Source: Candidatus Altimarinota bacterium | GTDB lineage: Bacteria > Patescibacteriota > Gracilibacteria > 1-14-2-50-48-13 | Direction: 5' to 3' | Length of the DNA stretch: 64,000 nucleotides | Assembly: GCA_046314355.1 (NCBI GenBank) | Contig: JBKBWQ010000001.1 | Coordinates: forward strand, 256,001 to 320,000 | Shown here: positions 1-64,000 of the stretch, piece by piece | Layout: each line of letters starts with the position of its first letter | Position numbering within the stretch: the first letter of the stretch is position 1 | The notes under the pieces: model-generated | What the model was told of the DNA's origin: nothing | Database searches by the model: none | What the model saw: the letters and a program-made list of their open reading frames with translations, nothing else | Translations under genes and position numbers: made by a program

Positions 1-1890
1 GCTTGCAAAATGTACTTCGATATTACTGTCAAATTCATTATTGAAATCTGCTACAGGGTATACTTTTACACCTCCTATATTCATCTTTAGATCCTTTGTA
101 TTATTAGCGAGGTACTCAGCACTTACACTTAGATTAGCCTCCTCAGAAAATACTTTATATGGGATTCGTCCATCTGGCAGAGCCATAACAGGGTAATTTT
201 TATTGCCATCATTCGCTTTTAAAAGCACATACTCTGTATTTCCGATTTTGATATGATCATCGATGTACTGCTCTGAGATCAGACCTGCAGTAGGTTTGAT
301 ATCTACAATACCTGCAGACTGTCCGGCAGTTGGAGCAATAGAAGTGTGATTTACACTAGCTTTTGCTGCTGCCGCCTTCGCTATAGCGTTAGCCTTTACT
401 GTCTCAAGAGAAGAGGTAGGTGTACCACTGACTTTTGGAGTAGAGAGTACATCATGTGCAGTCATCAGAAGACCTGCAGCTCCTGTACCTATAACAGCGC
501 CAAGAATAGTTGCTTTCTTTAACCGTGTCTTATTCTCTGTATTAATTTTTTCTCTAATGCTGCTGCTTTCTTTACTAAGACTATTCTTCAGTTCTTCTGT
601 CAGTATGCTGTTACTGCTTTCAAAATCTTTCTTAAGTGTATTGATATGTGCAAGAAAGGCTGTAAGTCCCATGATTCCTGCATCCTTGTCCTGACGTCCG
701 TCTTCAAGAGTCTTATCTATTACTGCTTTTGCGAGCATAAGCTGAAAATACGGATTGTCAGAAGCCTGAAGTTTTCCTTTTATTTCTGCAAATGTAGGAT
801 ATTCTGAGACACCATTAAATACTGTATGAGACAGGTGAGTTTTCACAAATGTTTTCAAAGATTTCAGTTTCTTTCCTTCAGCTACTCGTCCAAATATTGC
901 TGCAGAAATACCTGCACCCACAACTGGTACAAATCTCAAAAGTCCACGTGTAAGTCCTGCTAACGCTACAGCTCCAAATCCAGCTGCTGCTGTTCCACTC
1001 ATAGCAAGTGCTGCAGATGACTTATCTGCTTTGACATTAAATGATCCATCTTTTCCAAGTCGTGTTGCAATGCTTCTTCCAAATCCTGTATCAAGCACTT
1101 TCTGCATGAGGCGTGATCGCGGCTCTTTAGTAGAGTTATTTAAAGCTTTTCCTTTAAGTGTATCTAGAAGCATTTTCTCAGTTCCTCCTGAACGTTCTGC
1201 AAAATGAATAGTTTCATGAAGCTGCTTGTAGAATGTTACAGCATCATCAGAGAGCTCTCCGCTTACTCCATTCTTATATAGGATCTTATTTTTTGTCTCA
1301 TTATATGTCTTCGAACTAGTGAGGTTGGTGACTGCACCCTTTAGAAAAGAAAATGGTTTTTTATACCATGGAGAATTCTTCCATCCCTCTGCAGGCAGTG
1401 CTTTCATTTTCTCATCAGCGAGCATGGCAACTCGATCTTCAAGCATCTGCTTAATTACTTTTTCACTCTCAGAAGCAGGATTTGAAAAAGCTGTCTGAAT
1501 CACATCTCCTGCAAGTTCTGTATACTGATGATCAACCGCAAATGGATCAATCTGAGCAGATGTAGAAACAGTGGCCTCATTAGGTGCAGCTGCTGTTGAG
1601 TCTGCTGTGGCAGGAGCAGATTCTGCAGAAATAGGATCACTATTTACTGAATCAATAAGCGTATCATCGAAATTATCTCCTTCAGTTATTTCTGCTGTTC
1701 GAGCATTAAGAATTTCAGCAATTTTATTACTGGTTTCTGTTGTTTGCCGAAAAATACGCTCAAGTTGTGCCTGTTTTTTTACAAGCTCTTCAGGTGTTAA
1801 TAGTGCTAGTTCCTCAGCTATGGGGAACTGCTTTTCTCTATTCTTATGTCGGTTTCTTGGGTTTGTGCTAGGTGCTTTAATTTCTGCCAT
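1..1890 (-). CDS. Large hypothetical protein (>630 aa, runs off the window) with internal Gly/Ala-rich hydrophobic segments
   Basis: Not in the ORF track because it has no stop in the window. Manual translation from ATG at 1890 (MAEIKAPSTNPRNRHKNREKQF...) found no stop in the stretches read, down to base 1. Contains AALAMSGTAAAGFGAVALAGLTRGLLRFVPVVGAGISAAIFG and ATILGAVIGTGAAGLLM. Confidence 0.85.
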   Translation of the reverse strand, partial: MAEIKAPSTNPRNRHKNREKQFPIAEELALLTPEELVKKQAQLERIFRQTTETSNKIAEILNARTAEITEGDNFDDTLIDSVNSDPISAESAPATADSTAAAPNEATVSTSAQIDPFAVDHQYTELAGDVIQTAFSNPASESEKVIKQMLEDRVAMLADEKMKALPAEGWKNSPWYKKPFSFLKGAVTNLTSSKTYNETKNKILYKNGVSGELSDDAVTFYKQLHETIHFAERSGGTEKMLLDTLKGKALNNSTKEPRSRLMQKVLDTGFGRSIATRLGKDGSFNVKADKSSAALAMSGTAAAGFGAVALAGLTRGLLRFVPVVGAGISAAIFGRVAEGKKLKSLKTFVKTHLSHTVFNGVSEYPTFAEIKGKLQASDNPYFQLMLAKAVIDKTLEDGRQDKDAGIMGLTAFLAHINTLKKDFESSNSILTEELKNSLSKESSSIREKINTENKTRLKKATILGAVIGTGAAGLLMTAHDVLSTPKVSGTPTSSLETVKANAIAKAAAAKASVNHTSIAPTAGQSAGIVDIKPTAGLISEQYIDDHIKIGNTEYVLLKANDGNKNYPVMALPDGRIPYKVFSEEANLSVSAEYLANNTKDLKMNIGGVKVYPVADFNNEFDSNIEVHFAS

Positions 1891-1988
1891 ACCAATGAGA
1901 GTTAATGAAAATTGGTATGGCTACATTACATAATCATCAAAATTTGTCAATAATAAAATTGACGAATTGTAAATATGCCTGTGAATTA

Positions 1989-2354
1989 TTACTTCCTGTT
2001 TAAAAGTCTGCTAATTATATTAGTGGCAGCCTTATTATCTTTTGATGAAGAATGAGTACTTCTTAAGGTAAAAGCTTCCTGATAAATAGCAGATTTCAAT
2101 TCTTCATCTGATTCCTCATCGGCATCCATTGTCTTTAAAATATCTTTTTCATCAAATTCAAGGTACTCAAGGGCTTTATCTATTTCTTGAGTATCTTTTT
2201 CTAGAGCAGCTATTTGCTTCTCTTGCAGTGTAGTTAAAAAAGCAACATCTTCTATTGAGAGTACTCCTTTAGCAAAAATACGTTCTATATAGAGTTCCTC
2301 TGAAGATGTAGAGGCTATTGATTTGAAATAAGTAATGATATCTTGTGTAGTCAT
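1989..2354 (-). CDS. Hypothetical acidic helical protein
   Basis: 121-aa ORF co-oriented with its neighbours, 15 bp downstream of 2370-4064; no recognisable motif. Confidence 0.7.
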   Translation of the reverse strand: MTTQDIITYFKSIASTSSEELYIERIFAKGVLSIEDVAFLTTLQEKQIAALEKDTQEIDKALEYLEFDEKDILKTMDADEESDEELKSAIYQEAFTLRSTHSSSKDNKAATNIISRLLNRK

Positions 2355-2369
2355 ATTGTATTTTGATAA

Positions 2370-4064
2370 TTATGCAGCTTCCTGAAGCTTAGCTACAATC
2401 TCTTTTGGATTCTTTAAAGGTATAGCGAAGATTTTCTGGGATGAATTTTTGTTAGGTGTAAATATTGCCTCTAATTCGTTTTTTTCATTTTTTACGATTG
2501 GTACTTCCTTTACCTTATCATCTAAAGTAATTTTAACAGTTTGAAGACTTGGTCCGGTGCTCCAAAGGTAAGGCTTACTTAGGATCTTTTCTTCAGCAAA
2601 AGTTTTTACTACTTTTTTATCTGCAGAAATAGCAGCTGAAGCTAGTAGGGTCGCAGCCTCTTCTGCTTCTTTATTAGAGATCGTTCTATGGTCAAAAGAG
2701 CGTAGAAATTTTTTCACTGGTGCGGTTTGAGACCATTTCGTAACTCCTGTCTCTGTCTGCATCATAAATGGTTCAGGCTTTGATGACTGGTCTTTTTCTT
2801 CATTATCCATAAAATCTGCATAATACACTTCTCTTGAAGAGTTATCAGGAGAGACTTCCGTCTTAGACTGCATATGCACTTCCTTTTTCTCAGTAGGATT
2901 TTCTCCATTTTGTATGATGAGATTATCTTTCTTTCCTTCGATAAAATCTTTATTTGCCTCCCTATCAATATAAAAAGCTCTCTGTTTATCTTTTCTAAGC
3001 CTTTCAATTATAATTCTTCTTTGTTCAAGAGAAAGTTTCTCAAATCCATTCTTAGGTTTTTCTTTCTGTTCTTGGAGGTTTGAGAGAGTACTCTGAGACT
3101 CTGGACTCTTATTTATTAAAATTTCCTTCTGTTTTTGTAATGCATTGACGAGTGAGACTTCGCCGTTAAACACCATGTATCCATTTGCATCAAATGAATA
3201 GGGAATACGTTTATACGTAGAAGGCTGATTGATATCACGTACAATAATTGTATTTGTGAGTGCATCAGCTTTAAAAGTCTTACCTTCAAACATACTGCTT
3301 CCATAAATAGTTTTCTCATGAGAGACTACTCTTTTCATCATAAAGTTATCTATGGCATCTACACGCTCAAGATCTTCTTTGAGAGTATCAGAAAGATAGT
3401 TGTTCGCTTTCTCTTTTGGATTGAGAGCATTCTTATATGCACTGCGGGTATCCTGATTATGGAGTTTTTTACTATAAAAATCCCTTATACTATCCACAGG
3501 TATTCCACGCTGCTTCATTATGGATACAACCTTCGCGATTCTATTTCTCCGTACTCTATGCTGCCGCATGATAGGACTTCCTGTGAGCGTATTAGAAACT
3601 TTTTGATCCATATATCCAACTTTTTCCATAATACCGGCGATACCTCTTGGCAACGCGTTTGCGAGATCATGCACTTTAATGCCCGTGGCTTTTACATGGT
3701 TCAATACACCTCCAACTGCGAGATACACCTGCCGTAGCTCTTCATTACTTTTTTTATCATTTTTTAGCTTTGCATGCAGTAAACGGTTATGTACATACAT
3801 ATCTGTATTCCACATATACATGAGTGCCTTTCCTCCAAATATCAGGCCTAGTTTTTTACCTTCTTCACTCGCCGCAATTTCTTCCACCTGTTTCTGATTT
3901 TTAAGAGCTTCAGCAGATTTTGCAGCTGAGAGCGTTTTTATTTTTACAGTCTTTTCAGGACTATCGGGCAATGAAAAAATATTCTTTACTGATTCCTCAG
4001 TGGTAAGTTGTTTTTTGTGAAGCTCTGATTCTGTATTTGTGTTTGTTTGTTTATTCGGAAGCAT
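2370..4064 (-). CDS. Hypothetical protein (564 aa)
   Basis: Long ORF starting 3 bp after the gap stop; no recognisable motif or signal peptide. Confidence 0.8.
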   Translation of the reverse strand: MLPNKQTNTNTESELHKKQLTTEESVKNIFSLPDSPEKTVKIKTLSAAKSAEALKNQKQVEEIAASEEGKKLGLIFGGKALMYMWNTDMYVHNRLLHAKLKNDKKSNEELRQVYLAVGGVLNHVKATGIKVHDLANALPRGIAGIMEKVGYMDQKVSNTLTGSPIMRQHRVRRNRIAKVVSIMKQRGIPVDSIRDFYSKKLHNQDTRSAYKNALNPKEKANNYLSDTLKEDLERVDAIDNFMMKRVVSHEKTIYGSSMFEGKTFKADALTNTIIVRDINQPSTYKRIPYSFDANGYMVFNGEVSLVNALQKQKEILINKSPESQSTLSNLQEQKEKPKNGFEKLSLEQRRIIIERLRKDKQRAFYIDREANKDFIEGKKDNLIIQNGENPTEKKEVHMQSKTEVSPDNSSREVYYADFMDNEEKDQSSKPEPFMMQTETGVTKWSQTAPVKKFLRSFDHRTISNKEAEEAATLLASAAISADKKVVKTFAEEKILSKPYLWSTGPSLQTVKITLDDKVKEVPIVKNEKNELEAIFTPNKNSSQKIFAIPLKNPKEIVAKLQEAA

Positions 4065-4067
4065 TGT

Positions 4068-5072
4068 TTACTTTGAAATATAGTAGGCCAGATCTACTAA
4101 ACGGTTAGAATAACCCCACTCATTGTCATACCAGGTGATCACCTTAATAAGATTCGGAGGCATAAAGAAGGTAGAAGGCAGGTCAATAATAGTTGAATTT
4201 TCATTTTTTCTAAAATCCATTGAAACAAGCGGAAGGTCGCTTACAGCCATAATTCCAGACATAGTAGTATTTGCATATTTAGTAAGCAGAGTATTAATCT
4301 CTGTCACATCTTTTGGAGGATTTTTTACAGTACATGTAAAATCACTTAAAGATACTACCGGAGTAGGTACACGTAAAGAAATACCGTCAAGTTTGCCTTC
4401 CAGATCGGGTATCACAGCTGCTACAGATTTTGCAGCACCTGTAGTAGTAGGAATGATCGATTCTGTGGCTGCCCGAGCTCTTCTAAGATCTTTGTGAGGT
4501 GCATCATGCAGTCTTTGGTCCTGCGTAAAGGAATGTACTGTAGTAAGCAGACCGGCTTCAATGCCGTATGCATCATGTAAGACCTTTGCTACTGGAGCGA
4601 GAGAATTTGTTGTACAGCTTGCATTGGATATTATGTTCATCTCAGCTTTATATTCCTTTTCATTCACTCCTAAAACAAATGTAGGCATACTATCTTTTGC
4701 AGGTGCAGAAAGTACCACCTTTTTTGCTCCAGCTTTAATGTGTGCTTCACATCCTTTCATATCCGTAAATACTCCTGTGCATTCAAGCACAATATCCACT
4801 CCTAATGTTTTCCAAGGAAGTACCGCGGGATCTTTCTCTGCAGAGACATGTACTATTTGTGTACCAATAGTTATAGTTTTATCTGTGGATGTAACTTCCT
4901 GAGGATATATTCCATAGAGAGAATCATATTTAAAAAGATGAGCAAGAGTGGCAGAATCAGTGAGATCATTGATCGCCACTAGTTCTAATGTATCCTTATA
5001 TTTGTCCAAAATGATCTTTGCTGCATTTCGTCCAATTCTACCGAATCCGTTGATAGCTACTTTGATTGCCAT
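4068..5072 (-). CDS. gap: Type I glyceraldehyde-3-phosphate dehydrogenase
   Basis: INGFGRIGR NAD-binding motif, catalytic ASCTTN, WYDNEWGYS. Confidence 0.98.
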   Translation of the reverse strand: MAIKVAINGFGRIGRNAAKIILDKYKDTLELVAINDLTDSATLAHLFKYDSLYGIYPQEVTSTDKTITIGTQIVHVSAEKDPAVLPWKTLGVDIVLECTGVFTDMKGCEAHIKAGAKKVVLSAPAKDSMPTFVLGVNEKEYKAEMNIISNASCTTNSLAPVAKVLHDAYGIEAGLLTTVHSFTQDQRLHDAPHKDLRRARAATESIIPTTTGAAKSVAAVIPDLEGKLDGISLRVPTPVVSLSDFTCTVKNPPKDVTEINTLLTKYANTTMSGIMAVSDLPLVSMDFRKNENSTIIDLPSTFFMPPNLIKVITWYDNEWGYSNRLVDLAYYISK

Positions 5073-5306
5073 AGAAAGTAATGAAAAATGTGAATTGATA
5101 TATTATTTTATCATACTTTTCTTGATTTTCGGGAGTATTTTTTTATTATACTGGCGCTTTTCGACTGAAAAAGAGAAGTAAATACAATAGAGACATTGAA
5201 AGGAGTTTTAATGTCTCAAGAAATAAACAAAAATGAAGGCAGAAATGGTCCCAATGCCTAAAGATATACAAAAAATCTTTGTGAGACACTGCTGACAAAG
5301 ATTTTC

Positions 5307-5341
5307 AAAGGAATAATCCATATGTGAATTATTCCTTTTTT
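5307..5341 (+). terminator. Intrinsic terminator-like hairpin
   Basis: aaaggaataat-N10-attattccttt followed by T-tract. Confidence 0.55.
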
Positions 5342-5400
5342 CTAAATTTTCTTGCATTTATTTTTACCGCATGATACATTCTCCCCGCACTTGAAATTCA

Positions 5401-5477
5401 GGGCGATTAGCTCAGTTGGCTAGAGCATCTCGTTTACACCGAGGGGGTCATAGGTTCGAATCCTATATCGCCCACCA
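5401..5477 (+). tRNA. tRNA-Val (anticodon TAC)
   Basis: Cloverleaf: GGGCGAT/ATCGCCC acceptor stem, TT-TAC-AC anticodon loop, GGTTCGAATCC T-arm, encoded CCA. Confidence 0.97.
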
Positions 5478-5688
5478 TCATTTTTTTAAATTTGAATAGT
5501 GGATAGTGAGTACTTAGTAAGTAAGTAGCTCTTTTTTTATTGTAAAATTTTTATAAAGATAAATCATTATTTTGTTTCTGACAAAGAAATATTGTTATTT
5601 CTCATATATATTGAAGTAAATATATGCTTGTTCTTAATGCTGAAAGTGATAATATAATAGATTCCTATTTCATTATTAAAATATAGCT

Positions 5689-6219
5689 ATGACAAATCTA
5701 TTAATTGGTACATTTGCAACTCGAGCTGATGCAGAGGCGGCAGTAAATGAACTTGAAAGTTTAGGGCTAAATCCTAAAGATGTTTCTGTAATTATGAAGG
5801 ATATGGATGAAGCAAAAAGTGTGGCTGAGGGGGCGCCAGTGGCAGACGGTATTGCAACAGGTGCTACTACAGGAGTGCTTTTAGGCGGACTCGCAGGATT
5901 ATTGATAGGTATTGGTGCTATTGCACTACCAGGTATCGGAGGAATAATTGTTGCAGGTCCAATTGCAAGTGCTTTAGGTCTTTCTACCGCAGCTGCTTCT
6001 ACTATCTCAGGAGCACTTACAGGAGGAGCAGCTGGAGGACTTGTAGGTGGTTTAGTAGGATTAGGGCTTCCAGAGGAAGAGGCACAGTACTATGAAGGTA
6101 GAGTACGTGAGGGAGGAATCTTAATAGCAGTACCTACAAGTTTTGGTGAAGGTACTCAGGCAAAAATAATCCTTGAAAAACATAATGCGGAGCAGGTCAG
6201 AGCTATACAGTCTGCTTAA
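5689..6219 (+). CDS. General-stress (YflT-like) glycine-zipper membrane protein
   Basis: N-terminal F.TRADAEAAVNEL, long GxxxG zipper, GLPEEEAQYYEGRVREGGIL. Confidence 0.8.
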   Translation: MTNLLIGTFATRADAEAAVNELESLGLNPKDVSVIMKDMDEAKSVAEGAPVADGIATGATTGVLLGGLAGLLIGIGAIALPGIGGIIVAGPIASALGLSTAAASTISGALTGGAAGGLVGGLVGLGLPEEEAQYYEGRVREGGILIAVPTSFGEGTQAKIILEKHNAEQVRAIQSA

Positions 6220-6236
6220 GTCAGTTATTATTCTAG

Positions 6237-6270
6237 AAAAAAGGTAAATCTACGTAGGTTTACCTTTTTT
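6237..6270 (+). terminator. Intrinsic terminator
   Basis: aaaaaaggtaaatct-acgt-aggtttacctttttt. Confidence 0.8.
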
Positions 6271-6325
6271 CTTTTCTTTCAAAACAAAAAGTGCTTACAT
6301 AAAATATATTACTATTACTCAAAAT

Positions 6326-7462
6326 ATGACTGAAAAATATAAGAATGCCCTTGAACTTCATGAAAAACATCATGGCAAAATGGAAGTAAAAAGCAAAGTT
6401 CCAGTGAGTACAAGAGGGGATCTAGCACTTGCATATACTCCAGGTGTAGCGGATGTGTGCCGTGTAATCGCAGAAGATGCATCTCTTGCAAAGAAATACA
6501 CGCTCAAATCAAATACTATTGCTGTCGTCTCAGACGGTTCTGCTGTACTTGGTCTAGGGAATATTGGAGCAGAAGGAGCTATCCCAGTTATGGAGGGAAA
6601 AGCCATTCTTTTTAAAGAATTTGCAAATGTAGATGCATTTCCTATTTGCCTTCGTACTCAGGATATTGAAGAGATCATAGCAATTGTGAAAAATATTGCT
6701 CCAGTGTTTGGCGGCATCAATTTAGAAGATATAGCAGCTCCAAAATGTTTTGAAATAGAAAAAAGATTAAGAGCAGAACTAGATATTCCAGTATTCCATG
6801 ATGATCAGCATGGCACAGCGGTAGTCGTTCTCGCTGCACTTATCAACGCATTAAAGGTAGCTGGAAAAAATAAAGAAACTGTACATATTGTAATAAATGG
6901 TGCTGGAGCTGCAGGAACAGCAGTTACTGAGCTTTTACTGAAATATGGATTTGAAAATATAACTGTATGCGATTCCCAGGGAGCCATATACAAAGATAGA
7001 AAAAATATTACTGAGGAAAAACTAGATCTCGCGCAAAAGACAAACAAGGATCAAAAATCAGGAACTCTTGCTGATGTTATCGTCGGTCGCGATATTTTTA
7101 TTGGAGTGAGTAAAGGCAATACTCTCACGAAGGATATGGTAAAAAGCATGAATAAAGATCCTATTGTTTTCGCTCTAGCAAATCCTACTCCAGAAATTAT
7201 GCCTCAGGACGCAAAGGAAGCAGGTGCATTTATAGTAGCAACCGGACGTTCAGATTTTCCAAATCAGATTAATAATGTCTTTGTTTTCCCAGGTATTTTC
7301 AGAGGAGCTCTCGATAATAATACCGTGCAGATAACTGATGAGATGCTTGTAAAAGCTGCTGAGAATCTTGCAAATCATGTACAGAATATACATCAAGAGA
7401 ATATTCTTCCTGACTTGTTTGATAAAACAGTAGCTGAGGTTGTAGCGAAAGCAATTCAATAA
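6326..7462 (+). CDS. NAD(P)-dependent malic enzyme (short form)
   Basis: [54 protein letters not shown]. Confidence 0.95.
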
Positions 7463-7550
7463 CAATGCTTGGTAAGCGTTTCTCTTGTTATTTTTTGCGA
7501 GATTTGTATAGTTACGCTATATTTTCTATTTGTTCAGTGACAGCCCTTCT

Positions 7551-8537
7551 ATGTTAACTCTGAAAACGCAGAAAGATGATAAGATTCATCAGTTCCGAAT
7601 TTCTGTTATTTTAACCACATACAATAGACGACCTACTCTTGAGTTAACGCTAAAAGCTTTTGAAGAGCAGACTTTCCCATGGGAATATTTTGAAATTATT
7701 GTTGTAAATGACGGAAGTACGGATGATACGGCAGAGTTTTTAGAGAGATATAAGAATAGAGGAAATTTAAATTTTACATATATTACAAAAGAGAACGAAG
7801 GACAGGGAATAGGACGTAATACAGGTTTCGAACATACAGACGGAGAAGTTATACTATTTGCTCAGGATGATATCATCCCCACTCCAACCTTCCTTCAGGA
7901 GCATTGGAAGGTACATCAGAGATACTTCACGGAAAATTTTATATGCCTTGGCTTTACTACTTGGCATCAGGATCAGAATATTACAGCCTGCATGTTATTT
8001 CTAGAAGATGTAGGAATGCAGTTTAAATACAAAGCACTTGCACAGGCAAAGATTATGGATCATGAGTATGGATTAAGACTTGCATCACACAAGTTCTTTT
8101 ATACTAGTAATATCTCGATGAAACGCTCACTGTTTAGGAGACAGCATTTTGATCCAAGATATAAGAAATATGGTTGGGAAGATGTAGAATTAGGCTTTAG
8201 ACTTGAGAAAGACGAGAGAGCAATCATATTGTATAATCCAAATGCTAAAGCGTATCATATGCATGAAACAGATGTGCCGGATATGGCTAGAAGAATGGAA
8301 CAAGTGGGGAAGAGCGCTAAAGCATCTATGAAAATTAACAAGCGTCTCAAAATAGTTCCTGGGGTGCTAAAAAGAGTTATTTTTACTCTCATCTCTGTCC
8401 CTCCAATATTTACTCTGTTGGAGATGAATGCTAGAAAGACACCTCCAACAAAGGAAAACCCTCTTCCTTTCGGGCTGAAAATATATTACTATGCCCTCAT
8501 GAAAAAGCACTTCCTAAAGGGACTTGCAAAAAAATAA
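7551..8537 (+). CDS. Glycosyltransferase family 2
   Basis: ISVILTTYNR, VVNDGSTD, QDD, YGWEDVELG; start placed at ATG 7551 rather than TTG 7530. Confidence 0.9.
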   Translation: MLTLKTQKDDKIHQFRISVILTTYNRRPTLELTLKAFEEQTFPWEYFEIIVVNDGSTDDTAEFLERYKNRGNLNFTYITKENEGQGIGRNTGFEHTDGEVILFAQDDIIPTPTFLQEHWKVHQRYFTENFICLGFTTWHQDQNITACMLFLEDVGMQFKYKALAQAKIMDHEYGLRLASHKFFYTSNISMKRSLFRRQHFDPRYKKYGWEDVELGFRLEKDERAIILYNPNAKAYHMHETDVPDMARRMEQVGKSAKASMKINKRLKIVPGVLKRVIFTLISVPPIFTLLEMNARKTPPTKENPLPFGLKIYYYALMKKHFLKGLAKK

Positions 8538-8557
8538 TTATTTCATTCCACATCAAC

Positions 8558-10063
8558 ATGATAATGAGTAAAAAAGCACTTATTGTTATCGGTTCATTCT
8601 TTGGTATTTTGTTTCTCTTTCTTGTCCTTCCTTTCATATTCGGAGGCAAACCAGCATCTACTACTACAGGTTCCACTCGTAGTAATCCAGGAGGTGAGAT
8701 AGTATTTTGGAATCTTTTCGATGAGCAGGATCTCTATGCAGGGTTATTTCAGTTATTTGAAAGTCGGAATCCTAAGGTAAAAGTAGTATATAAAAAATAT
8801 ACAAATATACATGATTACGAATCAGACTTCATCAATGAGCTCGCTGAGGGTAAAGGTCCTGATATTATTGCAATTCAGCCTTCATGGCTCCTCAAACATA
8901 AAGGAAAACTTGTTCCTATGCCTGAAAAATCATTTTATTATGGTAACGCAGATAAATTTAAAGATACTTTTCTAGGACCAGCGGCAGATGATTTGATCAT
9001 TAAAGAAAAGGATACTGCTACAAAGCAAGATAAATCTTTTGTGTACGCAGTACCTGTAAGCATGGATTCTCTAGGAGTAATCTATAATAGAGATTTGCTC
9101 ATTAAATATGCTGCAAAAAATATTCCGGCATCCACATGGCAGGGATTTGAGGAGGATGCTAAAAAAATAGTAAGAAAAAGTGCTGACGGCACACAGCTGT
9201 TAAGAGGTGGAGTAGCTCTTGGTGATATGGAGAGTCTTTCACGCTCTATGGACATTGTAGAACTTATGATGCTTCAAAATGGAGTAAGGTTCTATGATCA
9301 AACAATGCGTGAAGTCTCCATGCTGAGTTCTGTCTATGCAAGTGGCAGATCACTGAATCCTGCTGAAGATGCACTGGCTTTCTTCACATCTTTTGGAAAA
9401 AATAGAAATGTCAATTTTTCATGGTCACCTCAACTTACTGCCGAGAAGCCGGCAGATCGAGATATGGGAGCTTTTGTACAAAGTAAGGTTGGTATGATAT
9501 TTGGATATTCCTACTATATTAATGACCTGACAAATCTCGCGAATCAATATAAAACCTCATCGGCTAAGGACATCATAAGTGCTGATTATATAAGAGGCGC
9601 TGAAATACCGCAGATAACTGATACTACTAGTGGTGCGGAGACAAGCAAAGCAGCTCTCGCAAATTATTTCCCACTATCTGTTACTAAAAGTTCAAAGAAT
9701 CCCCAGTACTCATGGGAGCTCATCAATTTTCTTGCACAGCCGGAGCAGCAGCAGTTTCTTTTCAGAAAAGGAAAAAAACTCACGAGCCGTTTTGACCTTG
9801 TAGATGAACAAATGAAAGACCCCGTATATGGTGCATTTGTAAAACAAAATATCTACGCTAAATCCGTACTTATACCTGATGTTGATAAATTATATACAGT
9901 ATTTAAAGAACAGTTTGTAGACTTAAATGCTGGGCGGAAGGATGAAAAACAAGTACTAGTGGAGATCCAAAAAGAATTACAATGTCAGCTTGATAAACTT
10001 AATGCCGAAAGCGGAACGGTACTTCCATGTGAGCAGAAGAATACGGGATTAATACAGAGGTAG
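8558..10063 (+). CDS. Membrane-anchored extracellular solute-binding protein (carbohydrate ABC family-1 type)
   Basis: N-terminal TM helix, EIVFWN, GKGPDII, YAVPVSMDSLGVIYNRDL; no permease genes adjacent. Confidence 0.85.
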   Translation: MIMSKKALIVIGSFFGILFLFLVLPFIFGGKPASTTTGSTRSNPGGEIVFWNLFDEQDLYAGLFQLFESRNPKVKVVYKKYTNIHDYESDFINELAEGKGPDIIAIQPSWLLKHKGKLVPMPEKSFYYGNADKFKDTFLGPAADDLIIKEKDTATKQDKSFVYAVPVSMDSLGVIYNRDLLIKYAAKNIPASTWQGFEEDAKKIVRKSADGTQLLRGGVALGDMESLSRSMDIVELMMLQNGVRFYDQTMREVSMLSSVYASGRSLNPAEDALAFFTSFGKNRNVNFSWSPQLTAEKPADRDMGAFVQSKVGMIFGYSYYINDLTNLANQYKTSSAKDIISADYIRGAEIPQITDTTSGAETSKAALANYFPLSVTKSSKNPQYSWELINFLAQPEQQQFLFRKGKKLTSRFDLVDEQMKDPVYGAFVKQNIYAKSVLIPDVDKLYTVFKEQFVDLNAGRKDEKQVLVEIQKELQCQLDKLNAESGTVLPCEQKNTGLIQR

Positions 10064-10065
10064 AG

Positions 10066-10226
10066 GCTCGAGTAATGGAGTAAGAAGTCATTAAGTAATT
10101 ATGGCTCGGTAATTGGGCTCTCATTATTAGGCTGCAATAATTGAGCTCAATTATTTAATTATTGAGTCCAGTTATTGCAGCCCCAATTACTCCCTCGCCC
10201 CTCACATTTCCTCTTTACTCATACTC
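10066..10226. repeat. Nested palindromic intergenic element, copy 1
   Basis: Perfect 20-bp palindrome aataattgagctcaattatt at 10136-10155; arms ggctgcaataattg / cagttattgcagcc; related copy at 46.7 kb. Confidence 0.8.
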
Positions 10227-10280
10227 TTTTATCCGTATACTTTTACCCGTATATTAGCTTTTTTTAACTAAACCATTTAT

Positions 10281-12362
10281 ATGGCTTCGACAGTTCCATT
10301 AGACAAAGTGCGAAACATAGGAATTATTGCACACATCGACGCGGGTAAAACAACTACTACCGAGCGAGTTCTTTTTTACACAGGTATCAACTATAAGATC
10401 GGAGAAGTACACGAAGGTGCTGCAACGATGGACTGGATGGAGCAGGAGCAGGAGAGAGGTATTACTATTACTTCTGCCGCTACAACATGTACTTGGAAAG
10501 ATATTTTGATCAATATTATTGATACACCAGGACACGTAGACTTTACAGTTGAGGTAGAGCGATCACTTCGAGTACTTGATGGAGGAGTTACAGTTATCGA
10601 CTCTTCACAGGGAGCAGAGCCACAGACTGAGACAGTATGGAGACAGGCTGACAAATATCAGGTACCGCGAATTATCTTTGCAAACAAGATGGATAAGACT
10701 GGTGGAGACTTCTTCATGTCTTTGAAATCTATTCATGAGAGACTTAGCCCAAATGCAATCCCTGTACAGCTTCCTATCGGACAGGAATCTGAATTTAGAG
10801 GAGTTGTAGACCTTGTAGCTTTAAAGGCATACAAATTTGAAGGAGCACATGGTGAGAAAGTAGTTGAAATTGATGTTCCTGCAGAGATGAAAGATCAGAT
10901 CGATGAATATAGAGCAGCTCTTATGGAGAAAGCCGCAGAAGGTAGCGATGAACTCACTGAAAAGTTTTTGAATGGTGAAGAGCTTACAATAGATGAATTG
11001 AAGCAGGGAATTAGAGCACTTACAGTTTCAAGCCAGATCTATCCAATGTTCTGTGGAACAGCTCTTCAGAATATGGGTGTACAGCTTGTACTTGATGGTG
11101 TCCGGGATTATCTTCCATCTCCGCTCGATGTTACTGGTATTACTGGTACGCATCCTAAGACAGGAGAGGCACTTACACGAGAGACTAATGATAAGGCCCC
11201 AATGACTGCTCTTGCATTTAAGATCATGGCAGATCCATTCGTAGGTCGACTTACTTTCGTACGAGTATATGCAGGAACATTAAAGTCAGGATCTTTCATC
11301 TTTAATCCTATTTCAGGAAAAAGAGAGCGAGTTGGACGACTTCTTCAGATGCATGCAAATCAGCGAAAAGAGATCGACGAGATTCCAGCTGGTCATATCG
11401 GAGCGGTAGTAGGACTTAAAGATACTAGAACAGGAGATACACTCTGTGATGAGGATAATCCTATTGCACTAGAGTCTATGACATTCCCTGAGCCAGTTAT
11501 CTCACTTTCTATCGAGCCAAAAACAAAGGCAGACCAGGAGAAAATGGGTATTGCACTTTCTCGATTATCAGAAGAGGATCCGACTTTCCGAGTACAGACT
11601 GATGAAGAGACAAACCAGACAATTATCCGAGGTATGGGTGAGCTTCACCTTGATATCATCGTAGACCGAATGAGAAGAGAGTTTAAAGTCGAGGCAAACA
11701 TTGGTGCACCTCAGGTAGCATATAGAGAGACTATTACGAAGGCAGTTGATGTTGAAGAGAAGTATTCAAAACAGACTGGTGGACGAGGACAGTATGGTCA
11801 TGTACTTATGAAAATTACTCCTCAGGAGCCAGGTAAGGGCTATGAGTTCGTGAACTCTGTAAAGGGAGGATCTATTCCAAATGAGTATATTCCTGCGGTT
11901 GATAAGGGTGTAAAAGAAGCTCTTACAAAGGGTGTAGTTGCTGGATACCCAGTAGTAGACGTAAAGGTTGAGCTCTATCATGGAACATATCATGATGTTG
12001 ACTCATCTGAGTTCGCCTTTAAGGCAGCAGGATCTATCGCTTTCCAGAAGGGATCAAGAGAAGCAGGACCTGTACTTCTTGAGCCGATCATGAAGGTTGA
12101 GGTAGTTACTCCTGAGCAGTATCTTGGAGACGTGATGGGTAACCTTTCATCTCGAAGAGGTCAGATCGAAGAGATGGGTGACCGAGGAACTGCGAAGTTC
12201 ATCAGAGCAAAGGTACCTCTATCTGCAATGTTCGGATATGCAACAGACCTCCGCTCACTTTCTCAGGGACGTGCAACGTCTTCTATGGAGTTTGATCATT
12301 ACGAGAAGGTACCACCGAATGTAGCTGAGAAGGTACGAGAAGAAAGAGGGATGAATAAGTAA
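10281..12362 (+). CDS. fusA: Elongation factor G
   Basis: [46 protein letters not shown]; full five-domain length. Confidence 0.99.
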
Positions 12363-12461
12363 GCATTTCCCCGCGAATGTAGTGAGTGGAATGGAAATGC
12401 TTATCCCTGTACTGATATGCATCAGCATAAACTCCGGCGGGGAGCCAGAGTATCGATGAAT
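12360..12461. other. GC-rich cluster of three hairpins (REP-like element or small structured RNA)
   Basis: taagcatttcc/ggaaatgctta stem, ctgat-atgc-atcag, actccggc/gccagagt. Confidence 0.5.
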
Positions 12462-12477
12462 ATGAAACTAACTCACC

Positions 12478-12509
12478 AAAAAAACCTGTCAGCAATGACA
12501 GGTTTTTTT
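12478..12509 (+). terminator. Intrinsic terminator after fusA
   Basis: aaaaaaacctgtca-gcaa-tgacaggttttttt. Confidence 0.9.
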
Positions 12510-12565
12510 GTATGTAATGTACGTGTTATGATATAATACTATGATATGATTTATATTAATGTGCT

Positions 12566-14686
12566 ATGTCAGATTTTTCAAAAGAGGTAATAAATTCAGT
12601 TCTTCCGATTGATGCTTTTAAGGACACTTTTAATAATCTAGGAAAAGAAGTTACAGATGGTTTAAAGAAAAATCTCACTGATACTGTTAAAACAGGATTA
12701 AAAGAACTAAATACTAGTATTATTGCTCCAGCGGTAATGCCTAAAATGCTCTCTCTAGTAAAAAGCTTTGAGTCACTTATTGGCGGATTTAAAAAGAAAA
12801 ACGAAAATAATCCGGTCTTCGATTTTCTCTTGTCACCGGTAGAAGATGGAATACAAATAGCACAGGATGAGGCTACAGCAAACTTACTTGGAAAGGATTC
12901 AAAAGATACAACATTAAAGCTTGAGGATGTAGCCGCTGCACAGTTTCCAAATGAAGATATGAAAGTTGCTATCTTTAAGAAATTGACTGGAAATGAGGTT
13001 GATCCAAAAAATATGCCATTAAATACGGGAGTAAAAATTCGACAAAGTTATATTGAAAAACTCTTAAAGAAGGATACACCTTTTATGAAAGAGTATCTCA
13101 ATACAACTTCAGTAGCTCATTTTATACCAGACACTTCTATTACCAAGATCAAAGTACTGCACCCTAAAACAAGTATGTTTGCTAAGGTTGAGAGTGAGAT
13201 CTATACGCGAGAAGAGAAAGATGGGAAAATAGAGTTTGTAAGCAATGGACGGGTATTAAAACTCAATGAGATGACTGCTTTTAAAGTAGAAGAAAAAGGC
13301 GAGCGTAAGAACTTAGAGATCCAATTTGATGAAACAAAGAGAATAGTATCAAATGAATATTCAGGAGGGGCAAATCTTGATTCAGATCGAGGAAGATTTG
13401 TATATAAAACCTATAAAACAATTGATACTAAGACTCTAGGACAACCGCAGGAAGTAGCTTGTCATGCAACTGCGAGCAAAATCATGGAAAAGATTTCAGG
13501 CGAGAAAATAGACATGGGAAAAAAGCCAATATTTGTAAATAAACAGGCAACACCTGATATGCTTGCCCGTACAAGTATTCCAAATAAAATTAAAGAGTTA
13601 AATCTTCAGCCTGGAACTGCATTTTGGATTAAACTGCAGCCTGGTACAAATGATCCAACATCTCAGTTAAGTGCAAGCGGAAACCATTGGTTTACATATA
13701 TTGGAAATAATCCCACCTCTGGAGAGCCTCAGTTCGTAGATCAATACGGTGTTCAAACAGCTTTAGGGATGGAGTACACGAATTCAGCAAAATATAAAAA
13801 TGGTCGATACCTTCATGCTATTTTCACTCCAAATGAAGCTACTCTCCAAGCAAAACTTAACCAATATGTGGCGAGTAACCCTTTGAAGAAAGTAGATCCT
13901 AATAATGTAAAAGAGATTCTCAGTGATCATACGGCTTTTGAAAGGGAAGTACTACATGATGCAAGCGGTACTATCCGTCCTTGGAAAGAAATCCAAGATA
14001 TGATTATGAAAAATCCACAGTGGAAGACATACTATATGGATTGGCATGCTAAACAGAATGCAGAAGCTGCTAAAAAGACTAAGCAGCTATTCTCAGACTT
14101 ACCTGCAGGTGCTCTTGAGAGTACACAGCAAGGTGTAGAGAAATATGGTGTAAATGTCTTTTCGACAAAGACCTATAAAGAAGGAGAAAAGACACCATAT
14201 GCAAATTTTGGTAACACTAAGTATGGAGAAAATATCTTTAAAAAACCTATTGGCATTGTCACTCACTTCACGGCAGGAAACTCTGTAGGAAGTGCTCTTA
14301 ATACATGGAATGGTACGGGTGATAAACATACTTCTGTGCACTATATTATTGATAAAAAAGGAGATATTCTTCAACTCGGACCAGATAACAGAATAGTAAA
14401 AGGAGCTGCTGGAGATTATCCTCCAAGATTTTATAATGCGGCTTTCATCCAGATTGAAGTAGTTGCTAATCAGTATAGTGACATTAACAAAAAACAAATG
14501 AATGCACTTCTGGCTCTCGAAGCTGCAAAAGCAAAACAGTATAATATTCCTACAAATAATATTGTGGGACATGGAGAAATAGAAGAACACGACCATGAAA
14601 GCCATGGAGGTGCTATGGACCGTACTGATTTTACATCATCGCAGATCGCTAAGCTAAGGCAGGATATTACACCTTATTTAGCGTAA
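12566..14686 (+). CDS. Multidomain peptidoglycan hydrolase: central NlpC/P60-CHAP-like Cys-His domain plus C-terminal Amidase_2
   Basis: C-terminal IVTHFTAG, SVHYIIDKKGDI, IQIEVV, IVGHGEI (zinc amidase); central ACHATAS...NHWFTYIG...FVDQ; no signal peptide. Confidence 0.75.
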   Translation: MSDFSKEVINSVLPIDAFKDTFNNLGKEVTDGLKKNLTDTVKTGLKELNTSIIAPAVMPKMLSLVKSFESLIGGFKKKNENNPVFDFLLSPVEDGIQIAQDEATANLLGKDSKDTTLKLEDVAAAQFPNEDMKVAIFKKLTGNEVDPKNMPLNTGVKIRQSYIEKLLKKDTPFMKEYLNTTSVAHFIPDTSITKIKVLHPKTSMFAKVESEIYTREEKDGKIEFVSNGRVLKLNEMTAFKVEEKGERKNLEIQFDETKRIVSNEYSGGANLDSDRGRFVYKTYKTIDTKTLGQPQEVACHATASKIMEKISGEKIDMGKKPIFVNKQATPDMLARTSIPNKIKELNLQPGTAFWIKLQPGTNDPTSQLSASGNHWFTYIGNNPTSGEPQFVDQYGVQTALGMEYTNSAKYKNGRYLHAIFTPNEATLQAKLNQYVASNPLKKVDPNNVKEILSDHTAFEREVLHDASGTIRPWKEIQDMIMKNPQWKTYYMDWHAKQNAEAAKKTKQLFSDLPAGALESTQQGVEKYGVNVFSTKTYKEGEKTPYANFGNTKYGENIFKKPIGIVTHFTAGNSVGSALNTWNGTGDKHTSVHYIIDKKGDILQLGPDNRIVKGAAGDYPPRFYNAAFIQIEVVANQYSDINKKQMNALLALEAAKAKQYNIPTNNIVGHGEIEEHDHESHGGAMDRTDFTSSQIAKLRQDITPYLA

Positions 14687-14746
14687 TATATTGCGCTTCT
14701 TGCTCTTTTTCCCTAAACTAACGCCATATACAATTATAGTGTTTTT

Positions 14747-15829
14747 ATGAAAGCAATTCTCCTCTGTGGTGGTGGTGGTACTCGTCTATGGCCTCTGAGC
14801 CGTGAAAAAAAGCCAAAGCAGTTTCATAGACTTGTACGTAATAATTCTCTTATTCAGGAGGCTGTCTTACGTATCAAAGATATTATCCCAATGAAGGATG
14901 TCTATATTTCTACAAATAAGGATTTTGTGGATGAGATCAATTTTCAGCTGATGGGTATTCCTCAGGAGAACATCATTACGGAACCATGCCGAAGAGATAA
15001 TGCTGCTGCGGTCGGACTTTCTCTCGCAAAGATCCAGAAGGACCTCTCAGGAAGCGGAGAAACGGTTGCTATTCTCTACTCAGATCAGATTTACCAGAAT
15101 GAACCAGGATTTTTAGAATTACTAAAAAAAGGAGATTCTTTTTGTCAGGCGAATAAAGATACATTTTTGACTGTAGGTGTACGACCAACTTATCCAGCTA
15201 CTCAGTTCGGATATATCAAGATGAAGACTGAGGAACTTCAGCAGGGAGTATATAAAGTAGATGCTTTTGTAGAAAAACCTGATGAGGAACGTGCAAAAAA
15301 ATTTGCAGCATCTTGGGAGTACCTCTGGAATACAGGACTATTTATGGCAGATAGCAGTTTCTTTTTTTCTCTTTATGAGAAGTTTCTTCCCTCCATCTAT
15401 GAGAACCTTATCAAGTTACAGGAAGTCATGGATACACCAGCATACAAAGATAAAGTTGCTGAGATCTATCCTCAGCTAGAGAAGATATCCATAGACTATG
15501 GGATCGTAGAAAAGCTGGATAAAGTAGCTGTGATCCCAGCTGATGACCTTGGGTGGGATGATGTAGGAAACTGGCAGGTCCTCCGTGAAGTGCAGGTTGC
15601 ACAGCAAGACCCGCAAGGCAATGTAACCCAGGGAAATGTCATGATGCATGACACAAAAAATTCTTTGATCTACAACAATAATAATAAACTTCTAGTCACG
15701 ATTGGGCTGGAGAATATGGTTGTCGTAGATACTCCAGATGCAACGCTTATTATGCCCGCTGACCGTTCTGCAGATGTAAAAAAGATTGTAGAAGAACTGC
15801 AGAAAAGAGGTATGAATGAATATTTGTAA
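14747..15829 (+). CDS. manC: Mannose-1-phosphate guanylyltransferase
   Basis: CGGGGTRLWPLSREKKPKQF, EPCRRDNA, FVEKP, WNTG, ISIDYGIVEK, GWDDVGNW. Confidence 0.95.
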   Translation: MKAILLCGGGGTRLWPLSREKKPKQFHRLVRNNSLIQEAVLRIKDIIPMKDVYISTNKDFVDEINFQLMGIPQENIITEPCRRDNAAAVGLSLAKIQKDLSGSGETVAILYSDQIYQNEPGFLELLKKGDSFCQANKDTFLTVGVRPTYPATQFGYIKMKTEELQQGVYKVDAFVEKPDEERAKKFAASWEYLWNTGLFMADSSFFFSLYEKFLPSIYENLIKLQEVMDTPAYKDKVAEIYPQLEKISIDYGIVEKLDKVAVIPADDLGWDDVGNWQVLREVQVAQQDPQGNVTQGNVMMHDTKNSLIYNNNNKLLVTIGLENMVVVDTPDATLIMPADRSADVKKIVEELQKRGMNEYL

Positions 15830-15898
15830 TTTTTTGTACAGATATGATAGATACTGCTCTGAAAGGAGCTTAGATTTTAAGTACATGATGTAATTCTT

Positions 15899-16648
15899 AT
15901 GTCTAAACATAATAAATGGTCTCAGATTAAGAGAAAAAAAGCAGTCACTGATATGAAAAGAGGGCAGGCGTTTACGAAGCTCTCGAAGCTTATCAGTATT
16001 GCTGCAAAGCAAGGCGGCGGTAGTCCTGATACAAATCCTGGTCTTGCACTCCTGCTTCAAAAAGCGAAATCTGCAAATATGACAAAGGATCTTATTGAGC
16101 GCGCAGTTAAAAAAGGCTTAGGTGAAGGAGCTGCTGCATTGGATATTCAAGAAGTACTTTATGAAGGCTATGCCCCCTATGGAGTAGCCATAATAGTAAA
16201 AGCACTTACAGAGAACCGTACCCGAACTGTGGGAAATATCCGTCATATTTTTTCTAAGTATGGCGGCGAATTTGGAGATACAGGCTCAGTAAGCTTTCTT
16301 TTTCAAAAAAGAGGTCTTATTGAAGTGAGTTATACTTCTCACATGATTGATGAACTAGAACTCAGTGCTATTGATGCTGGAGCAGTAGACTTTGATGAAA
16401 TAGAAGAGGGACGAATACAGATTATTATGGAAGTTGCAGATATGCATCGTGTTAAAAATGCAGTAGAAAAAATAGATGATATCATAATAGAAGATATGAA
16501 AATCTCATACCTGCCTACTATGGAATGTGAAATATCCTCAAAGGAAGTCCTTACAGAAGTTATGGATTTTCTTGATCTTATTGAAGAAAATGAGGATGTA
16601 GATGAAGTATTTACCAATATTAAGGTTGCGGAAGGAGTAAGCGAATGA
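15899..16648 (+). CDS. yebC: YebC/PmpR family protein
   Basis: MSKHNKWSQIKRKK, YEGYAPYGVA, TENRTRT, DVDEVFTN; ends at TGA. Confidence 0.95.
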   Translation: MSKHNKWSQIKRKKAVTDMKRGQAFTKLSKLISIAAKQGGGSPDTNPGLALLLQKAKSANMTKDLIERAVKKGLGEGAAALDIQEVLYEGYAPYGVAIIVKALTENRTRTVGNIRHIFSKYGGEFGDTGSVSFLFQKRGLIEVSYTSHMIDELELSAIDAGAVDFDEIEEGRIQIIMEVADMHRVKNAVEKIDDIIIEDMKISYLPTMECEISSKEVLTEVMDFLDLIEENEDVDEVFTNIKVAEGVSE

Positions 16649-16676
16649 TGAAAGTTTGTATTAAGGGGGTATACGC

Positions 16677-16715
16677 CTCTTAATTACTCAATTACTCTCT
16701 TACTCAATTACTTCC
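16677..16715. repeat. Short imperfect tandem repeat of AATTACTC
   Basis: taattactc-aattactc-tcttactc-aattacttc. Confidence 0.6.
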
Positions 16716-16757
16716 TTTATGATATACTGATATGAAGTCATATCTATCATTATTTTC

Positions 16758-18296
16758 ATGCCTGAATCTAAGGAACAAATAAATAACGTTGAAAAGACCA
16801 AGGGATTATCAAATATTCTTGCAGATGCGCAGAATGAATTTGTGAAAAGTGATCTTGATGCCTTGAAAAACCGTATGAATTTTTCAGCCTCTTTAGATAG
16901 TGTGAATCTCAAGGAACTACCAAAGGAGAATGAAACAAAGAACTTTGAAGGTTTTCAGTGGGAAGTGGTGCATCTTGCTGCTTATTTTGTTCGAAAACTC
17001 AATGTCCCCGTTAATTTGGTAAAGGATCTATATAAAGGTACTTTACCAAAGGAGCAACTTCCTCCAAAGCTGCAGCTTGTATACGCAAAAGTACAGGAAC
17101 TTGGAAAACTGGGTGCAGTGTCTCCTGTGTACGGCAAGGTCTTTGATTCATGGGAAAGTAATGTCACACAGTACATCCAGCCTCATGCGCAAAGCATATT
17201 GAAGGTATACAATGAGGATTCCATTTTAGATTACTTACCAGCTCAATTCAAAGATATCAATCCCATAACGGGAGGTTTATTAGGTGGCGGACTTGCTCTT
17301 GCCTACATGGTAATAAAGAAGATCAATGGTGAAAAAGGTGAGTCTTTAGATCTTGGAAAAATGCTAGGAATGATATTTGGTGGTACAGCTCTCGGTGCGC
17401 TTGGAGGTTTTATTCCTGGGCTTACTACCGGAGTAAAAAACATACAAAATAATTTAACTACTGTAAGTACTGCTATTCAAGAGAGTAAAAAGCAGGAATC
17501 AAATGATCAGGTACCAGCCAGTCCTCCCATCCCACTATCCTCTAAAGCTCCTACACAAAAAGAAATTTACACAAAAGTTCTAAATCCTAATGGTATAGCA
17601 TTAAATAGTCTTGATGCTGAGCAGGCTTATACAATGACTAAAAATATATTTGGAAATGGTCACGGTGCATCCGCATTAATTTATTTAGATAAAACCTTTG
17701 GTGGTTCAGGTGAATTGGTAAAACGTGAAACTGCTCTTGCTCATCATGAAGGAGGCTTTCACTGGTATATTAAAAATGCAGATCCGGTAAGTGGTAATAA
17801 TACTGGCACTTTTCAAATTGGAGGCTCAGGTACGACTCCAGAGATGAGTAAAAAAATATATGATGGAAAAATAACAAGTGGTATTAATTACTATGAAAAA
17901 CTCGCATCTGTTCAAGTAGATAAAAAGAATCTTAGTAATGCGGATAGAGATGTATTTAGTCACATTGGACATATTCTTGAAAGAGAACCCTTTATAAAAG
18001 GACTTACACCAGCTACTTTATCAAAATTATCCGGTAGTAATAGAGCAGTACTGCAGCCCGCATATGAGACTATGAATGCGTGGCTTACAAAACATCCAGA
18101 GTGGAAGAGTAAACAAGGAGCAATCTTTGCTATGCTTAACGACAAAAGTTTATCAGATACAGATGTAAAGGCATTAATGCAGTGTATTATTCAAGGAGGT
18201 TCTGCCAAAGCAATTGGTTCTGATGTTCTCGCTCTTACCAGAAAAGGAAAAATGAAGGTTGCAGAAAAATATACCAAAGAGGTTAGAGTTGCGTAA
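16758..18296 (+). CDS. Membrane-associated protein with glycine-zipper TM pair and probable C-terminal lysozyme/lytic-transglycosylase-like domain
   Basis: GGLLGGGLALAYMVI and GMIFGGTALGALGGFIPG; ALAHHEGGF...NADP...NTGTFQI resembles the catalytic E plus GxxQ of lysozyme-fold enzymes. Confidence 0.6.
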   Translation: MPESKEQINNVEKTKGLSNILADAQNEFVKSDLDALKNRMNFSASLDSVNLKELPKENETKNFEGFQWEVVHLAAYFVRKLNVPVNLVKDLYKGTLPKEQLPPKLQLVYAKVQELGKLGAVSPVYGKVFDSWESNVTQYIQPHAQSILKVYNEDSILDYLPAQFKDINPITGGLLGGGLALAYMVIKKINGEKGESLDLGKMLGMIFGGTALGALGGFIPGLTTGVKNIQNNLTTVSTAIQESKKQESNDQVPASPPIPLSSKAPTQKEIYTKVLNPNGIALNSLDAEQAYTMTKNIFGNGHGASALIYLDKTFGGSGELVKRETALAHHEGGFHWYIKNADPVSGNNTGTFQIGGSGTTPEMSKKIYDGKITSGINYYEKLASVQVDKKNLSNADRDVFSHIGHILEREPFIKGLTPATLSKLSGSNRAVLQPAYETMNAWLTKHPEWKSKQGAIFAMLNDKSLSDTDVKALMQCIIQGGSAKAIGSDVLALTRKGKMKVAEKYTKEVRVA

Positions 18297-18341
18297 ACCT
18301 GCTGTATTTGCTAGTATAGAATCGAATTATTAATTGAAACT

Positions 18342-19040
18342 ATGGAACGCAAATATATCATCCTAAAAGCAATCATAGAGAGCTTTATTGTATCCGCTGA
18401 ACCTATCGGATCCAAGTTTTTATTGGGATCTACGGAGCTTGATGTTAGTCCTGCTACTATCCGTAATGATATGGCGACCTTAGAAAAGATGGGACTTATC
18501 TACCAGCCGTATACATCAGCGGGACGAGTACCTACAACTAAGGGATTTAGAATGTACGTGGATGAGCTTATGGGCGACCTGCATGCAGCAGCGATGGATC
18601 AAAAAGCATTAGCTAAGAATCATATCGAAAGACGTGTGACTGAGGATAAGATATACCATTCCGTTAGTCTTCTTTCCCGTACCTGTGCAAATGTAAGTTT
18701 TGCAACAATTCCAAATTTAAAGAAATCCTACTTTCTAGGATTATCAAATATGCTTCAGACACCTGAATTTCAGCGTTCTATTGAGGCATACACGGTGATC
18801 AAGATCCTTGAGGACTCTGATCAGTTCATTGACCTCTTAAGCGATCTACCGATCGATACAACGACAAAAGTATTTATTGGAGAAGAAAACATTATTCCTG
18901 AAATTCAGAGCTGCAGTCTGATAGCTACAACCTTTGAACTTCCTGAGCTTGGTAGAGGAGTCATCGGTATTCTTGGACCGAAAAGAATGAACTATGCCTT
19001 TAATATGGCAACACTTGAGATGGTAAGAAATAATCTCTAA
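18342..19040 (+). CDS. hrcA: Heat-inducible transcription repressor HrcA (compact form)
   Basis: AEPIGSK, SPATIRNDMATLE, QPYTSAGRVPT, VFIGEEN, GILGPKRMNY. Confidence 0.93.
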   Translation: MERKYIILKAIIESFIVSAEPIGSKFLLGSTELDVSPATIRNDMATLEKMGLIYQPYTSAGRVPTTKGFRMYVDELMGDLHAAAMDQKALAKNHIERRVTEDKIYHSVSLLSRTCANVSFATIPNLKKSYFLGLSNMLQTPEFQRSIEAYTVIKILEDSDQFIDLLSDLPIDTTTKVFIGEENIIPEIQSCSLIATTFELPELGRGVIGILGPKRMNYAFNMATLEMVRNNL

Positions 19041-19060
19041 AATAATTTGATTTAAAACAA

Positions 19061-19090
19061 AAAAACGCCATTCTCTCGAATGACGTTTTT
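19061..19090. terminator. Bidirectional terminator between convergent hrcA and ftsH
   Basis: aaaaacgcca...tgacgttttt imperfect hairpin with A and T tracts. Confidence 0.65.
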
Positions 19091-19097
19091 TATATAC

Positions 19098-21026
19098 TTA
19101 TGCGATTACTTCACCTTTGATATGCTTATGTAATCCCGGTTTCACAGGAACTTTTGCATTATACTTAGTAAAGTATTCTATAAACTCCTCTTCATTGATC
19201 TCCTCTTTTTTCAGAAGATCCGTCGCGGCTTCATCAATGAGGTCTTTGTAAGTTACTACAATATCCTTTGTAGTGTTGTAAGCTGTATCAAGAATCGCCC
19301 GTACTTCATCATCGATGATCTTTGCTGTTTCATCGCTATAGATCTTAGATTCTCCAAGATCTCTTCCTAGGAAGACATTTTTTCGGGTTTCTAGCACCAT
19401 TGGTCCAATCTTAGAACTCATACCGTATTCAGTGACCATCTTACGTGCAAGTTCAGATGCTCTTTCGAGGTCATTTGATGCACCTGTGGTGATTAGATGT
19501 GCCCCAAAGAATATTTCTTCAGCGACACGTCCTCCAAGGAGAGAACAGATCTCCTGTTCAAATTTGATCTTAGACTGAAGATGTACATCTTCTTCAGGTA
19601 GGAACCATGTCACACCAAGCGCCATACCTCTAGAGACCACAGAGATTTTATGTACTGGATCACAGTAAGGAAGCATGTGTCCAACTACTGCGTGTCCCAA
19701 TTCATGGTACGCTGTAATCTTCTTCTCTTCATCTGAGAGTCTTCGAGACTTTCTTTCTGGTCCGATAGTTACCTTTTCAATCGCTTCAGTTACAAGCGGC
19801 ATTGAGATTTCCTTTAGATTTCTTTTTGCTGCGAGTATTGCACTTTCATTCAAAAGATTTTCAAGATCAGCACCAGTAAATCCTGGAGTTTTTTTAGCAA
19901 TAGTCTTCATATCCACATCCACTGTAAGCGGTTTCTTTCTTGCATGAACCTTAAGGATCTCCTCACGTTCAACAACATTTGGTCTATCAATAACTACTCG
20001 CTTATCAAATCGTCCAGGACGAAGTAGGGCAGAGTCTAGAATATCAGGTCTATTCGTACCAGCGATTACAATTACACTTGTATCATTTTCAAATCCATCC
20101 ATTTCTGTAAGAATTTGATTGAGTGTCTGTTCACGCTCGTCATGTCCTCCTCCCATACCAGCACCACGCTGTCTACCTACTGCATCAATTTCATCTATAA
20201 AGATAATAGATGGAGCAAACTTCTTAGCTTTTTTGAAGAGATCTCGTACTCGTGAAGCACCAACACCTACAAACATTTCTACGAACTCAGATCCTGAGAT
20301 ACTAAAGAAAGGTACGTCTGCTTCACCTGCCACAGCTCGTGCAAGTAATGTTTTACCTGTTCCTGGAGGGCCGAATAAAAGTACTCCTTTAGGAATCTTT
20401 GCTCCCATCTTTGTATACTTCTTTGGACTTTTCAAAAAATCTACTACATCCGCAAGCTCCTCTTTTGCTTCCTCTGCACCTGCCACATCAGCAAAAGTAG
20501 TTTTATTTTTCTCCTTATCGTTGAGACGCGCCTTACTTTGACCAAAACTAAAGGCAGAGTTTGCTGATCCTTGAGCCTGCTTTAATACAAAAAGCAGAAT
20601 GACTGCAAGTAGTACAAAAGGAAGTAGCCCTCCAATAATATTTATAATCTTGTTTTCAGTTGTACGGTCTTTTGTCTCTAATCCGACTGGTGATACCTCC
20701 ATTTTTACAGGATCATCCAGGAAGCCCAAAACTTTTACATCCTCAATGGAAGTACCAGTTGGAACAGTTGCAACGTATTTCTGGCTGTCTTTTGCTTCTC
20801 CAATAAGTTTGTTGGCATCAAGCACAACTCTCTGTACTTCACCTGCTTTGTACTTTTGCTGAAGCTCACTGATAGTTACATCCTGAGATTTAGTATTATT
20901 TCCGTAAGGGCTTAAAAGTGTTACAGCTCCTGCTATGGCCAAAGCCACAATGAGGAATATAACGAAATTATTCGGCCGCTGCATCTTTGGTCCGCGACTT
21001 GAAGGTGTATTATTTGATTCTTTCAT
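19098..21026 (-). CDS. ftsH: ATP-dependent zinc metalloprotease FtsH
   Basis: Two TM helices, [26 protein letters not shown]; start moved to ATG 21026, downstream of promoter and operator. Confidence 0.98.
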
Positions 21027-21055
21027 TTGAATATGACTATAAATTGAAAGTGTTT

Positions 21056-21082
21056 CTGGCACTCGTCCATGAAGAGTGCTCT
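21056..21082 (-). promoter_or_regulatory. CIRCE operator (HrcA site) upstream of ftsH
   Basis: Minus strand agaGCACTC-ttcatggac-GAGTGCcag matches the GCACTC-N9-GAGTGC core of TTAGCACTC-N9-GAGTGCTAA. Confidence 0.8.
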
Positions 21083-21087
21083 TTATC

Positions 21088-21115
21088 ATTGTAGTGAAAG
21101 TTTGAGAATCTGCAA
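21088..21115 (-). promoter_or_regulatory. Sigma70-type promoter of ftsH
   Basis: TTGCAG-N16-TACAAT on the minus strand directly upstream of CIRCE. Confidence 0.6.
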
Positions 21116-21190
21116 CATGAGTCTCTGCGAATGTATTGAAAAAGCCTGAAATTACTTTAGGATTTTTCTAATATTCATAGCCATTACTAT

Positions 21191-21868
21191 ATGCGTGGAA
21201 AGCTCATTGTACTTGAAGGAGGGGACAGTTCAGGCAAATCTACGCAGTTTCGCGCACTGAAGGAACGTCTTGAAAAAGAAAATATATCTTTCTATACAAC
21301 GAAGTTCCCAAGACATGATCATCCCTCTGCATATTTTGTAGATAAAATGCTCCGAGGTGAATATGGAAGTCTAGAAGAACAAAATCCCTACAGAACTTCT
21401 CTATTTTACGCACTTGATAGATTCGACGCTATGCCGGAGATCAATGATGCACTTCATGATGGGAAGTTGGTCATATTAGACCGCTATACCTCTGCAAACA
21501 TTGGACATCAGGGAAGCAAGATCCAGGATGCGGCGAAACGTTCTGCTTACATTCAATGGCTGGAGGATCTTGAATATAATATTTGCGGAATTCCAAAACC
21601 TGATAAGGTCTATTATCTTCATATGCCCACAGAGAAAGCATTAGAGCTATTGGAAAAACGAAATACAGCTTCCGCTGCACCAAAAGAAGTAGATATACAT
21701 GAACAAGATGCTAGTCATTTATATAAAACTGAGGAAGCATATCTCGAGGCTGTACGATTATTTACTAACTGGGAAATAATCGAATGTGCAGAGCACAATC
21801 GTATCAGATCAATAGAAGAGATTCATGAGGATCTTTATATACGAGTACAAAAAGACTTTCTAATATAG
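21191..21868 (+). CDS. tmk: Thymidylate kinase
   Basis: LIVLEGGDSSGKSTQ, LFYALDR, ILDRY, DIHE. Confidence 0.93.
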   Translation: MRGKLIVLEGGDSSGKSTQFRALKERLEKENISFYTTKFPRHDHPSAYFVDKMLRGEYGSLEEQNPYRTSLFYALDRFDAMPEINDALHDGKLVILDRYTSANIGHQGSKIQDAAKRSAYIQWLEDLEYNICGIPKPDKVYYLHMPTEKALELLEKRNTASAAPKEVDIHEQDASHLYKTEEAYLEAVRLFTNWEIIECAEHNRIRSIEEIHEDLYIRVQKDFLI

Positions 21869-21875
21869 AGAGTAC

Positions 21876-22490
21876 TTATTCTTTTGAACTCGAATCAATA
21901 ATAAATTTTATCGGTTTGTAAGTTTTACGATGAATATCACAGATATGAAACTTTTTTAAAGCATCTTGATGTTTTTTAGTGCCATATCCTTTATGAAGAT
22001 CAAAACTATAGTCTGGATAAAGTTTTGCATATTCCTGCATTTTTCTATCCCTGGTTACTTTTGCAATTACTGAAGCTGCAGCGATAGCCTCATATGCACT
22101 ATCACCTTTAATAATATATTTTGCAGAATAGTTAAATATAAAATTATCTTTTCCATCGATCAGTAAAAACTCTGGTATCAGATTTAAATTATCTAAAGCT
22201 CTCTTCATTGCAGTATGGGTTGCTTTTCTGATACCAATCGTATCTATTTCTTCTGCACTACATTCTCCTACACCATATGTGACATGCTTTATTAAGATTT
22301 CATAAAGATGCTCCCGTTCTTTTTCAGAGAGTTTTTTTGAATCATTTAAGCCTGGAAGTATAAAATCTCCCATAAATACAGCGGCAGCAGTTACTGGACC
22401 TGCCCAAGGACCACGACCAGCTTCATCTATTCCTACAGTAAGAACGGGGAATTGATCGATAGGAAGAAACTTATGAATTGTTTTTCTCAT
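21876..22490 (-). CDS. rnhB: Ribonuclease HII
   Basis: GIDEAGRGPWAGPV, LNDSKKL, IKGD, IAAASVIAKVTRD, HKGYGT. Confidence 0.97.
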   Translation of the reverse strand: MRKTIHKFLPIDQFPVLTVGIDEAGRGPWAGPVTAAAVFMGDFILPGLNDSKKLSEKEREHLYEILIKHVTYGVGECSAEEIDTIGIRKATHTAMKRALDNLNLIPEFLLIDGKDNFIFNYSAKYIIKGDSAYEAIAAASVIAKVTRDRKMQEYAKLYPDYSFDLHKGYGTKKHQDALKKFHICDIHRKTYKPIKFIIDSSSKE

Positions 22491-22492
22491 AT

Positions 22493-22522
22493 AAAAAAGA
22501 AGAGAGCCTATGCGGCTCTCTT
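22493..22522 (-). terminator. Terminator-like hairpin after trxA
   Basis: aagagagcc/ggctctctt stem, T-tract on the minus strand. Confidence 0.65.
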
Positions 22523-22538
22523 AAGTATTATGTAGTAG

Positions 22539-22880
22539 TTATGCAGCGTTATTATCATTTGATAGTAATCCTGACAAGATTTCTTTTAGCTCATCCTTCT
22601 GCTTCACTCCTACAAATTCTGATACTATCTTTCCATTTTTAAAGAATTTTACAGAAGGTATACTTGTAATATTATATTTATCTGCAAGGGCATCATTCTC
22701 ATCTACGTTTATTTTGACAACTTTAAGCTTACCCTCATATTCATTGGAAATATCTTCCACTATTGGACCTAGTATTCTACAAGGTCCGCACCATGCTGCC
22801 CAAAAATCTACAAGTGTCAGTACATCACTTTTTAATACTTCCTGTTCAAAGGTATCTGCTGTTGCTTCTATATGTGCCAT
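22539..22880 (-). CDS. trxA: Thioredoxin
   Basis: VDFWAAWCGPC, SIP. Confidence 0.97.
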   Translation of the reverse strand: MAHIEATADTFEQEVLKSDVLTLVDFWAAWCGPCRILGPIVEDISNEYEGKLKVVKINVDENDALADKYNITSIPSVKFFKNGKIVSEFVGVKQKDELKEILSGLLSNDNNAA

Positions 22881-22946
22881 AAATTTTTATATAAATGTAA
22901 AACGTATTCTATTGTAGAGAAAAATACTGCTTTCTGCAAGTACTGA

Positions 22947-23243
22947 CTACTTCTTTTTAGTGTCTAGCAGAGAATGTATTGAAGCTTTTAACGTAGAAAT
23001 ATACTCCTTTAGGCTTGTATTTCTTATATTACTTACCTTTTGATTCACATACTCTTTAAGTTTATGAATAACTTGGGCAACTTTCTCTTTTGAAGCTTCA
23101 TCCTTTTCATTTGCACTACAGCTTATCCATATATCAGTATATGTTATAGGTATATCTTTCGCTTTCCAAGGACGAGCCTTCTTTTTCGGTTGTTCAGGAT
23201 AACCGAACTTAATATTAGATTTTTTTGAATCCCAACGGGCCAT
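22947..23243 (-). CDS. Small basic hypothetical protein
   Basis: 98-aa ORF filling the gap; no recognisable motif. Confidence 0.55.
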   Translation of the reverse strand: MARWDSKKSNIKFGYPEQPKKKARPWKAKDIPITYTDIWISCSANEKDEASKEKVAQVIHKLKEYVNQKVSNIRNTSLKEYISTLKASIHSLLDTKKK

Positions 23244-23347
23244 GAATGTATATTTAGAATAGTTTATGCTATTGTAATTTCATTTGTCAAAGCGTCAATA
23301 CAAAATTATCATCTAAAGATTTGCAAAACACTTCTGATTTAGTATAG

Positions 23348-23421
23348 TGATTGTGGAAAAGATTTTCAATAATGATCTAAAAACCATACATAGTGGGATC
23401 ATTAAAGAGCTTTCCTTATCA
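23348..23421 (+). promoter_or_regulatory. Structured 5' leader of rpsA
   Basis: Nested stems tgat/atca, ggaaa/tttcc, taatgatc/gatcatta and cca/tgg, just downstream of a TTGCAA...TATAGT promoter. Confidence 0.5.
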
Positions 23422-23438
23422 TTTATATTGTAAACACT

Positions 23439-24638
23439 ATGTCTATTTTTATGCCTACAACAGCACAGCAGGGCTCTGTCATGGACAAGTTCCTTGAACA
23501 GACACTAACGGAAAAATGCAGATTTGAACTAGGAGACCTTGTCGAAGGTTCGATTATTGAAATCGACAAAGGAAAGATTCTAGTAGACCTCAATGGAGTA
23601 GCTACTGGTATTATTTCTGGTCGAGACATGAACGACAGTGGGAATACTAAAGAACAGCTCCAAAATGGAGATAAGGTATCTGCAATTGTTATCAGCGATG
23701 AGAACATTGACGGTCTTATCATCCTTTCACTCCGAAAGGCATCTCAGATGAAAGCTTGGGATAGATTCCAGGAGATTTATAAGAACAAAGAAACAATTAA
23801 AATTAAAGCTAGTGAAGCAAATAAAGGAGGACTCCTTCTCGATATGGATGGAATCAAGGCCTTCTTGCCAGTTTCACAGCTTGCACCGCTTCACTATCCA
23901 CGTGTGGAAGGAGCAAATTCTGAGAAGATCCTTGAGAGACTCAATAGTCTTATCGGTATCGACTTCTCAGTACGAATCATCAATATTGATGAGGAAGGAA
24001 AGAAGCTTATTCTCTCTGAGCGATCTGCTCTTGAGGAAGAGGTACAGGGAGCTCTCTCTAGCCTTAAGGTTGGACAGAAAGTTAAGGGAAAGATCAGTGG
24101 TATCGTAAGTTACGGTATCTTTGTTACTTTCAACGGACTTGAAGGACTTGTACATATTTCTGAAATCGCATGGGGACACGTAGCTAGTCCATCTCGATAC
24201 GGAAAAGTAGGAGATGAAGTAGAGATTCTTGTTATCGGAGTTGATGGAGGAAAGATTTCTCTCTCAATGAAGAGACTTAAGGATGATCCTTGGATCCAGA
24301 TTGCAAAGAAATTCAAGGTTGGAGATGTTGTAGAGGGACCTGTAACTCGTGTTACTGACTTCGGAGCATTTGTACATATTGAAAGCGATATCAATGGACT
24401 TATCCATCTCTCTGAGATTGCCCATGAAGTTGTAAAGGATGCAAATAACTTCCTTAAAGTTGGACAGAAGATTAAAGCAAAGATCATTACTCTTGATCTT
24501 GTAGAGCATAGAATTGGACTTTCTGTAAAGGAACTCCTTCCTAAGCCTGAGGGTATGGAGGAGCCAAAGAAAGAGGAAAAAGCTGAGAAGACTGAAGAGA
24601 AGAAAGAAGAAGCAGCTAGTGAAGAAAAAGCTGAGTAA
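23439..24638 (+). CDS. rpsA: 30S ribosomal protein S1 (four S1 domains)
   Basis: Repeated S1 motifs (AFLPVSQL, GLVHISEI, GLIHLSEI, RIGLSVK); Glu/Lys-rich tail. Confidence 0.93.
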   Translation: MSIFMPTTAQQGSVMDKFLEQTLTEKCRFELGDLVEGSIIEIDKGKILVDLNGVATGIISGRDMNDSGNTKEQLQNGDKVSAIVISDENIDGLIILSLRKASQMKAWDRFQEIYKNKETIKIKASEANKGGLLLDMDGIKAFLPVSQLAPLHYPRVEGANSEKILERLNSLIGIDFSVRIINIDEEGKKLILSERSALEEEVQGALSSLKVGQKVKGKISGIVSYGIFVTFNGLEGLVHISEIAWGHVASPSRYGKVGDEVEILVIGVDGGKISLSMKRLKDDPWIQIAKKFKVGDVVEGPVTRVTDFGAFVHIESDINGLIHLSEIAHEVVKDANNFLKVGQKIKAKIITLDLVEHRIGLSVKELLPKPEGMEEPKKEEKAEKTEEKKEEAASEEKAE

Positions 24639-24643
24639 TAACG

Positions 24644-24682
24644 AAAAAGAGTCTGCCGCAAAATGCGGTGGGCTCTTTTTTT
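24644..24682 (+). terminator. Intrinsic terminator after rpsA
   Basis: aaaaagagtctgccgca-aaa-tgcggtgggctctttttt. Confidence 0.9.
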
Positions 24683-24729
24683 ACACTAAATATTTGATTG
24701 CCTTATCTATACATAAACAAAATGCAGAA

Positions 24730-24781
24730 TGAGTAATAGAAAATGAGTATGATCATTGTCATACTCATTTTCTATTACTCA
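24730..24781. repeat. Perfect 23-bp inverted repeat
   Basis: tgagtaatagaaaatgagtatga-tcattg-tcatactcattttctattactca. Confidence 0.9.
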
Positions 24782-24791
24782 CAATTAAAAT

Positions 24792-27128
24792 TTAGTAGAG
24801 ATCTTTTAGGATTTGTCTGCCATAATCCTTTGTATACATTCTAGGATCATAGAGTTTAATAGTTTTCTTTGAATCAGGGCAAAGCTGTAGAGCTTTATAC
24901 AGCACTTCTCTCATGGTTTTCAATGTCATTGGAACAGTGAATTTTTCAAAAGTATTAATACGTTTCTGATCATAATACAATCCCTGAATATTTGGAAACG
25001 GCAATGAATGGAGAAGCAGCTCGTCAACTTTTGTAGTACTAGGCAATTGGAGGTAATCACTGAATTTAGCAATGAGAGCGCCATTCTCAGCATTTGAGAA
25101 CATATATTGTACTTTGTGGGTACCACCAGTCTTTCCGAAAGATACTACTGTATAATCTTGAGAGCTATTCTCAGAATAAATAGTTTCAAACATCTTATCC
25201 AACTTTGTTCCAGTATTGCAAAGTACTATAGTTTTTTTATCATTTTTAATATGTTCTTTAAAGAACATAATATCATTTTTCTCTAGGAGCTTTATCTCAT
25301 CTTCACTGAGATATTCAAAATCAATTTTTTCTTCAATTAATGAAATCACTTCATCTTTCTCAAGACAGTAGTAATTTGTAACTTGAATAAAATAGTCAAA
25401 ACTATCTAAATAAGTACTATCAATCATCGTAATGCTTCTTTTACTCAGAAAATGCTCTTTGCACTCCTCTAAGCTCTTTGGTTCACGGAATAATGTGACT
25501 TGATTGTTATAACTCTTTGCATAATAGAGATAGTTTATATCAGTTCTATCTAGAAAAGTATCCAATTGTTTCTCTATCTGCACTACATTTGTAAGAATAT
25601 TTTTCCTCACCTCTTCAGGGAAAGAAATGATTGAATCTTGTAGAGCAAGGAGACCTCTTGCGGAAAATACCTGAAGATCAGCTAATTCTTCAGAAAAATT
25701 TGCAAGTTCGCTTTGAATCATCTGTGAACGAGAGAGATGTTTGCCAATTTTCTCAAGGGAAGATGTAACAGTCAATAAAAGACTTTCGAGAATAGTTGCA
25801 TATTCCTGTGAATAAGTATTAAAAACCTGTAATCTTTCAACGCTTCTTCGGAATGACTCAATAGTAAAATAACTTCTCGATGCATCAAGAATATTAGGTT
25901 CAATACACATGGCACTCATAAGCACAATATGCTCTCTTTCTTTCAAAGTACTACTGCATATACCATGAAAATATTGATAATATGAAGTAGCCACTACTGC
26001 AAATTTATTAAGGTATTCGCAGAAATCCTTTTTAATTTGTTCGCTGTCATCTTCCTGAAGACAGTATTGAAAAAGAATATTTCTTTCCCGATGTGTAAGT
26101 TTTAAACGTGATTGAGGGATAAATGCATCAGATGAATTTAAGAAGAGAATTCGTAGTATCAAGACGCATTCAGCATCATTTAACTGATCCTTATTCCATA
26201 AGCTCTGAATTTTTTCCATAACAATAAGCTGGGAAGGCTGTTCAAGCAATAAGAGATACTCATGCCACATTTGTGTATCTGCACATTCTCTAAAATGTTC
26301 TAAATCTGAATTGCTTCCAAGAATAATAACATCTTTAAGCCCCTTATCTTTTGTAGCATGCATAAGTGCTTTTTGAGGCTGAAGAAAAGCCGGTATAGCC
26401 ACAAATTTACCCATATTCATACTTAAATTTGCTTTCAATTCAGAGAAGATTTTGAGCTTCTGAGGCTTATAGTATTGTGACGTAGTATCTTCTTCACGTA
26501 TATTTACTGAATGAACTGGTGTTGCATCTGAGATGGTCAGATCAAAGAAATGCCGTCCACCCCATTCTTGTTTACTCATCAAAAGAGCAACTTGTTCTTT
26601 ATATATTACTCCAAGCTCACTCTCATATTTTTTCTTTAAAATTTTAAAGAGCTCATAAGAAGCGAGCACATCTCCCATTGCCCGATGCTTCTCAACATGC
26701 TCTATCTGAAAATATGAAGAGAGTATCTCAAGACTATGTGATGGAATCTCAGGGTAAAGCAGAGTAGAGAAGTCGTTTGTATCAAGATAATTATCTGCTG
26801 TAAATTCAAATCCGAAGGCATTCAGAAAATTACAGTCGAACTGAATATTATGTCCAATGACAGGCATATTTTTATACTCTCCAAGAAATGTTTTGAATTC
26901 CTCTAATACTTTTTTCCTCTCAGGGGCATCACTGAGCATTTCAGCGCTAATACCAGTGAGCGTATAAATAAAATCTGACACCTCTGTACTTCCAGGAGAC
27001 ACTAGACTTTGAAAACGACGTACAATCCCATTTTCATCACAAATAATAGCACCTATATCTATGATCGTATCACCTTTCTCTGGAGAGAATCCAGTGGTTT
27101 CCAGATCAAGAACGAGAAAAGTATTCAT
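24792..27128 (-). CDS. DEDDh (DnaQ-like) 3'-5' exonuclease fused to a degenerate DinG-like helicase
   Basis: VLDLETTG, GHNIQFD and HRAMGD intact; C-terminal LPFP and DPRMYTKDYG are DinG-like; no Walker A or DEAH. Confidence 0.8.
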   Translation of the reverse strand: MNTFLVLDLETTGFSPEKGDTIIDIGAIICDENGIVRRFQSLVSPGSTEVSDFIYTLTGISAEMLSDAPERKKVLEEFKTFLGEYKNMPVIGHNIQFDCNFLNAFGFEFTADNYLDTNDFSTLLYPEIPSHSLEILSSYFQIEHVEKHRAMGDVLASYELFKILKKKYESELGVIYKEQVALLMSKQEWGGRHFFDLTISDATPVHSVNIREEDTTSQYYKPQKLKIFSELKANLSMNMGKFVAIPAFLQPQKALMHATKDKGLKDVIILGSNSDLEHFRECADTQMWHEYLLLLEQPSQLIVMEKIQSLWNKDQLNDAECVLILRILFLNSSDAFIPQSRLKLTHRERNILFQYCLQEDDSEQIKKDFCEYLNKFAVVATSYYQYFHGICSSTLKEREHIVLMSAMCIEPNILDASRSYFTIESFRRSVERLQVFNTYSQEYATILESLLLTVTSSLEKIGKHLSRSQMIQSELANFSEELADLQVFSARGLLALQDSIISFPEEVRKNILTNVVQIEKQLDTFLDRTDINYLYYAKSYNNQVTLFREPKSLEECKEHFLSKRSITMIDSTYLDSFDYFIQVTNYYCLEKDEVISLIEEKIDFEYLSEDEIKLLEKNDIMFFKEHIKNDKKTIVLCNTGTKLDKMFETIYSENSSQDYTVVSFGKTGGTHKVQYMFSNAENGALIAKFSDYLQLPSTTKVDELLLHSLPFPNIQGLYYDQKRINTFEKFTVPMTLKTMREVLYKALQLCPDSKKTIKLYDPRMYTKDYGRQILKDLY

Positions 27129-27269
27129 AGATATAAGCGGACGTTAGAAAGAAATATTGAATATTATACTGATCTTCCCCGACTTAAAGAGGATTTGCAA
27201 GGAAAAAGTAGAGAAAATATTTATATCGTGTACAATAGATTTACTTTATTTCATCTTCTGTAGAGAAAA

Positions 27270-28007
27270 ATGGAAATGCGTATAGCAAAATTTTTAGCAA
27301 ATGCGGGATTGGGAGCACGGAGGACTATGGAGACATATGTACTTGAGGGAAGAGTGAAAGTAAATGGAGAAGTATTTACAGAACTTGGAAAAAAAATTGA
27401 TTCCGAAAAAGATATAATTGAAATGGATGGAAAAAAAATTGAACTCAAATCTGAACATCTCTATATAGCTCTCAATAAACCTGCTGGCTATCTTTCTACC
27501 ACAGAGGATACTCACGGCAGAAAGACCGTCTTAGACCTGCTCTCAAGCGATCCAACTCTCCAAGGAGAAAAACTCGCCATAGTGGGGCGGTTGGATAAAG
27601 AGAGTGAAGGATTATTACTGCTTACGAATGATGGTGCTTTGGCACACAAGCTTATGCATCCAAGCTTTGAAAAGGAAAAAGAATATATCGTGCATTTTAG
27701 AGGTCATCTCTCTGATGAAGCTCTAGAGCAGCTAGAAAAGGGTGTTTATATTCCGACTGATGAGGGAACTTTTATGACCCAGCCCGTCAAAGTCTTTTCC
27801 ATAGACTACAAAAACGGCAGAACAAAGGTGCATATGATCTTGAAAAAAGGGAAGAAGAGACAAATCCGTCTGATGGGTGAAGCTGTTGGAAGTCAGGTCA
27901 CTCATCTTCAGCGAATAAGAATAGGTACACTCAAGCTAAAAAATTTACCGCTAAGTGAGTTTCGCAGACTTGATGAGAAAGAAATAGAATCATTACAATC
28001 TCTCTAA
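27270..28007 (+). CDS. RsuA/RluB-family rRNA pseudouridine synthase
   Basis: S4 domain, LNKPAGY, VGRLDKESEGLLLLTNDG, KRQIR. Confidence 0.93.
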   Translation: MEMRIAKFLANAGLGARRTMETYVLEGRVKVNGEVFTELGKKIDSEKDIIEMDGKKIELKSEHLYIALNKPAGYLSTTEDTHGRKTVLDLLSSDPTLQGEKLAIVGRLDKESEGLLLLTNDGALAHKLMHPSFEKEKEYIVHFRGHLSDEALEQLEKGVYIPTDEGTFMTQPVKVFSIDYKNGRTKVHMILKKGKKRQIRLMGEAVGSQVTHLQRIRIGTLKLKNLPLSEFRRLDEKEIESLQSL

Positions 28008-28013
28008 TATTCC

Positions 28014-28724
28014 ATGACTACTGTTCAAAAAGAATTAAATATTTATGATATTTTGTGGTTTATAGTACTGAGTGCTGTATTACTTGGTGCTTTGATGGGA
28101 GGACTTTATTTGCTTCCTGAGACAGCTAAAATATATCTACAGGAACACAGAGAGTATTTAAGTCTGCTTATATTTGCAGAACAGGCAATCCGCATACTTC
28201 CAGTGATCATTCTAGTACTTAGAAAAAAGAAAGATGACTTCTTCCAAAGTCTAGGGTTTAAAAAAGTATCATTTGAGGAGCTCATACTTTATCCTCTAGC
28301 TGCTCTGGTTATTTCTTGGGGAGTACTGCTCTTGCTGCAGCTATTGATGTATCTCTACGGTTTAGATGCGATTCCTGGACTAAGTGGTACGCAAGAGAAT
28401 ATTTTTGAAGTGTTTGGAAAAAATTCATGGAGTATCTATATCGTATTTATATCAGCAGCAGTGATTGCGCCGGTATTGGAAGAAATCACTTATAGAGGTT
28501 TCCTACAGCAGATTATCATGAAGTACAGTACTCCATTCGCGAGTACTCTCATAACTGCTGGTATCTTTTCTCTAGCACATATGCAGCTTCAAGTAGCATT
28601 ACCTCTCTTTATATTAGGGGTAATCCTATCCACTTTATATACAAAAACCCGGAGTATCTGGCCAGGTATTGTATTTCACGTATTGAACAATACTATATCA
28701 CTTCTGGCATTACTGCTGCAGTAG
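28014..28724 (+). CDS. CPBP (CAAX-protease-like) intramembrane metalloprotease
   Basis: APVLEEITYRG, FSLAH, HVLNN; multiple TM helices. Confidence 0.93.
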   Translation: MTTVQKELNIYDILWFIVLSAVLLGALMGGLYLLPETAKIYLQEHREYLSLLIFAEQAIRILPVIILVLRKKKDDFFQSLGFKKVSFEELILYPLAALVISWGVLLLLQLLMYLYGLDAIPGLSGTQENIFEVFGKNSWSIYIVFISAAVIAPVLEEITYRGFLQQIIMKYSTPFASTLITAGIFSLAHMQLQVALPLFILGVILSTLYTKTRSIWPGIVFHVLNNTISLLALLLQ

Positions 28725-29703
28725 CAATCTCTTTGGCTGCCTGTTCTTCTTTTAGTATTGTCTCCAAAATCTGCTTGGCCTCATCAGGAGAACTGATCTG
28801 AACAAGCTGATTTCGGTATGTGGAAGCTCCATGAACTCCTCTTACATAAGATGCGAGATGTTTTCTCATTTCCAGCATTCCCTTGAATCCTTTTGTTTCC
28901 CAGGCAGCATCAAGATGCGTAAAAATAGCGGGCATTTTCTCTTCAAAGGACATTTCAAGACTGCTCCATTTTTTCCCGTCATAAAGAAAATCTGCTACTT
29001 CTTTCACTAACCAAGGATTTCCAAAGGTTGCTCTACCTATCATGACACCATCAAGATTTCCTATTTTTTCCTCAGTACTCTGCCAGCTCTTAATATCTCC
29101 ATTTCCCATCACAGTAATCGGGACTGCTTTTTTTAGTTCGTAGATAGCATCCCAGTGTGCTTCTCCCTTAAATGCCTGCTTATAAGTACGTCCGTGAATC
29201 GTAATATGGTCTAATCCTGCATCTACAAGCCGCTGAACGAAGGGAATGAGCTTCGTGTCATCTTCCCAGCCAAGACGTGTTTTTACTGAAACTGGAATCC
29301 GTACTGTTGCTTTCATCCGTGAGACAATCTCGCAGGCAAGATCTATATTCTGCATAAGAGCAGATCCATGCATGGAATTCACAACTTTCTTTGCAGGACA
29401 TCCCATATTGACATCAACTGCATCGGCTCCGGCATTTTGTACATATAACGCAGCCTTTGCTAAAATCTCAGGATCCTTTCCAAAGATCTGAACCACAAGA
29501 GGGGATTCTGCCTTCTTTAATTTTAAAGCTTCTAGCACTGGCTTTGCTCCATGTGCAATGGCATCTGATGAGAGAAACTCAGTAAATACAACTGCTCGAG
29601 GCTCAATAGCTCTGACTAGGAGTCTAAATGCCTGATCTGTGTAGCCGTCCATAGGAGCGAGCGCAACCATTGGCTTTGCAAGATCCTTCCAAAAATTATT
29701 CAT
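28693..29703 (-). CDS. dusB: tRNA-dihydrouridine synthase (DusB-like)
   Basis: LAPMDG, DVNMGCP, IHGRT, GNGDI, GVMIGR. Confidence 0.92.
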   Translation of the reverse strand: MNNFWKDLAKPMVALAPMDGYTDQAFRLLVRAIEPRAVVFTEFLSSDAIAHGAKPVLEALKLKKAESPLVVQIFGKDPEILAKAALYVQNAGADAVDVNMGCPAKKVVNSMHGSALMQNIDLACEIVSRMKATVRIPVSVKTRLGWEDDTKLIPFVQRLVDAGLDHITIHGRTYKQAFKGEAHWDAIYELKKAVPITVMGNGDIKSWQSTEEKIGNLDGVMIGRATFGNPWLVKEVADFLYDGKKWSSLEMSFEEKMPAIFTHLDAAWETKGFKGMLEMRKHLASYVRGVHGASTYRNQLVQISSPDEAKQILETILKEEQAAKEIATAAVMPEVI

Positions 29704-29874
29704 AGATATTCAAAAACTGAAAAGTGATGTTAGTGTACTGAAATAATAGAAAAGTTCAAATAATATTTATTTCTCAAACTAATATATAAAATTCCAAATT
29801 ACTAAATATTGCATTCTCTCAGAATATAGAGTACAAAAAGTGCAAATAAAAATTATAAGCAAAGAGGAAACATA

Positions 29875-30333
29875 ATGCTATTACATACGCAAGTACTTGT
29901 CAGTTCAAAAGAAATGCAGGATATTTTATCGGTGATAAAAAGAAGAGCACTTCTGGATAAGAAAGAATTTATAGCAAAAGCATTGGGGTTAGTGATATTT
30001 ATCCATCAGGAATCAATTGATAAAAAAATTTTAATTCGAACTGAGGGAAATGTAATTTCTATAATCCCTTTTGATGAAGAAAGGTTTAGATCTGAAACCA
30101 GAAATGCTAAAAAAATTATAACTGTATCGATGATAGATACACAATATCAAGTTATAGAAAATGTCGCTTCTTATTATGATTGCATTTATATAATGACGCT
30201 TCTGACTATAGCTATTAGATTACTTTTGTGGGTAGACCGTGAATCATCTAATGGTGATATAATTATCGAAACAAATAAAGGAGAAACTATAGCAAATGTT
30301 TTTTTGAGAGAAATACCAGAAAAATATTTTTAA
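29875..30333 (+). CDS. Hypothetical protein with two internal ribbon-helix-helix-like repeats
   Basis: SD-like aagagga before ATG; halves ...KKEFIAKALGLVIFIHQES...ILIRTEG and ...IMTLLTIAIRLLLWVDRES...IIIETNKG align. Confidence 0.6.
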   Translation: MLLHTQVLVSSKEMQDILSVIKRRALLDKKEFIAKALGLVIFIHQESIDKKILIRTEGNVISIIPFDEERFRSETRNAKKIITVSMIDTQYQVIENVASYYDCIYIMTLLTIAIRLLLWVDRESSNGDIIIETNKGETIANVFLREIPEKYF

Positions 30334-30357
30334 ACCTAATTCAAAAAAATACATAGC

Positions 30358-30386
30358 AAGGACATACATATGTATGTCCTTCTTTT
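30358..30386 (+). terminator. Perfect 24-bp palindrome, probable terminator
   Basis: aaggacatacatatgtatgtcctt followed by ctttt. Confidence 0.7.
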
Positions 30387-30458
30387 ATCAAAACAACTTC
30401 ATGAATAAAAACTGGATTAGCATTCAGTATCAACTTTACTGGAATGATAATCTGAATT

Positions 30459-30899
30459 TTATTTTTCAATATTTATAAATCTGGATGCATTCTCTAAAGA
30501 AATTGTTATTGCTATTTCTGTAATTTTTAAATCCCTAAAAATAGGTTTAATCACCTCCGGCCACTCAATAAAAAACAATCCTTTTCTCGCCTGCAAAAGA
30601 TCTATAATTCCATATGACTCGATACTCTCGCTATCTTCGACTCTGTAGAGATCAAGATGATGTAAGTATTCTGCTTCAGCTGGAATTGTATAACTTCTCA
30701 AGAGGGCATAGGTTGGACTCTGCACATGATCCTTTACTCCTAGATACTTTGCTACAAACTGTGTAAACGTAGTCTTTCCTGCAGCGAGGTCACCTGTAAG
30801 CGTCACCACACAAAAAGGTTCTGCCTGTATTTCTTCGGCAAAACCTTTTGCAAACTGTTCTAATTCTTCAAGGGAATGAATAAGAATATTACGCTTCAT
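30459..30899 (-). CDS. tsaE: tRNA t6A biosynthesis ATPase TsaE
   Basis: LTGDLAAGKTTF, VQSPTY, HHLDLYR, IEWPE. Confidence 0.95.
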   Translation of the reverse strand: MKRNILIHSLEELEQFAKGFAEEIQAEPFCVVTLTGDLAAGKTTFTQFVAKYLGVKDHVQSPTYALLRSYTIPAEAEYLHHLDLYRVEDSESIESYGIIDLLQARKGLFFIEWPEVIKPIFRDLKITEIAITISLENASRFINIEK

Positions 30900-31461
30900 C
30901 CTCTACAACGTCAGCTTCTGACTGCGGGATAACTGCCTCAATGGCACCCCAGTCTGAATCATGGTTGATCGGCACGATAAGACTTACCTTATCACCAACT
31001 TCACCTTTGAAATAAGTCACGGATGCTAAAAGCACAGTGTAGAGTTTTCCTTCTGCTATAACCTTATATTTACCGTCATCATAGGTAAGGGTACCCATAA
31101 TATGCTTCTTTTCGATAGGTCCAATAATCTTATACATCAATCGTCCATCTTCCATGATAGTAAGCTTGAGTACATCACCCGCCACGAGTTTTGACTTACT
31201 TGCATAGTTTGCAGGTACCACATAGGTACGTTTATCTGCACCAATCATTTTCTCACCATCAAAGACACCTTCGATAATTTTTTCATTTCCAAGCTCCTGA
31301 GGTGAATTGAGATCCTCGAGTGCCTCTTCCATTTTTTTCTTTTTTGTAAGAGATGTATCTCCTACAGTCTCATGGAGAATCTGTTTTGCAGAACGAATAC
31401 TTGCTTCTGCACTTTCAATCATTTCAAGTGCGAGAGCAATTTTTGCGAGTTGTGAAGCCAC
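30889..31461 (-). CDS. Conserved hypothetical protein of a family I recall from CPR genomes
   Basis: GTG start; IIEGVFDG..MIG...YVVPANYASKSKLV.GD.LKLTI motif; overlaps the tsaE start. Confidence 0.8.
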   Translation of the reverse strand: MASQLAKIALALEMIESAEASIRSAKQILHETVGDTSLTKKKKMEEALEDLNSPQELGNEKIIEGVFDGEKMIGADKRTYVVPANYASKSKLVAGDVLKLTIMEDGRLMYKIIGPIEKKHIMGTLTYDDGKYKVIAEGKLYTVLLASVTYFKGEVGDKVSLIVPINHDSDWGAIEAVIPQSEADVVEDEA

Positions 31462-31703
31462 GGATTTTTTTATTTATAGAATAAATCGGTATGTGTTGAA
31501 TATGAAACTGAACTTTACCTATACAGTATATCAGACTACATCTTTTCTTGTCTTGAAAATATAGTTGCCCCAACATGGTTTAGTTATTTAGTAATAAACA
31601 AAAAAATGTGAATGCAAAAAGCTAAGGAAATATGTGAAGAATTTGACTTTTTAGCGTTTGAAAGATAGAATTTCCCCTGCTATTTCCTAGTCATTCTTGA
31701 TCG

Positions 31704-34082
31704 ATGAAATTTTCTGACCTCGTACAAAATCTTGGAGCGATAAACTCCAAGGAAATCCGCCAAATCATCATGAGACTGGGAATCCCGGTAAGTGAGACTG
31801 CGCGTACAATTCCGGATGAATATGTAAATGAAATCATCGCAGAATATAAGGAAGCACACGCACCTCTTCTTAGACGATCTGTAAGTAGTGATTCAAGTGT
31901 TGAGGAAGTACGACCGACAAAGGAAAACCTTTTTGCACTCTCTTCAACGACTATTACGAGTAGTAAAGAAGAAGAAGATGCAAAGAAAAAAGAAGAAGCG
32001 AAGAAAAAGAAGGAGGCGAAAAAGCAGGCAGAGCTGGAAGCAATAAAAAGCCTTGCTCAAAAGGATATTACAAAATCCCCAGAAATTCTAAATTTGGATT
32101 TCTCAGAGGATGAAGAACAAGAGGACGTAGAGGAGATCAATATTGAAGAGGGTGATTCAGTATTTTATGAGGAGGAGAGAATACAGAAGCAGCTTGAAAA
32201 GGAACTACGAAATAATGTAAAGAAGACCAAGCATGGTGAAGAAGAGGAAAAGAAATTTGTACATGAAGAGGAGCTTATTGAAGAAAAGGCAGCTCAATCA
32301 CATGTGCCAGTGCTCAAAGACCATGTAACACTTCCTCCGGTTATCTCAGTAAAAGAGTTTGCTGAGAAAGTTGGACTTAAGACCTCTGCAGTTATTGGAG
32401 AGTTACTGAAGAATGGAGTGATTGTAACTATCAATCATAAGATCGATTTTGATACTGCGATGATTGTGGCAGACAGCTTTGGAGTAAAGGTTGAAAAGGA
32501 AGACACTGAGTATTCCACAGCAGATCTTCTTCAGGGAAATCTTGCAAAGATGCTCGAGGGGGAAGATATCACTAAGCTTGAAAGCCGTCCTCCAATCGTA
32601 AGTATCATGGGACATGTAGACCACGGAAAAACCTCACTTCTAGACTATATACGACAGTCCAAAATAACTGAGAGTGAAGCTGGAGGAATTACACAGCAGA
32701 TTGGAGCATATCAGGTAGAGATCAATGAGAAAAAGATCACATTCCTTGATACACCAGGACATGAGGCATTTACTGCCATGCGTGCTCGAGGTGCAAAGGC
32801 AACAGATATTGCGATACTAGTAGTAGCAGCAGATGAAGGAGTAAAACCTCAAACGGAGGAAGCTATTAATCATGCACGGGAAGCGCAGATCCCTATCATC
32901 GTTGCACTGAATAAAATGGATAAGGAAGGTGCAAATATAGAAAGAGTGAAGGCAGCACTTGCTGAACATAACCTTGTACCTGAAGACTGGGGAGGAGATA
33001 CAATTATGGTGCCAATCTCCGCAAAGACAGGAGACGGTATTGATACTCTTCTTGAAATGATATTACTTGTATCAGAGATTAACCCGCTCAAGGCTAATCC
33101 AGCAAGAAATGCTATTGGTACAATCATTGAGACACATCTTGATACAAGTCTCGGTCCTATTGCAACTGTGCTTGTAAATACAGGTACTCTCCAGTTCATG
33201 GATAACTTTGTAGTTGGAGAAGCATACGGAAGAGTAAAAGTAATGAAAAATCCTTTAGGAAAACGCATAAAAGAAGCACTTCCTTCTGCTCCAGTGCAGA
33301 TTGTTGGATTTTCAGAATCTCCTCAAGTAGGTGACATCCTACAAGTAGAAAAATCAGAGAAACTTGCACGTGAAAAGGCTACTGAGATCAAAAATCTCCG
33401 TATGAACTCTCCGCTTCGTGGAGGAATTACTTTTAGTGATATCATTGCCAAGATCAATCATGGAGATATGAAGCAGCTCAAAGTTGTATTGAAGGCTGAT
33501 ACAAAAGGATCTCTTGAGGCTGTACGAAATTCACTATTGAATCTTAATACTGATGAGGTACAGGTACAGATCATCCACTCAGGTATTGGTAATATCACTG
33601 ATACGGATATCTTGATGGCATCTGCATCTATGGCTCTTATCCTTGGATTTAATGTACAGGTACCAGCACAGGTTGAGCGTACAGCGGAGAAAATGAATAT
33701 TACGATTAAGAGTTACCGAGTTATTTACCATTTGACTGATGAAATCAAGAAATTGCTCAGTGGTATGCTTGATCCTCAGATGAAGGAGATCTCTCTTGGA
33801 GACTTCCAAGTAATGCAGATATTCTTCGCAAATAAGAAGTTTATGATTATTGGAGGAAAGGTACAGCGAGGAAAATTGGAAAAGAAAGCCCAGATTCGTG
33901 TTGTACGTGGAGATAAACTTATTGGTGAAGGTTTCATTGAATCATTACAGAAGGGATTAGAAACTGTAAGCGAGATAGGAGAAGGATTCGAGTGCGGAAT
34001 TAAATTTGTTGGAAATTGTATTCCAGAGCCAAAGGATATCTTTGAAGTATATAAAATTGAAAGAATCGAGCGAAGTCTGTAA
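31704..34082 (+). CDS. infB: Translation initiation factor IF-2
   Basis: [43 protein letters not shown]. Confidence 0.98.
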
Positions 34083-34120
34083 GATACATTTTTCATACTT
34101 TCCCCATTTCATACTAGCTT

Positions 34121-35266
34121 ATGACTGCATTTGAAAATAAATCTCCAAAAGTAGCAATCGTCACTGACTGGATGACCAGTCACGGCGGTGAGACACGTGT
34201 ACTTTTTGCACTCCATGAACTGTTTCCGGAAGCTCCAATTTATACGACTGTCTACAATCCTGAAAATGTACCGCAGTTTAAGAATGCAAAGGTCATTACA
34301 TCATTTATTCATGATTTGCCTTTCGCGAAAAAAAAGCATCAATGGTTTCTTGGTCTTATGCCTCTCGCATTTGAATCCTTTGATCTCTCTGAGTACGATA
34401 TCGTTATCTCAAGCAGTCATGCCTGCAGCAAAGGTATCATTACGAAAGTGGATACTCTGCACATATGCTACTGTCATACTCCAATGAGATATGCATGGGA
34501 TGATTGTCATAGATACATCAACGAAAACGCTCCGTTTAAAAACCTTGGCGGAAAGTGGTTTGCCAGCAGACTTATGCATAAGATACGAATGTGGGACCGT
34601 CTTGCAGCTGACCGCGTGGATAGCTTCATCGCAAACTCGAAATACATTAGAAAAAGAATCCAGAAATATTATCAAAGAGATTCGAAGGTTATCTATCCTC
34701 CGATACAGACAAGTAATTTCCAGATAGCTGAGAAAAAAGAAGATTTTTATCTAGCCGGCGGAAGAATAGTCGAAAATAAACGCTATGATCTCATCGTAGA
34801 AGCATTCAATGATCTTGGATATCCTTTAAAGATATTTGGAAAAGGTCCTTATTTGGACACTTTAAAAGCTATGGCAAAGCCGAATATTGAGTTTCTTGGA
34901 TTTACTTCTGATGAAGAAAACGCACTCTTATATGCACAGGCAAAAGCATATATTGTTCCTCAGCTCGAAGACTTTGGCATAACAACTGTAGAAGCCATGA
35001 GTGCCGGTACACCAGTGATTGGTCTAAGAGATGGAGGAACTGAGGAGATCGTCATAGATGGTATCACAGGTGTACTCATGGATGAACAGTCTTCACTTTG
35101 TCTTATCCAGATGGTCAAAAAGATTGAAAGTATGAAATTTGATCCAAATGTTATTAGACAAAATGCACTTAAATTTGATGTAGCTCGTTTTAAAAGAGAA
35201 ATCAAAAACTTTGTTATGTCAGAGTTTGAAGATTGGAAAGGACGTATGAATGTTTCAAATACTTAA
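34121..35266 (+). CDS. Glycosyltransferase family 4
   Basis: DWMTSHGGE, YCHTPMRYAW, EDFGITTVEAMSAGTPVI. Confidence 0.93.
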   Translation: MTAFENKSPKVAIVTDWMTSHGGETRVLFALHELFPEAPIYTTVYNPENVPQFKNAKVITSFIHDLPFAKKKHQWFLGLMPLAFESFDLSEYDIVISSSHACSKGIITKVDTLHICYCHTPMRYAWDDCHRYINENAPFKNLGGKWFASRLMHKIRMWDRLAADRVDSFIANSKYIRKRIQKYYQRDSKVIYPPIQTSNFQIAEKKEDFYLAGGRIVENKRYDLIVEAFNDLGYPLKIFGKGPYLDTLKAMAKPNIEFLGFTSDEENALLYAQAKAYIVPQLEDFGITTVEAMSAGTPVIGLRDGGTEEIVIDGITGVLMDEQSSLCLIQMVKKIESMKFDPNVIRQNALKFDVARFKREIKNFVMSEFEDWKGRMNVSNT

Positions 35267-35278
35267 ATATTATTATCA

Positions 35279-36469
35279 ATGGAAATACTCTATTTTTTTC
35301 AGGCATGTAAAAGACATCTTAAAGTCATCTTACTTATAAGTCTCCTTGCTGCAGCAATTACAGGTATCTACTGGAGTAAGTTTGTAGCACCTGATTTCAA
35401 ATCAACAATCTTTTTCTCCACTGTTACAAAGGTAGATAATGCCCGAACAACAGAGAGATATGATCCATTTTCATACGCTCAGTCTGCTGATAGCTTTGCA
35501 GAAGGTATGCTTGGATGGTTTAGAAATCCGAACTTCTTTGTATATATGAAGGAACATGTACCTGCAGCAGCGAATCTGCGGCTTGATAGAATGTACCAGA
35601 TCCGAAAACAGGAAAAACAGAATCTGAATATTACTTTTCAGGTAGAAACAAGAGCGCTTGCGGAAGATCTCCAGGAAGCAACTATGAAGTATCTTCGTGA
35701 GCAAATTGCTAATATCAATACACAGTCAAACACTACTTACGATATTATTAATGAGACTTTTAATATCACCGAAGTAAAATACAATACTCTCCTTGTTACA
35801 AGCGTAGTCTTTTTCTCACTCTTTCTACTTCTCACTCTCTTCTTCCTTCTTTGGGAAATCTTTAGAGGTATAGCAAGCGTCAGAGAGCAGGTGGAGGAAA
35901 TTTTGGGCACTACAGCGCTTGATACGGTACACGGCACTAAAGCTGACCTGGGATTCATAGCAAACTATGTAGCAAAGCAGGGAAGTCATGTGGCAATAGG
36001 CGGCGTCGGAAAATCCTATCCGGTATATTTCAAAAAAATATCTGAATATATTGCAAACACTTTAGGTAAAGAAACTATCGTAGTAGATGTAGATCTCAAG
36101 AATAGAACACTTGCAAAATCTTTTGGTCTCTCAGAGCATATGAAAAAGATGAAAGGTATTACGGATTTTGATGAGAAAACTGCTGATATCAGCAAGGTAA
36201 GTCTACCGATAAAGAAAGAGAGTTCATTATTAAAATTTATTGGTGCTGGAACAGGGAATATACCTCACTATGCTTTTCTTGAAAAAAATCTTCCTGAGAA
36301 TGCAAAAATATTACTTCATATGGAACTGCCTAAGGATACTCACATCTTCCAGATGAAGGATCTCTCCCTTGTACTCTTTGTACAGCTCGGTGTGACAAAA
36401 CTTCTTGATCTGAAGAGAATTAAGAAACTGATAGGTGACACACCAGTAGGAGTAGTGATTGTTGAGTAA
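35279..36469 (+). CDS. Wzz/Wzc-like polysaccharide co-polymerase with degenerate BY-kinase-like C-terminal domain
   Basis: Two TM helices around an extracellular loop, EQVEEILG linker, VDVDLKN (Walker A'), terminal VGVVI; no Tyr cluster. Confidence 0.7.
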   Translation: MEILYFFQACKRHLKVILLISLLAAAITGIYWSKFVAPDFKSTIFFSTVTKVDNARTTERYDPFSYAQSADSFAEGMLGWFRNPNFFVYMKEHVPAAANLRLDRMYQIRKQEKQNLNITFQVETRALAEDLQEATMKYLREQIANINTQSNTTYDIINETFNITEVKYNTLLVTSVVFFSLFLLLTLFFLLWEIFRGIASVREQVEEILGTTALDTVHGTKADLGFIANYVAKQGSHVAIGGVGKSYPVYFKKISEYIANTLGKETIVVDVDLKNRTLAKSFGLSEHMKKMKGITDFDEKTADISKVSLPIKKESSLLKFIGAGTGNIPHYAFLEKNLPENAKILLHMELPKDTHIFQMKDLSLVLFVQLGVTKLLDLKRIKKLIGDTPVGVVIVE

Positions 36470-36525
36470 GAAGAAAATAAAGTTTAATTAGCTAGAGTTC
36501 TGAATATAACATTCAGCGAATACAG

Positions 36526-36559
36526 AGAATACAGTAACAATATCCAGTTACTGTATTCT
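36526..36559 (+). terminator. 13-bp inverted repeat closing the infB-GT4-Wzz unit
   Basis: agaatacagtaac-N8-gttactgtattct then tt. Confidence 0.6.
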
Positions 36560-36570
36560 TTATAAAGAAT

Positions 36571-36598
36571 TTGACAAAAATATAAAAAGACGTAAAAT
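36571..36598 (+). promoter_or_regulatory. Sigma70-type promoter
   Basis: TTGACA-N16-TAAAAT. Confidence 0.65.
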
Positions 36599-36608
36599 AC
36601 CCACAAGC

Positions 36609-36670
36609 TTAATCACAAAAAAGGGGTACGTGGATTCACGTATTCCAGATCCGTAGGGTCTAGTGATTGA
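36609..36670 (+). ncRNA. Candidate three-way-junction cis-regulatory RNA in a 5' UTR
   Basis: P1 ttaatcac/gtgattga; P2 ggggtacgtg-gatt-cacgtattcc; P3 agatcc-gta-gggtct; all non-Watson-Crick pairs are G-U on the + strand. Confidence 0.55.
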
Positions 36671-36708
36671 AGTGAATATGTTATTTGAAAATTTGGAGGA
36701 TTAGGAAA

Positions 36709-38184
36709 ATGAAGAAAGAAATAATTTTGAGAAATCTCAAAAGAATTGTTCAGGTAAAAAATGAAATATTTTTTACACAAGATCTAAAAAAACTATCTGT
36801 AAAATTGGATGAAAAAGAGCTTAATGAAGCTCTTATCTCTGACCTAGACGTGACAGTCGAACTGTTTGATAGAATCGGTACACCAGAAATGAGAAGTAAA
36901 CTACTGTCTCATTTTATGTTACATGCACCTTCAGAGAAACTTTTTGATCTCATACTTTCACATCATGGCTTTGATTTGACTGAAAGAGTTTCAAACAATA
37001 TTTTTGATAAAAATGTTCCTTGGAATGATTTTTTCAATTATATTGCTGGAAATGTATCTATGTTGGAAAAAGTCTTTAAATTGATGATGGATAATTCCTG
37101 GCAAAGTACACTTCCATTCATCACTAAAAACTCTAATCTCTATGGAGCATTTGAGATATGTGATGACTGTATGATAGCTTTTTACTTTGATGTAAAAGAT
37201 GAGGCAGAGATTGATAATTATAATATTGAGCTGATCTCGTTGGTAAATTTAGTCAACATGCAACTAACTGGGAAGGAAGAATATCAAGCTTTTGTAAATA
37301 AATTATATGATAACTTGTATACTCTTATTAGACAAATTAGTCCTGAAGGAGACCGTAGCGATGACTTATTTACATATCATTTAAAAGACTACTTAAGACT
37401 TGTACCATTTGATAAACAAAGAGGAGATGCGTATCCAGTCGTCTGGTGTTCCGATTATCTTACTCTCATTTATCAGCTTTACAGTTTAGTGGTTTCCTTA
37501 GAAAGAGAAAATAAGAATGAACTCGCAACTCTTTTAGAAGGATCCTTACAAGGCTTTAATAGCATGAGCATTAAAGATTTCCCTTTATACGACTTTTGTC
37601 ATGTTCTACGCTACTGTGAAGAACATGACAAAGATACAGGAAAGAAAGTGATGTCTATAATCAAGCATATAACACTTCAGTGCATTCTGGCAGATATGTT
37701 GATACCGAGAAATAAAATTTTTTCTCAGTATCAATCTTATATAGGTTCCTATGATGAGAAAAAATTATACTTAGAGTCTCTTCTAAATGAATTTAGTTCA
37801 AAAATTCATTATTTTGACTCTAAAAGTGAGGAGTACATCCCATTTGTGGAGCAAGTGATTCTTGCTGCATATGATGATGCCAGGGTGGTACCTTATCTTT
37901 CAGGATGTGAGGATGAGTATGCGATCTTTTTAGCTTGTGTGCCTGAAACATTTTATTCTGAGGAAGATGAAACTGAGTATGAAGATGTAAAGCTCAATAA
38001 TTTCGGAGATAACCCTGTAGTAGAATGGACAGGTAGAATGAATACAAGCAAAATATCACTTTACTTTCTGGATAAAGTTTTTAAGGTTGAAGAACCGAGA
38101 ACCTTAACTAATACTACAGTAGATATTTTCATGCTACTAACTAGACGTGCTATAAAAAGACAAAAAGAAAAAGCCCCTTTCTAA
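36709..38184 (+). CDS. Orphan acidic helical protein (491 aa)
   Basis: ATG 36709 preceded by GGAGG; own promoter and terminator; no recognisable motif. Confidence 0.85.
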   Translation: MKKEIILRNLKRIVQVKNEIFFTQDLKKLSVKLDEKELNEALISDLDVTVELFDRIGTPEMRSKLLSHFMLHAPSEKLFDLILSHHGFDLTERVSNNIFDKNVPWNDFFNYIAGNVSMLEKVFKLMMDNSWQSTLPFITKNSNLYGAFEICDDCMIAFYFDVKDEAEIDNYNIELISLVNLVNMQLTGKEEYQAFVNKLYDNLYTLIRQISPEGDRSDDLFTYHLKDYLRLVPFDKQRGDAYPVVWCSDYLTLIYQLYSLVVSLERENKNELATLLEGSLQGFNSMSIKDFPLYDFCHVLRYCEEHDKDTGKKVMSIIKHITLQCILADMLIPRNKIFSQYQSYIGSYDEKKLYLESLLNEFSSKIHYFDSKSEEYIPFVEQVILAAYDDARVVPYLSGCEDEYAIFLACVPETFYSEEDETEYEDVKLNNFGDNPVVEWTGRMNTSKISLYFLDKVFKVEEPRTLTNTTVDIFMLLTRRAIKRQKEKAPF

Positions 38185-38201
38185 ATCCTCCAAGTTTACA
38201 C

Positions 38202-38232
38202 AAAGAGCCTAATAAAATAGGCTCTTTTTTTT
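38202..38232. terminator. Intrinsic terminator between the orphan gene and tyrS
   Basis: aaagagccta-ataaaa-taggctctttttttt. Confidence 0.85.
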
Positions 38233-38263
38233 TCGTCAGAAATCAACTGAGATCAATTAAGGT

Positions 38264-39445
38264 TTATTTCACCAAATACAAATACTTCCTCTTTCCTACC
38301 TTCAGCAATTGCTTAGTATCTGAAAGCACAATCAAATGATCATATGCAGTGATTTTTTCTCCATCAAGGGTGATACCTCCCTGATCTATAAGTCTCTTTG
38401 CCTCTCCCTTCGAAGATAGAAGCTGATACTGCATAATAACATCCAGAAGAGCAATACTATCTTGTGCTACGTGTGCTTCTTCTACGTCTGTCGGGATCTC
38501 ACCCTTTGAGAATACATTCATAAACTCACCAGCCTCTCTCTCTCCATCCTCTGCAGAATGGTACATCGTGACGAGCTCCTTAGCGAGCATGATCTTTGCA
38601 TCTCTCGGGTTTAATCCTGCAAGTAGATCTGCCTCAATCTTTTTGATATCTTCCATACTTTTATCCGTACAAAGGATGAAGTAGCGGATAATAAGTTCAT
38701 CCTTCATACTCATTGTCTTACCGAACATGTCCTTTGGAGTATCAAGAAGGTTAATACCATTACCATATGATTTACTCATTTTTCTTCCGTCTGTACCTTC
38801 AAGTAATTCAAAGGTAAGTACATTTTGCGGTACCTGTTCAAAGGCTTCCTGAAGCACTCGACCTGCCAGTATATTAAATAGCTGATCATCTCCTCCAAGT
38901 TCTACGTCTGCTTTTATCGCAACAGAATCATACCCCTGCATGAGAGGATACATAAATTCATGTAAGCCAATAGGCTTGCTCGCTTCAAACCTTTTCCAGT
39001 AATTATCCCGTTCAAGCATCTGGGCAACGGTAAAATGCTTTGCAAGATTTGCTACATCCATAAAATTAAGTTTTCCAAGCCATTCACTATTATATCTGAT
39101 TGCAATCTTTGAGAGATCCAAAATCTTTCCAACCTGTTCTTTCCATGATCTCATATTTTCCTCAACTTGTTTCTGCTCTAACTGTACTCGCATAGAGTCT
39201 TTGTCAGAAGTATCTCCAATCATTCCTGTAGCATCACCGACAATAAAAATAATATCATGACCAAGATCCTGAAATCTTTTTAGTGCACGGATTGCAATTG
39301 CATGTCCAATGTGAAGATTTGCACCTGTTGGATCACATCCAAGCTTGATAGTTAATTTTTTACCTGAACGAAGCTTTTTCTCGAGATCTTCTTTTACAAT
39401 ACAATGTGCAACACCTCTCGTAAGTAGTTCTGATATGGGATCCAT
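38264..39445 (-). CDS. tyrS: Tyrosine--tRNA ligase
   Basis: LGCDPTGANLHIGH, YPLMQGYD, KMSKS, C-terminal S4 domain VGKRK. Confidence 0.98.
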   Translation of the reverse strand: MDPISELLTRGVAHCIVKEDLEKKLRSGKKLTIKLGCDPTGANLHIGHAIAIRALKRFQDLGHDIIFIVGDATGMIGDTSDKDSMRVQLEQKQVEENMRSWKEQVGKILDLSKIAIRYNSEWLGKLNFMDVANLAKHFTVAQMLERDNYWKRFEASKPIGLHEFMYPLMQGYDSVAIKADVELGGDDQLFNILAGRVLQEAFEQVPQNVLTFELLEGTDGRKMSKSYGNGINLLDTPKDMFGKTMSMKDELIIRYFILCTDKSMEDIKKIEADLLAGLNPRDAKIMLAKELVTMYHSAEDGEREAGEFMNVFSKGEIPTDVEEAHVAQDSIALLDVIMQYQLLSSKGEAKRLIDQGGITLDGEKITAYDHLIVLSDTKQLLKVGKRKYLYLVK

Positions 39446-39623
39446 GAAAGTTTAAGAATACTGAATATATACAAATATAAGTATATAGAAATATTACCTA
39501 TAAGAAAATAAAAAAATCCAATTGAGAGCATCATATAATAATGCGTGCAAGTCAATTTTGTAGTAAAACAGAAATTCTATGATAGTGTGTATCTGTTTTT
39601 TTACGATAAAATATCTTTTGAAT

Positions 39624-42600
39624 ATGAAACATTTCTTTAGAAATATATGCGCAGTAACACTTCTACTAAGCATATTCTCCCAATACCAAGTTCCCTTCGT
39701 TACTTTTGTCCCAAAGGTGGAAGCTGAGTTTATTTCACCATCTGCAAAGAGTTTTACACTGCCATACGTCTCTGAAGTTACAAAGACTGAGAATGAGTTT
39801 AATGCTATTGTCGCAGCTTGGGAGAATCCAAGTACAAATTTTGTAATGGAAATACGTACGCAGCAAAACAACCAATGGGGAGAGTGGAAGGAAGTCCTTT
39901 TAAATCATGATGGTGAGGATGAAGATATAGATACAAAGAGATTTTCAGAGATGCAGTCTGTATCTCCGACTAATACATTTCAGTATAAGATCACAGGTCT
40001 TGATGATGCGAAAAATATAGAGTTTGATAATTTTGACTTTCTCTCTTTTCATGAAAAGAGTCATGTTACTTTTACCTCCAATATACCTTCAGCTAGCGCA
40101 AAAATTGATGGTATCATCGTCACCCGCGAGGAATGGGGAGCTGATCCTGCTTGGATAGAAAAAGAAAGCTGGGATAAGGAAAGAGCAGCAGTTTGTAAAG
40201 CAAAACCTTGGTATTGCGGAAGCTCTGCAGCATCAGAGAAAGCTATTGAAGAAAAAGCAAAACAACTTGCCGCTGATTTTCCTGACGATGTAAAAACTGA
40301 TAGCCGTTCTACGACACTCAACGGTAAGGAGGTTATGTGGGCAATAAGCAAATCCGCAAAAATTAAGAAGATATTTGTACATCACACTGCAGAACTAAAT
40401 AAAGACCTCAATAAGGATGGGGTTATTGACACGCAGGATGAGAAAATGGTCATGAGAAATAATTATTACTTTCATTCACTTGTAAGAGGGTGGGGGGATA
40501 TCGGATATAACTATGTAGTTGGATCCACAGGTACCATCTATGAAGGTAGGGCAGGTGGTGATAAAGTTGTAGCAGCCCACGCAGTATGGAGAAACATCTC
40601 CTCCACTGGTATTTCTACCATGGGTAATTTTGAAGAGGAAAATATCCTTACTCCTCAATATACAGGACTTGCAAATGCCATCGGATATGTAGCAAAAAAA
40701 TATGATCTTGACCCACTTGGGCAATCACTCTTTTATGGACAAACAGCTTCTACAGTTCAGGGACACCGTGATTCTGAGGAAGCAGCAACAGCATGTCCGG
40801 GGAGAAATCTGTATGCAAAACTTCCGGAATTAAGAAAACTTGCAGCCTTAGCAAAAGATCAATTTTTAACAGTCCAATCAGTAGAAGCAGGAGGCTTTAT
40901 GCAGGCAGATGTGGCAAAGAATGGTGTCGGCGGAAGCTTTATACCTCAAGCTTCAATGACTAGCTTTGGACCGCAGGAGACTAAATCAATAGCTATACAA
41001 GTAAAAAATACTGGAACAGTTACATGGAATAAAGGTTCGTATCTAAGAATCACCTCACAATTAGATGGAGTATTTATAGTGCAAAGTGGAGAGAAGATCC
41101 CAGCAAAAGCTGCTTATCTTACTGAGACAAGTGTTGCACCTGGAGGCACTGGTACGTTTCTTTTGACGCTGACTTCACAGTATAAAAAATACACTGACGC
41201 CATCAGTTTTGATGCGGTTATCAACGGAAGCTATCTTCTTAAACCTTCATTTATCCAGGTATCTGCTCCAGATGCAATACTCGCTTATGAAGTGCAGAAT
41301 ATTGTTCAGCCTAAAAAAGAGCTTATCTATGGAGAAGAAACAAAGATTTTATTAATGCTTAAGAATACAAGCAATGTTGCTTGGAATAACTCTACAATTA
41401 AATTGCGAAACCAAAATAATGCAGCTCAAGAGTTTCTCCCAAATGGAGATGGGCTCATGCGTGAGGCTATTGTGAAGCCTGGTGAGACTGCTACCTTTGA
41501 AGTCTCACTAAGAGCGCCAATCAAGACTGTAAATTTTGATCTTAACTTCCTTCCCGTTATACAGAATGCACCTTCATTTACAGGTCCCCAGATACGAGTG
41601 ATCGGTGCAGTGGTTCATCCAGCCTTAGCCAAGAATTTTCTGTTAGAACAGGTAAGTACCACTGCCACTACTATCAGAATGGGTAACACAGGCATGGTGA
41701 CCATAACCTTAAAAAATAATTCTTCTGAGCCTTGGACTGGACTTAGTAAATATGATATTAAACCCATTTTTGTATCCGCTTCTCCATTTATTATCCCGGT
41801 AAGTACTGTCCGGTTTGATAGGGATTATATGAATCCAGGGGATACTATAAATGTACAGATCCCTGTACAGGCATCATATACTGCGTTATCTGTCCCTCCA
41901 CTACTACAGCTTAAATACCTGGATTTACCTCTTACAAAAAATCCTCTAAACTTTCCACTACTGATCCCTGAGGAGACTCTCAAAGCAAGCTATGCAGCTT
42001 CTGGAAACTCAATGTCTATGGAACTAAACAAACAGTCCACAGTACAGGTGCTTATACAAAATACAGGAACTCTTCCATGGAAAAAAGATCAAGTACAGTT
42101 AACTCTCTTTGGTGATTCAAGTAATATTAGAGATGCCTCATGGATTGGTTCAAATGTGATCGGAACATTTGATGGGACAAAAGATATTGAACCTCAGCAG
42201 TTTGCTCTGTTTAAATTCTCTGTTTATCCGAAACAGTTAAATGTATCTCCTGTATTCAAACTTCAGTTTACAAATGGTCCGATAGTCTCTATCGATGGCA
42301 CACTTACAATACCTCCAGTAAAGAATAGCAGTACACAAAGTATCAATGGCGGTGCTGTGGAATTCGGACGAAGTATCAACAGATTAGTCCCTACAGTGAA
42401 ACTCTTTGAATCTGGAAAACTTGCATCTGCATCATCTACAGTACAAGATACTACATTTCTCAAGCCAATACGTATAAAGCTCAGCTATGCAGAAACTGCT
42501 ACTACTATACAACTTAAGGATTCTGCTTACAGACTTCTAATGGAAGGAAATACTCAGAGCATAATTATTCCTGCAAACTCAGATGTTACTTTAAATGCGG

Positions 42601-43334
42601 GATCAACAATGTCTATCTCTACAGGCGGTAAGACATATCAAGCTACAGCCTTCAGCTTTTTGCCAGTAAAGTCTGACGGAAAGTTTTCAATACCTGCATG
42701 GACAAGAGGGACAGATAAAAGTACGATGTTTGATAATACATTCCGTTCACAACTGGATATAAGAAAAGAGGGAACTAATATCCTATATATTAATACCTTG
42801 AGCCTTGAAAACTATCTGAAGGGTGTTGCAGAGCTTCCAAGTAGTGATCCATTGGAAAAACAAAAGGCGCTTACTATTATTGCAAGAAGCTATGCTCTCT
42901 TTTATCAGAATCCAGCTAACAAGAGGACTAACCAAAGTACATATTATGATATGAGTGATGATCCAAATGAATACCAGAGATACCGAGGTTATGCATTTGA
43001 GATGCGAAATGCTACCTGGCTCTCTGCAATCAGCGCAACAACCAATAAAGTACTTACATATAACACAAAACTTATTAAACCACCTTTCTTTTCTGAGTCT
43101 GATGGACGTACCAGAAGTGCTCAGGAAATCTGGGGATGGACAAATACACCATACTTAGTATCTGTGAGTGATATCACATGTAAAGAAGGGAAAGGAGAAA
43201 TGAAAGGACATGGAGTAGGTTTGAGCGGATGCGGAGCATATGGGATGGCATCAGCAGGAAAAACATACCAGGAAATAATCTCATATTATTATAAGGGAAT
43301 TGCAGTATCAGATATAACTGCTACTAAACTGTAG
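39624..43334 (+). CDS. Giant secreted peptidoglycan hydrolase: PGRP-like Amidase_2, several Ig-like (NBR1-type) repeats, SpoIID/LytB domain
   Basis: Signal peptide MKHFFRNICAVTLLLSIF; VHHTA, GWGDIGYNY, IYEGRAGG, GHRD...TACPG; repeats KNTGTVTW / KNTSNVAW / KNNSSEPW / QNTGTLPW; LENYLKGVAE, KALTIIARSYA, GHGVGLS. Confidence 0.9.
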   Translation: MKHFFRNICAVTLLLSIFSQYQVPFVTFVPKVEAEFISPSAKSFTLPYVSEVTKTENEFNAIVAAWENPSTNFVMEIRTQQNNQWGEWKEVLLNHDGEDEDIDTKRFSEMQSVSPTNTFQYKITGLDDAKNIEFDNFDFLSFHEKSHVTFTSNIPSASAKIDGIIVTREEWGADPAWIEKESWDKERAAVCKAKPWYCGSSAASEKAIEEKAKQLAADFPDDVKTDSRSTTLNGKEVMWAISKSAKIKKIFVHHTAELNKDLNKDGVIDTQDEKMVMRNNYYFHSLVRGWGDIGYNYVVGSTGTIYEGRAGGDKVVAAHAVWRNISSTGISTMGNFEEENILTPQYTGLANAIGYVAKKYDLDPLGQSLFYGQTASTVQGHRDSEEAATACPGRNLYAKLPELRKLAALAKDQFLTVQSVEAGGFMQADVAKNGVGGSFIPQASMTSFGPQETKSIAIQVKNTGTVTWNKGSYLRITSQLDGVFIVQSGEKIPAKAAYLTETSVAPGGTGTFLLTLTSQYKKYTDAISFDAVINGSYLLKPSFIQVSAPDAILAYEVQNIVQPKKELIYGEETKILLMLKNTSNVAWNNSTIKLRNQNNAAQEFLPNGDGLMREAIVKPGETATFEVSLRAPIKTVNFDLNFLPVIQNAPSFTGPQIRVIGAVVHPALAKNFLLEQVSTTATTIRMGNTGMVTITLKNNSSEPWTGLSKYDIKPIFVSASPFIIPVSTVRFDRDYMNPGDTINVQIPVQASYTALSVPPLLQLKYLDLPLTKNPLNFPLLIPEETLKASYAASGNSMSMELNKQSTVQVLIQNTGTLPWKKDQVQLTLFGDSSNIRDASWIGSNVIGTFDGTKDIEPQQFALFKFSVYPKQLNVSPVFKLQFTNGPIVSIDGTLTIPPVKNSSTQSINGGAVEFGRSINRLVPTVKLFESGKLASASSTVQDTTFLKPIRIKLSYAETATTIQLKDSAYRLLMEGNTQSIIIPANSDVTLNAGSTMSISTGGKTYQATAFSFLPVKSDGKFSIPAWTRGTDKSTMFDNTFRSQLDIRKEGTNILYINTLSLENYLKGVAELPSSDPLEKQKALTIIARSYALFYQNPANKRTNQSTYYDMSDDPNEYQRYRGYAFEMRNATWLSAISATTNKVLTYNTKLIKPPFFSESDGRTRSAQEIWGWTNTPYLVSVSDITCKEGKGEMKGHGVGLSGCGAYGMASAGKTYQEIISYYYKGIAVSDITATKL

Positions 43335-43336
43335 AA

Positions 43337-43933
43337 TTATTTTTTCCCTAATCCGACAAGATACACTTCACGGCTTGAATCCCTGCATGCGTCGGGTTTT
43401 ACAATACGGACTTCCCGGTAATTTTTCTTCATTCTCCAAACGAAGCTGTCAAATTCACTGCCTTGAAATATTTTTATAAGACATGCACCGCCTTTCACTA
43501 AAAAATCTTTTGCCCATAGGAGTACTTCTTCTGAAAGCTCAATACTTCTCCAATGATCTATATCTTTTATTCCTGAAGTCTTAGGAGCAAGATCACTTAC
43601 AATAATATCGAAAGGCAAAGGATGAAGTAGCTTTACATCTTCTTTTATCTTTTCAGACGTAATATCACCTACCATAGTCTCCACTGTTGCACTGCTTAAA
43701 TCTTTGATGGGTGTAAGATCAATTCCAAGAAGATAGCCATCATCACCAATCTTCTTCTTTGTATACTGCATAAAGCTCCCTGGTGCTGCGCCTAGGTCAA
43801 GCACATGCATATGAGGTTTTATGAGATGAAAACGCTCATCTATTTCATCAAGCTTAAAGTAGGATCTAGCTCTGAGTCCTTGCTCTTTTGCTTTCTTAAA
43901 GTATTTATCTTGGGTATTCCAGGTTTTAGGCAT
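43337..43933 (-). CDS. rlmE: 23S rRNA U2552 2'-O-methyltransferase
   Basis: RARSYFKL, LDLGAAPGS, SDLAP, KPDACRDSSREVY. Confidence 0.95.
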   Translation of the reverse strand: MPKTWNTQDKYFKKAKEQGLRARSYFKLDEIDERFHLIKPHMHVLDLGAAPGSFMQYTKKKIGDDGYLLGIDLTPIKDLSSATVETMVGDITSEKIKEDVKLLHPLPFDIIVSDLAPKTSGIKDIDHWRSIELSEEVLLWAKDFLVKGGACLIKIFQGSEFDSFVWRMKKNYREVRIVKPDACRDSSREVYLVGLGKK

Positions 43934-43939
43934 AGATTT

Positions 43940-44659
43940 TTAAGATAATGGTTGGTCTTTAGGTGTACCTATTTTTCTAGGATAGATACTAGGAGTAGAT
44001 GCAGTTTTCTTTACATGGGCAATATAGCGTTCACCATAAGCTTCTGGAAGTGCGTATGAATGGATAGATTCAAGTGTACCTCCAAGTATTTGTAATACAG
44101 AAGTGGAACTCTCTACATCTGCACGCTGCTGATCACTGATATATACAGACATTGTACCATCTTTTTTTACAAGTGGGAGGCAATATTCTGCAAGCGTATT
44201 CCAGTGTGCAAGAGCCTTTGCTGTAACAAGATCAAATTTTTCTCTAAAAAGTATGTGCTGTCCGGCTTCTTCTACACGAATATGAGCTGTTTTTACATTT
44301 GTGATTTTAAATTCTGTACAAATATCATCAATAAGCTGTAGTTTTTTATTTACACTATCTATAAGTACAAAATGAGATTCAGGATAAAGAATAGCAAGAG
44401 GAATGCCTGGAAATCCTCCTCCTGTACCAAGATCAGCGATATGTGCATCTTTATTTAAAATAATTTTATCCTCAAGCGCGGGCAGAATACAATCAAGTAT
44501 GTTGAGGTAGTAAAAAGTCTCTGGAGTTTTATGTCCTGTGAAATTAAACTTCTCTACTTGAAGAAAATAGTACTCGCAGACTTTTCTGAGAAGTATCAGT
44601 CTTTCTTCCTTTAGAAAAGGATAGTCTTTTGAAAGTGTTTTAAAAAATGTATCAAACAT
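43940..44659 (-). CDS. rsmG: 16S rRNA m7G527 methyltransferase
   Basis: DLGTGGGFPGIPLAI, IDSVNKK, TPSIYPRKIGTP. Confidence 0.93.
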   Translation of the reverse strand: MFDTFFKTLSKDYPFLKEERLILLRKVCEYYFLQVEKFNFTGHKTPETFYYLNILDCILPALEDKIILNKDAHIADLGTGGGFPGIPLAILYPESHFVLIDSVNKKLQLIDDICTEFKITNVKTAHIRVEEAGQHILFREKFDLVTAKALAHWNTLAEYCLPLVKKDGTMSVYISDQQRADVESSTSVLQILGGTLESIHSYALPEAYGERYIAHVKKTASTPSIYPRKIGTPKDQPLS

Positions 44660-44747
44660 GTAGAAAATTTAAAATTCATAATTCGTATTTCTCTTGATAT
44701 TGGTCCATGGTATAGTACCTTGTACACACTATTTACAAAAGAGAATT

Positions 44748-46700
44748 ATGCAAAAATTTGAACTTGTATCAAAATATAAGCCCGCCGGAAGTCAGCCGGA
44801 CGCTATAGAATTGATTATTAAAAATATTAATAATAAAGTTGAAGCTCAAACCTTACTGGGTATTACAGGATCTGGTAAGACTTTCACTATGGCAAATGTT
44901 ATTGTTGATCAGCAAAGACCAACTTTGATTATTGCCCATAATAAGACCCTTGCAGCTCAGCTTGCCGCAGAATTCAAGGAGTTTTTTCCTAATAATGCGG
45001 TCCATTATTTCGTATCTTATTATGACTACTATCAGCCGGAAGCATATGTAGCTAAGACAGATACTTTTATCGAGAAGGATGCTGCCATCAATGAAGAAAT
45101 AGAAAAATTCAGACATGCTGCCACCGTAAGTCTTTTGACAAGAAGAGATGTAATCATTGTTGCATCAGTATCATGTATCTATGGTATTGGAGACATTAAA
45201 GATTATGAAGCACTATCCTTTGAACTAGAGGTAGGTGCCCACTATCAGAGAGATGAGCTGCTAAAGCAGTTTGTATCGCTGCAGTATAAAAGAAGTAAAA
45301 TCGAATTCAAACGGGGAATGTTTCACGTACTCGGAGATCTTGTGGAGCTTTTTCCGCCAAACTCAGATACCATCTACCGAATGGAGTTTTTTGATGATGA
45401 ATTAGAAAGAATGTATGAAACAGATCCTATTACGGGAGAAATATTTCAGGAATTTAAAACGCTCAGAATATTTCCTGCAAATCACTATGCCACTCCTCCA
45501 AGCCGTGTGGAAGAAATAATTCCTCTTATAAAAGAAGAGTTGGAAATGCAGGTCAAGAATTTTCAGGATCAGGGCAAGATCATGGAAGCGGCGAGAATCC
45601 GCCAAAGGACTGAATACGATATTGAGATGCTCAAGGAAATGGGATTTACACAGGGTATTGAAAATTATTCTAGATATCTTTCAGGTAGAGAGCCGGGATC
45701 AGCTGCCACTACACTGATCGATTATTTTCCAAAGGATTTCTTAACTTTTGTAGATGAGTCTCATATTACGATTCCTCAGATAGGAGGAATGTATAATGGT
45801 GACAGAGCAAGAAAAGAGAACCTCGTAAACTACGGATTCAGACTCCCAAGTGCCCTGGATAATAGACCTTTGAAATTTAATGAATTTGAAGAAAGAATCA
45901 GACAACATGTGTTTGTATCCGCAACACCGGGTAAGTATGAAAAACTTGTAGCTCCTGATTTTGTTATTGAGCAGATTATTCGTCCAACAGGGCTTTTGGA
46001 TCCAGAGATTGAAGTGAAGCCGACAAAAGGAATGGTTGATGATCTTTTGATTGAGATACGGAAAGTAATAGCAAAAAATGAAAAGGTTCTAGTTACTACT
46101 TTAACAAAGAGAAATGCTGAAGACCTCACAGATTACTTTCAGGAACAGGATTTTAAAGTAAAATATCTGCATTCCGACATTGATACCATTGAACGAATAG
46201 AAATATTAAGAGAACTTCGTACGGGAGTAATAGATATTATTGTAGGTATCAATCTGCTTCGAGAAGGTCTCGACCTGCCAGAGGTATCTTTAGTTACCAT
46301 CATTGATGCAGATAAAGAAGGTTTCCTCCGCTCGGAAAGTGCCCTTATGCAAACTATAGGACGTGCTGCCCGAAACTCCAATGGACGAGTAATCATGTAC
46401 GCTGATAAAATGACTGGAGCCATGAATGCAGCTATTGCAGAAACTAATAGACGACGTATTCTTCAAATAGAATACAACAAAGAGCACGGCATGACTCCAA
46501 AGACAGTTATTTCTTCCATCAAAGATATCGGACTAGAGGGCAAAAAGAAAAAGTTTGAGATCCCAAATAAGCTCTCGTCTAAAGAGAAGAAAAGACTCAT
46601 GGCAAAACTTGAACTTGAAATGGACTTTCATGCAGCAAATCTTGAATTTGAAAAAGCTGCTGAATTAAGAGATCAGATAGAGACGCTTAAGAGTTTGTAG
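44748..46700 (+). CDS. uvrB: Excinuclease ABC subunit B
   Basis: LLGITGSGKTFT, YFVSYYDYYQPEAY, DESH, GRAARN, FEKAAELRD; start at MQKF. Confidence 0.98.
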   Translation: MQKFELVSKYKPAGSQPDAIELIIKNINNKVEAQTLLGITGSGKTFTMANVIVDQQRPTLIIAHNKTLAAQLAAEFKEFFPNNAVHYFVSYYDYYQPEAYVAKTDTFIEKDAAINEEIEKFRHAATVSLLTRRDVIIVASVSCIYGIGDIKDYEALSFELEVGAHYQRDELLKQFVSLQYKRSKIEFKRGMFHVLGDLVELFPPNSDTIYRMEFFDDELERMYETDPITGEIFQEFKTLRIFPANHYATPPSRVEEIIPLIKEELEMQVKNFQDQGKIMEAARIRQRTEYDIEMLKEMGFTQGIENYSRYLSGREPGSAATTLIDYFPKDFLTFVDESHITIPQIGGMYNGDRARKENLVNYGFRLPSALDNRPLKFNEFEERIRQHVFVSATPGKYEKLVAPDFVIEQIIRPTGLLDPEIEVKPTKGMVDDLLIEIRKVIAKNEKVLVTTLTKRNAEDLTDYFQEQDFKVKYLHSDIDTIERIEILRELRTGVIDIIVGINLLREGLDLPEVSLVTIIDADKEGFLRSESALMQTIGRAARNSNGRVIMYADKMTGAMNAAIAETNRRRILQIEYNKEHGMTPKTVISSIKDIGLEGKKKKFEIPNKLSSKEKKRLMAKLELEMDFHAANLEFEKAAELRDQIETLKSL

Positions 46701-46710
46701 GAAAGAATCA

Positions 46711-46797
46711 AATAATTAGGGCTGCAATAATTGGACTCAATAATTGAGCTCAATTATTTGAGTCATAATTATGAGTTATAATTACTAAATTACTTTC
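46711..46797. repeat. Palindromic intergenic element, copy 2
   Basis: aataattgagctcaattatt at 46739-46758; gggctgcaataattggactcaataat matches the reverse complement of 10158-10183 at 25/26. Confidence 0.85.
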
Positions 46798-47889
46798 TTA
46801 CTCTTTTACTTTCATAAAACTTCCTAAGGCCACAGCAGAGATCAATATCATAATCAGCATTCCTATTACTGGAATCTGAAGAATCAGAGTAGTTACTAGC
46901 GAGCCCGCTAGAGCTATCAGTAAGACATAGTGTCTGTCAGTCGTGTCTTTCGTCAGAAGCAGTGTGCCAAGATACATAGCTGCGAGGAGAGGGCTAATAC
47001 AGACAGCAGCTAGGTATAAGAAGAAAAGAGCTATAATCAATGGGAATCCTACTACTGTAAAAACTAGGATTAAAAAGAGAACAGGTATCAGTATTCCACC
47101 AAGAAATCCTTTCACAAAGGATGATAAGGTCTGAGTTTTCATAATCTCTACTTGTCTCAGTAATATTCCTGGAAAAAACCAGCTGCAAAGTGTAAGAGCA
47201 AGAAATAGCGATATAAATATTGAAAGGGCATTCATCACACGATCCCAAGTAGTAATCTCGGTACCTTGAACTTCATTCTTTTGGATTTTTCCTTCAACAG
47301 TGCCAGGTTTTACCTCCACTTGAGAATTTGCAGCATAAGAAAAATCTTTTTTGACTTTAAAAGTATCTCCAAGCTTTAGGATTGAAGATTCCACTACAAC
47401 ATTTCCATTCTGTACTCCGCCTAATGTAAGATCAGAGGTCTTTATTTCTAAGGATTTTTCACTACTGCCGTTAAAGATTGTATTAGCAGAAAATATCATA
47501 GTATGGCCTGAAGATGTTGCTCCATCGTCCACCACAATACTCCCTCCAGTAAGAAGCAGATCTTCACCCACATGTGAACTTTTTATATGTATCTCTCCTG
47601 CAGCAATCCGTACATCACCTAAGATAGGAGCATTTATTTCTACACTTCGAGCTGCTATCTGTAAATCTCCATTGATGAGCGCATTTATAATCACGTCTCC
47701 TGCAAATATCATCACATCTTTAGGAGCAGGAGAAGTAAGAGTGACTTGTTCCGCAAATAAATATAAATTTTCATTTTCTAATTTTTCGCCTGTCCCAGTC
47801 TGGGCATAGGTAAAACTGGGCATAAAAAGTCCCCCTGCTATAAGTAAAGCAAAGGTAAGTAACATGATCCGCTTGAAATACTTAGTCAC
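46798..47889 (-). CDS. Membrane protein with signal peptide, bactofilin-like (polymer-forming) beta repeats and C-terminal TM bundle
   Basis: Repeats DVMIFAGDV / DLQIAARSV / DVRIAAGEI / DLLLTGGSI; 4-5 TM helices at the C-terminus; GTG start. Confidence 0.75.
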   Translation of the reverse strand: MTKYFKRIMLLTFALLIAGGLFMPSFTYAQTGTGEKLENENLYLFAEQVTLTSPAPKDVMIFAGDVIINALINGDLQIAARSVEINAPILGDVRIAAGEIHIKSSHVGEDLLLTGGSIVVDDGATSSGHTMIFSANTIFNGSSEKSLEIKTSDLTLGGVQNGNVVVESSILKLGDTFKVKKDFSYAANSQVEVKPGTVEGKIQKNEVQGTEITTWDRVMNALSIFISLFLALTLCSWFFPGILLRQVEIMKTQTLSSFVKGFLGGILIPVLFLILVFTVVGFPLIIALFFLYLAAVCISPLLAAMYLGTLLLTKDTTDRHYVLLIALAGSLVTTLILQIPVIGMLIMILISAVALGSFMKVKE

Positions 47890-48013
47890 AGAGCAGTGAA
47901 TTTAATAAATATATAACTTTTTATAAAAAAGTCTTGATGGTGATAATTAAATCACCTATAGTAATTTTGTACTTAAAGCAGAGAGTACTTTCACCTACTG
48001 ATTCAACACAATT

Positions 48014-48445
48014 ATGATTACTATCACAACACAGGCAAAATTTGACGCTTTATTTGCAGCCGTTCTCTTAAAAAGAATACTCGTTTCAAATGCTGCAAAA
48101 ATTGTACTGGAATCAGATGCAATTTCAAGCAAATTATCCCTTGATATAAATAGTTATTCTCTTGAGAATCTTGTTCATGAGTATGAGAGAAAATTTGAAA
48201 AAATTGATATTATGCATAGCGGTACAGGTGAATGGCATACCTTTCAAGAAAGCATCCAGCAGTACTGCGGCGAATCAAATGAAAACCAGGATCTGACTTT
48301 TCTTATTAATGCTCTAGAGCAGATAATTACTGAGAAGGGACAGAGACAAGTTACTCTAGCAAAAGATTTACAGAAAAAACTGCTTCACAAAAATAAACTA
48401 CAATATGGACTCTCACTTCTCCCATTACAATTCGCCGCAAGATAA
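48014..48445 (+). CDS. Hypothetical protein
   Basis: 143-aa ORF with its own terminator; N-terminus weakly DHH/MYG1-like (FDALFAAVLL). Confidence 0.6.
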   Translation: MITITTQAKFDALFAAVLLKRILVSNAAKIVLESDAISSKLSLDINSYSLENLVHEYERKFEKIDIMHSGTGEWHTFQESIQQYCGESNENQDLTFLINALEQIITEKGQRQVTLAKDLQKKLLHKNKLQYGLSLLPLQFAAR

Positions 48446-48481
48446 ATAAAAAGTCGGATCATACTCCGGCTTTTTATTTAT
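48442..48481 (+). terminator. Intrinsic terminator
   Basis: ataaataaaaagtcgga-tcatac-tccggctttttatttat. Confidence 0.8.
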
Positions 48482-48536
48482 CTGTTGATGTTTATCAAAA
48501 TTTTTCTACCATAGGATCATCTATTAAAACACTTTT

Positions 48537-49445
48537 ATGACTAGGGAGGAAATAGCACAAATAGTAAAATCTACTGCCGCGGAAGTGGGATTTGATCTTT
48601 GCGGTATTACAAAGGCTGAAGTAGTACCGGAAGCCCAAGCCCGTTTTGTCGACTGGATTAAAAAAGGTTATCACGCAGATATGAAGTATCTTGAAAATAT
48701 TGAAAGACGAACCAATCCTCTGGAAGTAATGAATAAGGCAAAATCACTCATTATGCTCGCTGTTAACTACTACTCTCAGGAGAAAGAGGAAGAAGAGAGT
48801 ATGAAAGTTGCAAGATATGCAAGAGGCAGAGACTACCATAAGTATATTGGTAATCTGCTAAAGCAGTTTACTAGAAAACTCAAAGAACAGTTCCCGGAAG
48901 AAGAGTTCAGATTTTATGTAGATTACGGTCCTTTTTTAGAAAGAACATATGCTGAACTCGCAGGCATAGGTTTTATAGGCAAGAACGGCAATATAATTAC
49001 TGACAAATTTGGAAGCTGGGTACTGCTGGCAGAAGTCATCACATCTCTTGAGATGGAGTATGATACTCCTAGTGTAAGAAAATGCGGCACCTGCACAAAG
49101 TGTCTTACATCATGTCCCACAGATGCCTTTGTGTCAGAAGGAGTTCTCGATGCGAAAAGATGTATTTCGTATTATACTATTGAAAGTAAAGCAGATACGA
49201 TTCCTGAAGATATAAAAGAAAAAATGAAAGGCTGGGCATTCGGTTGTGATATCTGCCAGGAAGTCTGTCCATTTAATAATAGACTGAGAAACAAGGAAAC
49301 AGAGCACTCTGATTTAAAACCTAGATACGCCTCTCTACATGAAAAAATGGATGCACTTGAATCTGATGAGAATTTTCTTGAAACCTTTCAGGGAACGCCT
49401 CTCATGAGAGCAAAAAGAAAAGGCATAAAAAGAAATATCACTTAA
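48537..49445 (+). CDS. queG: Epoxyqueuosine reductase
   Basis: VARYARGRDYH, AGIGFIGKN, CGTCTKCLTSCPT, GCDICQEVCP. Confidence 0.95.
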   Translation: MTREEIAQIVKSTAAEVGFDLCGITKAEVVPEAQARFVDWIKKGYHADMKYLENIERRTNPLEVMNKAKSLIMLAVNYYSQEKEEEESMKVARYARGRDYHKYIGNLLKQFTRKLKEQFPEEEFRFYVDYGPFLERTYAELAGIGFIGKNGNIITDKFGSWVLLAEVITSLEMEYDTPSVRKCGTCTKCLTSCPTDAFVSEGVLDAKRCISYYTIESKADTIPEDIKEKMKGWAFGCDICQEVCPFNNRLRNKETEHSDLKPRYASLHEKMDALESDENFLETFQGTPLMRAKRKGIKRNIT

Positions 49446-49536
49446 AGTAACTTTTATGGCAAATAAACATATCTATTTGCCTATATTTATTGGATGAATA
49501 TACTAAGATGGATTGAAAATTTACCGTCTATAGAGA

Positions 49537-50454
49537 ATGAACTCCAATTTAGAACTTCCAAACACCTCCATTGAAGATCAAGTGTCATTAACACATTCTT
49601 ATTTTTTGTTGGGAATGCTCTTTGAAAAAGTAAGAAATGAACCAATCTACACGCAGGTACATCCATTATTTCTTCTTCACACTGCTTATACTCTTCAAAA
49701 AGAATACAGTGAGGCACCAGAAATATTAAACATCTGGAAATACCTTGTAGGCATAAATATACCTCAACTAAAAGAACTGAAAAAAATTCAGGAGCTGTTT
49801 TGTATAATTGCTGCAATGCAGGATATAAGTCAAAGTGACGGACATATTACGGCGAAGTTCTTAGAAAAATACTTCGCCAATTATCTAGGGAAAAATATAA
49901 GTAAAATTCAGAATATCTCAGTATCCCTTAAAAAGGAAACCCATGAAGTGGTGCTGAGCAAAATTATTTTTGAGATAAATAACCTCGTTTCATCACAAAA
50001 AGTACTTCAAAAATATCCCTTGATAGTGCGTCTGATTTCAAACGCCGCAATCTCAGTCAATGGCTTACTCCCTTATCCTTATCTTAATATAGACTTTTCT
50101 GAAGATCAGGAGCTTGTTGGGATAAGTAATAAAAGTGTTACAAAAGCACTTGAAAAATGTATGAGAGAGTTTGACCAGTTAAAGAACATGCATTCAATGC
50201 ATTTAAAAAGGATTGCAACCTTAGGAAGAGTAAGCGGATCTGCAGAAAAACTCTACACTTATCTTTTGAAAAAACCTGTAGTGACGACTAAAGATGTACA
50301 GTCCATCTTAGGTATTGCAAAACCAAATGCCCTTCTGATGATAGACCGTTTTATTGAAATTGGTATTTTATGCCAGATGAGTACTGGAGAAAGAAACCGT
50401 ATCTATGGTCACTATGATCTACTAAAAATATTTGATCTGAATCAAATAAAATAA
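49537..50454 (+). CDS. Fic-family-derived protein lacking the catalytic motif, with C-terminal winged HTH
   Basis: C-terminal KPVVTTKDVQSILG...GIL...TGERNRIY typical of Fic-HTH proteins; no HPFxxGNGR. Confidence 0.6.
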   Translation: MNSNLELPNTSIEDQVSLTHSYFLLGMLFEKVRNEPIYTQVHPLFLLHTAYTLQKEYSEAPEILNIWKYLVGINIPQLKELKKIQELFCIIAAMQDISQSDGHITAKFLEKYFANYLGKNISKIQNISVSLKKETHEVVLSKIIFEINNLVSSQKVLQKYPLIVRLISNAAISVNGLLPYPYLNIDFSEDQELVGISNKSVTKALEKCMREFDQLKNMHSMHLKRIATLGRVSGSAEKLYTYLLKKPVVTTKDVQSILGIAKPNALLMIDRFIEIGILCQMSTGERNRIYGHYDLLKIFDLNQIK

Positions 50455-50543
50455 AAATTGAGTCTCATTATGTAAGCATCCCGTTGCTATTTAGATATCT
50501 TTTCTATAGAATATCCAGCGTTATATTATAAAAAAAATGACAC

Positions 50544-52028
50544 GTGAATCCTACAATTTCTCTACAACTTGAAAAGGACTATAAGCCGCAGAAACAGCAA
50601 GGTATAGTCGTATTTCTTTTTTCAAATTTTGATATATCAGATGTTCCAGCATCCTTCCAGAAATACTTTGACGCATTAATTGATCAGAAATTTAAGGCGG
50701 AGAGTGACTCCAGCAGCGTTTTTAACGATGGCATGCAGCAAACAACATTCATAGGATGCGGAGATAAAAAAGATTTTCATATATCAGACATTCATGAACA
50801 GCTCGGAAATACACTTCGAGCAGCTGGTAAAAAATATGCAAAAGTTATGGTATATGCAGATGCTTTACTAAAAAATACCTCTGCAGAAGCTGCTCTCAAA
50901 GAGATAATTCTCACTGCAGAACTCTCACTTTATACATTTGATAAGTATAAATCAGAAGCTTCAAAGAAAGAAAATATTGAGCAAAAGGAAGTGGTCATAC
51001 TACTCACAAACATCGAAGAAAAATTCAGAAAAATTCAGGAAGAAACACTAATACTTTCTGAAGGAATTAAGTTTACAAGAGATATCTGTAACGAACCACC
51101 AAATGTGGCAACTCCAATGTATCTCGCTTACCATATGAAAGCCGACACTGCGGATACCCCTTATACAATAGAAATCTTCGACGATAAAAAAATACAAGAA
51201 ATGGGAATGAATCTTGTATATGCTGTAGGAAAGGGAAGTACGAAACCATCGTACTTTATCAAACTATCCTACTTCGGAGATGCAACAACAAAGGAGTTTA
51301 GAGCACTTGTAGGAAAAGGAGTAGCTTTTGATGCAGGGGGAAATCAGGTAAAACCGGATTTCTCTATGTGCACAATGAAAACAGATATGTCAGGTGCTGC
51401 AGCAGTAATGGGAACTATTCATACAATCGCAAATCTTAAGCTGAAGACAAATGTGATCGGTTATATCCCATTCGTGCAGAACATGCCTGATGGAAACGCC
51501 TTCTGTCCTGATGATGTATATACGGCATTCAATGGAAAAACAGTGGAAATCATACATACTGATGCGGAAGGAAGGCTTATCCTTGCGGATGCGCTTGCGT
51601 ATGCAAGTCTAGAGAATCCTATTGAGATTATTGATCTGGCGACACTTACTGGAGCAGCAATAGTTGCATTAGGCGATGAATTTGGAGCTATTATGGGTAC
51701 TGGAGAAGATCTTAAGAGAGAGCTAAAAGAGATTGGAGATACAATAAATGAAAAATTATGGCCTCTACCTTTTCATAAGGCATATAAAAAACACTTGAAG
51801 AGTAATATTGCAGATCTTGCAAATCTTCCTCAGACCCGTATGACACCAGGAACTATCATTGGAGGAATGTTCTTAAAAGAGTTTGTAGATGAAAAAATCC
51901 CATGGGTACATCTTGATATTGCAGGTACTACACATGTCTCAGCGGATTCTGGTCTAAAATCAGGCAGTTCCACTGGCTTCGGTGTACGACTATTGGTAGA
52001 ATACCTTACGAGCAAACAGAAGGCTTAA
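50544..52028 (+). CDS. pepA: Leucyl aminopeptidase (M17)
   Basis: VGKGVAFDAGG, MKTDMSG, HTDAEGRLILADAL, DLATLTGA, WVHLDIAG. Confidence 0.97.
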   Translation: MNPTISLQLEKDYKPQKQQGIVVFLFSNFDISDVPASFQKYFDALIDQKFKAESDSSSVFNDGMQQTTFIGCGDKKDFHISDIHEQLGNTLRAAGKKYAKVMVYADALLKNTSAEAALKEIILTAELSLYTFDKYKSEASKKENIEQKEVVILLTNIEEKFRKIQEETLILSEGIKFTRDICNEPPNVATPMYLAYHMKADTADTPYTIEIFDDKKIQEMGMNLVYAVGKGSTKPSYFIKLSYFGDATTKEFRALVGKGVAFDAGGNQVKPDFSMCTMKTDMSGAAAVMGTIHTIANLKLKTNVIGYIPFVQNMPDGNAFCPDDVYTAFNGKTVEIIHTDAEGRLILADALAYASLENPIEIIDLATLTGAAIVALGDEFGAIMGTGEDLKRELKEIGDTINEKLWPLPFHKAYKKHLKSNIADLANLPQTRMTPGTIIGGMFLKEFVDEKIPWVHLDIAGTTHVSADSGLKSGSSTGFGVRLLVEYLTSKQKA

Positions 52029-52077
52029 GTTTATTAGGCACCAGTCTTTAATTATTGCATTATATTGTTGAACAACG

Positions 52078-53418
52078 ATGGATAATCTCCGAATACCGCC
52101 GCATAGTCAGGAAGCAGAAAAAAGTGTACTTGGTGCCTGTCTTTTAGATAAGGAAGCAATTTTTAAAATTGCAGACCTTCTACAGCCCTCAGACTTTTAT
52201 GAAAGTATGCATTCCGATATATATGAAGGAATGGTAGCTCTTTTTCATACACACAGACCAATCGATGTGATTACTGTTTCAGATTGGCTGAAAGATCACA
52301 ATCTGCTTGATAAAGTCGGAGGTCCTGCCTATATCACACAGCTTTCCTTTGAATGTCCGAGTTCGGCAAATGTATTTCAGTATGCGAATATTGTAAAATC
52401 TAAATCAGTACTGAGAAACCTTTTAAGATGCGGACAGGAAATTACTGCTTATTCCTTTGAAACAGACAAAGAACTGACTGAGGTTCTTGAAAAAGCTGAA
52501 AAAAGCCTCTTCGGAGTTACACAGACCTTTGTTAAGAAAAACTTTGTACATATTAGAGATATCCTTAATAAAAGATATGAGGAGTTTTGTGAGCTTCATG
52601 ATTCAGATGATAAGACAAAGATGCGTGGAATATCATATGGATTTAGTAACCTTGATCATTATACCCAAGGTCTAAAACCTGGAGAGCTTATTATTATTGC
52701 GGCCAGACCATCTATGGGTAAATCTGCATTTGCACTTAATATTGTGCAGAACTTTGCAATTCAGCAGAAAAAGATTGTAGGGTTCTTTTCATTAGAGATG
52801 CCGAAAGAACAGCTAGTAGATCGACTTTTTTCTTCCCATCTGCAAGTAGATGCTTATAAACTGCAGAAAGGTCTTCTTGATGACAGGGACTTTGAAAGAA
52901 TGGGTGAAGCTATGCAGCAGCTCTCAGAAGCTCAGATATTTTTTGATGATACAGGAGGTCTAACCTCCGCAGAGCTAAAATCAAAAGCACGAAGACTACA
53001 AATGGAGCAAGGTATAGATTTGATAGTTATCGACTACCTCCAGCTTATGAGCGGAAATAATCCTCTCAACCGTGTACAGGAAATTTCAGAAATATCACGA
53101 TCCCTCAAGATGCTTGCCTCTGAGCTGCAAGTACCAGTAATTGCACTTTCTCAGTTATCACGAAGCGTAGAGCAGCGTCCAAATAAGCAGCCTCAGCTAT
53201 CTGACCTTCGAGAATCAGGATCAATCGAGCAGGACGCCGATGTAGTACTCATGCTTTACCGTGAATCCTACTATGAACCAGATACGGAACGTCAGGATAG
53301 AGCAGATATCTTCATCAAGAAAAACCGAAATGGTCCTGTAGGACAAATAGAACTTATCTTCAAACTGGAACAAGGGCGATTCATGGTTCCTGAAACACGC
53401 TTTGAGTTTACTGAATAA
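52078..53418 (+). CDS. dnaB: Replicative DNA helicase
   Basis: PPHSQEAE, AARPSMGKS, IDYLQL, LSQLSR, SDLRESGSIEQDAD, KNRNGP; no intein. Confidence 0.98.
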   Translation: MDNLRIPPHSQEAEKSVLGACLLDKEAIFKIADLLQPSDFYESMHSDIYEGMVALFHTHRPIDVITVSDWLKDHNLLDKVGGPAYITQLSFECPSSANVFQYANIVKSKSVLRNLLRCGQEITAYSFETDKELTEVLEKAEKSLFGVTQTFVKKNFVHIRDILNKRYEEFCELHDSDDKTKMRGISYGFSNLDHYTQGLKPGELIIIAARPSMGKSAFALNIVQNFAIQQKKIVGFFSLEMPKEQLVDRLFSSHLQVDAYKLQKGLLDDRDFERMGEAMQQLSEAQIFFDDTGGLTSAELKSKARRLQMEQGIDLIVIDYLQLMSGNNPLNRVQEISEISRSLKMLASELQVPVIALSQLSRSVEQRPNKQPQLSDLRESGSIEQDADVVLMLYRESYYEPDTERQDRADIFIKKNRNGPVGQIELIFKLEQGRFMVPETRFEFTE

Positions 53419-53426
53419 ATATTACT

Positions 53427-54968
53427 ATGAAATACGCACTCCTTCTCACAAGTTTCTTCCTAGCTTTTTCTCTTCAGGCAAGCCCCATATTGGCTCAAGA
53501 TATCGCTCCTACAGTATCTACCATTGATCTGCAAAACAGCATATCGCCAATTATTACCGGGAAGTCAGAAATCGAGATTGGTAAGCGTCTCTATCTGGAT
53601 GCTGGAAGCTCCTCAGTACCACAGAATACACCACTACAGTATATATGGACGATTAATGATCAAAGTACACAGGAAGGTAAAGAGACCTTTTATACTTTTG
53701 ATACGCCAGGAGAATATACAATAAGTCTGACAATCAAGAGTGATACGGCATCGAAGACAGTTATGCGAAAAATATTTGTCTATAGAGAGATGGTCTCATT
53801 TCTATACAATGGTCCTCTTGCATCTTTTACGAGCAACATACAATCTGCTCAAGAACTAGCAAAAAATAATGGTATTTTTCTAAATCTCATTCAAGGAGAT
53901 GATGGTAGTCCTATCTTAACAGAAGATGCAGTCTACAGAGCACTTTCAGGAAAGCTTGATTCTGTTAAGAACTCACAAACGCTTATTGCAGGACCGTATC
54001 CTACAGATGTATTGCCAGCACTGAATAAGCTTGGATATGATCAGGATAGTGAAGGCACTCATGTGATAATACTTACAACAAATGAACCAATTTGGTTATT
54101 TAATAATGTTATTGCAAGGTTATCGCGTCTAGTAGATGCAAAAGAATTGATCCTTATTCAGCAGGACCCGTTTGCTGTACTGAACTTCTTTTTACAGAGT
54201 ACTGACATAGAGCATTTTAAACAAAAGTTGCCAGAAAAAGATTATGCAATTATCTCAAAAAATACTTCACCGGGAATGAGATGGGCCTTATTATCTCAGG
54301 GACTGAATAAGGCTATTGAAAATGGGATACCAGCATCAGTACTTTCATTTTTACTGATAGTTCCATTAATTCTTACATGGATTGCTTTTTTCAAACAGGT
54401 AATCGGTATTGAAACATTCGGTCTATTAAAAACACTTATCCTTGTACTTTCCTTCTATATTCTAGGAATTAAGTATGGGAGTTTCATACTACTCTACGTC
54501 ATTCTTATGGGAGTACTTATACGAATAGTACTTTCAAAATTCACGCTTTTTTATATACCAAAAGTAACACTAACACTTTCTTTTGCTACACTAGCCGTAC
54601 TTGGATTAATTATTATCGGCTCATACTTCAATCTTACATTCGGTATAGATACATCTAGCGGACAAAGAGCACTGCTCTCATTAGTACCTATGCTTTTGAT
54701 TGCTTTTCAGGCAGATACACTTTCGTATCATATCTTTACAAAGAATTCCAATTACAAAGAACTGCTGATTCTACTTGCTACATACTTTGAGGTGGTTATT
54801 GCCTTTGGAATAGCCAGGATAGATTATCTTAGATATATACTTTTTGCATTACCTGAACTTATTATTATCGTATTTATACTACAATTCCTTATCTCTCGCT
54901 ACACTGGATTAAGAGCGATAGAAGTATTCCGTTTCAGAGAACTTCTTTTACAAGATCTTGAAGAATAA
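53427..54968 (+). CDS. Secreted PKD-domain plus 7TM membrane protein (7TM type that accompanies RimK-related ATP-grasp ligases)
   Basis: Signal peptide; PKD motifs LDAGSS, YIWT, YTFDTPGEYTISLTI; QVIGIETFG; terminal SRYTGLRAIEVFRFREL. Confidence 0.85.
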   Translation: MKYALLLTSFFLAFSLQASPILAQDIAPTVSTIDLQNSISPIITGKSEIEIGKRLYLDAGSSSVPQNTPLQYIWTINDQSTQEGKETFYTFDTPGEYTISLTIKSDTASKTVMRKIFVYREMVSFLYNGPLASFTSNIQSAQELAKNNGIFLNLIQGDDGSPILTEDAVYRALSGKLDSVKNSQTLIAGPYPTDVLPALNKLGYDQDSEGTHVIILTTNEPIWLFNNVIARLSRLVDAKELILIQQDPFAVLNFFLQSTDIEHFKQKLPEKDYAIISKNTSPGMRWALLSQGLNKAIENGIPASVLSFLLIVPLILTWIAFFKQVIGIETFGLLKTLILVLSFYILGIKYGSFILLYVILMGVLIRIVLSKFTLFYIPKVTLTLSFATLAVLGLIIIGSYFNLTFGIDTSSGQRALLSLVPMLLIAFQADTLSYHIFTKNSNYKELLILLATYFEVVIAFGIARIDYLRYILFALPELIIIVFILQFLISRYTGLRAIEVFRFRELLLQDLEE

Positions 54969-54971
54969 TCT

Positions 54972-57410
54972 ATGGCAAATTTTTCTGACATATTGGGTAT
55001 TAACGCTAGACATCTTCTTTTTATAAAAAAATATAATCCGGATGATGCTATTATATTTGCCGATAATAAACTTAAGACAAAGAGGTTTCTTGAAGCAAGA
55101 GGTGTCCCGGTACCAAAACTTGCAGGCACAATAAGGAATTTTACTGAGCTTGATAATTTTCCATTACCAACATTACCAGGACAAATAGTAATCAAGCCTA
55201 ATGCAAGTTCAGGAGGTCAGGGGATTATTGTACTTGGCGAAAAAAATTCTACAGGCTGGAAAAAAAGTAGCGGTGAAGATATTTCGCTGCAGGAGGTAAG
55301 AAGACATATTCATGATATCCTTTCTGGTGCGTATTCAAAAAATGGACAGAGCGATATCTGTCTTATTGAAAAGAGAATCATCAGTCATGAAAAGTTAGCG
55401 GCTATTTCCTATAAGGGACTTCCTGATATACGAATCATCGTATTCAATATGGTTCCTGTAATGGCTATGCTCCGTCTCCCTACAATTCTTTCCGACGGAA
55501 AGGCAAACATGCATCAGGGAGGTATTGGAGCAGGGATAGATATTGCGAAAGGAGAAATTACATACCTTTCACAATTTAATAAAATCATCGATGACATCCC
55601 AGGAATTGGTGATGTACGCGGATATAAGATTCCTTATTGGGATAAAATTCTCCAGATGGCGGTAAAAAGCCAGATGATTACCGGAGTGGGATACTTGGGT
55701 GTGGATATCGCACTTGATAGAAATGGACCTATGGTTCTTGAAATGAATGCGCGGGCAGGTCTAGGCATCCAGTTAGCTAATATGGCACCGCTTCGGAAAA
55801 GATTAAATATGGTTGAGAAACTTAAAGTAAAATCCATAGAAAAGGGAATCAGAATTGCAAAAGATCTTTTCGGAAGACAAATAGATCGTGATATTGAGCA
55901 GGTTTCAGGAAAAACAGTTATCGGAACGAGAGAAATAGTTACTCTTTATTTTAAGGAAGGACCAAAAGAAATACTTGGTAAAATTAACCCCTCAATCCAG
56001 GAAAATTATATTGATCGCCAGCTTTTTGAAGAGCTTATTGCAAAAAAACCCTATCTACAACAAGGTGATGACTCAATTCGGCTAAAATATAAACTCACTG
56101 ATGAGAAAACGAAAAGTATTTTTAAACCTTTAGATTTAGGAGATAAAAAGTATCAATTAATTTTGGGAAGAAAAGAACTTAAGAGCCTTTTGATAGACCC
56201 GTATAAATATAAGTTCAATGAGATTCCATATAAACCCGCATTAAATTTATTATTACCTGAAAAAACAGAGGAAGCTGAGCGTAACGCACTTATCAAAAAA
56301 TGGTTTGAAGTAGATCAGTCGCTTGCACGTATTGAAAGAAATTTACAGGTAAAATTTTCTCTTTTTCCACTCAATTATCAAACTGAGATGGAAAAATTCA
56401 TCGAATGTGAGGGACAATATAATCCATTTTTCATCTATAAAAATGACCCCGAAAGCTACGAACATATAAAAAATGATCTTGATGCAGTACATATTAATAC
56501 TCAGGAGTTTCAGGGACATATCTTTGCAGCAAAGAAGAACGAACTATTTACAAAACTTGAAATGTTTCACTGTATGGCAAAGGATGCTCATGAATTTACC
56601 AGATTATCTGAGGAACTCTATATCACATGTGATCCTGTTCTTTTTGAAGCGGCAGAAGCAGAAATTGTACGGAAAAAAGAAACTTTAGGATTTTTGATCC
56701 CGAAAGAGGAAACTTATGGATTAGAAGAAATTAAAAATGAGATTACTGCACTTTTTAAAAAATATAAACTTACTAAATGGAATATAAAAGTTCGTAATCA
56801 CGCTAGTTCACGTATAAGCGTAAGCAAATCAAAAAAACGCATTCTCTATCTAGCATCTGATATAGAAATAGAAAAACACCTCCTCCCACAAGTACTTGCA
56901 CATGAAGTAGAAACGCATGTACTACGTCTGGAAAATGCTCTTCAACAGCCATATGAGATATTTAGAACAGGTTTTGCAAACTATCTTGAAACAGAAGAAG
57001 GACTTGCTATCTATAACCAAGCATGCAAAAGCGACGTGGTATCACTAAAGGATTTCACGGCAGCAATCAATTATGTAAAAACATATAATATTCTGAATAA
57101 AAGTTTTGAAGAAGCTGCACATGGATATCTGCAGTCAAGAAATAAGGCGGAACTACTCAATTATGAAATGTATCAGAGTATATTTAAAAGTATTTTAAGA
57201 GTGAAGAGAGGACTTGGAGATACATCGCATCATGGTGGATATGCAAAAGATCTTGTATACTTTGCTGGATATAGAAAAATTGTGGACTTCGTTGAGTCAG
57301 GAGGAAATATAAAAAATTTGTATTTTGGAAAAATATCTCTACAATCTCTAGATGATGTTACCTTCATGCAGGAGCTCAAAGAACCGAAAATATTACCTGA
57401 TTTCTATTAA
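54972..57410 (+). CDS. Tri-domain fusion: alpha-L-glutamate-ligase-like ATP-grasp, inactive RimK-associated aspartic-protease domain, DUF1704 (MATCAP-like) metallocarboxypeptidase
   Basis: ILGINAR, DNKLKTK, VIKPNASSGGQGI, GLPDIRII, ANMHQGG, LEMNARAGL; middle VIGTRE...KINPS...ILGRKEL...IDP; AHEVETH, ETEEGLA, RVKRG, AKDLVY. Confidence 0.85.
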   Translation: MANFSDILGINARHLLFIKKYNPDDAIIFADNKLKTKRFLEARGVPVPKLAGTIRNFTELDNFPLPTLPGQIVIKPNASSGGQGIIVLGEKNSTGWKKSSGEDISLQEVRRHIHDILSGAYSKNGQSDICLIEKRIISHEKLAAISYKGLPDIRIIVFNMVPVMAMLRLPTILSDGKANMHQGGIGAGIDIAKGEITYLSQFNKIIDDIPGIGDVRGYKIPYWDKILQMAVKSQMITGVGYLGVDIALDRNGPMVLEMNARAGLGIQLANMAPLRKRLNMVEKLKVKSIEKGIRIAKDLFGRQIDRDIEQVSGKTVIGTREIVTLYFKEGPKEILGKINPSIQENYIDRQLFEELIAKKPYLQQGDDSIRLKYKLTDEKTKSIFKPLDLGDKKYQLILGRKELKSLLIDPYKYKFNEIPYKPALNLLLPEKTEEAERNALIKKWFEVDQSLARIERNLQVKFSLFPLNYQTEMEKFIECEGQYNPFFIYKNDPESYEHIKNDLDAVHINTQEFQGHIFAAKKNELFTKLEMFHCMAKDAHEFTRLSEELYITCDPVLFEAAEAEIVRKKETLGFLIPKEETYGLEEIKNEITALFKKYKLTKWNIKVRNHASSRISVSKSKKRILYLASDIEIEKHLLPQVLAHEVETHVLRLENALQQPYEIFRTGFANYLETEEGLAIYNQACKSDVVSLKDFTAAINYVKTYNILNKSFEEAAHGYLQSRNKAELLNYEMYQSIFKSILRVKRGLGDTSHHGGYAKDLVYFAGYRKIVDFVESGGNIKNLYFGKISLQSLDDVTFMQELKEPKILPDFY

Positions 57411-57418
57411 CTATTCCT

Positions 57419-58081
57419 ATGATCATTTTCGATAATGTTACAAAAAAATTTGGGAGTAGAGCAATACTAGATTCTTTCAGTCTTCAGATCCAGGCCGCAG
57501 AGTTTGTTGCTATAATGGGACACTCTGGAGCAGGTAAATCTACAATGATCAATCTGCTGATAGGTCATCAGCGTCCCACAAGTGGTCAAATAATGATTGA
57601 CGGGGTACATATTGAAAACATGGATTTTAATATGCGACAGCTTTACCGCCGAAAGATTGGTATTGTCTTTCAGGATTATAAACTCTTACCAAAAAAGACA
57701 GTGTATGAGAATGTATCCTTTGCTATGGAAGTATGCGGAAATACTGATGAGGAAATACAAAAGAGAGTACCTGAAATACTCCACCAGGTTGGTCTTCTAG
57801 CAAGACAAGAACAGTATCCTGATGAACTCTCAGGTGGTGAACAGCAAAGATGTGCTATAGCTCGTGCATTAGTACATAATCCAAATCTTTTAATTGCAGA
57901 TGAGCCGACAGGAAATCTTGATCAGGAAACAGCAAAAGATATTATTAAGCTTTTGAGTGATATTAACAAAAACGGCACAACTATCATTATGACTACACAT
58001 AATCCAAAGCTTCTAGAGAACCTTACGTATAGACTTGTAGAACTGCATGAGGGGAAGCTGAAAGAATCAACGCATCATTAA
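57419..58081 (+). CDS. ftsE: FtsE-type ABC ATPase
   Basis: GHSGAGKST, IGIVFQDYKLL, LSGGEQQR, IADEPTGNLD; no ftsX follows. Confidence 0.85.
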   Translation: MIIFDNVTKKFGSRAILDSFSLQIQAAEFVAIMGHSGAGKSTMINLLIGHQRPTSGQIMIDGVHIENMDFNMRQLYRRKIGIVFQDYKLLPKKTVYENVSFAMEVCGNTDEEIQKRVPEILHQVGLLARQEQYPDELSGGEQQRCAIARALVHNPNLLIADEPTGNLDQETAKDIIKLLSDINKNGTTIIMTTHNPKLLENLTYRLVELHEGKLKESTHH

Positions 58082-59412
58082 TACTCCGAAATACTATTTA
58101 TAAACTGTAGTACTTTCGTGTGATTTGGATTAGTATAATCGTATTTCCCAATAGTTAAGTCAGGGAAGGGAAAATGGTTATGATAGTATTCTTCGTAATA
58201 ACTCCATGTAGAGATATTGCCCAGAGTATAAATCATATCTTTAGTAAAACAAAACCCTTCGGAAAGCCCTGAAGTACCTCTAAAGGTTCTTGTGGTTCTT
58301 GTCCAGGCAAGATCTACTGCTGTTTGCTTTGCAGTTTCAAGAGCAACACCATGAAGTAGTTCAAAATAGAAATAGAAATCATAGGAAAAATTAAAAATCT
58401 CTCGAAAATTTCTTTTTTTTCCAACCATTCCTTTTGTAAAAGCGATTGAAAGGTATCTATCAATTCCAAATAATAGAGCACAGTCTTCATTAAAAACCTG
58501 TTCCCATACTGTAGTAGGTCCTTCAGATACTTTTTCAAAATTGGCGAATCCTTTACCTAAAAGCATTATTCTCGAATTCAGTCCTTTAATTGCCTGCTGA
58601 ACATGGTATCCAAGTTCATGAATAAGCAATTCCGAAAGCCGGTGAAAATCTACAGTTTTCGTAGTAGGAATCACTACCTCTTTAAGGTTATGGTCTACTG
58701 CAATACTATCAAGACTTTTCTCACGCAGTACGATTGAGTAGAGATTTTTTGTATCTATAAGAGATCTATACTCTTCAAATACGGCAGCAATCTCTTCTGC
58801 AGTGAATATATCTTTCTCCTTATATTTTTGAAGAATATTTAATGCATCCTGAAATTGTGTGTAACAATTATTTTTTGTCCAAAGCATACACTCTTGGGAC
58901 GGAAGGAAAGGATTTTGTTCTTTTCCGCTTTTTTCTAAATATTGTAATAATTTTTCAGAACCATGATTTGCCTCTTTCTTAGATATGAATTCATTTAAAT
59001 TGTCCATCAGGTGCATGGTAGTTTCTCTTTCAGGAGCTCCATAGAGCTTTTCCGACAAGATCTGTACTTTTTCTTCATTGCCTTCGGAGACGGCATTTAA
59101 AAAACTTATTATGATCTGTTGTTCTTCTATTTTATTACAATATATTTCTTTTATTATTGAATGATATGACGATTCTTCAATGGATTTGCTAAAATCTGTA
59201 AGTTTTAATGCTGTTTTTGATAAATGCTCTTTATCAATAAATGGGTAAAGAAAAGTAGGATTTTCAATCTTTCCAGCCAGAAACAGTTGTTTCTGATTTT
59301 TCCAGTAGTCTGCATCACTTTCTAAAAGTGACAGAATACGAATATCTGCAACTTCTTTTTGAAATCGCAGAAATAGTTCATGATCAAGAGCAGTGACATT
59401 TTTACTAGGCAT
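58078..59412 (-). CDS. DUF1704/MATCAP-like metallocarboxypeptidase, paralog A
   Basis: NPTFLYP, IHELGYH, VSEG, RTFRGT, FTKDMIY, GKYD. Confidence 0.8.
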   Translation of the reverse strand: MPSKNVTALDHELFLRFQKEVADIRILSLLESDADYWKNQKQLFLAGKIENPTFLYPFIDKEHLSKTALKLTDFSKSIEESSYHSIIKEIYCNKIEEQQIIISFLNAVSEGNEEKVQILSEKLYGAPERETTMHLMDNLNEFISKKEANHGSEKLLQYLEKSGKEQNPFLPSQECMLWTKNNCYTQFQDALNILQKYKEKDIFTAEEIAAVFEEYRSLIDTKNLYSIVLREKSLDSIAVDHNLKEVVIPTTKTVDFHRLSELLIHELGYHVQQAIKGLNSRIMLLGKGFANFEKVSEGPTTVWEQVFNEDCALLFGIDRYLSIAFTKGMVGKKRNFREIFNFSYDFYFYFELLHGVALETAKQTAVDLAWTRTTRTFRGTSGLSEGFCFTKDMIYTLGNISTWSYYEEYYHNHFPFPDLTIGKYDYTNPNHTKVLQFINSISEY

Positions 59413-59475
59413 TCATCTATGGTTATACTTACTATGATTTAAGATAGCCTGATATGTGTAACAGTCAAGAATACG

Positions 59476-59507
59476 AAAAAAAAGGAGATATTTGAAATAT
59501 CTCCTTT
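59476..59507 (-). terminator. Intrinsic terminator between the DUF1704 paralogs
   Basis: aaaggagatatt/aatatctccttt with T-tract on the minus strand. Confidence 0.8.
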
Positions 59508-59521
59508 AATACTTTTTTTAT

Positions 59522-60895
59522 TTATTCTTCTTCTTCACCGTCACAGTCTGCAAAAAAATCATATTTTGCTTTTGGTACAATATTTGTAATCTCATTTATT
59601 ACTTTCATATGATCCATGTTTGTTGGGTCATATTTACCTATAAATAGATTAGGTAAATCCTGACCTAATTCATACATTTTGGTCATATATTGCCATATAC
59701 GGATGTTTCCATCCCTATAGCAAATATCCTTTGTAAATGCATTACCTGCGGAACAGTCAGTTCCACGAAACGTACGTATACATCTGTTCCACGCATCATT
59801 ATTAGCTTTCTCTTCTGATTCAGAAAGTGATTTACCTTTCTTAGTTGCTTCATACTGATATAAAGTTTTCAGAATGTTAAACACCTGTCTAAAATCTCTT
59901 TCAACGCCATCTAATCCTAAAGCAGCGCCGATGGAAAGATAAGCTTCGGGACGACCGAAGTCTTTCACTTTTCCATCATAACTCTGTTCCCAGACAGTGG
60001 TGAGGCCTTCTTCACCTTGAAGATAACCACTTAATCCTAAACCAAGTAATTTAAGGTTAGAACCTTCACCATTTTCACGACGTTGGACATGAGTACCAAT
60101 CTCATGACCAATGAGTTTTTCTAATTTTTCCCCAGTTACCTCACGGCTAGCAGGAATATTAACTGTCTTTTTTTCCTGTGATACTGATATTGCAGTTTTA
60201 CTGCTTTCAGTAATCTCAATTTTAAACTCACCGCTAGCACCAACATTGTTAAGAGCTTTTTCAAAAAATTCCTTTATCTCAGGAGCGTTATACTTAGATT
60301 TAGAATCAATTATAATGCCATGAAACAAACTTTTAAACTGTTTCATGAATTGCTCTTTCGTCCAAGCCACAACTTCTTTAGATGGAAGGGAAATATTAAA
60401 TGCATGATTCCCTGCCTGTGGTAAAATCTCAAGCAGTTTTTTAGCTGCAATTCCGATATCTCCATCTACGGAGATATTTGCTTCTGCATCCTTTCTTATT
60501 TCAGATAAAGTGTAGAAGTAAATATCAGTATCCGGTATACCGTTTACATCTGCATTAAATGCTTCAAATAAATTCATATCTCCATCTAGTACGGCATCCA
60601 GCAAAGAAAGTTCATTGAGTTTTTCGATAATCTTTACTGTGTAAGCTTCTCTGTATACTTCAGGTAAATCTGAAGTATCAATTGCTTTCAGTGCATTAGC
60701 TTTAGATTCAATATTCTCTCGTGTAATTAATGGATAATCCAATCTAGGATTTTCAATTTTATAAGAGAGAAATAAAGCTTTCTGTTCATCTCTATAGGCC
60801 TTATCACCATCTAAAGATTCGTAAGCTTCAAATGAACCTGCCGAAGCAAAACTTGCATAAATAGCTAAATCAACAGCTGAATTATTTTGTACCAT
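59522..60895 (-). CDS. DUF1704/MATCAP-like metallocarboxypeptidase, paralog B
   Basis: NPRLDYP, GHEIGTH, GEEGL, RTFRGT, FTKDICY, GKYDP; strong AGGAGG SD; ends ...DGEEEE. Confidence 0.85.
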   Translation of the reverse strand: MVQNNSAVDLAIYASFASAGSFEAYESLDGDKAYRDEQKALFLSYKIENPRLDYPLITRENIESKANALKAIDTSDLPEVYREAYTVKIIEKLNELSLLDAVLDGDMNLFEAFNADVNGIPDTDIYFYTLSEIRKDAEANISVDGDIGIAAKKLLEILPQAGNHAFNISLPSKEVVAWTKEQFMKQFKSLFHGIIIDSKSKYNAPEIKEFFEKALNNVGASGEFKIEITESSKTAISVSQEKKTVNIPASREVTGEKLEKLIGHEIGTHVQRRENGEGSNLKLLGLGLSGYLQGEEGLTTVWEQSYDGKVKDFGRPEAYLSIGAALGLDGVERDFRQVFNILKTLYQYEATKKGKSLSESEEKANNDAWNRCIRTFRGTDCSAGNAFTKDICYRDGNIRIWQYMTKMYELGQDLPNLFIGKYDPTNMDHMKVINEITNIVPKAKYDFFADCDGEEEE

Positions 60896-60980
60896 TGTGG
60901 TACCTCCTAGTTTTTAAATATCAATAACAACAAGCAATTTATACAATATATTTTAATAAAGTCAATATTACTATTACAAT

Positions 60981-61014
60981 AAAAAAGAGTACCTCCTAAG
61001 AAGTACTCTTTTTT
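60981..61014 (-). terminator. Intrinsic terminator
   Basis: Minus strand aaaaagagtacttc-ttag-gaggtactctttttt. Confidence 0.8.
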
Positions 61015-61021
61015 ATATCTA

Positions 61022-61288
61022 TTATTCAGCTTTTGCCTTAGTAGCTTTCTCAGCCTTTACTTCTTTAGTAATCTTAAACTCTTCCTTCATTTTTGCAGTA
61101 TTGAAACCATACTTCTGCATTCGAAGCTCAATCTTTGCTACTGCATTGCTAAGCCATTTAGTATGACCTTCTTTCTGGATTCTTTCTCCAAGTTTCTTAA
61201 GAATTTTTACACTAGCATCCATTTTAGAAGTATTGCTAGGACCTTTCTTATTTACCTTATAAATTTGGCGGGCTTTACCTGATTGCAC
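61022..61288 (-). CDS. Small highly basic protein (88 aa from GTG 61288, or 66 aa from ATG 61222)
   Basis: Lys/Arg-rich, AAG/GAG-rich codons like fusA and rpsA, own terminator; family not recognised. Confidence 0.65.
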   Translation of the reverse strand: MQSGKARQIYKVNKKGPSNTSKMDASVKILKKLGERIQKEGHTKWLSNAVAKIELRMQKYGFNTAKMKEEFKITKEVKAEKATKAKAE

Positions 61289-61426
61289 GGTGTCGTTCAG
61301 TGAAAATATAAAAATTCGTCGGAACAAATGTGAGGAAACTATACTAAAAGAAACAGCTAAGCGCAAGAGAATTTGAGTAGAATACTTATAATTATCTAAA
61401 GAAATGATAAGTATTAGTAAGGGAAT

Positions 61427-62455
61427 CTAGAAGTTGAATTTATTTTTAAGAATTACGTCAACGGTACTATCGTTTACGCTTTCAATAGGAGTCTGGATCC
61501 CTGGAGTGGCGTTTAATTCAATAATCTTAATTTCATTTATAGATTTACAGTTCTTTAAATCAGCATGAAGTACATCAATTCCGACAATCTCCAATCCCAT
61601 ACGTATTGCCAGATCTTCAAATACTTTAGCGATCTTAGGATCAATTTTATCTGTAATTATTTTTTCCGTTCCGCCTACAGAATTATTACATTTATAAGAA
61701 AGAAATATTTTTTTTCCTTTAGGCAAAATACTCTCGCGAGTAACTCCTTGCTCTGAGAGAAGAATATCTAACTCTTCGGTCAGAAGAACTTTATTATAAA
61801 ATTCAGTATACAAAACAGCCCCTCTATTTGGGTCATCATTGAGCGTTTCTATTAATTCATTGATGGTTTTCTTCCCATCACCTATAACATAAGGCTTAAT
61901 TCTATGGGTGACCCAGTGACATTTCCCAAACAGAATAAAGAATCTGTAGTCTTCTCCTTCAATAAATTCCTGAATAAGAAAATTTTTTTTATTTCTTGTA
62001 AAACTCACGGCATCTGCGATAAATAATCTTAATACCTCTAAGGTCTGTGTATTATTCCATACATGGACTCCGTTCCCGTGGGCACTATCTACGGGTTTGA
62101 TAACTATCGTCGTTGGTGATGCTGCAATAATCTGTTCGACTTCATCGAGTGAATCGATACTATAGATATTACTCTGAATTGTAGGGTATTTCCAATGATT
62201 AAGTACCTGATAGGTAAGTAACTTATCATTGCATATTTTACTCATTGAGGACGAATTATCCAAACTACATCCTTTAAATATAACTTCTTTTCCATCCTTA
62301 GAGAGAATATAAGTACTTTTTTTCTCGTCAATCATCTGAAGAGTATATCCTGTCGCCTGCGCTCTTTTAATAATAGTGGCTGGGCTGATCGTCAAATAGT
62401 TCATATTCATCTTGTATTCAAAATAATTAATTGAGTGAATCAAATCAAGATTCAT
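61427..62455 (-). CDS. Stand-alone ATP-grasp ligase (cyanophycin-synthetase/GshF ATP-grasp-like)
   Basis: ICNDKLLT, VIKPVDSAHGNGV, IQEFIEGEDYR, VIGDGKKTINELI...N.DPNRG, GIDV, IIELNATPG; start may be 62410. Confidence 0.88.
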   Translation of the reverse strand: MNLDLIHSINYFEYKMNMNYLTISPATIIKRAQATGYTLQMIDEKKSTYILSKDGKEVIFKGCSLDNSSSMSKICNDKLLTYQVLNHWKYPTIQSNIYSIDSLDEVEQIIAASPTTIVIKPVDSAHGNGVHVWNNTQTLEVLRLFIADAVSFTRNKKNFLIQEFIEGEDYRFFILFGKCHWVTHRIKPYVIGDGKKTINELIETLNDDPNRGAVLYTEFYNKVLLTEELDILLSEQGVTRESILPKGKKIFLSYKCNNSVGGTEKIITDKIDPKIAKVFEDLAIRMGLEIVGIDVLHADLKNCKSINEIKIIELNATPGIQTPIESVNDSTVDVILKNKFNF

Positions 62456-62634
62456 ATTCTCAAATATAAATTTAGCGTTAGCTACTACCTGATTTCAAAT
62501 CAGAGGCAATACTATATAATAAAGCTCGCGATTAAATTTTTTATGCAGCGTTGTATCAAGAATAATTCCACAAATTATTATCACAATAATACATTATCAT
62601 CCTAGATATCGTATACAAATAATCTTGAAATTGA

Positions 62635-62711
62635 TGGTACCCACGACAGGATTCGAACCTGTGACCTTTGCCTTAGAAGGGCACTGCTCTATCCAGCTGA
62701 GCTACGTGGGC
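62635..62711 (-). tRNA. tRNA-Arg (anticodon TCT)
   Basis: Reverse complement GCCCACG...CT-TCT-AA...GGTTCGAATCC...CGTGGGT-ACCA forms a cloverleaf. Confidence 0.96.
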
Positions 62712-62804
62712 AGGTCTTACACACGTGCTCCATTCTACCAAACATTTCGGAGTTCGCAAGCAAAACTCATAGATTATGCACAAGTCTTTGAAAGTACCGC
62801 CTTT

Positions 62805-64000
62805 TTACACTTTTGGATCAAGTATTTCAATATCAATATTCTCCTTGATAGTAGGGAGAGTTTTCTGCCATGCGGGAGATAAAGAGACATTTACTTTTTC
62901 CACCTCAGGAAGATTTTGTATAAATTTTTCTGCATCTTCACGTTTGATACCTGTTACATTTGATTGGATGGTCTTTATAAGAGTTTCATTATCTCTATCG
63001 AAACTGAAGGTTACAAGCCCATTCATTCGAGCAGTAATCTTAATATCAGAATTCTGCGAAGGGAAGATATTTACAAACTGAAGAGACTGAGGGTCCATGC
63101 TCAGAAGTTTCTCTCTAGCAGTGAGTTTGTGATTTACAAAATAGTCCTGCATGATCTTTTTGAGATCATCCTGATTGACATAGTAGGCTTTAGCTCTCAT
63201 TTTTCCTTGTACTTCAAAGCTATCAATACGCTGATTGAGAATATCTTTTGGTACACCAACTGATACTAGCTCTGATTGTACAAAACGGTCATCATGAATC
63301 TGGAAGATCTTATATGTTTCATCCTCGCCATGTACTTTTTTTAGTTCACTTTGAAGGTATTCTGGAGCCATATTTTTCAACTCCTGAATAATGTTTTTAT
63401 TTGCCTCTTCCACATCTTCTTTTACAACAAAACGCTCTACGTTTGTAACACCGCCAGTCATTGGAGATGTACTCTCAGCATAGATAAGCTTCTGATTTGT
63501 GGAAGAAAGTCCCGGGAAAGTAAATTTCATTGGTCCAATATTACCTCTTTCACCCATAAACTGATTATTTGCATCTCTTTCTCTTGCCTCAACTTCTACT
63601 TCGAGTGTGCCAGGAGTATCGCCTTTTGCTTCAGGAACTGATACAAACTTCTTCGTAAGATACACAAGTCCTTCATTTGTCTGAATACGGCTGTTTGTAA
63701 CTAGCGGCCAAGGCTTTGTAGATCTGTTAAATATTTTTATCTTACCTTTTGCATTTTCTCCTTTAAATACCCCTCCTGTTGCCGGCTGCTTAAAGGTTTT
63801 TTCATAGATAACCTCTATCTGCTGCATATGGACTTGTTTATCAGCAAGTGACGTAGGAGCTCCTGTAAGCGTTACATTCGTCTCTACACTCGTAGCATTG
63901 AGCTTAGGTATGATCGTAATCTTAGCATCAGGAAGACCAAAGAATGCAATGGTGAAGAGAATAAGCACACTAAAAAACAATATAGTCATATATGCTTTCT
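62805..64000 (-). CDS. Membrane-anchored baseplate-J-like domain protein (5' end probably outside the window)
   Basis: Frame open to the window edge; TM helix, then AKGKIKIFN, PGTLEVEVEA, GERGNIG, PGL, MTGG, LSPAW...LP. Confidence 0.75.
   Translation of the reverse strand, partial: KAYMTILFFSVLILFTIAFFGLPDAKITIIPKLNATSVETNVTLTGAPTSLADKQVHMQQIEVIYEKTFKQPATGGVFKGENAKGKIKIFNRSTKPWPLVTNSRIQTNEGLVYLTKKFVSVPEAKGDTPGTLEVEVEARERDANNQFMGERGNIGPMKFTFPGLSSTNQKLIYAESTSPMTGGVTNVERFVVKEDVEEANKNIIQELKNMAPEYLQSELKKVHGEDETYKIFQIHDDRFVQSELVSVGVPKDILNQRIDSFEVQGKMRAKAYYVNQDDLKKIMQDYFVNHKLTAREKLLSMDPQSLQFVNIFPSQNSDIKITARMNGLVTFSFDRDNETLIKTIQSNVTGIKREDAEKFIQNLPEVEKVNVSLSPAWQKTLPTIKENIDIEILDPKV

Follow-up and report, generated by a model that had tools for sequence, protein, structure and literature searches.

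[quoted passage not shown] The match is rare among the genes of the genome, both arms lie inside one predicted transcript, and a second, unrelated orphan gene behind a related leader repeats the arrangement with compensatory changes. We see roughly even chances that the two arms form a helix in cis that masks the SD in the finished transcript, a form of control closest to that of icaR. Formation of the helix in vivo, repression rather than stabilisation of the message as its outcome, and a link to termination are what we infer. We call the gene unit A and its sister units B and C; given that unit C has its own, differently spelled pair, the pairing in unit A probably marks a genuine self-regulating mRNA.

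The host is an uncultivated hot-spring bacterium, and in the window (the whole stretch of 64,000 nt that was analysed) unit A is an orphan-gene unit at 36571-38236, with all its parts on the forward strand. It begins with a sigma-70-type promoter (36571..36598; TTGACA-16 nt-TAAAAT, 11/12), from which transcription is predicted to start at about 36605. A structured 5' leader of ~70 nt follows (36607..36673), for which RNAalifold on the three genomic copies predicts a three-way junction of P1 (36607-36616 with 36663-36673), P2 (36623-36632 with 36637-36646) and P3 (36647-36652 with 36656-36661). The leader is joined to the SD by a linker, GAATATGTTATTTGA (36674..36688), conserved in the leader alignments and predicted to be single-stranded. 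Next comes the 5' arm, AAATTTGGAGGATTAGGAAA (36689..36708), which contains the SD GGAGG at 36695-36699, ends 1 nt before the ATG at 36709 and can be extended by weaker pairs to 36686. The orphan ORF, P0001 (36709..38184; GC 32.5%), encodes a soluble, acidic protein of 491 aa (pI 4.9) and has no CTCC tetramer within it. The 3' arm, TTTCTAAATCCTCCAAGTTT (38178..38197), spans the final two sense codons, the stop TAA (38182-38184) and an anti-SD CCTCC (38187-38191), with weaker pairs reaching 38200. An intrinsic terminator with a 10-bp stem and a T run (38202..38236; called at 38202-38227 by prediction) closes the unit, lying between two convergent genes, the orphan ORF and tyrS. Both arms thus fall within one transcription unit, the ends of which are predicted, not mapped, and the CCTCC lies 3' of the stop and 5' of the terminator inside the same predicted transcript, as in an icaR-type gene.

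When re-read from the sequence, the pairing proposed in a first-pass annotation held: the arms pair antiparallel at 19 of 20 positions, by 17 Watson-Crick and two G-U pairs (U36692-G38194 and G36704-U38182), with one A/A mismatch (36703/38183). Taken over 23 nt (36686-36708 / 38178-38200, 83% complementary), they are also the top inverted repeat of the region. RNAduplex, applied to 5' windows of -25..+5 and 3' windows from stop-15 to +20, gave -24.2 kcal/mol for unit A, rank 1 of the 1364 ORFs of the genome. Only 2 of 39,971 random pairings of 5' and 3' regions from different genes reached this energy, or ~0.07 expected per genome, a null that is approximate because the start codons in the ORF set are crude (upstream composition shows a 3-base periodicity). 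None of the other 1363 3' ends reached -24.2 against the 5' arm of unit A, nor did any of the other 1363 5' ends against its 3' arm (best, -22.9). The complementarity of unit A to its SD region, a hallmark of icaR-type genes, is accordingly beyond chance in these windows, and is weaker with a wide one.

A 60-nt 3' window, which includes terminator stems, gave unit A a p of 1.3e-3 per gene; since ~1.7 genes per genome are then expected at its energy, unit A alone is not significant. This favours the view that the complementarity is accidental and without function, any CCUCC near a gene end being able to pair with any SD and many windows having been screened. It is also in keeping with that view that the 1%, 5% and 50% energies of own pairs (-17.1, -13.9 and -7.4) and random pairs (-17.2, -13.8 and -7.5) show otherwise equal distributions, from which we conclude that there is no genome-wide tendency to 5'/3' pairing. 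A survey of SD/anti-SD pairs around other ORFs, which the first-pass annotation had suggested, thus puts unit A first without revealing a general habit of the genome. Likewise, coding sequences show no clear depletion of anti-SD-like words (ratio 0.92 for CCTCC and 1.13 for TCTCC), so that a strong genome-wide SD/anti-SD constraint is not evident. On the evidence of the sister units, presented below, we regard an accidental origin as decidedly unlikely.

The minimum free energy fold of the full 1632-nt transcript includes the helix, with a pair probability of 0.99-1.0 over the SD core, and in full-transcript folds at 50-70 °C the SD core is unpaired with a probability of at most 0.0015. However, when the 3' arm was deleted in silico the SD was still mostly paired elsewhere (unpaired probability 0.07), so a paired SD in the fold of a long RNA is not specific. 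The 3' arms themselves are locally unpaired and lie directly upstream of strong terminator hairpins. The earlier proposal that pairing at the RNA level hides the SD is supported by the predicted transcription unit and by this fold, as well as by the compensatory helix of unit C.

Since homologs of the protein are absent, covariation was tested on paralogs of the leader. Two further copies of the promoter and leader were found in the same genome (C1:27904-28041 and C1:1255371-1255510), 79% identical over 141-147 nt, their leaders both preceded by an identical -35 box with 16-nt spacing. These copies, which precede two unrelated orphan genes (units B and C), were found via the leader, which was the only part that contigs of the source metagenome matched. 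A covariance model of the leader, R1, finds exactly three copies in the genome, at 115-123 bits. The RNAalifold consensus of the three leaders has 26 pairs, two of which are kept through two-sided changes and five of which have changed on one side only; one P3 pair (52/62) is broken in one of the three copies.

Judging by its sequence, the three-way-junction leader common to the three genes appears to be previously undescribed. A search against Rfam 15 gave no gathering-score match in the window and none at E<=1 for the three leader loci. Among 150 other genomes, R1 had matches in eight, which we judged to be due to chance, their scores being 22-28 bits (per-genome E 0.003-0.09) as against 115-123 bits for true copies. 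Pattern scans for the leader in collections of genome, metagenome and viral contigs gave no matches; a looser pattern hit four viral contigs, none of which matched R1. CsrA, a candidate binder of the leader, was not found in the genome, which is 98% complete. We also considered whether the 3' arm could be a decayed inverted copy of the leader, and rejected this, as by eye there was no similarity outside the arms.

In unit C, UUUGGAGAAAAA pairs with UUUUUCUCCAAA, located immediately 3' of the UGA stop, to give a perfect 12-bp SD/anti-SD helix. It is the longest contiguous Watson-Crick stem between 5' and 3' regions among the 1364 ORFs (stems of at least 12 bp have a random frequency of 3.3e-4), and it is centred on the SD, even though the unit was found by its leader and not by its arms, which argues against chance. 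The spelling of the two helices covaries: GGAGG-AUU pairs with AAU-CCUCC in unit A and GGAGA-AAAA with UUUU-UCUCC in unit C, three positions having changed on both sides, and differences of this compensatory kind are likewise hard to reconcile with an accident. In full-transcript folds the core of the unit C helix has a pair probability of ~1.0. Unit B has a weaker, bulged match of 10 bp ahead of its terminator, 22-36 nt beyond the stop codon, with a pair probability of ~0.17 in the full fold. The covariation check on the leader paralogs thus came out in favour of the pairing in unit C and weakly in unit B; it covers three paralogous units of a single assembly, as neither the proteins nor the leader have homologs outside the genome.

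When stems covering the SD core were ranked among the 552 SD-bearing ORFs, unit C was first, unit A in the top 3 and unit B in the top 13, with random frequencies of 7.5e-5, 4.5e-4 and 0.025, respectively. For units B and C combined this gives ~3e-5 (Fisher's method, by hand), a statistic chosen after the data had been seen. SD-covering stems of at least 10 bp occur in three of the 552 ORFs, whereas 0.25 would be expected (18 of ~40,000 random pairs), again more than an accidental origin would lead one to expect. A [CU]CUCC pentamer lies between stop and terminator in all three units, where it is single in each of the transcripts, as against 75 of the 1364 ORFs (5.5%). Energies in 60-nt windows, on the other hand, are not significant for unit C (p 0.095), for unit B (p 0.37) or for both together (0.15), and the lack of significance of unit B alone speaks for chance.

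A cross table of the arms showed that units A and C each pair best with their own partner. This bears on a further possibility, in which the 3' arm and terminator are released as an sRNA derived from the 3' UTR that uses a C-rich seed to target, in trans, the SDs of all three leader-family mRNAs. Such an sRNA could account for the fact that the 3' arm of unit A binds the SD region of unit B more strongly (-17.9 kcal/mol) than does the arm of unit B itself (-11.4), and for the CUCCUCC of unit B forming the loop of a small hairpin just 5' of the terminator. Staphylococcal sRNAs with UCCC-type seeds are a precedent, and the pairing of icaR is described as possibly cis or trans in the portion of that study used here (PMC3868564). 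The preference of units A and C for their own partners is not what one would predict for an sRNA acting in trans; moreover, the arm of unit A overlaps the coding end and there is no evidence of processing. We consider this scenario highly improbable.

For inverted repeats that flank an entire ORF, one may also consider an explanation at the level of DNA, namely an on/off inverton that flips the ORF relative to a fixed promoter and leader, or the ends of a gene cassette. The repeats in units A and C (12-23 bp) do flank the whole ORF, the genome encodes three serine and three tyrosine recombinase homologs, and reading the flipped state from the sequences shows that no start codon would follow the SD, which would amount to "off". 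Yet none of the three units has a recombinase gene beside it, the nearest match being ~28 kb away; their neighbours are genes for IF-2, a glycosyltransferase, tyrS, an aaRS, PNPase, a TrwB-like ATPase and an M23 peptidase. The arms are not perfect repeats but contain G-U-type mismatches, and the 5' arm lies ~140 nt inside the repeated promoter-leader module rather than at its edge. The first-pass annotation had taken the G-U pairs as favouring RNA over DNA; the reasoning is correct but weak, as both of two transition mismatches being G-U has a chance of 1 in 4. In every unit both arms fall within the transcript and the SD serves as the 5' arm, neither of which a DNA mechanism requires. Finally, no strand-changing joint was observed in the single DNA set that contains the locus, which consists of assembled contigs of one sample, probably the source sample, a form of data that drops rare variants. 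An inverton or cassette is therefore very unlikely in our view.

Returning to masking of the SD in cis, the three single-gene units seem to follow one plan. A strong promoter and the three-way-junction leader come first, followed by an open linker that bears a strong SD and by an orphan ORF unrelated to the others; an anti-SD stretch then lies 3' of the stop, ahead of the terminator. As the 3' arm is the last stretch to be transcribed before the terminator, the SD would stay accessible during synthesis of the RNA. Once the transcript is complete, the 3' arm would zip onto the SD (over 20 bp in unit A, 12 bp in unit C and a bulged 10 bp in unit B), loop the mRNA and block binding of the 30S subunit, and a helix of ~20 bp may also serve as a substrate for RNase III. 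The first-pass annotation went further and conjectured that translation occurs only co-transcriptionally or after 3' trimming. In units A and C, where the 3' arm overlaps or abuts the stop, respectively, a terminating ribosome would have to open the helix, and continuing translation would thus free the SD for short periods.

The helix could also be real and have another job, either protecting the ends from RNase Y/J and 3' exonucleases or placing the stop next to the start for re-initiation. The unit is otherwise built for high expression, with its 11/12 promoter, 5'-terminal structured domain and strong SD. In units A and C the stop and start codons are a few nt apart across the helix, and in unit C the U of the AUG pairs with the A of the UGA at a probability of 0.94. 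Genes for RNase Y and PNPase, as well as for RNase III, are present in the genome, and in Bacillus subtilis a 14-bp interaction between the hbs 5' and 3' UTRs modulates RNase Y cleavage in the leader, according to the part of the hbs report consulted (PMC5737220). In hbs, however, as described there, the pairing overlaps the RNase Y site, whereas here the SD itself is covered, and the available text of a B. subtilis preprint has anti-SD insertions reducing, not raising, expression (PMC12697547). The arm of unit B, moreover, is too far past the stop for a terminating ribosome to reach. We consider such a role unlikely, and less likely than masking of the SD.

The proteins give little indication of function. 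A word-indexed search of 5.8 billion clusters retrieved P0001 alone, and a full HMMER scan of 1.84 billion representatives retrieved only P0001 and P0002, the latter a translated tandem repeat whose match we judged to be spurious. No match was found in any of 60 related genomes. On the tyrS contig of the closest relative (65% identity) the neighbours are different, which makes synteny uninformative. The proteins of units B and C are likewise without homologs, and none of the three matches a family. The suggestion in the first-pass annotation that P0001 may be toxic or defensive found no support: it has no Pfam, PADLOC or PHROG match, a single-sequence AlphaFold2 model has a mean pLDDT of 40 and is unusable, and the ESM Atlas offered only sub-threshold helical-repeat look-alikes (best feature score 0.83, TM <=0.42).

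To our knowledge, an mRNA whose 3' end pairs directly with its own SD has been documented for very few natural genes of bacteria, with icaR as the standard example. Although unrelated, the three orphan genes seem to belong to a single regulon. If confirmed, masking by the 3' end would represent a compact and portable design in which the last bases transcribed decide the fate of the message, and would open a first view of post-transcriptional control in a small-genome lineage that is uncultivated. One may go further and imagine a small family of mRNAs in the candidate phyla radiation that circularise themselves, a private three-way-junction leader and SD closing onto the stop-codon region with stop beside start, so that terminating ribosomes pass the freed SD to the next initiation and the message locks when traffic lapses. 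Pioneer ribosomes would load during transcription, the message would be on only while it is translated, and the lock would be irreversible once traffic lapses, with RNase III perhaps cutting the helix. Were this true, for which we see only a slim chance, it would constitute a bacterial closed-loop translation-memory switch for lineage-specific orphan genes.

Among known systems, icaR of Staphylococcus aureus is the most similar. The excerpted icaR study (PMC3868564) describes a 3' UTR that pairs with the SD of its own mRNA, blocks initiation and creates an RNase III site. As in that account, the SD is the direct pairing partner of a pyrimidine-rich anti-SD 3' of the stop on the same mRNA, G-U pairs are part of the helix, folding of the whole mRNA predicts it, and the genome has an RNase III gene; in both cases the ORF encodes an ordinary protein and no small toxin. 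For the icaR-type initiation block and RNase III cut, the counterpart on our side is the presence of the RNase III gene alone. The icaR motif, in the same excerpt (PMC3868564), lies 260 nt beyond the stop in a long 3' UTR, with ~40 nt paired and an SD of UAGGGGG, whereas the present units have hardly any 3' UTR, their arm overlaps (unit A) or abuts (unit C) the stop directly before the terminator, and the SD is a canonical GGAGG. Unlike icaR, the arrangement recurs in three units with a common structured leader, and it is known from sequence alone.

The comparison with hok that the first-pass annotation had drawn is a loose one. As in hok/Sok, where long-distance 5'-3' pairing keeps the full-length mRNA translationally inert, the ends pair over a long distance and the inhibitory 3' element is made last, which would leave a co-transcriptional window. 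The tac/fbi stem of hok, however, does not itself hold the SD, at least in the part of the source at hand (PMC9841398): a separate upstream box sequesters the SD of mok, and 3' processing and refolding are needed for activation, whereas in unit A the SD itself is the partner of the 3' arm. In addition, the ORFs of hok encode small toxins of the membrane and are accompanied by an antisense RNA; the ORFs here encode soluble proteins of 141-491 aa, P0001 is no small hydrophobic toxin (GRAVY -0.26), and no antisense ORF or gene stands out at the unit A locus. The accompanying statement that 5'-3' fold-backs are known only with tiny ORFs overlooked both icaR (PMC3868564) and hbs (PMC5737220), as far as the portions used of these papers go. 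Unit A resembles hbs, as described in that portion, in its predicted monocistronic mRNA, its structured leader, its strong SD and its host, which has RNase Y; unlike in hbs, the SD is the centre of the helix.

A 2025 preprint (PMC12697547), in the part used here, reports for B. subtilis that anti-SD-like 8-mers, even when hundreds of nt away from the ribosome-binding site or in the 3' UTR, pair with that site, lower mRNA levels, promote decay and inhibit translation. It argues that natural genes, and bacteria in general, avoid such distal words on account of their silencing effect. In contrast to the engineered 8-mers described there, the natural genes in this genome carry matches of 12-20 bp at a fixed place. 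Extended natural matches at a fixed place argue for use rather than avoidance, and going by their sequences these genes appear to use an anti-SD word at one fixed place, the stop codon.

Unit A, the transcription unit of the 491-aa orphan ORF (36709-38184), carries complementary sequences at its two ends. The 5' arm (36689-36708, + strand, AAATTTGGAGGATTAGGAAA) holds the ribosome-binding site (SD) and ends at the base before the ATG at 36709, and the 3' arm (38178-38197, + strand, TTTCTAAATCCTCCAAGTTT) spans the TAA stop codon at 38182-38184. As the first-pass annotation had described, the two pair antiparallel through 17 Watson-Crick and two G-U pairs (U36692-G38194 and G36704-U38182), with a single A/A mismatch; arms, pair counts and G-U positions were all confirmed. 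In a repeat search the arms were the top-ranked inverted repeat of the region, extending to 23 nt. Since a near-consensus promoter (TTGACA-16-TAAAAT, 36571-36598, + strand) and a predicted intrinsic terminator (38202-38227, + strand) bracket the unit, both arms fall within a single transcript, predicted to be monocistronic and ~1.63 kb long. A separate terminator-like hairpin (36521-36564) belongs to the upstream gene, and tyrS, downstream, is convergent. Judged by the best named matches of the tyrS product, TyrRS (50-52% identity), the organism is probably a Peregrinibacteria-like member of the candidate phyla radiation. The upstream gene (35279-36469, + strand, 396 aa) had no Pfam, PADLOC or PHROG match and is preceded by genes for a GT4 glycosyltransferase and IF-2. 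The locus was found in one DNA data set, the assembled contigs of a hot-spring metagenome that is its probable source. A 404-nt contig (5.8x depth vs. 19x) joins sequence like 36178-36198 to sequence like 38264-38288 with 230 other letters between them; it could represent a related strain without the orphan gene or, its flanks being just 21-25 nt long, an unrelated match.

The significance of the pairing was assessed across the assembly (1.69 Mb, 38% GC), where the window occupies C1:256001-320000 and in which 1365 ORFs were called under table 11 (88% coding density; TAA, TAG and TGA all in use as stops), with start codons refined by SD strength, a crude refinement since codon periodicity is visible in the upstream composition. 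In a narrow window (-25 to +5 at the 5' end vs. 15 nt before to 20 nt after the stop) the unit's own duplex, at -24.2 kcal/mol, ranked first of 1364 ORFs, and random pairings between 5' and 3' ends of different genes reached this energy in 2 of 39,971 cases. The own and random energy distributions are otherwise superimposable, and thus there is no general trend across the genome. Widening the 3' window to 60 nt, so that terminator stems are included, raises the per-gene probability for unit A to 1.3e-3, which, as many windows were screened in the first stage, is not convincing for this unit alone.

A BLAST search against the genome recovered two paralogous promoter-plus-leader copies on contig C1, unit B (27904-28041) and unit C (1255371-1255510), each 79% identical to unit A in an alignment of 141-147 nt that spans the -35 box through the start codon. 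The three units have an identical -35 box, a 16-nt spacer and a separate intrinsic terminator each, and their leaders are predicted to adopt a common three-way-junction fold with helices P1 (10 bp), P2 (10 bp) and P3 (6 bp). Among the 26 predicted pairs, two are kept in the three copies via two-sided changes and five changed on one side; one copy has lost the pairing at P3 52/62. Trained on the three leaders, a covariance model recovered exactly these three in the genome (115-123 bits), and its best score in 150 related genomes, 28 bits, was not convincing. Rfam contains no match to the leader even at E<=1, and pattern scans of three public collections yielded no true copy. The lead to these copies came from two other metagenome contigs of equal depth, which match only 36619-36701 and continue into different sequence past the SD. 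On the minus strand, a terminator-like site at 36627-36642 corresponds to the P2 hairpin plus the complement of the A-rich junction, and likewise the site at 2937-2958 of L009, the stretch around unit C, is P2 from the opposite strand. The linker holds a mini-ORF starting at a conserved ATG, with no clear SD upstream (36675-36704 in unit A; 3011-3022 of L008, the stretch around unit B; 2990-3001 of L009). It reads ATG-NNN-TTT-TGA (three codons) in units B and C, and through a one-base difference has eight codons in unit A, stopping at a TAG within the 5' arm. Unit C is flanked by genes for a type IV coupling ATPase resembling TrwB/TraG (886 aa; L009:105-2765, - strand) and for a 732-aa M23 peptidase that carries SLH domains (L009:4209-6407, + strand). 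About 300 nt upstream of the unit B promoter there is a weak T-box leader match (L011:1282-1430, - strand; 37 bits vs. a gathering score of 93, E 1.7e-5), preceding a class II aminoacyl-tRNA synthetase gene divergent from unit B.

The three units encode mutually unrelated proteins (491, 141 and 337 aa) that belong to no Pfam family and have no homolog in a 5.8-billion-cluster collection. In the absence of protein homologs, the covariation check that the first-pass annotation had proposed was therefore run on the paralogous units. In unit C, UUUGGAGAAAAA precedes the AUG and UUUUUCUCCAAA follows immediately on the UGA stop; the two match perfectly over 12 pairs, and of 1364 ORFs this one has the longest 5'/3' stem of uninterrupted Watson-Crick pairs (contiguous stems of at least 12 bp have a frequency of 3.3e-4 in random pairings), while the 10 contiguous pairs of unit A are in the top five. 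GGAGG-AUU pairs with AAU-CCUCC in unit A and GGAGA-AAAA with UUUU-UCUCC in unit C, and for both the strongest pairing is with the own partner. Unit B is weak: UCCUCC lies 22-36 nt past the stop, where a small hairpin directly before the terminator holds it in its loop, and the helix (10 bp with one bulge, -11.4 kcal/mol) is by itself not significant. When duplex energy is scored with the wide window, units B and C alone reach just p = 0.15. Two statistics were picked after the data had been seen: for SD-covering stems among 552 SD-bearing ORFs, C ranked first, A in the top three and B in the top 13 (random frequencies 7.5e-5, 4.5e-4 and 0.025), with three ORFs having such stems of at least 10 bp vs. 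0.25 expected; and [CT]CTCC between stop and terminator occurs in 3/3 units vs. 75 of 1364 ORFs (5.5%). CTCC is absent from the ORFs of A and B, and the [CT]CTCC pentamer from that of C. At the level of sequence, RNA pairing of the SD with the 3' arm is thus supported by an independent paralogous replicate, unit C, with compensatory change relative to unit A. A fourth case lies outside the window at C1:710252-710669 (L111:1254-1670, - strand), in a monocistronic gene (138 aa, counted from a TTG start that is doubtful) with no Pfam family and no leader copy; GAAGUCAGGAA, at or near the predicted 5' end, is an 11-bp perfect match to UUCCUGACUUC just before the terminator, and this stem ranks second in length among the SD-overlapping 5'/3' stems of the genome.

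Both arms of units A, B and C lie within the transcript, and each time the SD makes up the 5' arm, properties that only an RNA mechanism requires. Arms that bound an invertible ORF, or that are the ends of a cassette, would likewise yield flanking inverted repeats, but several points count against such a role in DNA: no recombinase gene adjoins units A, B or C, the arms match imperfectly, the 5' arm is not at the edge of the repeated module but ~140 nt within it, and the contigs contain no strand-changing joint, though they could miss a minority orientation.

The RNA helix is present in the minimum free energy structure of the full predicted transcript of unit A, with pair probabilities of 0.99-1.0 for 36691-36700 and 0.5-0.7 for the five distal pairs. 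In unit C the core is predicted at ~1.0, and the U of the AUG pairs with the A of the UGA at 0.94; in unit B the helix reaches just ~0.17. The isolated duplexes have -24 (A) and -15 (C) kcal/mol at 37 C, and -10 and -6.5 at 70 C. rRNA GC content is linked to growth temperature, and the about 50% GC of the 16S rRNA gene suggests that the organism grows at a moderate temperature. The 3' arms are predicted to be locally unpaired. The SD of unit A is predicted unpaired at 46% in a nascent RNA of 150 nt, 31% in one of 400 nt and 7% in a transcript that stops short of the 3' arm; being mostly paired even without that arm, it finds some partner in long-RNA folds anyway, and the full-transcript fold is to be taken as supportive of the helix, not as proof.

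The protein of unit A is acidic and soluble, encoded at low GC (4.6th percentile) with ordinary codon usage, and its structure models were unusable. The earlier suggestion that it is toxic or defensive found no support, as no defence, phage or toxin signal was detected in it. The sole non-self match of an exhaustive protein search, P0002, is judged to be not a relative but a low-complexity artefact: it is a translated tandem repeat of 1169 aa, 14 stretches of which match residues 366-409.

In the mechanism that we propose, the last-transcribed bases would mask the SD in cis. Because the 3' arm overlaps (unit A) or abuts (unit C) the stop codon, the known footprint of the ribosome suggests that the helix would have to be melted by a ribosome terminating there. 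The net effect may be repression, stabilisation (as reported for hbs, PMC5737220) or re-initiation, the evidence being computational and drawn from one assembly. Genes for RNase III and RNase Y were found in the genome.

Judged from sequence, units A-C are a putative 5'/3' SD-masking interaction of the icaR type, with a new structured leader common to three orphan genes. In icaR, UCCCCUG in the 3'-UTR is described as pairing with the SD, blocking the initiation complex and yielding an RNase III substrate (PMC3868564). A Bacillus subtilis reporter screen describes anti-SD-like 8-mers, hundreds of nt distant and including the 3' UTR, that pair with the ribosome-binding site and lower both mRNA and translation (PMC12697547). 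The hok mRNA is a looser analogy, since according to PMC9841398 the SD is not part of its 5'-3' stem, whereas in unit A the predicted helix includes it. Particular to units A and C is the placement of the 3' arm at the stop codon itself, which it overlaps in A and abuts in C.

Follow-up and report, generated by a model that had tools for sequence, protein, structure and literature searches.

The analyzed window, i.e. the whole stretch of 64,000 nucleotides, contains a conserved core of two genes, encoding a PKD-domain membrane protein with seven transmembrane helices (the 7TM partner) and a three-domain fusion protein. The fusion combines an ATP-grasp ligase, a retropepsin-like domain and a MATCAP-like zinc peptidase. 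The 7TM partner terminates with two glutamate residues (-EE), a conserved feature that escaped the first-pass annotation of this DNA and that, on the basis of its sequence, makes this end a candidate C-terminal substrate. By analogy with known ligase and peptidase pairs, we propose that the ligase may extend the predicted cytoplasmic -EE tail and that the MATCAP domain may trim the same tail; we assign this reading a probability of about 0.45.

The gene of the 7TM partner (513 aa; positions 53427-54968, plus strand) encodes a protein matching the Pfam families PKD_4 (7.1e-12) and 7TM_transglut (2.8e-16). The fusion gene (812 aa; 54972-57410, plus strand) starts 3 bp past its stop codon. Within the window there are also, on the minus strand, genes encoding two stand-alone MATCAP-like proteins – paralog 1 (444 aa; 58078-59412) and paralog 2 (457 aa; 59522-60895) – and a second, CphA-like ATP-grasp ligase (342 aa; 61427-62455). 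These three genes are accessory. The gene ftsE (57419-58081; TIGR02673, 2.6e-79) and a small ORF (61022-61366) are outside the system. The ORFs called in the first-pass annotation were confirmed in position, and HMM searches (Pfam, NCBIfam) together with motif reading recovered every domain it had named. Its view of these 9 kb as one conserved unit did not hold, since ftsE and the small ORF interrupt the set and the paralogs adjoin the fusion gene in none of 20 same-class loci. The clustering as such is nevertheless not due to chance, because all three PF08014 matches of the 1.69-Mb genome are located within ~4 kb at this locus, and the fusion gene provides the sole ATPgrasp_ST match above the cut-off in the genome. 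The G+C content at 58-62 kb (0.33-0.34) is slightly lower than elsewhere (roughly 0.33-0.42), and a terminator-like hairpin was found between paralogs 1 and 2. None of the proteins of the system had a match in PADLOC (anti-phage defence). Among the sequencing runs listed as containing the stretch there is no RNA run, and one DNA run may be its source.

The N-terminal part of the fusion (residues 15-283; 55014..55820, plus strand) is a RimK/RloC-like ATP-grasp domain, assigned to ATPgrasp_ST (PF14397) with an E-value of 2.6e-67 and 227.4 bits against a cut-off of 31.4. Model TIGR02291 matches the fusion at 3.9e-82 and 275.8 bits (equivalog cut-off, 314.2). The kinship with RimK is distant, as judged from TIGR00768 (2.3e-11; 43.6 bits against a cut-off of 143.4) and PF08443 (1.4e-4). 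In the ligase domain, residues K75, the G82/G84 loop, D245, E257, N259 and R261 are invariant among 32 orthologs. The 342-aa ligase matches positions 141-449 of the 862-position cyanophycin synthetase model TIGR02068 (1.5e-51, 175.4 bits) and the C-terminal half of GshF (NF002688; 5.9e-43). That it could be a true cyanophycin synthetase was ruled out, since its score is far from the cut-off of 850 bits and only these model positions are matched, whereas the full-length enzyme is composed of an ATP-grasp G domain and a Mur-ligase-like M domain.

The middle part of the fusion (residues 285-447; 55824..56312, plus strand), previously described only as protease-like, indeed adopts a predicted retropepsin fold according to the homolog alignment, an AF2 model (pLDDT 85.6) and Foldseek, whose top matches were RloA2 (9g59; 4.9e-5) and RloA (9g58; 1.2e-4). 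The RimB/RloA family PF05618 ("Zn_protease") matches 13 of 31 homologous domains (best E-value 5.4e-12) and not the window's own copy, and a genome-wide profile search gave no other match to this family in the genome. In the alignment, the catalytic motif Asp-Thr-Gly reads Asn-Pro-Ser in the window's domain, which has probably lost its protease activity and been retained for binding or dimerisation.

The C-terminal part of the fusion (residues 474-807; 56391..57392, plus strand) is a predicted zinc peptidase domain of the MATCAP/DUF1704 ("QEGLA") type. MATCAP/TMCP enzymes contain HExxxH and EEG motifs and act on tubulin by trimming its acidic C-terminal tails, according to the part of the source consulted (PMC10499314). 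The first-pass annotation had placed all three HExxxH domains of the locus in this family, and at the level of sequence this assignment is sound. Each passed the PF08014 cut-off of 27 bits – the fusion (1.9e-24, 86.8 bits), paralog 1 (3.2e-16, 59.7 bits) and paralog 2 (2.6e-24, 86.3 bits) – and the profile of the fusion family matches the solved MATCAP chain 7z5g (2.3e-27). TIGR02421 ("QEGLA") matches the fusion at 1e-28, and the scores of the three domains with this model (100.7, 54.1 and 81.4 bits, respectively) are far under its cut-off of 338.65. The family feature, HExxxH with a downstream E-G motif that contains the third metal ligand, is present in all three domains, and the translations bear out the earlier remark that the paralogs share the EG and KDxxY motifs with the fusion. 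These motifs read HEVETH (56901-56918), EEG and KDLVY in the fusion, HELGYH, SEG and KDMIY in paralog 1, and HEIGTH, EEG and KDICY in paralog 2, which ends ...DGEEEE. Residues H644, E645, H649, E676, K745 and Y763 of the fusion are invariant among the 32 orthologs. In sequence searches, paralog 2 matched 7z5g (1.5e-5) with its motifs aligned, and paralog 1 alone had no solved-structure match. The two paralogs are 33% identical (3e-63).

The 7TM partner is composed of a signal peptide, a PKD domain (residues ~43-112), an alpha/beta domain (~121-280), seven transmembrane helices (~303-491) and a cytoplasmic helix (GLRxxExxRFRE), and its extreme C-terminus reads ...QDLEE. The tail is predicted to be cytoplasmic, because a signal peptide and an ectodomain precede the seven helices in the AF2 model (pLDDT 86.1). 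The RloB model NF052267 matches only residues 308-507 (7e-10; 38.2 bits against a cut-off of 900). The top Foldseek matches of the modeled structure were PKD domains of collagenases (6.9e-6), and no convincing structural match was found by Foldseek for the alpha/beta domain (residues 121-280; matches with an rmsd of 9-12 Å). A transglutaminase-like ectodomain was searched for with Pfam, NCBIfam and Foldseek and was not found. Complex prediction with the whole fusion and the C-terminal 35 residues of its 7TM partner gave a score of 0.18 (mark, 0.32), which was counted neither for nor against an interaction.

The two terminal Glu codons of the 7TM partner (GAA GAA; 54960..54965, plus strand) would specify both the ligase acceptor and the end produced by the peptidase. 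An -EE C-terminus is present in 77 of 87 distinct 7TM partners of triple fusions (a single E in three, other residues in seven), and in none of 13 partners of two-domain forms, i.e. ligases without a fused MATCAP domain. As a baseline, only 15 of the 1434 ORFs of at least 120 aa in the genome end in EE, and these include the 7TM partner and paralog 2. The residues directly before -EE vary, and whole-protein identity to the window's 7TM copy is only 22-38%. The codons are mostly GAA GAA, with GAG mixed in. The motif is retained where the 7TM stop codon lies 26-1693 nt from the ligase start, as well as where the 7TM gene is downstream of the ligase gene (locus L034) or ~4 kb away (locus L035). 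The EE codons are thus not explained by overlap with a Shine-Dalgarno sequence, a possibility that was ruled out, and selection acts on the protein and not on a ribosome-binding site. The EE state is phylogenetically clustered, and just a handful of changes suffice to explain it on a quick tree of the ligase domain, so that the link between -EE and triple fusions, as read from sequence, may rest on one or a few evolutionary events. There are also triple fusions, in family f64, whose 7TM partner is without EE. Together with the two-domain forms, these indicate that the pairing of ligase and 7TM partner does not need an EE acceptor.

Patescibacteria have very small genomes and are largely uncultivated. 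Ligase homologs were identified in 98 of 301 sampled genomes of this group, and their retention in such small genomes suggests an important role in the cell envelope. The two-gene core recurs across Gracilibacteria and Peregrinibacteria, and one near-full-length match to the fusion was found in each of 26 out of 41 same-class genomes. Of 20 same-class loci, 11 have the 7TM gene next to that of the ligase and seven contain no 7TM gene within ~9 kb of the fusion; the two genes adjoin each other in 13 of 14 loci from elsewhere in the phylum. In other Patescibacteria a ligase-retropepsin gene and a separate MATCAP-like gene are adjacent or close to each other (6 of 14 loci). This Rosetta-stone pattern, with the activities fused here and encoded by separate neighbors elsewhere, indicates that ligase and peptidase are functionally linked.

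Of the co-occurrence that had been expected among related genomes, the part concerning the 7TM/fusion core stood, but the paralogs and the CphA-like ligase are missing from the colinear locus of a genome of the same family (G002; gene order h394-h114-FtsE-fusion-7TM-DnaB). Relatives of stand-alone paralog 2 (MAT3-like genes) were found in 3 of 40 relatives, and those of the CphA-like ligase in 9 of 40. In three loci of family f64 (L164-L166) a MAT3-like gene is convergent to the fusion gene, in one case with an adjacent CphA-like gene, while the MAT3-like genes of genomes G033 and G021 have no neighbors from the system. Of the 14 loci from elsewhere in the phylum, six have one or two CphA-like ligase genes next to the core, and such genes accompany it in genomes G022 and G013 as well. 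Paralogs 1 and 2 and the CphA-like ligase are therefore accessory: absent from the colinear locus of the nearest relative, and recurring beside the core in distant lineages.

In the mechanism that we propose, the cytoplasmic three-domain enzyme would dock on the 7TM membrane protein. The ATP-grasp domain would use ATP to extend the free carboxyl end of the partner's -EE tail by at least one amino acid, most likely glutamate, and the MATCAP-like zinc carboxypeptidase domain of the same polypeptide would take the added residues off, so that tail length or identity would act as a reversible mark. The retropepsin domain, without its catalytic aspartate, could serve as a tail-binding or dimerising scaffold, comparable to RimB in its binding of RimK. 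The additional MATCAP-like proteins and the CphA-like ligase would be optional and could allow a wider range of residues to be attached or removed. If the Rlo operon is a guide, the physiological role may be envelope or osmotic adaptation. More speculatively, the -EE end of a receptor-like 7TM protein might be cyclically extended and trimmed to relay what the PKD/alpha-beta ectodomain senses, constituting a prokaryotic "tail code", an extension of the model that we regard as rather unlikely.

The persistence of the ligase-7TM pairing in two-domain forms, none of whose 13 partners has an EE tail, could instead mean that the system produces a peptide. The ligase or ligases would then synthesize a free oligo- or poly-anionic peptide, e.g. 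poly-alpha-glutamate, or a mixed peptide if a CphA-like ligase takes part. The 7TM protein would pass it to the surface or regulate its production, and limiting its length or recycling it would be the task of the peptidases, namely the MATCAP-like domain here and, in two-domain forms, an active retropepsin. At most, the EE tail would prime synthesis or imitate the product in docking. Consistent with this, the text consulted reports that RimK also makes free poly-alpha-glutamate and that loss of rloB or rloC rescues a P. aeruginosa mutant devoid of its three RloA peptidases, as would fit a harmful product that has to be degraded (PMC11957051). The one or two extra CphA-like ligases beside the core (6 of 14 loci) point the same way, as does a row of genes for a GshB-like ligase, an FGase-like amidohydrolase and QEGLA in Allomuricauda. 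In Photobacterium, low salt induces two neighboring genes, GshB 38-fold and QEGLA 27-fold, as stated in the part of the report consulted (PMC10308900). However, free-peptide synthesis leaves unexplained why the last two residues remain EE among deeply diverged partners whose codons for them vary synonymously, the 7TM_transglut module is not known to have a transporter fold or activity, and a predicted cytoplasmic peptidase fused to the ligase suits editing better than extracellular degradation. We consider this explanation doubtful.

The absence of the paralogs and the CphA-like ligase from the colinear G002 locus raises a narrower alternative, namely that only the 7TM-fusion pair forms a system and that the other genes act on something else and came to lie nearby by accident or by a separate insertion. 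The solitary MAT3-like genes of G033 and G021, the slightly lower G+C at 58-62 kb and the hairpin separating the two paralogs agree with it. Against it stand the three f64 loci with MAT3-like genes convergent to the fusion (one with a CphA-like neighbor), the CphA-like ligases that accompany the core in six of the 14 loci from elsewhere in the phylum and in G022 and G013, and the grouping of all three PF08014 genes of the genome, and we hold a separate function of the paralogs and the CphA-like ligase to be somewhat improbable. The RimK relationship of the ligase (TIGR00768, PF08443), whose best-studied relative is the RimK/RimB pair, could also suggest that the ligase modifies a soluble protein, ribosomal protein S6 or a different one, with no more than a regulatory or anchoring role for the 7TM protein. 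The S6 sequence encoded in this genome ends ...PESEA and not EE, and S6 was rejected as the ligase target. The rarity of EE ends among the long ORFs, with the 7TM partner and paralog 2 among the 15, and the strict pairing of the gene with that of the 7TM protein rather than with rpsF make a soluble target very unlikely. Extension and trimming of the 7TM tail is our preferred reading.

The fusion and the conserved -EE tail provide Rlo- and RimK-related systems with a concrete candidate substrate and a one-tube assay, and bacterial DUF1704 "QEGLA" proteins are here physically tied to an amino-acid ligase. If the proposed cycle is correct, it would be the first time that a molecular function is assigned to Rlo-type 7TM/ATP-grasp systems and to DUF1704 proteins of bacteria. 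It would also mean that the writer/eraser logic of a ligase and a MATCAP enzyme acting on an -EE end is older than tubulin, and that the MATCAP side of the tubulin tyrosination/glutamylation cycle has in this system a bacterial counterpart, from which it may even have evolved. The amidoligase survey of Iyer et al. (2009, Mol Biosyst 5:1636) reportedly defined several of these Pfam families and may already describe gene neighborhoods in which ATP-grasp, 7TM, aspartyl protease and DUF1704 are linked. Literature searches of main texts found no work joining DUF1704 or bacterial MATCAP with ATP-grasp; for QEGLA they returned only a transcriptome table, and for DUF1704 only unrelated work. A search combining RimK and Patescibacteria gave only work that its titles and abstracts mark as unrelated.

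The closest known system is RloABC of Pseudomonas, in which, according to the text consulted, RloA is a secreted retropepsin, RloB an inactive-transglutaminase-7TM protein and RloC an ATP-grasp enzyme; the genes of RloB and RloC influence osmotic and antibiotic tolerance as well as biofilm and cell shape, and 96% of RloB matches are in Proteobacteria (PMC11957051). The same three types of module are found here: an RloB-like 7TM half, a ligase that matches TIGR02291 below its equivalog cut-off and a retropepsin-like domain whose top structural matches are RloA2 and RloA. In contrast to the separate, secreted and active RloA, the retropepsin domain is here fused, predicted to be cytoplasmic and devoid of Asp-Thr-Gly, and the ectodomain of the 7TM protein is of PKD and alpha/beta type instead of transglutaminase-like. 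A MATCAP-like peptidase and the -EE end of the partner are added, and the host is a Patescibacterium.

S6 of E. coli ends in Glu-Glu. The Rim system likewise combines an ATP-grasp ligase with a retropepsin, its acceptor is a Glu-rich protein C-terminus and its peptidase counteracts the ligase. RimK attaches Glu at the RpsF C-terminus and is itself bound and regulated by RimB, as described in the text consulted (PMC11957051). Unlike the system described here, Rim has no 7TM partner; moreover, S6 of this genome is without an EE end and the ligase is only distantly RimK-like.

Among bacterial QEGLA (TIGR02421/DUF1704) clusters, a DUF1704 peptidase gene also lies beside an ATP-grasp ligase gene, but in the Allomuricauda stretch the ligase is of GshB type, and neither a 7TM nor a retropepsin gene is present. 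In eukaryotes, TTL/TTLL ligases are of the ATP-grasp fold, and detyrosination leaves alpha-tubulin with an -EE end. The tubulin cycle of TTL/TTLL with MATCAP1/TMCP1 and TMCP2 shares with the present system an ATP-grasp writer and a peptidase of the PF08014 family with HExxxH and EEG motifs, and the eukaryotic enzymes act on an acidic tail. It differs in that here the putative substrate is a membrane protein, the ligase is RimK-like and not TTL-like, and the putative writer and eraser are located on one polypeptide.

Seven ORFs were counted within positions 53427-62455. The plus-strand genes are tightly packed and directly follow dnaB: a gene for a 513-aa membrane protein with PKD and 7TM_transglut matches in Pfam (53427-54968) is followed after 3 bp by a gene encoding an 812-aa triple fusion (54972-57410) and, 8 bp further, by ftsE (57419-58081; TIGR02673, 2.6e-79). 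The fusion joins an N-terminal ATP-grasp ligase (ATPgrasp_ST, 227 bits; TIGR02291) through a middle domain to a C-terminal MATCAP domain (PF08014, 86.8 bits; TIGR02421 'QEGLA'). The minus-strand genes run convergently toward ftsE and encode MATCAP-like paralogs of 444 aa (58078-59412; PF08014, 59.7 bits) and 457 aa (59522-60895; 86.3 bits), a small ORF with no family match (61022-61366) and a 342-aa ATP-grasp ligase resembling the G domain of cyanophycin synthetase and the C-terminal half of GshF (61427-62455). A 394-aa ORF on the same strand (62805-63989) also has no family match. Pfam and NCBIfam bore out every domain call of the first-pass annotation, and the ORF coordinates agree with its placement of the 7TM gene 3 bp upstream of the fusion. 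The HExxxH, E-G and KDxxY motifs, which it had described as shared by the paralogs, were read in the translations of all three MATCAP-like domains. These are the only PF08014 matches of the 1.69-Mb genome. No protein of the system matched a PADLOC defence model.

Several further features were observed in this region. The ftsE gene shares 4 bp with the convergent MATCAP paralog and is not followed by an ftsX-like gene; the fusion-ftsE order was seen only in two genomes of the same family (G001 and G002). A hairpin with a 12-bp stem and a T run (59481-59507, minus strand) lies between the two paralogs and suggests their separate transcription. The TTG start listed for the small ORF may be too far upstream; G002 carries neighbouring counterparts of this ORF (7e-15) and of the 394-aa ORF (6e-121). 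A 305-aa ORF without a Pfam or NCBIfam match (49537-50454, plus strand) shows similarity to the PADLOC SoFic model over its last 100 residues (1.2e-11).

The middle domain of the fusion (residues about 285-447) gave no Pfam match in the window copy itself. When it was aligned with the same region of 30 relatives, 13 of the 31 domains matched PF05618, the RimB/RloA retropepsin family (best E-value 5.4e-12). The best solved matches to its AlphaFold model (pLDDT 85.6) were RloA2 (9g59, 4.9e-5) and RloA (9g58, 1.2e-4), both of Pseudomonas, ahead of Ddi1 and retroviral proteases. Two-domain relatives read AKIDTGA...IIGRRDLKGFLVDP in the alignment, and the window copy has Asn-Pro-Ser in place of the catalytic Asp-Thr-Gly. 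The D-T/S-G motif was kept at all 14 examined loci of the two-domain form and at 13 of 99 triple-fusion loci, being lost at the other 86. No second PF05618 match was found elsewhere in the genome.

The membrane partner was modelled (pLDDT 86.1) as a signal peptide, a PKD domain, an alpha/beta domain, seven TM helices and a short C-terminal helix. Its PKD domain matches those of collagenases (6.9e-6), and no convincing structural match was found for the alpha/beta domain (residues about 121-280). The NCBIfam RloB model is matched by the 7TM half only, with no sign of a transglutaminase-like ectodomain. Since the ectodomain lies outside and seven helices follow, the C-terminus is predicted to be cytoplasmic. 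In three loci of family f43 (L154, L157 and L158) the partner is a TM module of 221-226 aa without an ectodomain; downstream of the ligase-retropepsin gene these loci carry two CphA-like ligases, of about 325 and 564 aa, and, about 1-1.5 kb past them on the opposite strand, a MATCAP-like gene.

Of 41 same-class genomes, counting the one that contains the window, 26 carry one near-full-length match to the fusion, and a sample of 301 genomes from the whole phylum, the Patescibacteria, gave matches at E<=1e-10 in 98; the genome collection holds at least 589 related loci. Three architectures were distinguished: the triple fusion; a protein of about 430-465 aa that combines the ligase with an active retropepsin; and a ligase-retropepsin protein of about 470-510 aa accompanied by a MATCAP-like gene of its own (360-390 aa), the latter adjacent or nearby in 6 of 14 fetched loci from elsewhere in the phylum. 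Fusion in some genomes and neighbouring genes in others argue strongly for a joint action of ligase and peptidase. Among 20 same-class loci, the 7TM gene adjoins the ligase gene in 11, is nearby in two more (both table-25 genomes) and in seven could not be located within about 9 kb; of the 14 loci from elsewhere in the phylum, 13 have the two genes side by side and the remaining one begins at a contig end. Fusion orthologs in G024, G036, G013, G030 and G022 contain 3 to 43 in-frame TGA codons and are read through under table 25, and the window copy is open under table 11, so standard-code and TGA-recoded lineages occur side by side in the class. Such TGA-rich relatives are among the grounds for placing the window in the Gracilibacteria/Peregrinibacteria group of the Patescibacteria.

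The first-pass annotation had treated the whole 9-kb arrangement as one candidate peptide-tag writer/eraser system. The two-gene core of 7TM protein and fusion recurs in relatives, but the MATCAP paralogs and the CphA-like ligase are optional parts that repeatedly join it, and not fixed members, because they are missing from the colinear G002 locus (h394-h114-FtsE-fusion-7TM-DnaB-LAP), stand-alone paralog-like genes adjoin the fusion in none of 20 same-class loci, and such genes recur beside the core elsewhere. Strong stand-alone relatives of the paralogs were present in 3 of 40 relatives, two of which have no system genes nearby. In family f64 a gene like the 457-aa paralog is convergent to the triple fusion in three loci, one with an adjacent CphA-like ligase. 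CphA-like ligases likewise accompany the core in 6 of the 14 loci from elsewhere in the phylum (two copies in four of these) and in G022 and G013. G+C content at 58001-62000, where the accessory genes lie, is 0.33-0.34, against roughly 0.33-0.42 in the other 2-kb bins of the window, a weak signal compatible with later acquisition. The C-terminus of the 457-aa paralog reads ...DCDGEEEE, which might make this protein another acceptor for the same chemistry, or its own substrate; the relatives of this paralog from L164-L166, G033 and G021 lack the acidic C-terminal residues.

The window 7TM protein ends in ...RFRELLLQDLEE. Among 106 distinct partner C-termini, those of triple fusions end in EE in 77 of 87 cases (single E, 3; other, 7), those of the two-domain form in none of 13 (1 and 12), and those with no ligase ORF called, at contig ends, in 5 of 6 (0 and 1). 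EE state clusters strongly in a quick ligase-domain tree, so the contrast between the first two groups may rest on one or few events. The case for EE is not the count but long-term conservation of the final two residues: the preceding residues differ (HIEE, LQEE, HAEE, DLEE, SREE and others), and whole-protein identity to the window copy is 22-38%. Of the 1434 ORFs in this genome that are at least 120 aa long, 15 end in EE. Codon use and spacing rule out that the EE codons serve as a ribosome-binding site for the ligase gene. Adjacent cases use GAA 93 and GAG 13 times, and EE is kept at distances of 26-1693 nt between the 7TM stop and the ligase start (GAA:GAG mixed, 25:21) and in both table-25 genomes, with the 7TM gene downstream of the ligase (L034) or about 4 kb off (L035).

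We propose, with a probability of roughly 0.45, that the ligase domain extends the cytoplasmic EE end of the partner and the MATCAP domain trims it, while the probably dead retropepsin domain would act as a binding or dimerising module. The proposal draws on MATCAP/TMCP enzymes, described in PMC10499314 as having HExxxH plus EEG and trimming acidic tubulin tails, on the match of the fusion-family profile to the solved MATCAP chain 7z5g (2.3e-27), and on the ATP-grasp Mg/ATP residues and peptidase metal ligands, invariant across 32 orthologs. Ribosomal protein S6, with its ...PESEA end in this genome, is unlikely to be the target. According to the main rival, which we consider less likely, the ligase(s) would synthesise an anionic peptide in free form, which the 7TM protein moves outward and the peptidases break down. 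Such a route fits the relatives without an EE tail and the Rlo genetics reported in PMC11957051, in which loss of rloB or rloC rescues a peptidase-less mutant, but it leaves EE conservation unexplained. Tail modification and free-peptide synthesis merge if the tail is a primer.

No description of a bacterial ATP-grasp/DUF1704 system, of the fusion or of an EE-tailed partner was found in the literature searched; the 2009 amidoligase survey of Iyer et al. may hold part of the context. Outside the phylum, neighbouring GshB and QEGLA genes of Photobacterium are reported in PMC10308900 to be induced 38-fold and 27-fold at low salt. In Allomuricauda sp. (L128, 4156-7173) a GshB-like ATP-grasp, an FGase-family amidohydrolase and a canonical QEGLA/MATCAP protein (355.8 bits) form an apparent operon; a dicarboxylate symporter gene lies upstream. 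The locus offers a concrete and cheap test of what such systems do. It is built of the same module types as RloABC of Pseudomonas (retropepsin, transglutaminase-like-7TM protein and ATP-grasp ligase), but adds a MATCAP-like domain, and it falls outside RloABC as defined, since its partner has no transglutaminase-like ectodomain and it has no secreted active peptidase.

Follow-up and report, generated by a model that had tools for sequence, protein, structure and literature searches.

What keeps a protease-like domain with an apparently dead active site between a ligase and a peptidase in one polypeptide, and what would such a protein act on? The question is raised by an open reading frame (ORF) in the window, the whole 64,000-nucleotide stretch of Candidatus Altimarinota DNA analyzed here. 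The frame is open from 54972 to 57410 on the plus strand, as are all features described below, and encodes 812 amino acids. Pfam, NCBIfam and the reading of the ORF divide the protein into an ATP-grasp ligase domain, a putatively dead retropepsin domain and a MATCAP carboxypeptidase domain. A protein search gave 909 homologs at E ≤ 1e-3, and a relative is encoded in the genomes of 389 species. Public annotations of the fusion proteins give names to the two outer domains only, leaving the middle one unannotated.

In the open literature, no paper on ATP-grasp::MATCAP/DUF1704 fusions was found; subscription journals, the original MATCAP paper and Iyer et al. 2009, which reportedly treats ATP-grasp amidoligases, may mention them. 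Among the matches listed, no paper dealt by title or abstract with bacterial MATCAP/DUF1704 homologs, and those for QEGLA, PF08014 or TIGR02421 were mostly Plasmodium gene identifiers, with one transcriptome table mentioning a QEGLA protein.

Ligase and Carboxypeptidase Domains

The ligase domain, of the RloC or alpha-L-glutamate-ligase-like type, spans residues 15-283 (55014..55820) and matches ATPgrasp_ST (PF14397) with an E-value of 2.6e-67 and 227.4 bits against a cut-off of 31.4. Since TIGR02291 scores 275.8 bits, under its equivalog cut-off of 314.2, the domain is a family member and not an equivalog. RimK models are weak on it (PF08443, E 1.4e-4; TIGR00768, 43.6 bits against a cut-off of 143.4), and the domain alone had no match among PDB sequences at E ≤ 1e-3. 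K75, D245, E257, N259 and R261 are invariant in the alignment of homologs (A1) and presumably have roles in ATP and Mg binding. Sequence and models indicate that the conserved catalytic core of an RloC-type ATP-grasp is retained.

The MATCAP/DUF1704 metallocarboxypeptidase domain covers residues 448-808 (56313..57395). PF08014 matches residues 474-807 (E 1.9e-24, 86.8 bits against a cut-off of 27) and TIGR02421 matches residues 448-808 with 100.7 bits, below its cut-off of 338.65. Because both NCBIfam equivalog models, TIGR02291 and TIGR02421, stay below their cut-offs, Glu specificity is not transferable from RimK. Human KIAA0895L/MATCAP (7z5g) was matched by phmmer as a remote relative, with an E-value of 2.8e-5. 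The metal-binding and catalytic HExxxH motif is HEVETH at residues 644-649 (56901..56918; H644, E645 and H649); it is invariant in A1 and aligns with HEIGTH of human MATCAP, the aligned Glu being Gln in entry 7z6s. TEEGLA at residues 674-679 (56991..57008), the counterpart of the 'QEGLA' motif and presumed to supply the third metal ligand, is the same as TEEGLA of the human enzyme, and E676, G677 and A679 are invariant in A1. In the excerpts of the tubulin carboxypeptidase study (PMC10499314), poly-Glu chains are shortened by MATCAP/TMCP enzymes and the E281A form of TMCP1 is catalytically dead. With both HExxxH and TEEGLA kept, the domain appears intact on sequence and model grounds, and the appended DUF1704 domain with intact HEVETH and EEG of the preliminary description holds.

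Fold and Active Site of the Middle Domain

Residues ~313-412 (55908..56207) gave no Pfam match by themselves even at E ≤ 10, and a profile built from fusion proteins only (A2) found nothing but chance-level matches among PDB sequences. Both results would suit a mere linker with a chance resemblance to proteases, or an active protease working via other residues. The remaining evidence makes that reading extremely improbable. A profile of 31 standalone DTG-bearing relatives, containing zero fusion sequences, scored 43.0 bits on the region against 6.7 bits for the best of 2000 shuffles. The AlphaFold2 model (pLDDT 83.9) matched RloA2 (9g59_B; Z 12.4, rmsd 2.3 Å, 97 residues) and Lpg0085 (2pma_B; Z 12.4, rmsd 2.5 Å, 95 residues) ahead of a foamy-virus protease with a Z of 9.8. 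Foldseek also placed RloA2 (1.2e-4) and RloA (1.6e-4) as best matches, and a bridging alignment (A3), needed where the fusion-only profile failed, reached RloA2 at 3.3e-9 and RloA at 1.5e-7. A middle-domain profile from the fusion family retrieved PF05618 proteins with E-values down to 1e-25. Relatives without MATCAP match PF05618 above its cut-off; in 41 fusion-family members scanned with Pfam, PF13650 was listed in 12 and PF13975 in 10, and PF05618 was not among the families listed. The fold match and the independent profile thus leave the linker reading unsupported, and the modeled domain is a retropepsin fold with the RimB/RloA peptidases (PF05618, clan AA) as its nearest relatives, in line with the retropepsin-like pattern first noticed at residues ~315-410. 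Every motif quoted then is found in the ORF: VIGTRE at 316-321, KINPS at 337-341, ILGRKEL at 397-403 and LLIDP at 406-410.

At the site of the catalytic D-T-G, the protein has N339-P340-S341 (AAC CCC TCA, 55986..55994), aligned with AKIDTG or AKMDSG of homologs, so the replacement of DTG by NPS was read correctly at the outset. Asp to Asn is a classic inactivating change, and adjoining channel residues are lost too, which further argues against an active protease. The excerpts of the Pseudomonas study report that RloA D48N is catalytically inactive (PMC11957051). By our own, alignment-dependent mapping to RloA K46, R114 and R137, the equivalent of K46 is retained as K337, that of R114 is Asp and the column of R137 holds Leu. 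The R114 equivalent is Lys in 28/28 fusions with canonical D[TS]G and in only 35/165 degenerate ones, while the K46 equivalent is Lys or Arg in 26/28 canonical fusions vs 55/165 degenerate ones. Judged by sequence and models, the domain has lost its catalytic Asp and, by this mapping, also the equivalent of R114, a poly-Glu-binding arginine of RloA. No other retropepsin of the PF05618 family was found in the genome, which is 98% complete.

Loss of the Catalytic Motif and Presence of MATCAP

The preliminary description proposed that the protease had been inactivated and functionally replaced by the metallocarboxypeptidase, and suggested testing whether loss of DTG correlates with gain of DUF1704 across homologs. 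Among the 150 best relatives of the middle domain, 144 were readable, and D[TS]G was kept in 96/100 cluster representatives without MATCAP vs 5/44 with it (Fisher p 4e-25, a value that ignores shared ancestry and is inflated, since most MATCAP-bearing proteins belong to one lineage). Proteins with DUF1704 do not generally keep the motif, a canonical D[TS]G being present in 29/198 non-redundant fusion proteins, while a sample of two-domain proteins from genomes within this phylum kept DTG in 28/28.

The association is nevertheless not strict. DTG or DSG is present in seven deep-branching MATCAP-bearing proteins (P0148, P0150, P0192, P0235, P0249, L115 and L117) and in 28/41 rows of a nested MATCAP-bearing clade of the crown group. 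A 193-row tree requires 7 changes of canonical status and a 131-row tree with outgroups requires 10, 9 of the latter forced by well-supported branches; both trees come from FastTree only, and long-branch joins are flagged at the base of the smaller one. The motif state has thus changed at least 9 times on the tree. Since the deep proteins and the nested clade keep DTG or DSG, the gain of MATCAP preceded the loss and permitted rather than forced it. The proposed link between loss and MATCAP therefore stands, but MATCAP gain alone did not inactivate the protease, and functional replacement is at best permissive.

Retention of the Dead Domain

The middle domain remains constrained despite its degenerate motif: when pairs are matched for ATP-grasp identity (0.65-0.75), the identity of their retropepsin domains is 0.42 if both are degenerate, compared with 0.51 for canonical pairs. 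Dimerization was the reason for retention first suggested. A homodimer model of the middle domain gave an ipSAE of 0.68 (runs 0.73, 0.55 and 0.68) vs 0.00 for the best control, a mark reached in the calibration of the tool by 20/30 proteins solved as pairs and 1/23 single chains. At least 70% of contacts recur between runs, the partner pLDDT is at least 80, and the predicted interface takes in the KINPS loop and residues 400-411. The model supports a homodimer of the dead domain, although the prediction may reflect likeness to solved retropepsin dimers. Dimerization as the reason for retention thus has the backing of a model, and literature offers an alternative: RimB, according to excerpts of the RimBK study, cleaves poly-Glu tails and also stimulates RimK through direct interaction (PMC11957791). 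As RimB also activates RimK, there is a second, non-catalytic reason to keep a dead domain.

The Membrane Partner and its Glu-Glu End

The gene directly upstream (53427..54968) encodes an RloB-like membrane protein of 513 amino acids, recognized by Pfam, NCBIfam, hydropathy and AlphaFold2, and its stop codon lies 3 nt ahead of the fusion-gene ATG. The predicted layout starts with a signal peptide, continues with a PKD domain and an alpha/beta ectodomain, and closes with seven TM helices and a C-terminal helix. Pfam matches 7TM_transglut (PF14402) at 2.8e-16 and PKD_4 at 7.1e-12, NCBIfam RloB covers the 7TM part only with 38 bits against a cut-off of 900, and hydropathy gives 7 TM segments behind the signal peptide. 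The model of the whole protein (pLDDT 75.7) retrieved only PKD domains in Foldseek, with neither a transglutaminase fold nor a clear match for the alpha/beta ectodomain, though a fold could be missed with a whole-protein model. PF14402 occurs in 0/14 control genomes. Proteobacterial RloB is absent among the protein-search matches (16 and 11), all of which are Patescibacteria relatives. Three MAGs labelled Oceanicoccus or Nitrospirota, each about 1 Mb in size, carry the same Patescibacteria-type gene.

The partner ends in ...RFRELLLQDLEE, its last two codons being GAA GAA (Glu-Glu, 54960..54965) followed by TAA. Of 69 ORFs upstream of fusion genes, 64 end in a conserved EE, EEE or EEEE, and a 7TM gene ending in EE lies directly upstream in 64/71 loci with at least 1.5 kb of upstream sequence; the same end is found in 6 further 7TM homologs, non-adjacent or fetched separately. 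In the partner alignment (A5), conservation is at least 90% for E512 as well as for E513. The cytoplasmic C-terminus ends in Glu-Glu in 70/71 crown-clade genomes vs 0/40 outside the clade, so the 7TM partner is a candidate substrate.

Proposed Function and Alternatives

The gene pair is probably a Patescibacteria variant of the Rim/Rlo systems in which a ligase is combined with a counter-acting peptidase and the pseudo-protease is kept as a module; its enzymology is inferred. The cytoplasmic three-domain enzyme would act together with the 7TM protein encoded just upstream. The ligase would add alpha-linked residues, most likely Glu, onto a C-terminus, and the MATCAP domain would strip the added residues singly from the end, like its relatives in eukaryotes, which act as tail carboxypeptidases and deglutamylases. 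Tail length would then be set by the balance of the two activities, which corresponds to the length-controlling or proofreading enzyme suggested in the preliminary description. Exo-trimming within the same polypeptide could have made endo-protease chemistry dispensable and allowed its repeated decay, and the dead domain may be retained as a non-catalytic module for dimerization and/or ligase activation, as RimB activates RimK. As to the substrate, a tentative candidate, possible though not probable, is the 7TM partner's cytoplasmic tail with its conserved ...RFRE..EE sequence: the ligase would lengthen it with Glu and MATCAP would shorten it, making a reversible switch.

An enzyme that makes and trims a free product (poly-alpha-glutamate, a short peptide or an osmolyte), exported or sensed by the 7TM partner, merits similarly guarded consideration. 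Published excerpts report that RimK produces free poly-alpha-L-glutamate in the presence of RimB (PMC11957791), that rlo genes are tied to hypo-osmotic tolerance with RloA acting outside the cytoplasm (PMC11957051), and that low salinity gives a 27-fold induction of a Photobacterium gene of the QEGLA/MATCAP family, whose locus tag adjoins the one of an annotated GshB (PMC10308900). Such a product leaves the fixed cytoplasmic EE end of the partner (70/71) unexplained. The 7TM_transglut family is not known to have a transport function. Ribosomal protein S6, the target of RimK, is a very unlikely substrate, even if superfamily and logic are those of RimK/RimB (Pfam and NCBIfam models; PMC11957051). 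The fusion gene is coupled to a membrane-protein gene and not to ribosomal genes, and the ATP-grasp domain is of the RloC type (PF14397), with weak scores for PF08443 and TIGR00768. The S6 of this genome has a long extension and ends in ...PESEA; as its C-terminus is not Glu-Glu, it was rejected.

The decay of the protease might also be due to a change of substrate rather than to the arrival of MATCAP, which we regard as rather unlikely. If the crown-clade target is the 7TM partner's short ...EE tail, an endoprotease of the RimB/RloA type, needing ~8 consecutive Glu, would be useless on it; RloA is described in the excerpts as cleaving 8E and 10E reporters and not those with 6 Glu or fewer (PMC11957051). 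Consistently, EE tails are found in 70/71 crown-clade partners vs 0/40 others, every degenerate motif seen in the loci comes from a genome with an EE tail, and, outside the crown clade, proteins with MATCAP combine a retained DTG with basic-tailed 7TM partners (L115 and L117). This last observation rests on two deep MATCAP loci, however, and crown-clade DTG/DSG proteins (e.g., L017, L029, L046 and L065) also have EE-tailed partners, so the tail alone does not predict motif loss. A change of substrate overlaps with the preferred reading, trimming by MATCAP within the same chain, rather than excluding it.

What is new here is the coupling of the fusion gene to an RloB-like 7TM gene whose cytoplasmic tail ends in Glu-Glu. 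The excerpts of the Pseudomonas paper themselves call the Rlo substrate and chemistry an open question (PMC11957051), for which three enzyme-derived domains in one polypeptide are a natural experiment. Since ligase, former protease and new peptidase are found in one chain beside an EE-ended partner, a specific substrate hypothesis becomes directly testable. In this family, an enzyme domain has also become a pseudoenzyme repeatedly once another hydrolase was part of its chain, and MATCAP, functionally known only from eukaryotic tubulin, is physically linked to an ATP-grasp tail ligase across hundreds of species of bacteria. If the tail reading is true, the system would be a counterpart in bacteria to the tubulin tail code, made of the same pair of enzyme families (TTL-like ATP-grasp and MATCAP), could mark the kind of bacterial module ancestral to the eukaryotic pair, and would name the first candidate substrate for Rlo-type systems.

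Comparison with Known Systems

As far as the excerpts of Lormand et al. 2025 (PMC11957051) describe it, the RloABC system of Pseudomonas aeruginosa has in common with this locus a PF14397/TIGR02291-type ATP-grasp, a partner with a 7TM_transglut module, a retropepsin of the RloA/RimB fold and adjacent, co-oriented genes. There, deletion of rloB or rloC rescues a triple rloA mutant. RloA is secreted and active, whereas the retropepsin here follows the ligase in one chain, is cytoplasmic and is, by its sequence, catalytically dead; since the Pfam match starts at residue 15, the fusion protein has no space for a signal peptide ahead of the ligase domain. A MATCAP carboxypeptidase is added in the Patescibacteria fusion. 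The ectodomain of RloB is an inactive transglutaminase, whereas the partner described here has a predicted PKD and alpha/beta ectodomain, in which Foldseek found no transglutaminase fold, and ends in Glu-Glu. The hosts also differ: Patescibacteria here, and chiefly Proteobacteria for RloB, with 96% of its matches in that group in the same excerpts.

RimK/RimB and the RimBK hybrid (Little et al. 2025, PMC11957791, in excerpt) likewise pair or fuse a Glu ligase with a retropepsin-like poly-Glu peptidase. In RimBK, an active protease is N-terminal to RimK, whereas here the ligase comes first, the protease is apparently dead, a third domain is present and the ATP-grasp belongs to a different subfamily (RloC type). 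MATCAP and TMCP1-2 (KIAA0895L and KIAA0895; PMC10499314, in excerpt; PDB 7z5g) share the Pfam family and alignable HExxxH and TEEGLA motifs, and take C-terminal residues off acidic tails in opposition to the ATP-grasp ligases TTL/TTLL. In contrast with these eukaryotic enzymes, the bacterial domain shares a polypeptide with the ligase that it presumably opposes, and no tubulin is involved. The two-domain ATPgrasp_ST::retropepsin proteins of other Patescibacteria (L090-L119, P0141, P0143 and others) begin, like the fusion, with ligase and then retropepsin, and likewise have the 7TM partner encoded upstream. They differ in having no MATCAP domain, in keeping K[IVT]DTG in 28/28 cases, and in the basic tails of their 7TM partners, which end in EE in 0/27.

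Domain organization of the fusion protein

The gene at 54972-57410 (+) was read as an intact ORF of 812 residues encoding three domains. An ATP-grasp of the 'sugar-transfer associated' type (residues 15-283, PF14397, E 2.6e-67) and a MATCAP/DUF1704 domain (residues 474-807, PF08014, E 1.9e-24) form the two ends, and residues ~290-447 matched no Pfam family at a threshold of E<=10. In NCBIfam, TIGR02291 (alpha-L-glutamate ligase-like) fits the first end and TIGR02421 (QEGLA motif protein) the second, each at a score under its equivalog cut-off. Each motif quoted in the preliminary description was found where it had been placed. ATP-grasp core residues, as well as H644, E645, H649, E676 and G677, were invariant in a 40-sequence alignment. 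The appended DUF1704 was described as intact, and this holds in the alignment with human MATCAP (7z5g, E 2.8e-5), which pairs HEVETH with HEIGTH, TEEGLA with TEEGLA and KRGLGDTS with KRGQTDTS. Entry 7z6s has Gln at the position aligned to the motif Glu of HEVETH, and the human enzyme carrying E281A is reported to be catalytically inactive (PMC10499314). Judged by their residues, the ATP-grasp and MATCAP domains look active.

Protein search gave 909 homologs at E<=1e-3, and relatives are encoded by 389 species genomes, almost all of which carry a Gracilibacteria, Peregrinibacteria, Peribacteria or Patescibacteria label. The source names of the homologous proteins cover only the two outer domains.

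Fold of the middle domain: a RimB/RloA-type retropepsin

Homologs, a profile search, bridging and standalone-protein profiles, and structure all identify the middle domain as a RimB/RloA-type retropepsin. The middle region of the homologs could be aligned without large gaps, with AKIDTG or AKMDSG in some of them exactly at the window's GKINPS. A middle-domain profile (A2, 41 sequences taken by DNA reference) searched against 1.84 billion cluster representatives retrieved 473 proteins at E<=1e-3. A Pfam scan covered 35 among the best 150 of these 473; all six short standalone proteins scanned matched PF05618 (Zn_protease, RimB/RloA family), as did most of the scanned fused forms without MATCAP. 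A bridging profile (A3) matched the solved RloA2 (9g59, 3.3e-9) and RloA (9g58, 1.5e-7), as well as Ddi1 (5.7e-6) and Lpg0085 (2pma, 5.1e-5). With a profile from 31 standalone DTG-bearing proteins alone, the window domain scored 43.0 bits against 6.7 for the best of 2000 shuffles, a test that is partly dependent since the 31 were chosen via the A2 search, their Pfam matches being independent. The AlphaFold2 model of residues 300-425, built with no templates (pLDDT 83.9, pTM 0.73), superposed on RloA2 (Z 12.4, rmsd 2.3 Å, 97 residues) and Lpg0085 (Z 12.4, rmsd 2.5 Å, 95 residues), followed by retroviral and Ddi1 proteases at Z 7-10; Foldseek ranked RloA2 and RloA at the top. The retropepsin-like pattern first noticed from the sequence alone is thus borne out.

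Loss of the catalytic motif

Codons AAC CCC TCA at 55986-55994 (+) encode N339-P340-S341 in place of D-T-G, so that the catalytic Asp is replaced by Asn and the flanking T and G by P and S. In PMC11957051, RloA D48N served as an inactive control and K46, R114 and R137 are listed as poly-Glu-binding residues. RloA numbering was transferred to the window by our own mapping through the alignments of the bridging profile A3. The K46-equivalent is kept as K337, the R114-equivalent is Asp, and the R137-equivalent column, which is alignment-dependent, has Leu. Among 193 full-length fusion proteins, Lys at the R114-equivalent was found in 28/28 canonical proteins (D[TS]G kept) vs 35/165 degenerate ones (D[TS]G lost), and K or R at the K46-equivalent in 26/28 vs 55/165. 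This joint decay of channel residues and catalytic motif argues against a hidden alternative chemistry. The inactivation proposed from the NPS replacement therefore stands: going by sequence, the middle domain is dead as a protease. Since the defining catalytic feature of the family is missing, the protein should not be classed among the RimB/RloA peptidases; the domain is a pseudo-peptidase domain of RimB/RloA fold.

DTG loss and MATCAP acquisition

To classify the 150 best representatives, a local HMM was used for each of the three domains, with Pfam in addition for protein P0192; six without a readable motif were set aside. In the remaining 144, D[TS]G was present in 5/44 proteins with MATCAP vs 34/36 with ATP-grasp and retropepsin only and 62/64 others (standalone or fused to a 7TM module), with a Fisher p of 4e-25 that is inflated because shared ancestry is ignored. 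Four proteins lacked both MATCAP and D[TS]G: P0170 and P0200, which the tree nests within MATCAP clades, probably represent truncated gene calls, and P0129 and P0245 are short proteins absent from the tree. Of 401 genomes sampled separately from the window's phylum, 127 had the ligase; from 30 fetched loci, 28/28 two-domain proteins carried K[IVT]DTG. In 198 non-redundant fusion proteins, the motif was DTG in 15 and DSG in 14, and its first position was N in 101 and D in 80. The suggested link between DTG loss and DUF1704 is therefore strong but not strict.

At the base of a 131-row FastTree, where long-branch joins were warned of and the deep order is tentative, lie the two-domain proteins with DTG, together with several three-domain proteins that also carry it. 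The crown clade is mostly degenerate, with a nested, well-supported clade keeping DTG/DSG in 28/41 rows. All 10 rows of the clade that includes the window's protein (support 100) are degenerate. Canonical status requires 10 changes on this tree, 9 of them forced by starred branches, and 7 on a 193-row tree. Since regaining DTG from NP- is unlikely, we read these changes as many independent losses after MATCAP acquisition, subject to the tentative deep order.

Retention of the pseudo-peptidase domain

The dead domain is still constrained. Between pairs with ATP-grasp identity of 0.65-0.75, which are non-independent, retropepsin-domain identity was 0.42 for degenerate vs 0.51 for canonical pairs, and MATCAP identity 0.49 vs 0.52. 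Dimerisation, the role first proposed, may explain its retention: the middle domain was predicted as a homodimer with ipSAE 0.68 (runs 0.73, 0.55 and 0.68) vs 0.00 for the best control, with contact agreement of at least 70% and partner pLDDT of at least 80. In calibration, the mark reached by this homodimer was also reached by 20/30 proteins solved as pairs vs 1/23 single chains. The predicted interface comprises the KINPS loop (residues 337-341) and residues 400-411, the retropepsin arrangement; because retropepsin dimers are already solved, the prediction may show likeness only. The other role on offer is activation of the ligase, which the domain may exert as RimB does with RimK: in PMC11957791, RimB raised RimK ATPase about four-fold via direct interaction and was required for poly-Glu synthesis.

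The 7TM partner and its Glu-Glu tail

An RloB-like partner gene (53427-54968, +) stops 3 nt before the fusion-gene ATG. Its product combines a signal peptide and a PKD domain with an alpha/beta ectodomain and RloB's 7TM_transglut module; no transglutaminase fold turned up when its model was searched with Foldseek. Seven helices and an external N-terminus would place the C-terminal helix (497-512) in the cytoplasm. The partner ends in ...RFRELLLQDLEE.

Tails were surveyed in 71 loci with at least 1.5 kb upstream, in 69 of which an ORF of 250 aa or longer ends close to the fusion gene. EE, EEE or EEEE ended 64 of these 69 ORFs, after a conserved GLR..EY.RFRE motif. The other five were three unrelated ORFs, locus L042, with the 7TM gene one gene further upstream (end AEEE), and locus L071, a 7TM homolog ending FKQN. 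Four genomes with non-adjacent genes had a 7TM homolog elsewhere ending EE or EEE, a 7TM homolog search of the fifth (L056) gave no match, and the 7TM gene of the L005 genome likewise ended EE. In total, 70/71 partners within the clade have the Glu-Glu end, vs 0/27 partners of two-domain proteins, 0/2 of deep MATCAP-bearing proteins and 0/11 retropepsin::7TM fusion proteins outside it.

RimK lengthens a C-terminus already ending Glu-Glu, that of ribosomal protein S6. Two papers describe RimK putting Glu onto the C-terminus of RpsF (PMC11957051) and MATCAP-family enzymes stripping C-terminal residues off acidic tails and shortening poly-Glu chains (PMC10499314). By analogy, the partner tail is a natural candidate substrate of the fusion enzyme. 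Protein P0243, with retropepsin, 7TM and ATP-grasp in one chain, counts against this or falls short of supporting it, since its 7TM end is not free.

S6 was also considered; in the window's genome it ends ...PESEA, which makes this target of RimK an unlikely one for the fusion enzyme. This S6 (L087 1426-1965, equal to C1:1240394-1240933 of the same genome) carries a long charged extension at its C-terminus, with an ORF of 179 aa vs 90 positions in the Pfam S6 model.

Genomic neighbourhood and related architectures

The fusion gene is followed after 9 nt by an ABC-type ATPase gene (57419-58081, +, 220 aa), which shares 4 nt with the end of a convergent MATCAP gene. L001 and L002 conserve this ATPase gene downstream as well (59-63% identity), but more distant loci do not, save for a weaker match in L033. 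Two standalone MATCAP/DUF1704 genes with intact HExxxH follow (58078-59412, -, 444 aa; 59522-60895, -, 457 aa), sharing 33% mutual identity and ~26% with the fused domain, and ending ...DCDGEEEE in one and ...NSISEY in the other. All three MATCAP copies of the genome are within this locus. Neither standalone gene appeared in the 7 kb downstream of the L001 fusion gene; for L002 the downstream sequence was limited to ~0.8 kb. Upstream of the pair, on the same strand, are a 114-aa ORF (61022-61366, -) and, alongside it, a second ATP-grasp ligase (61427-62455, -, 342 aa; TIGR02068, 1.5e-51), which most closely resembles the ATP-grasp portion of cyanophycin synthetase and GshAB. This ligase and the standalone MATCAPs may make up another ligase/carboxypeptidase set, in convergent orientation to the first.

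The same parts are joined differently elsewhere (P0243, P0132, P0179, P0197, P0163 and others): retropepsin::7TM (~340-380 aa), two retropepsins::7TM, retropepsin::7TM::ATP-grasp, ATP-grasp::retropepsin::YdjC, and class I lysyl-tRNA synthetase with a C-terminal retropepsin domain, all with DTG. The genomes behind loci L005, L049 and L076, labelled Oceanicoccus sp. and Nitrospirota, measure ~0.9-1.1 Mb and carry a Patescibacteria-type three-domain gene and 7TM partner, and the organism labels of these MAGs look doubtful. In a table of PMC10308900, RimK was induced 52-fold and a QEGLA (MATCAP-family) gene 27-fold at low salinity in Photobacterium damselae, the QEGLA locus tag adjoining that of an annotated GshB, an ATP-grasp. 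This adjacency and induction suggest that the ATP-grasp/MATCAP pairing and an osmotic-stress link extend to Proteobacteria.

Comparison with known systems

The observation made in the preliminary description is confirmed, and its interpretation is supported with qualifications. The fusion system is widespread in one bacterial lineage, its pseudoenzyme evolved repeatedly, and it suggests a candidate substrate that can be tested. The literature searched yielded no paper on fusions of ATP-grasp with MATCAP; the original MATCAP paper and Iyer et al. 2009 may bear on them. The closest described system is RloABC of Pseudomonas, whose components are an ATP-grasp, a 7TM protein with an inactive transglutaminase and a secreted retropepsin (PMC11957051), and in which a triple protease mutant was rescued by loss of rloB or rloC. 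An active protease-ligase fusion already exists in the RimBK hybrid, which differs from the window's protein in its opposite domain order and RimK-type ligase (PMC11957791).
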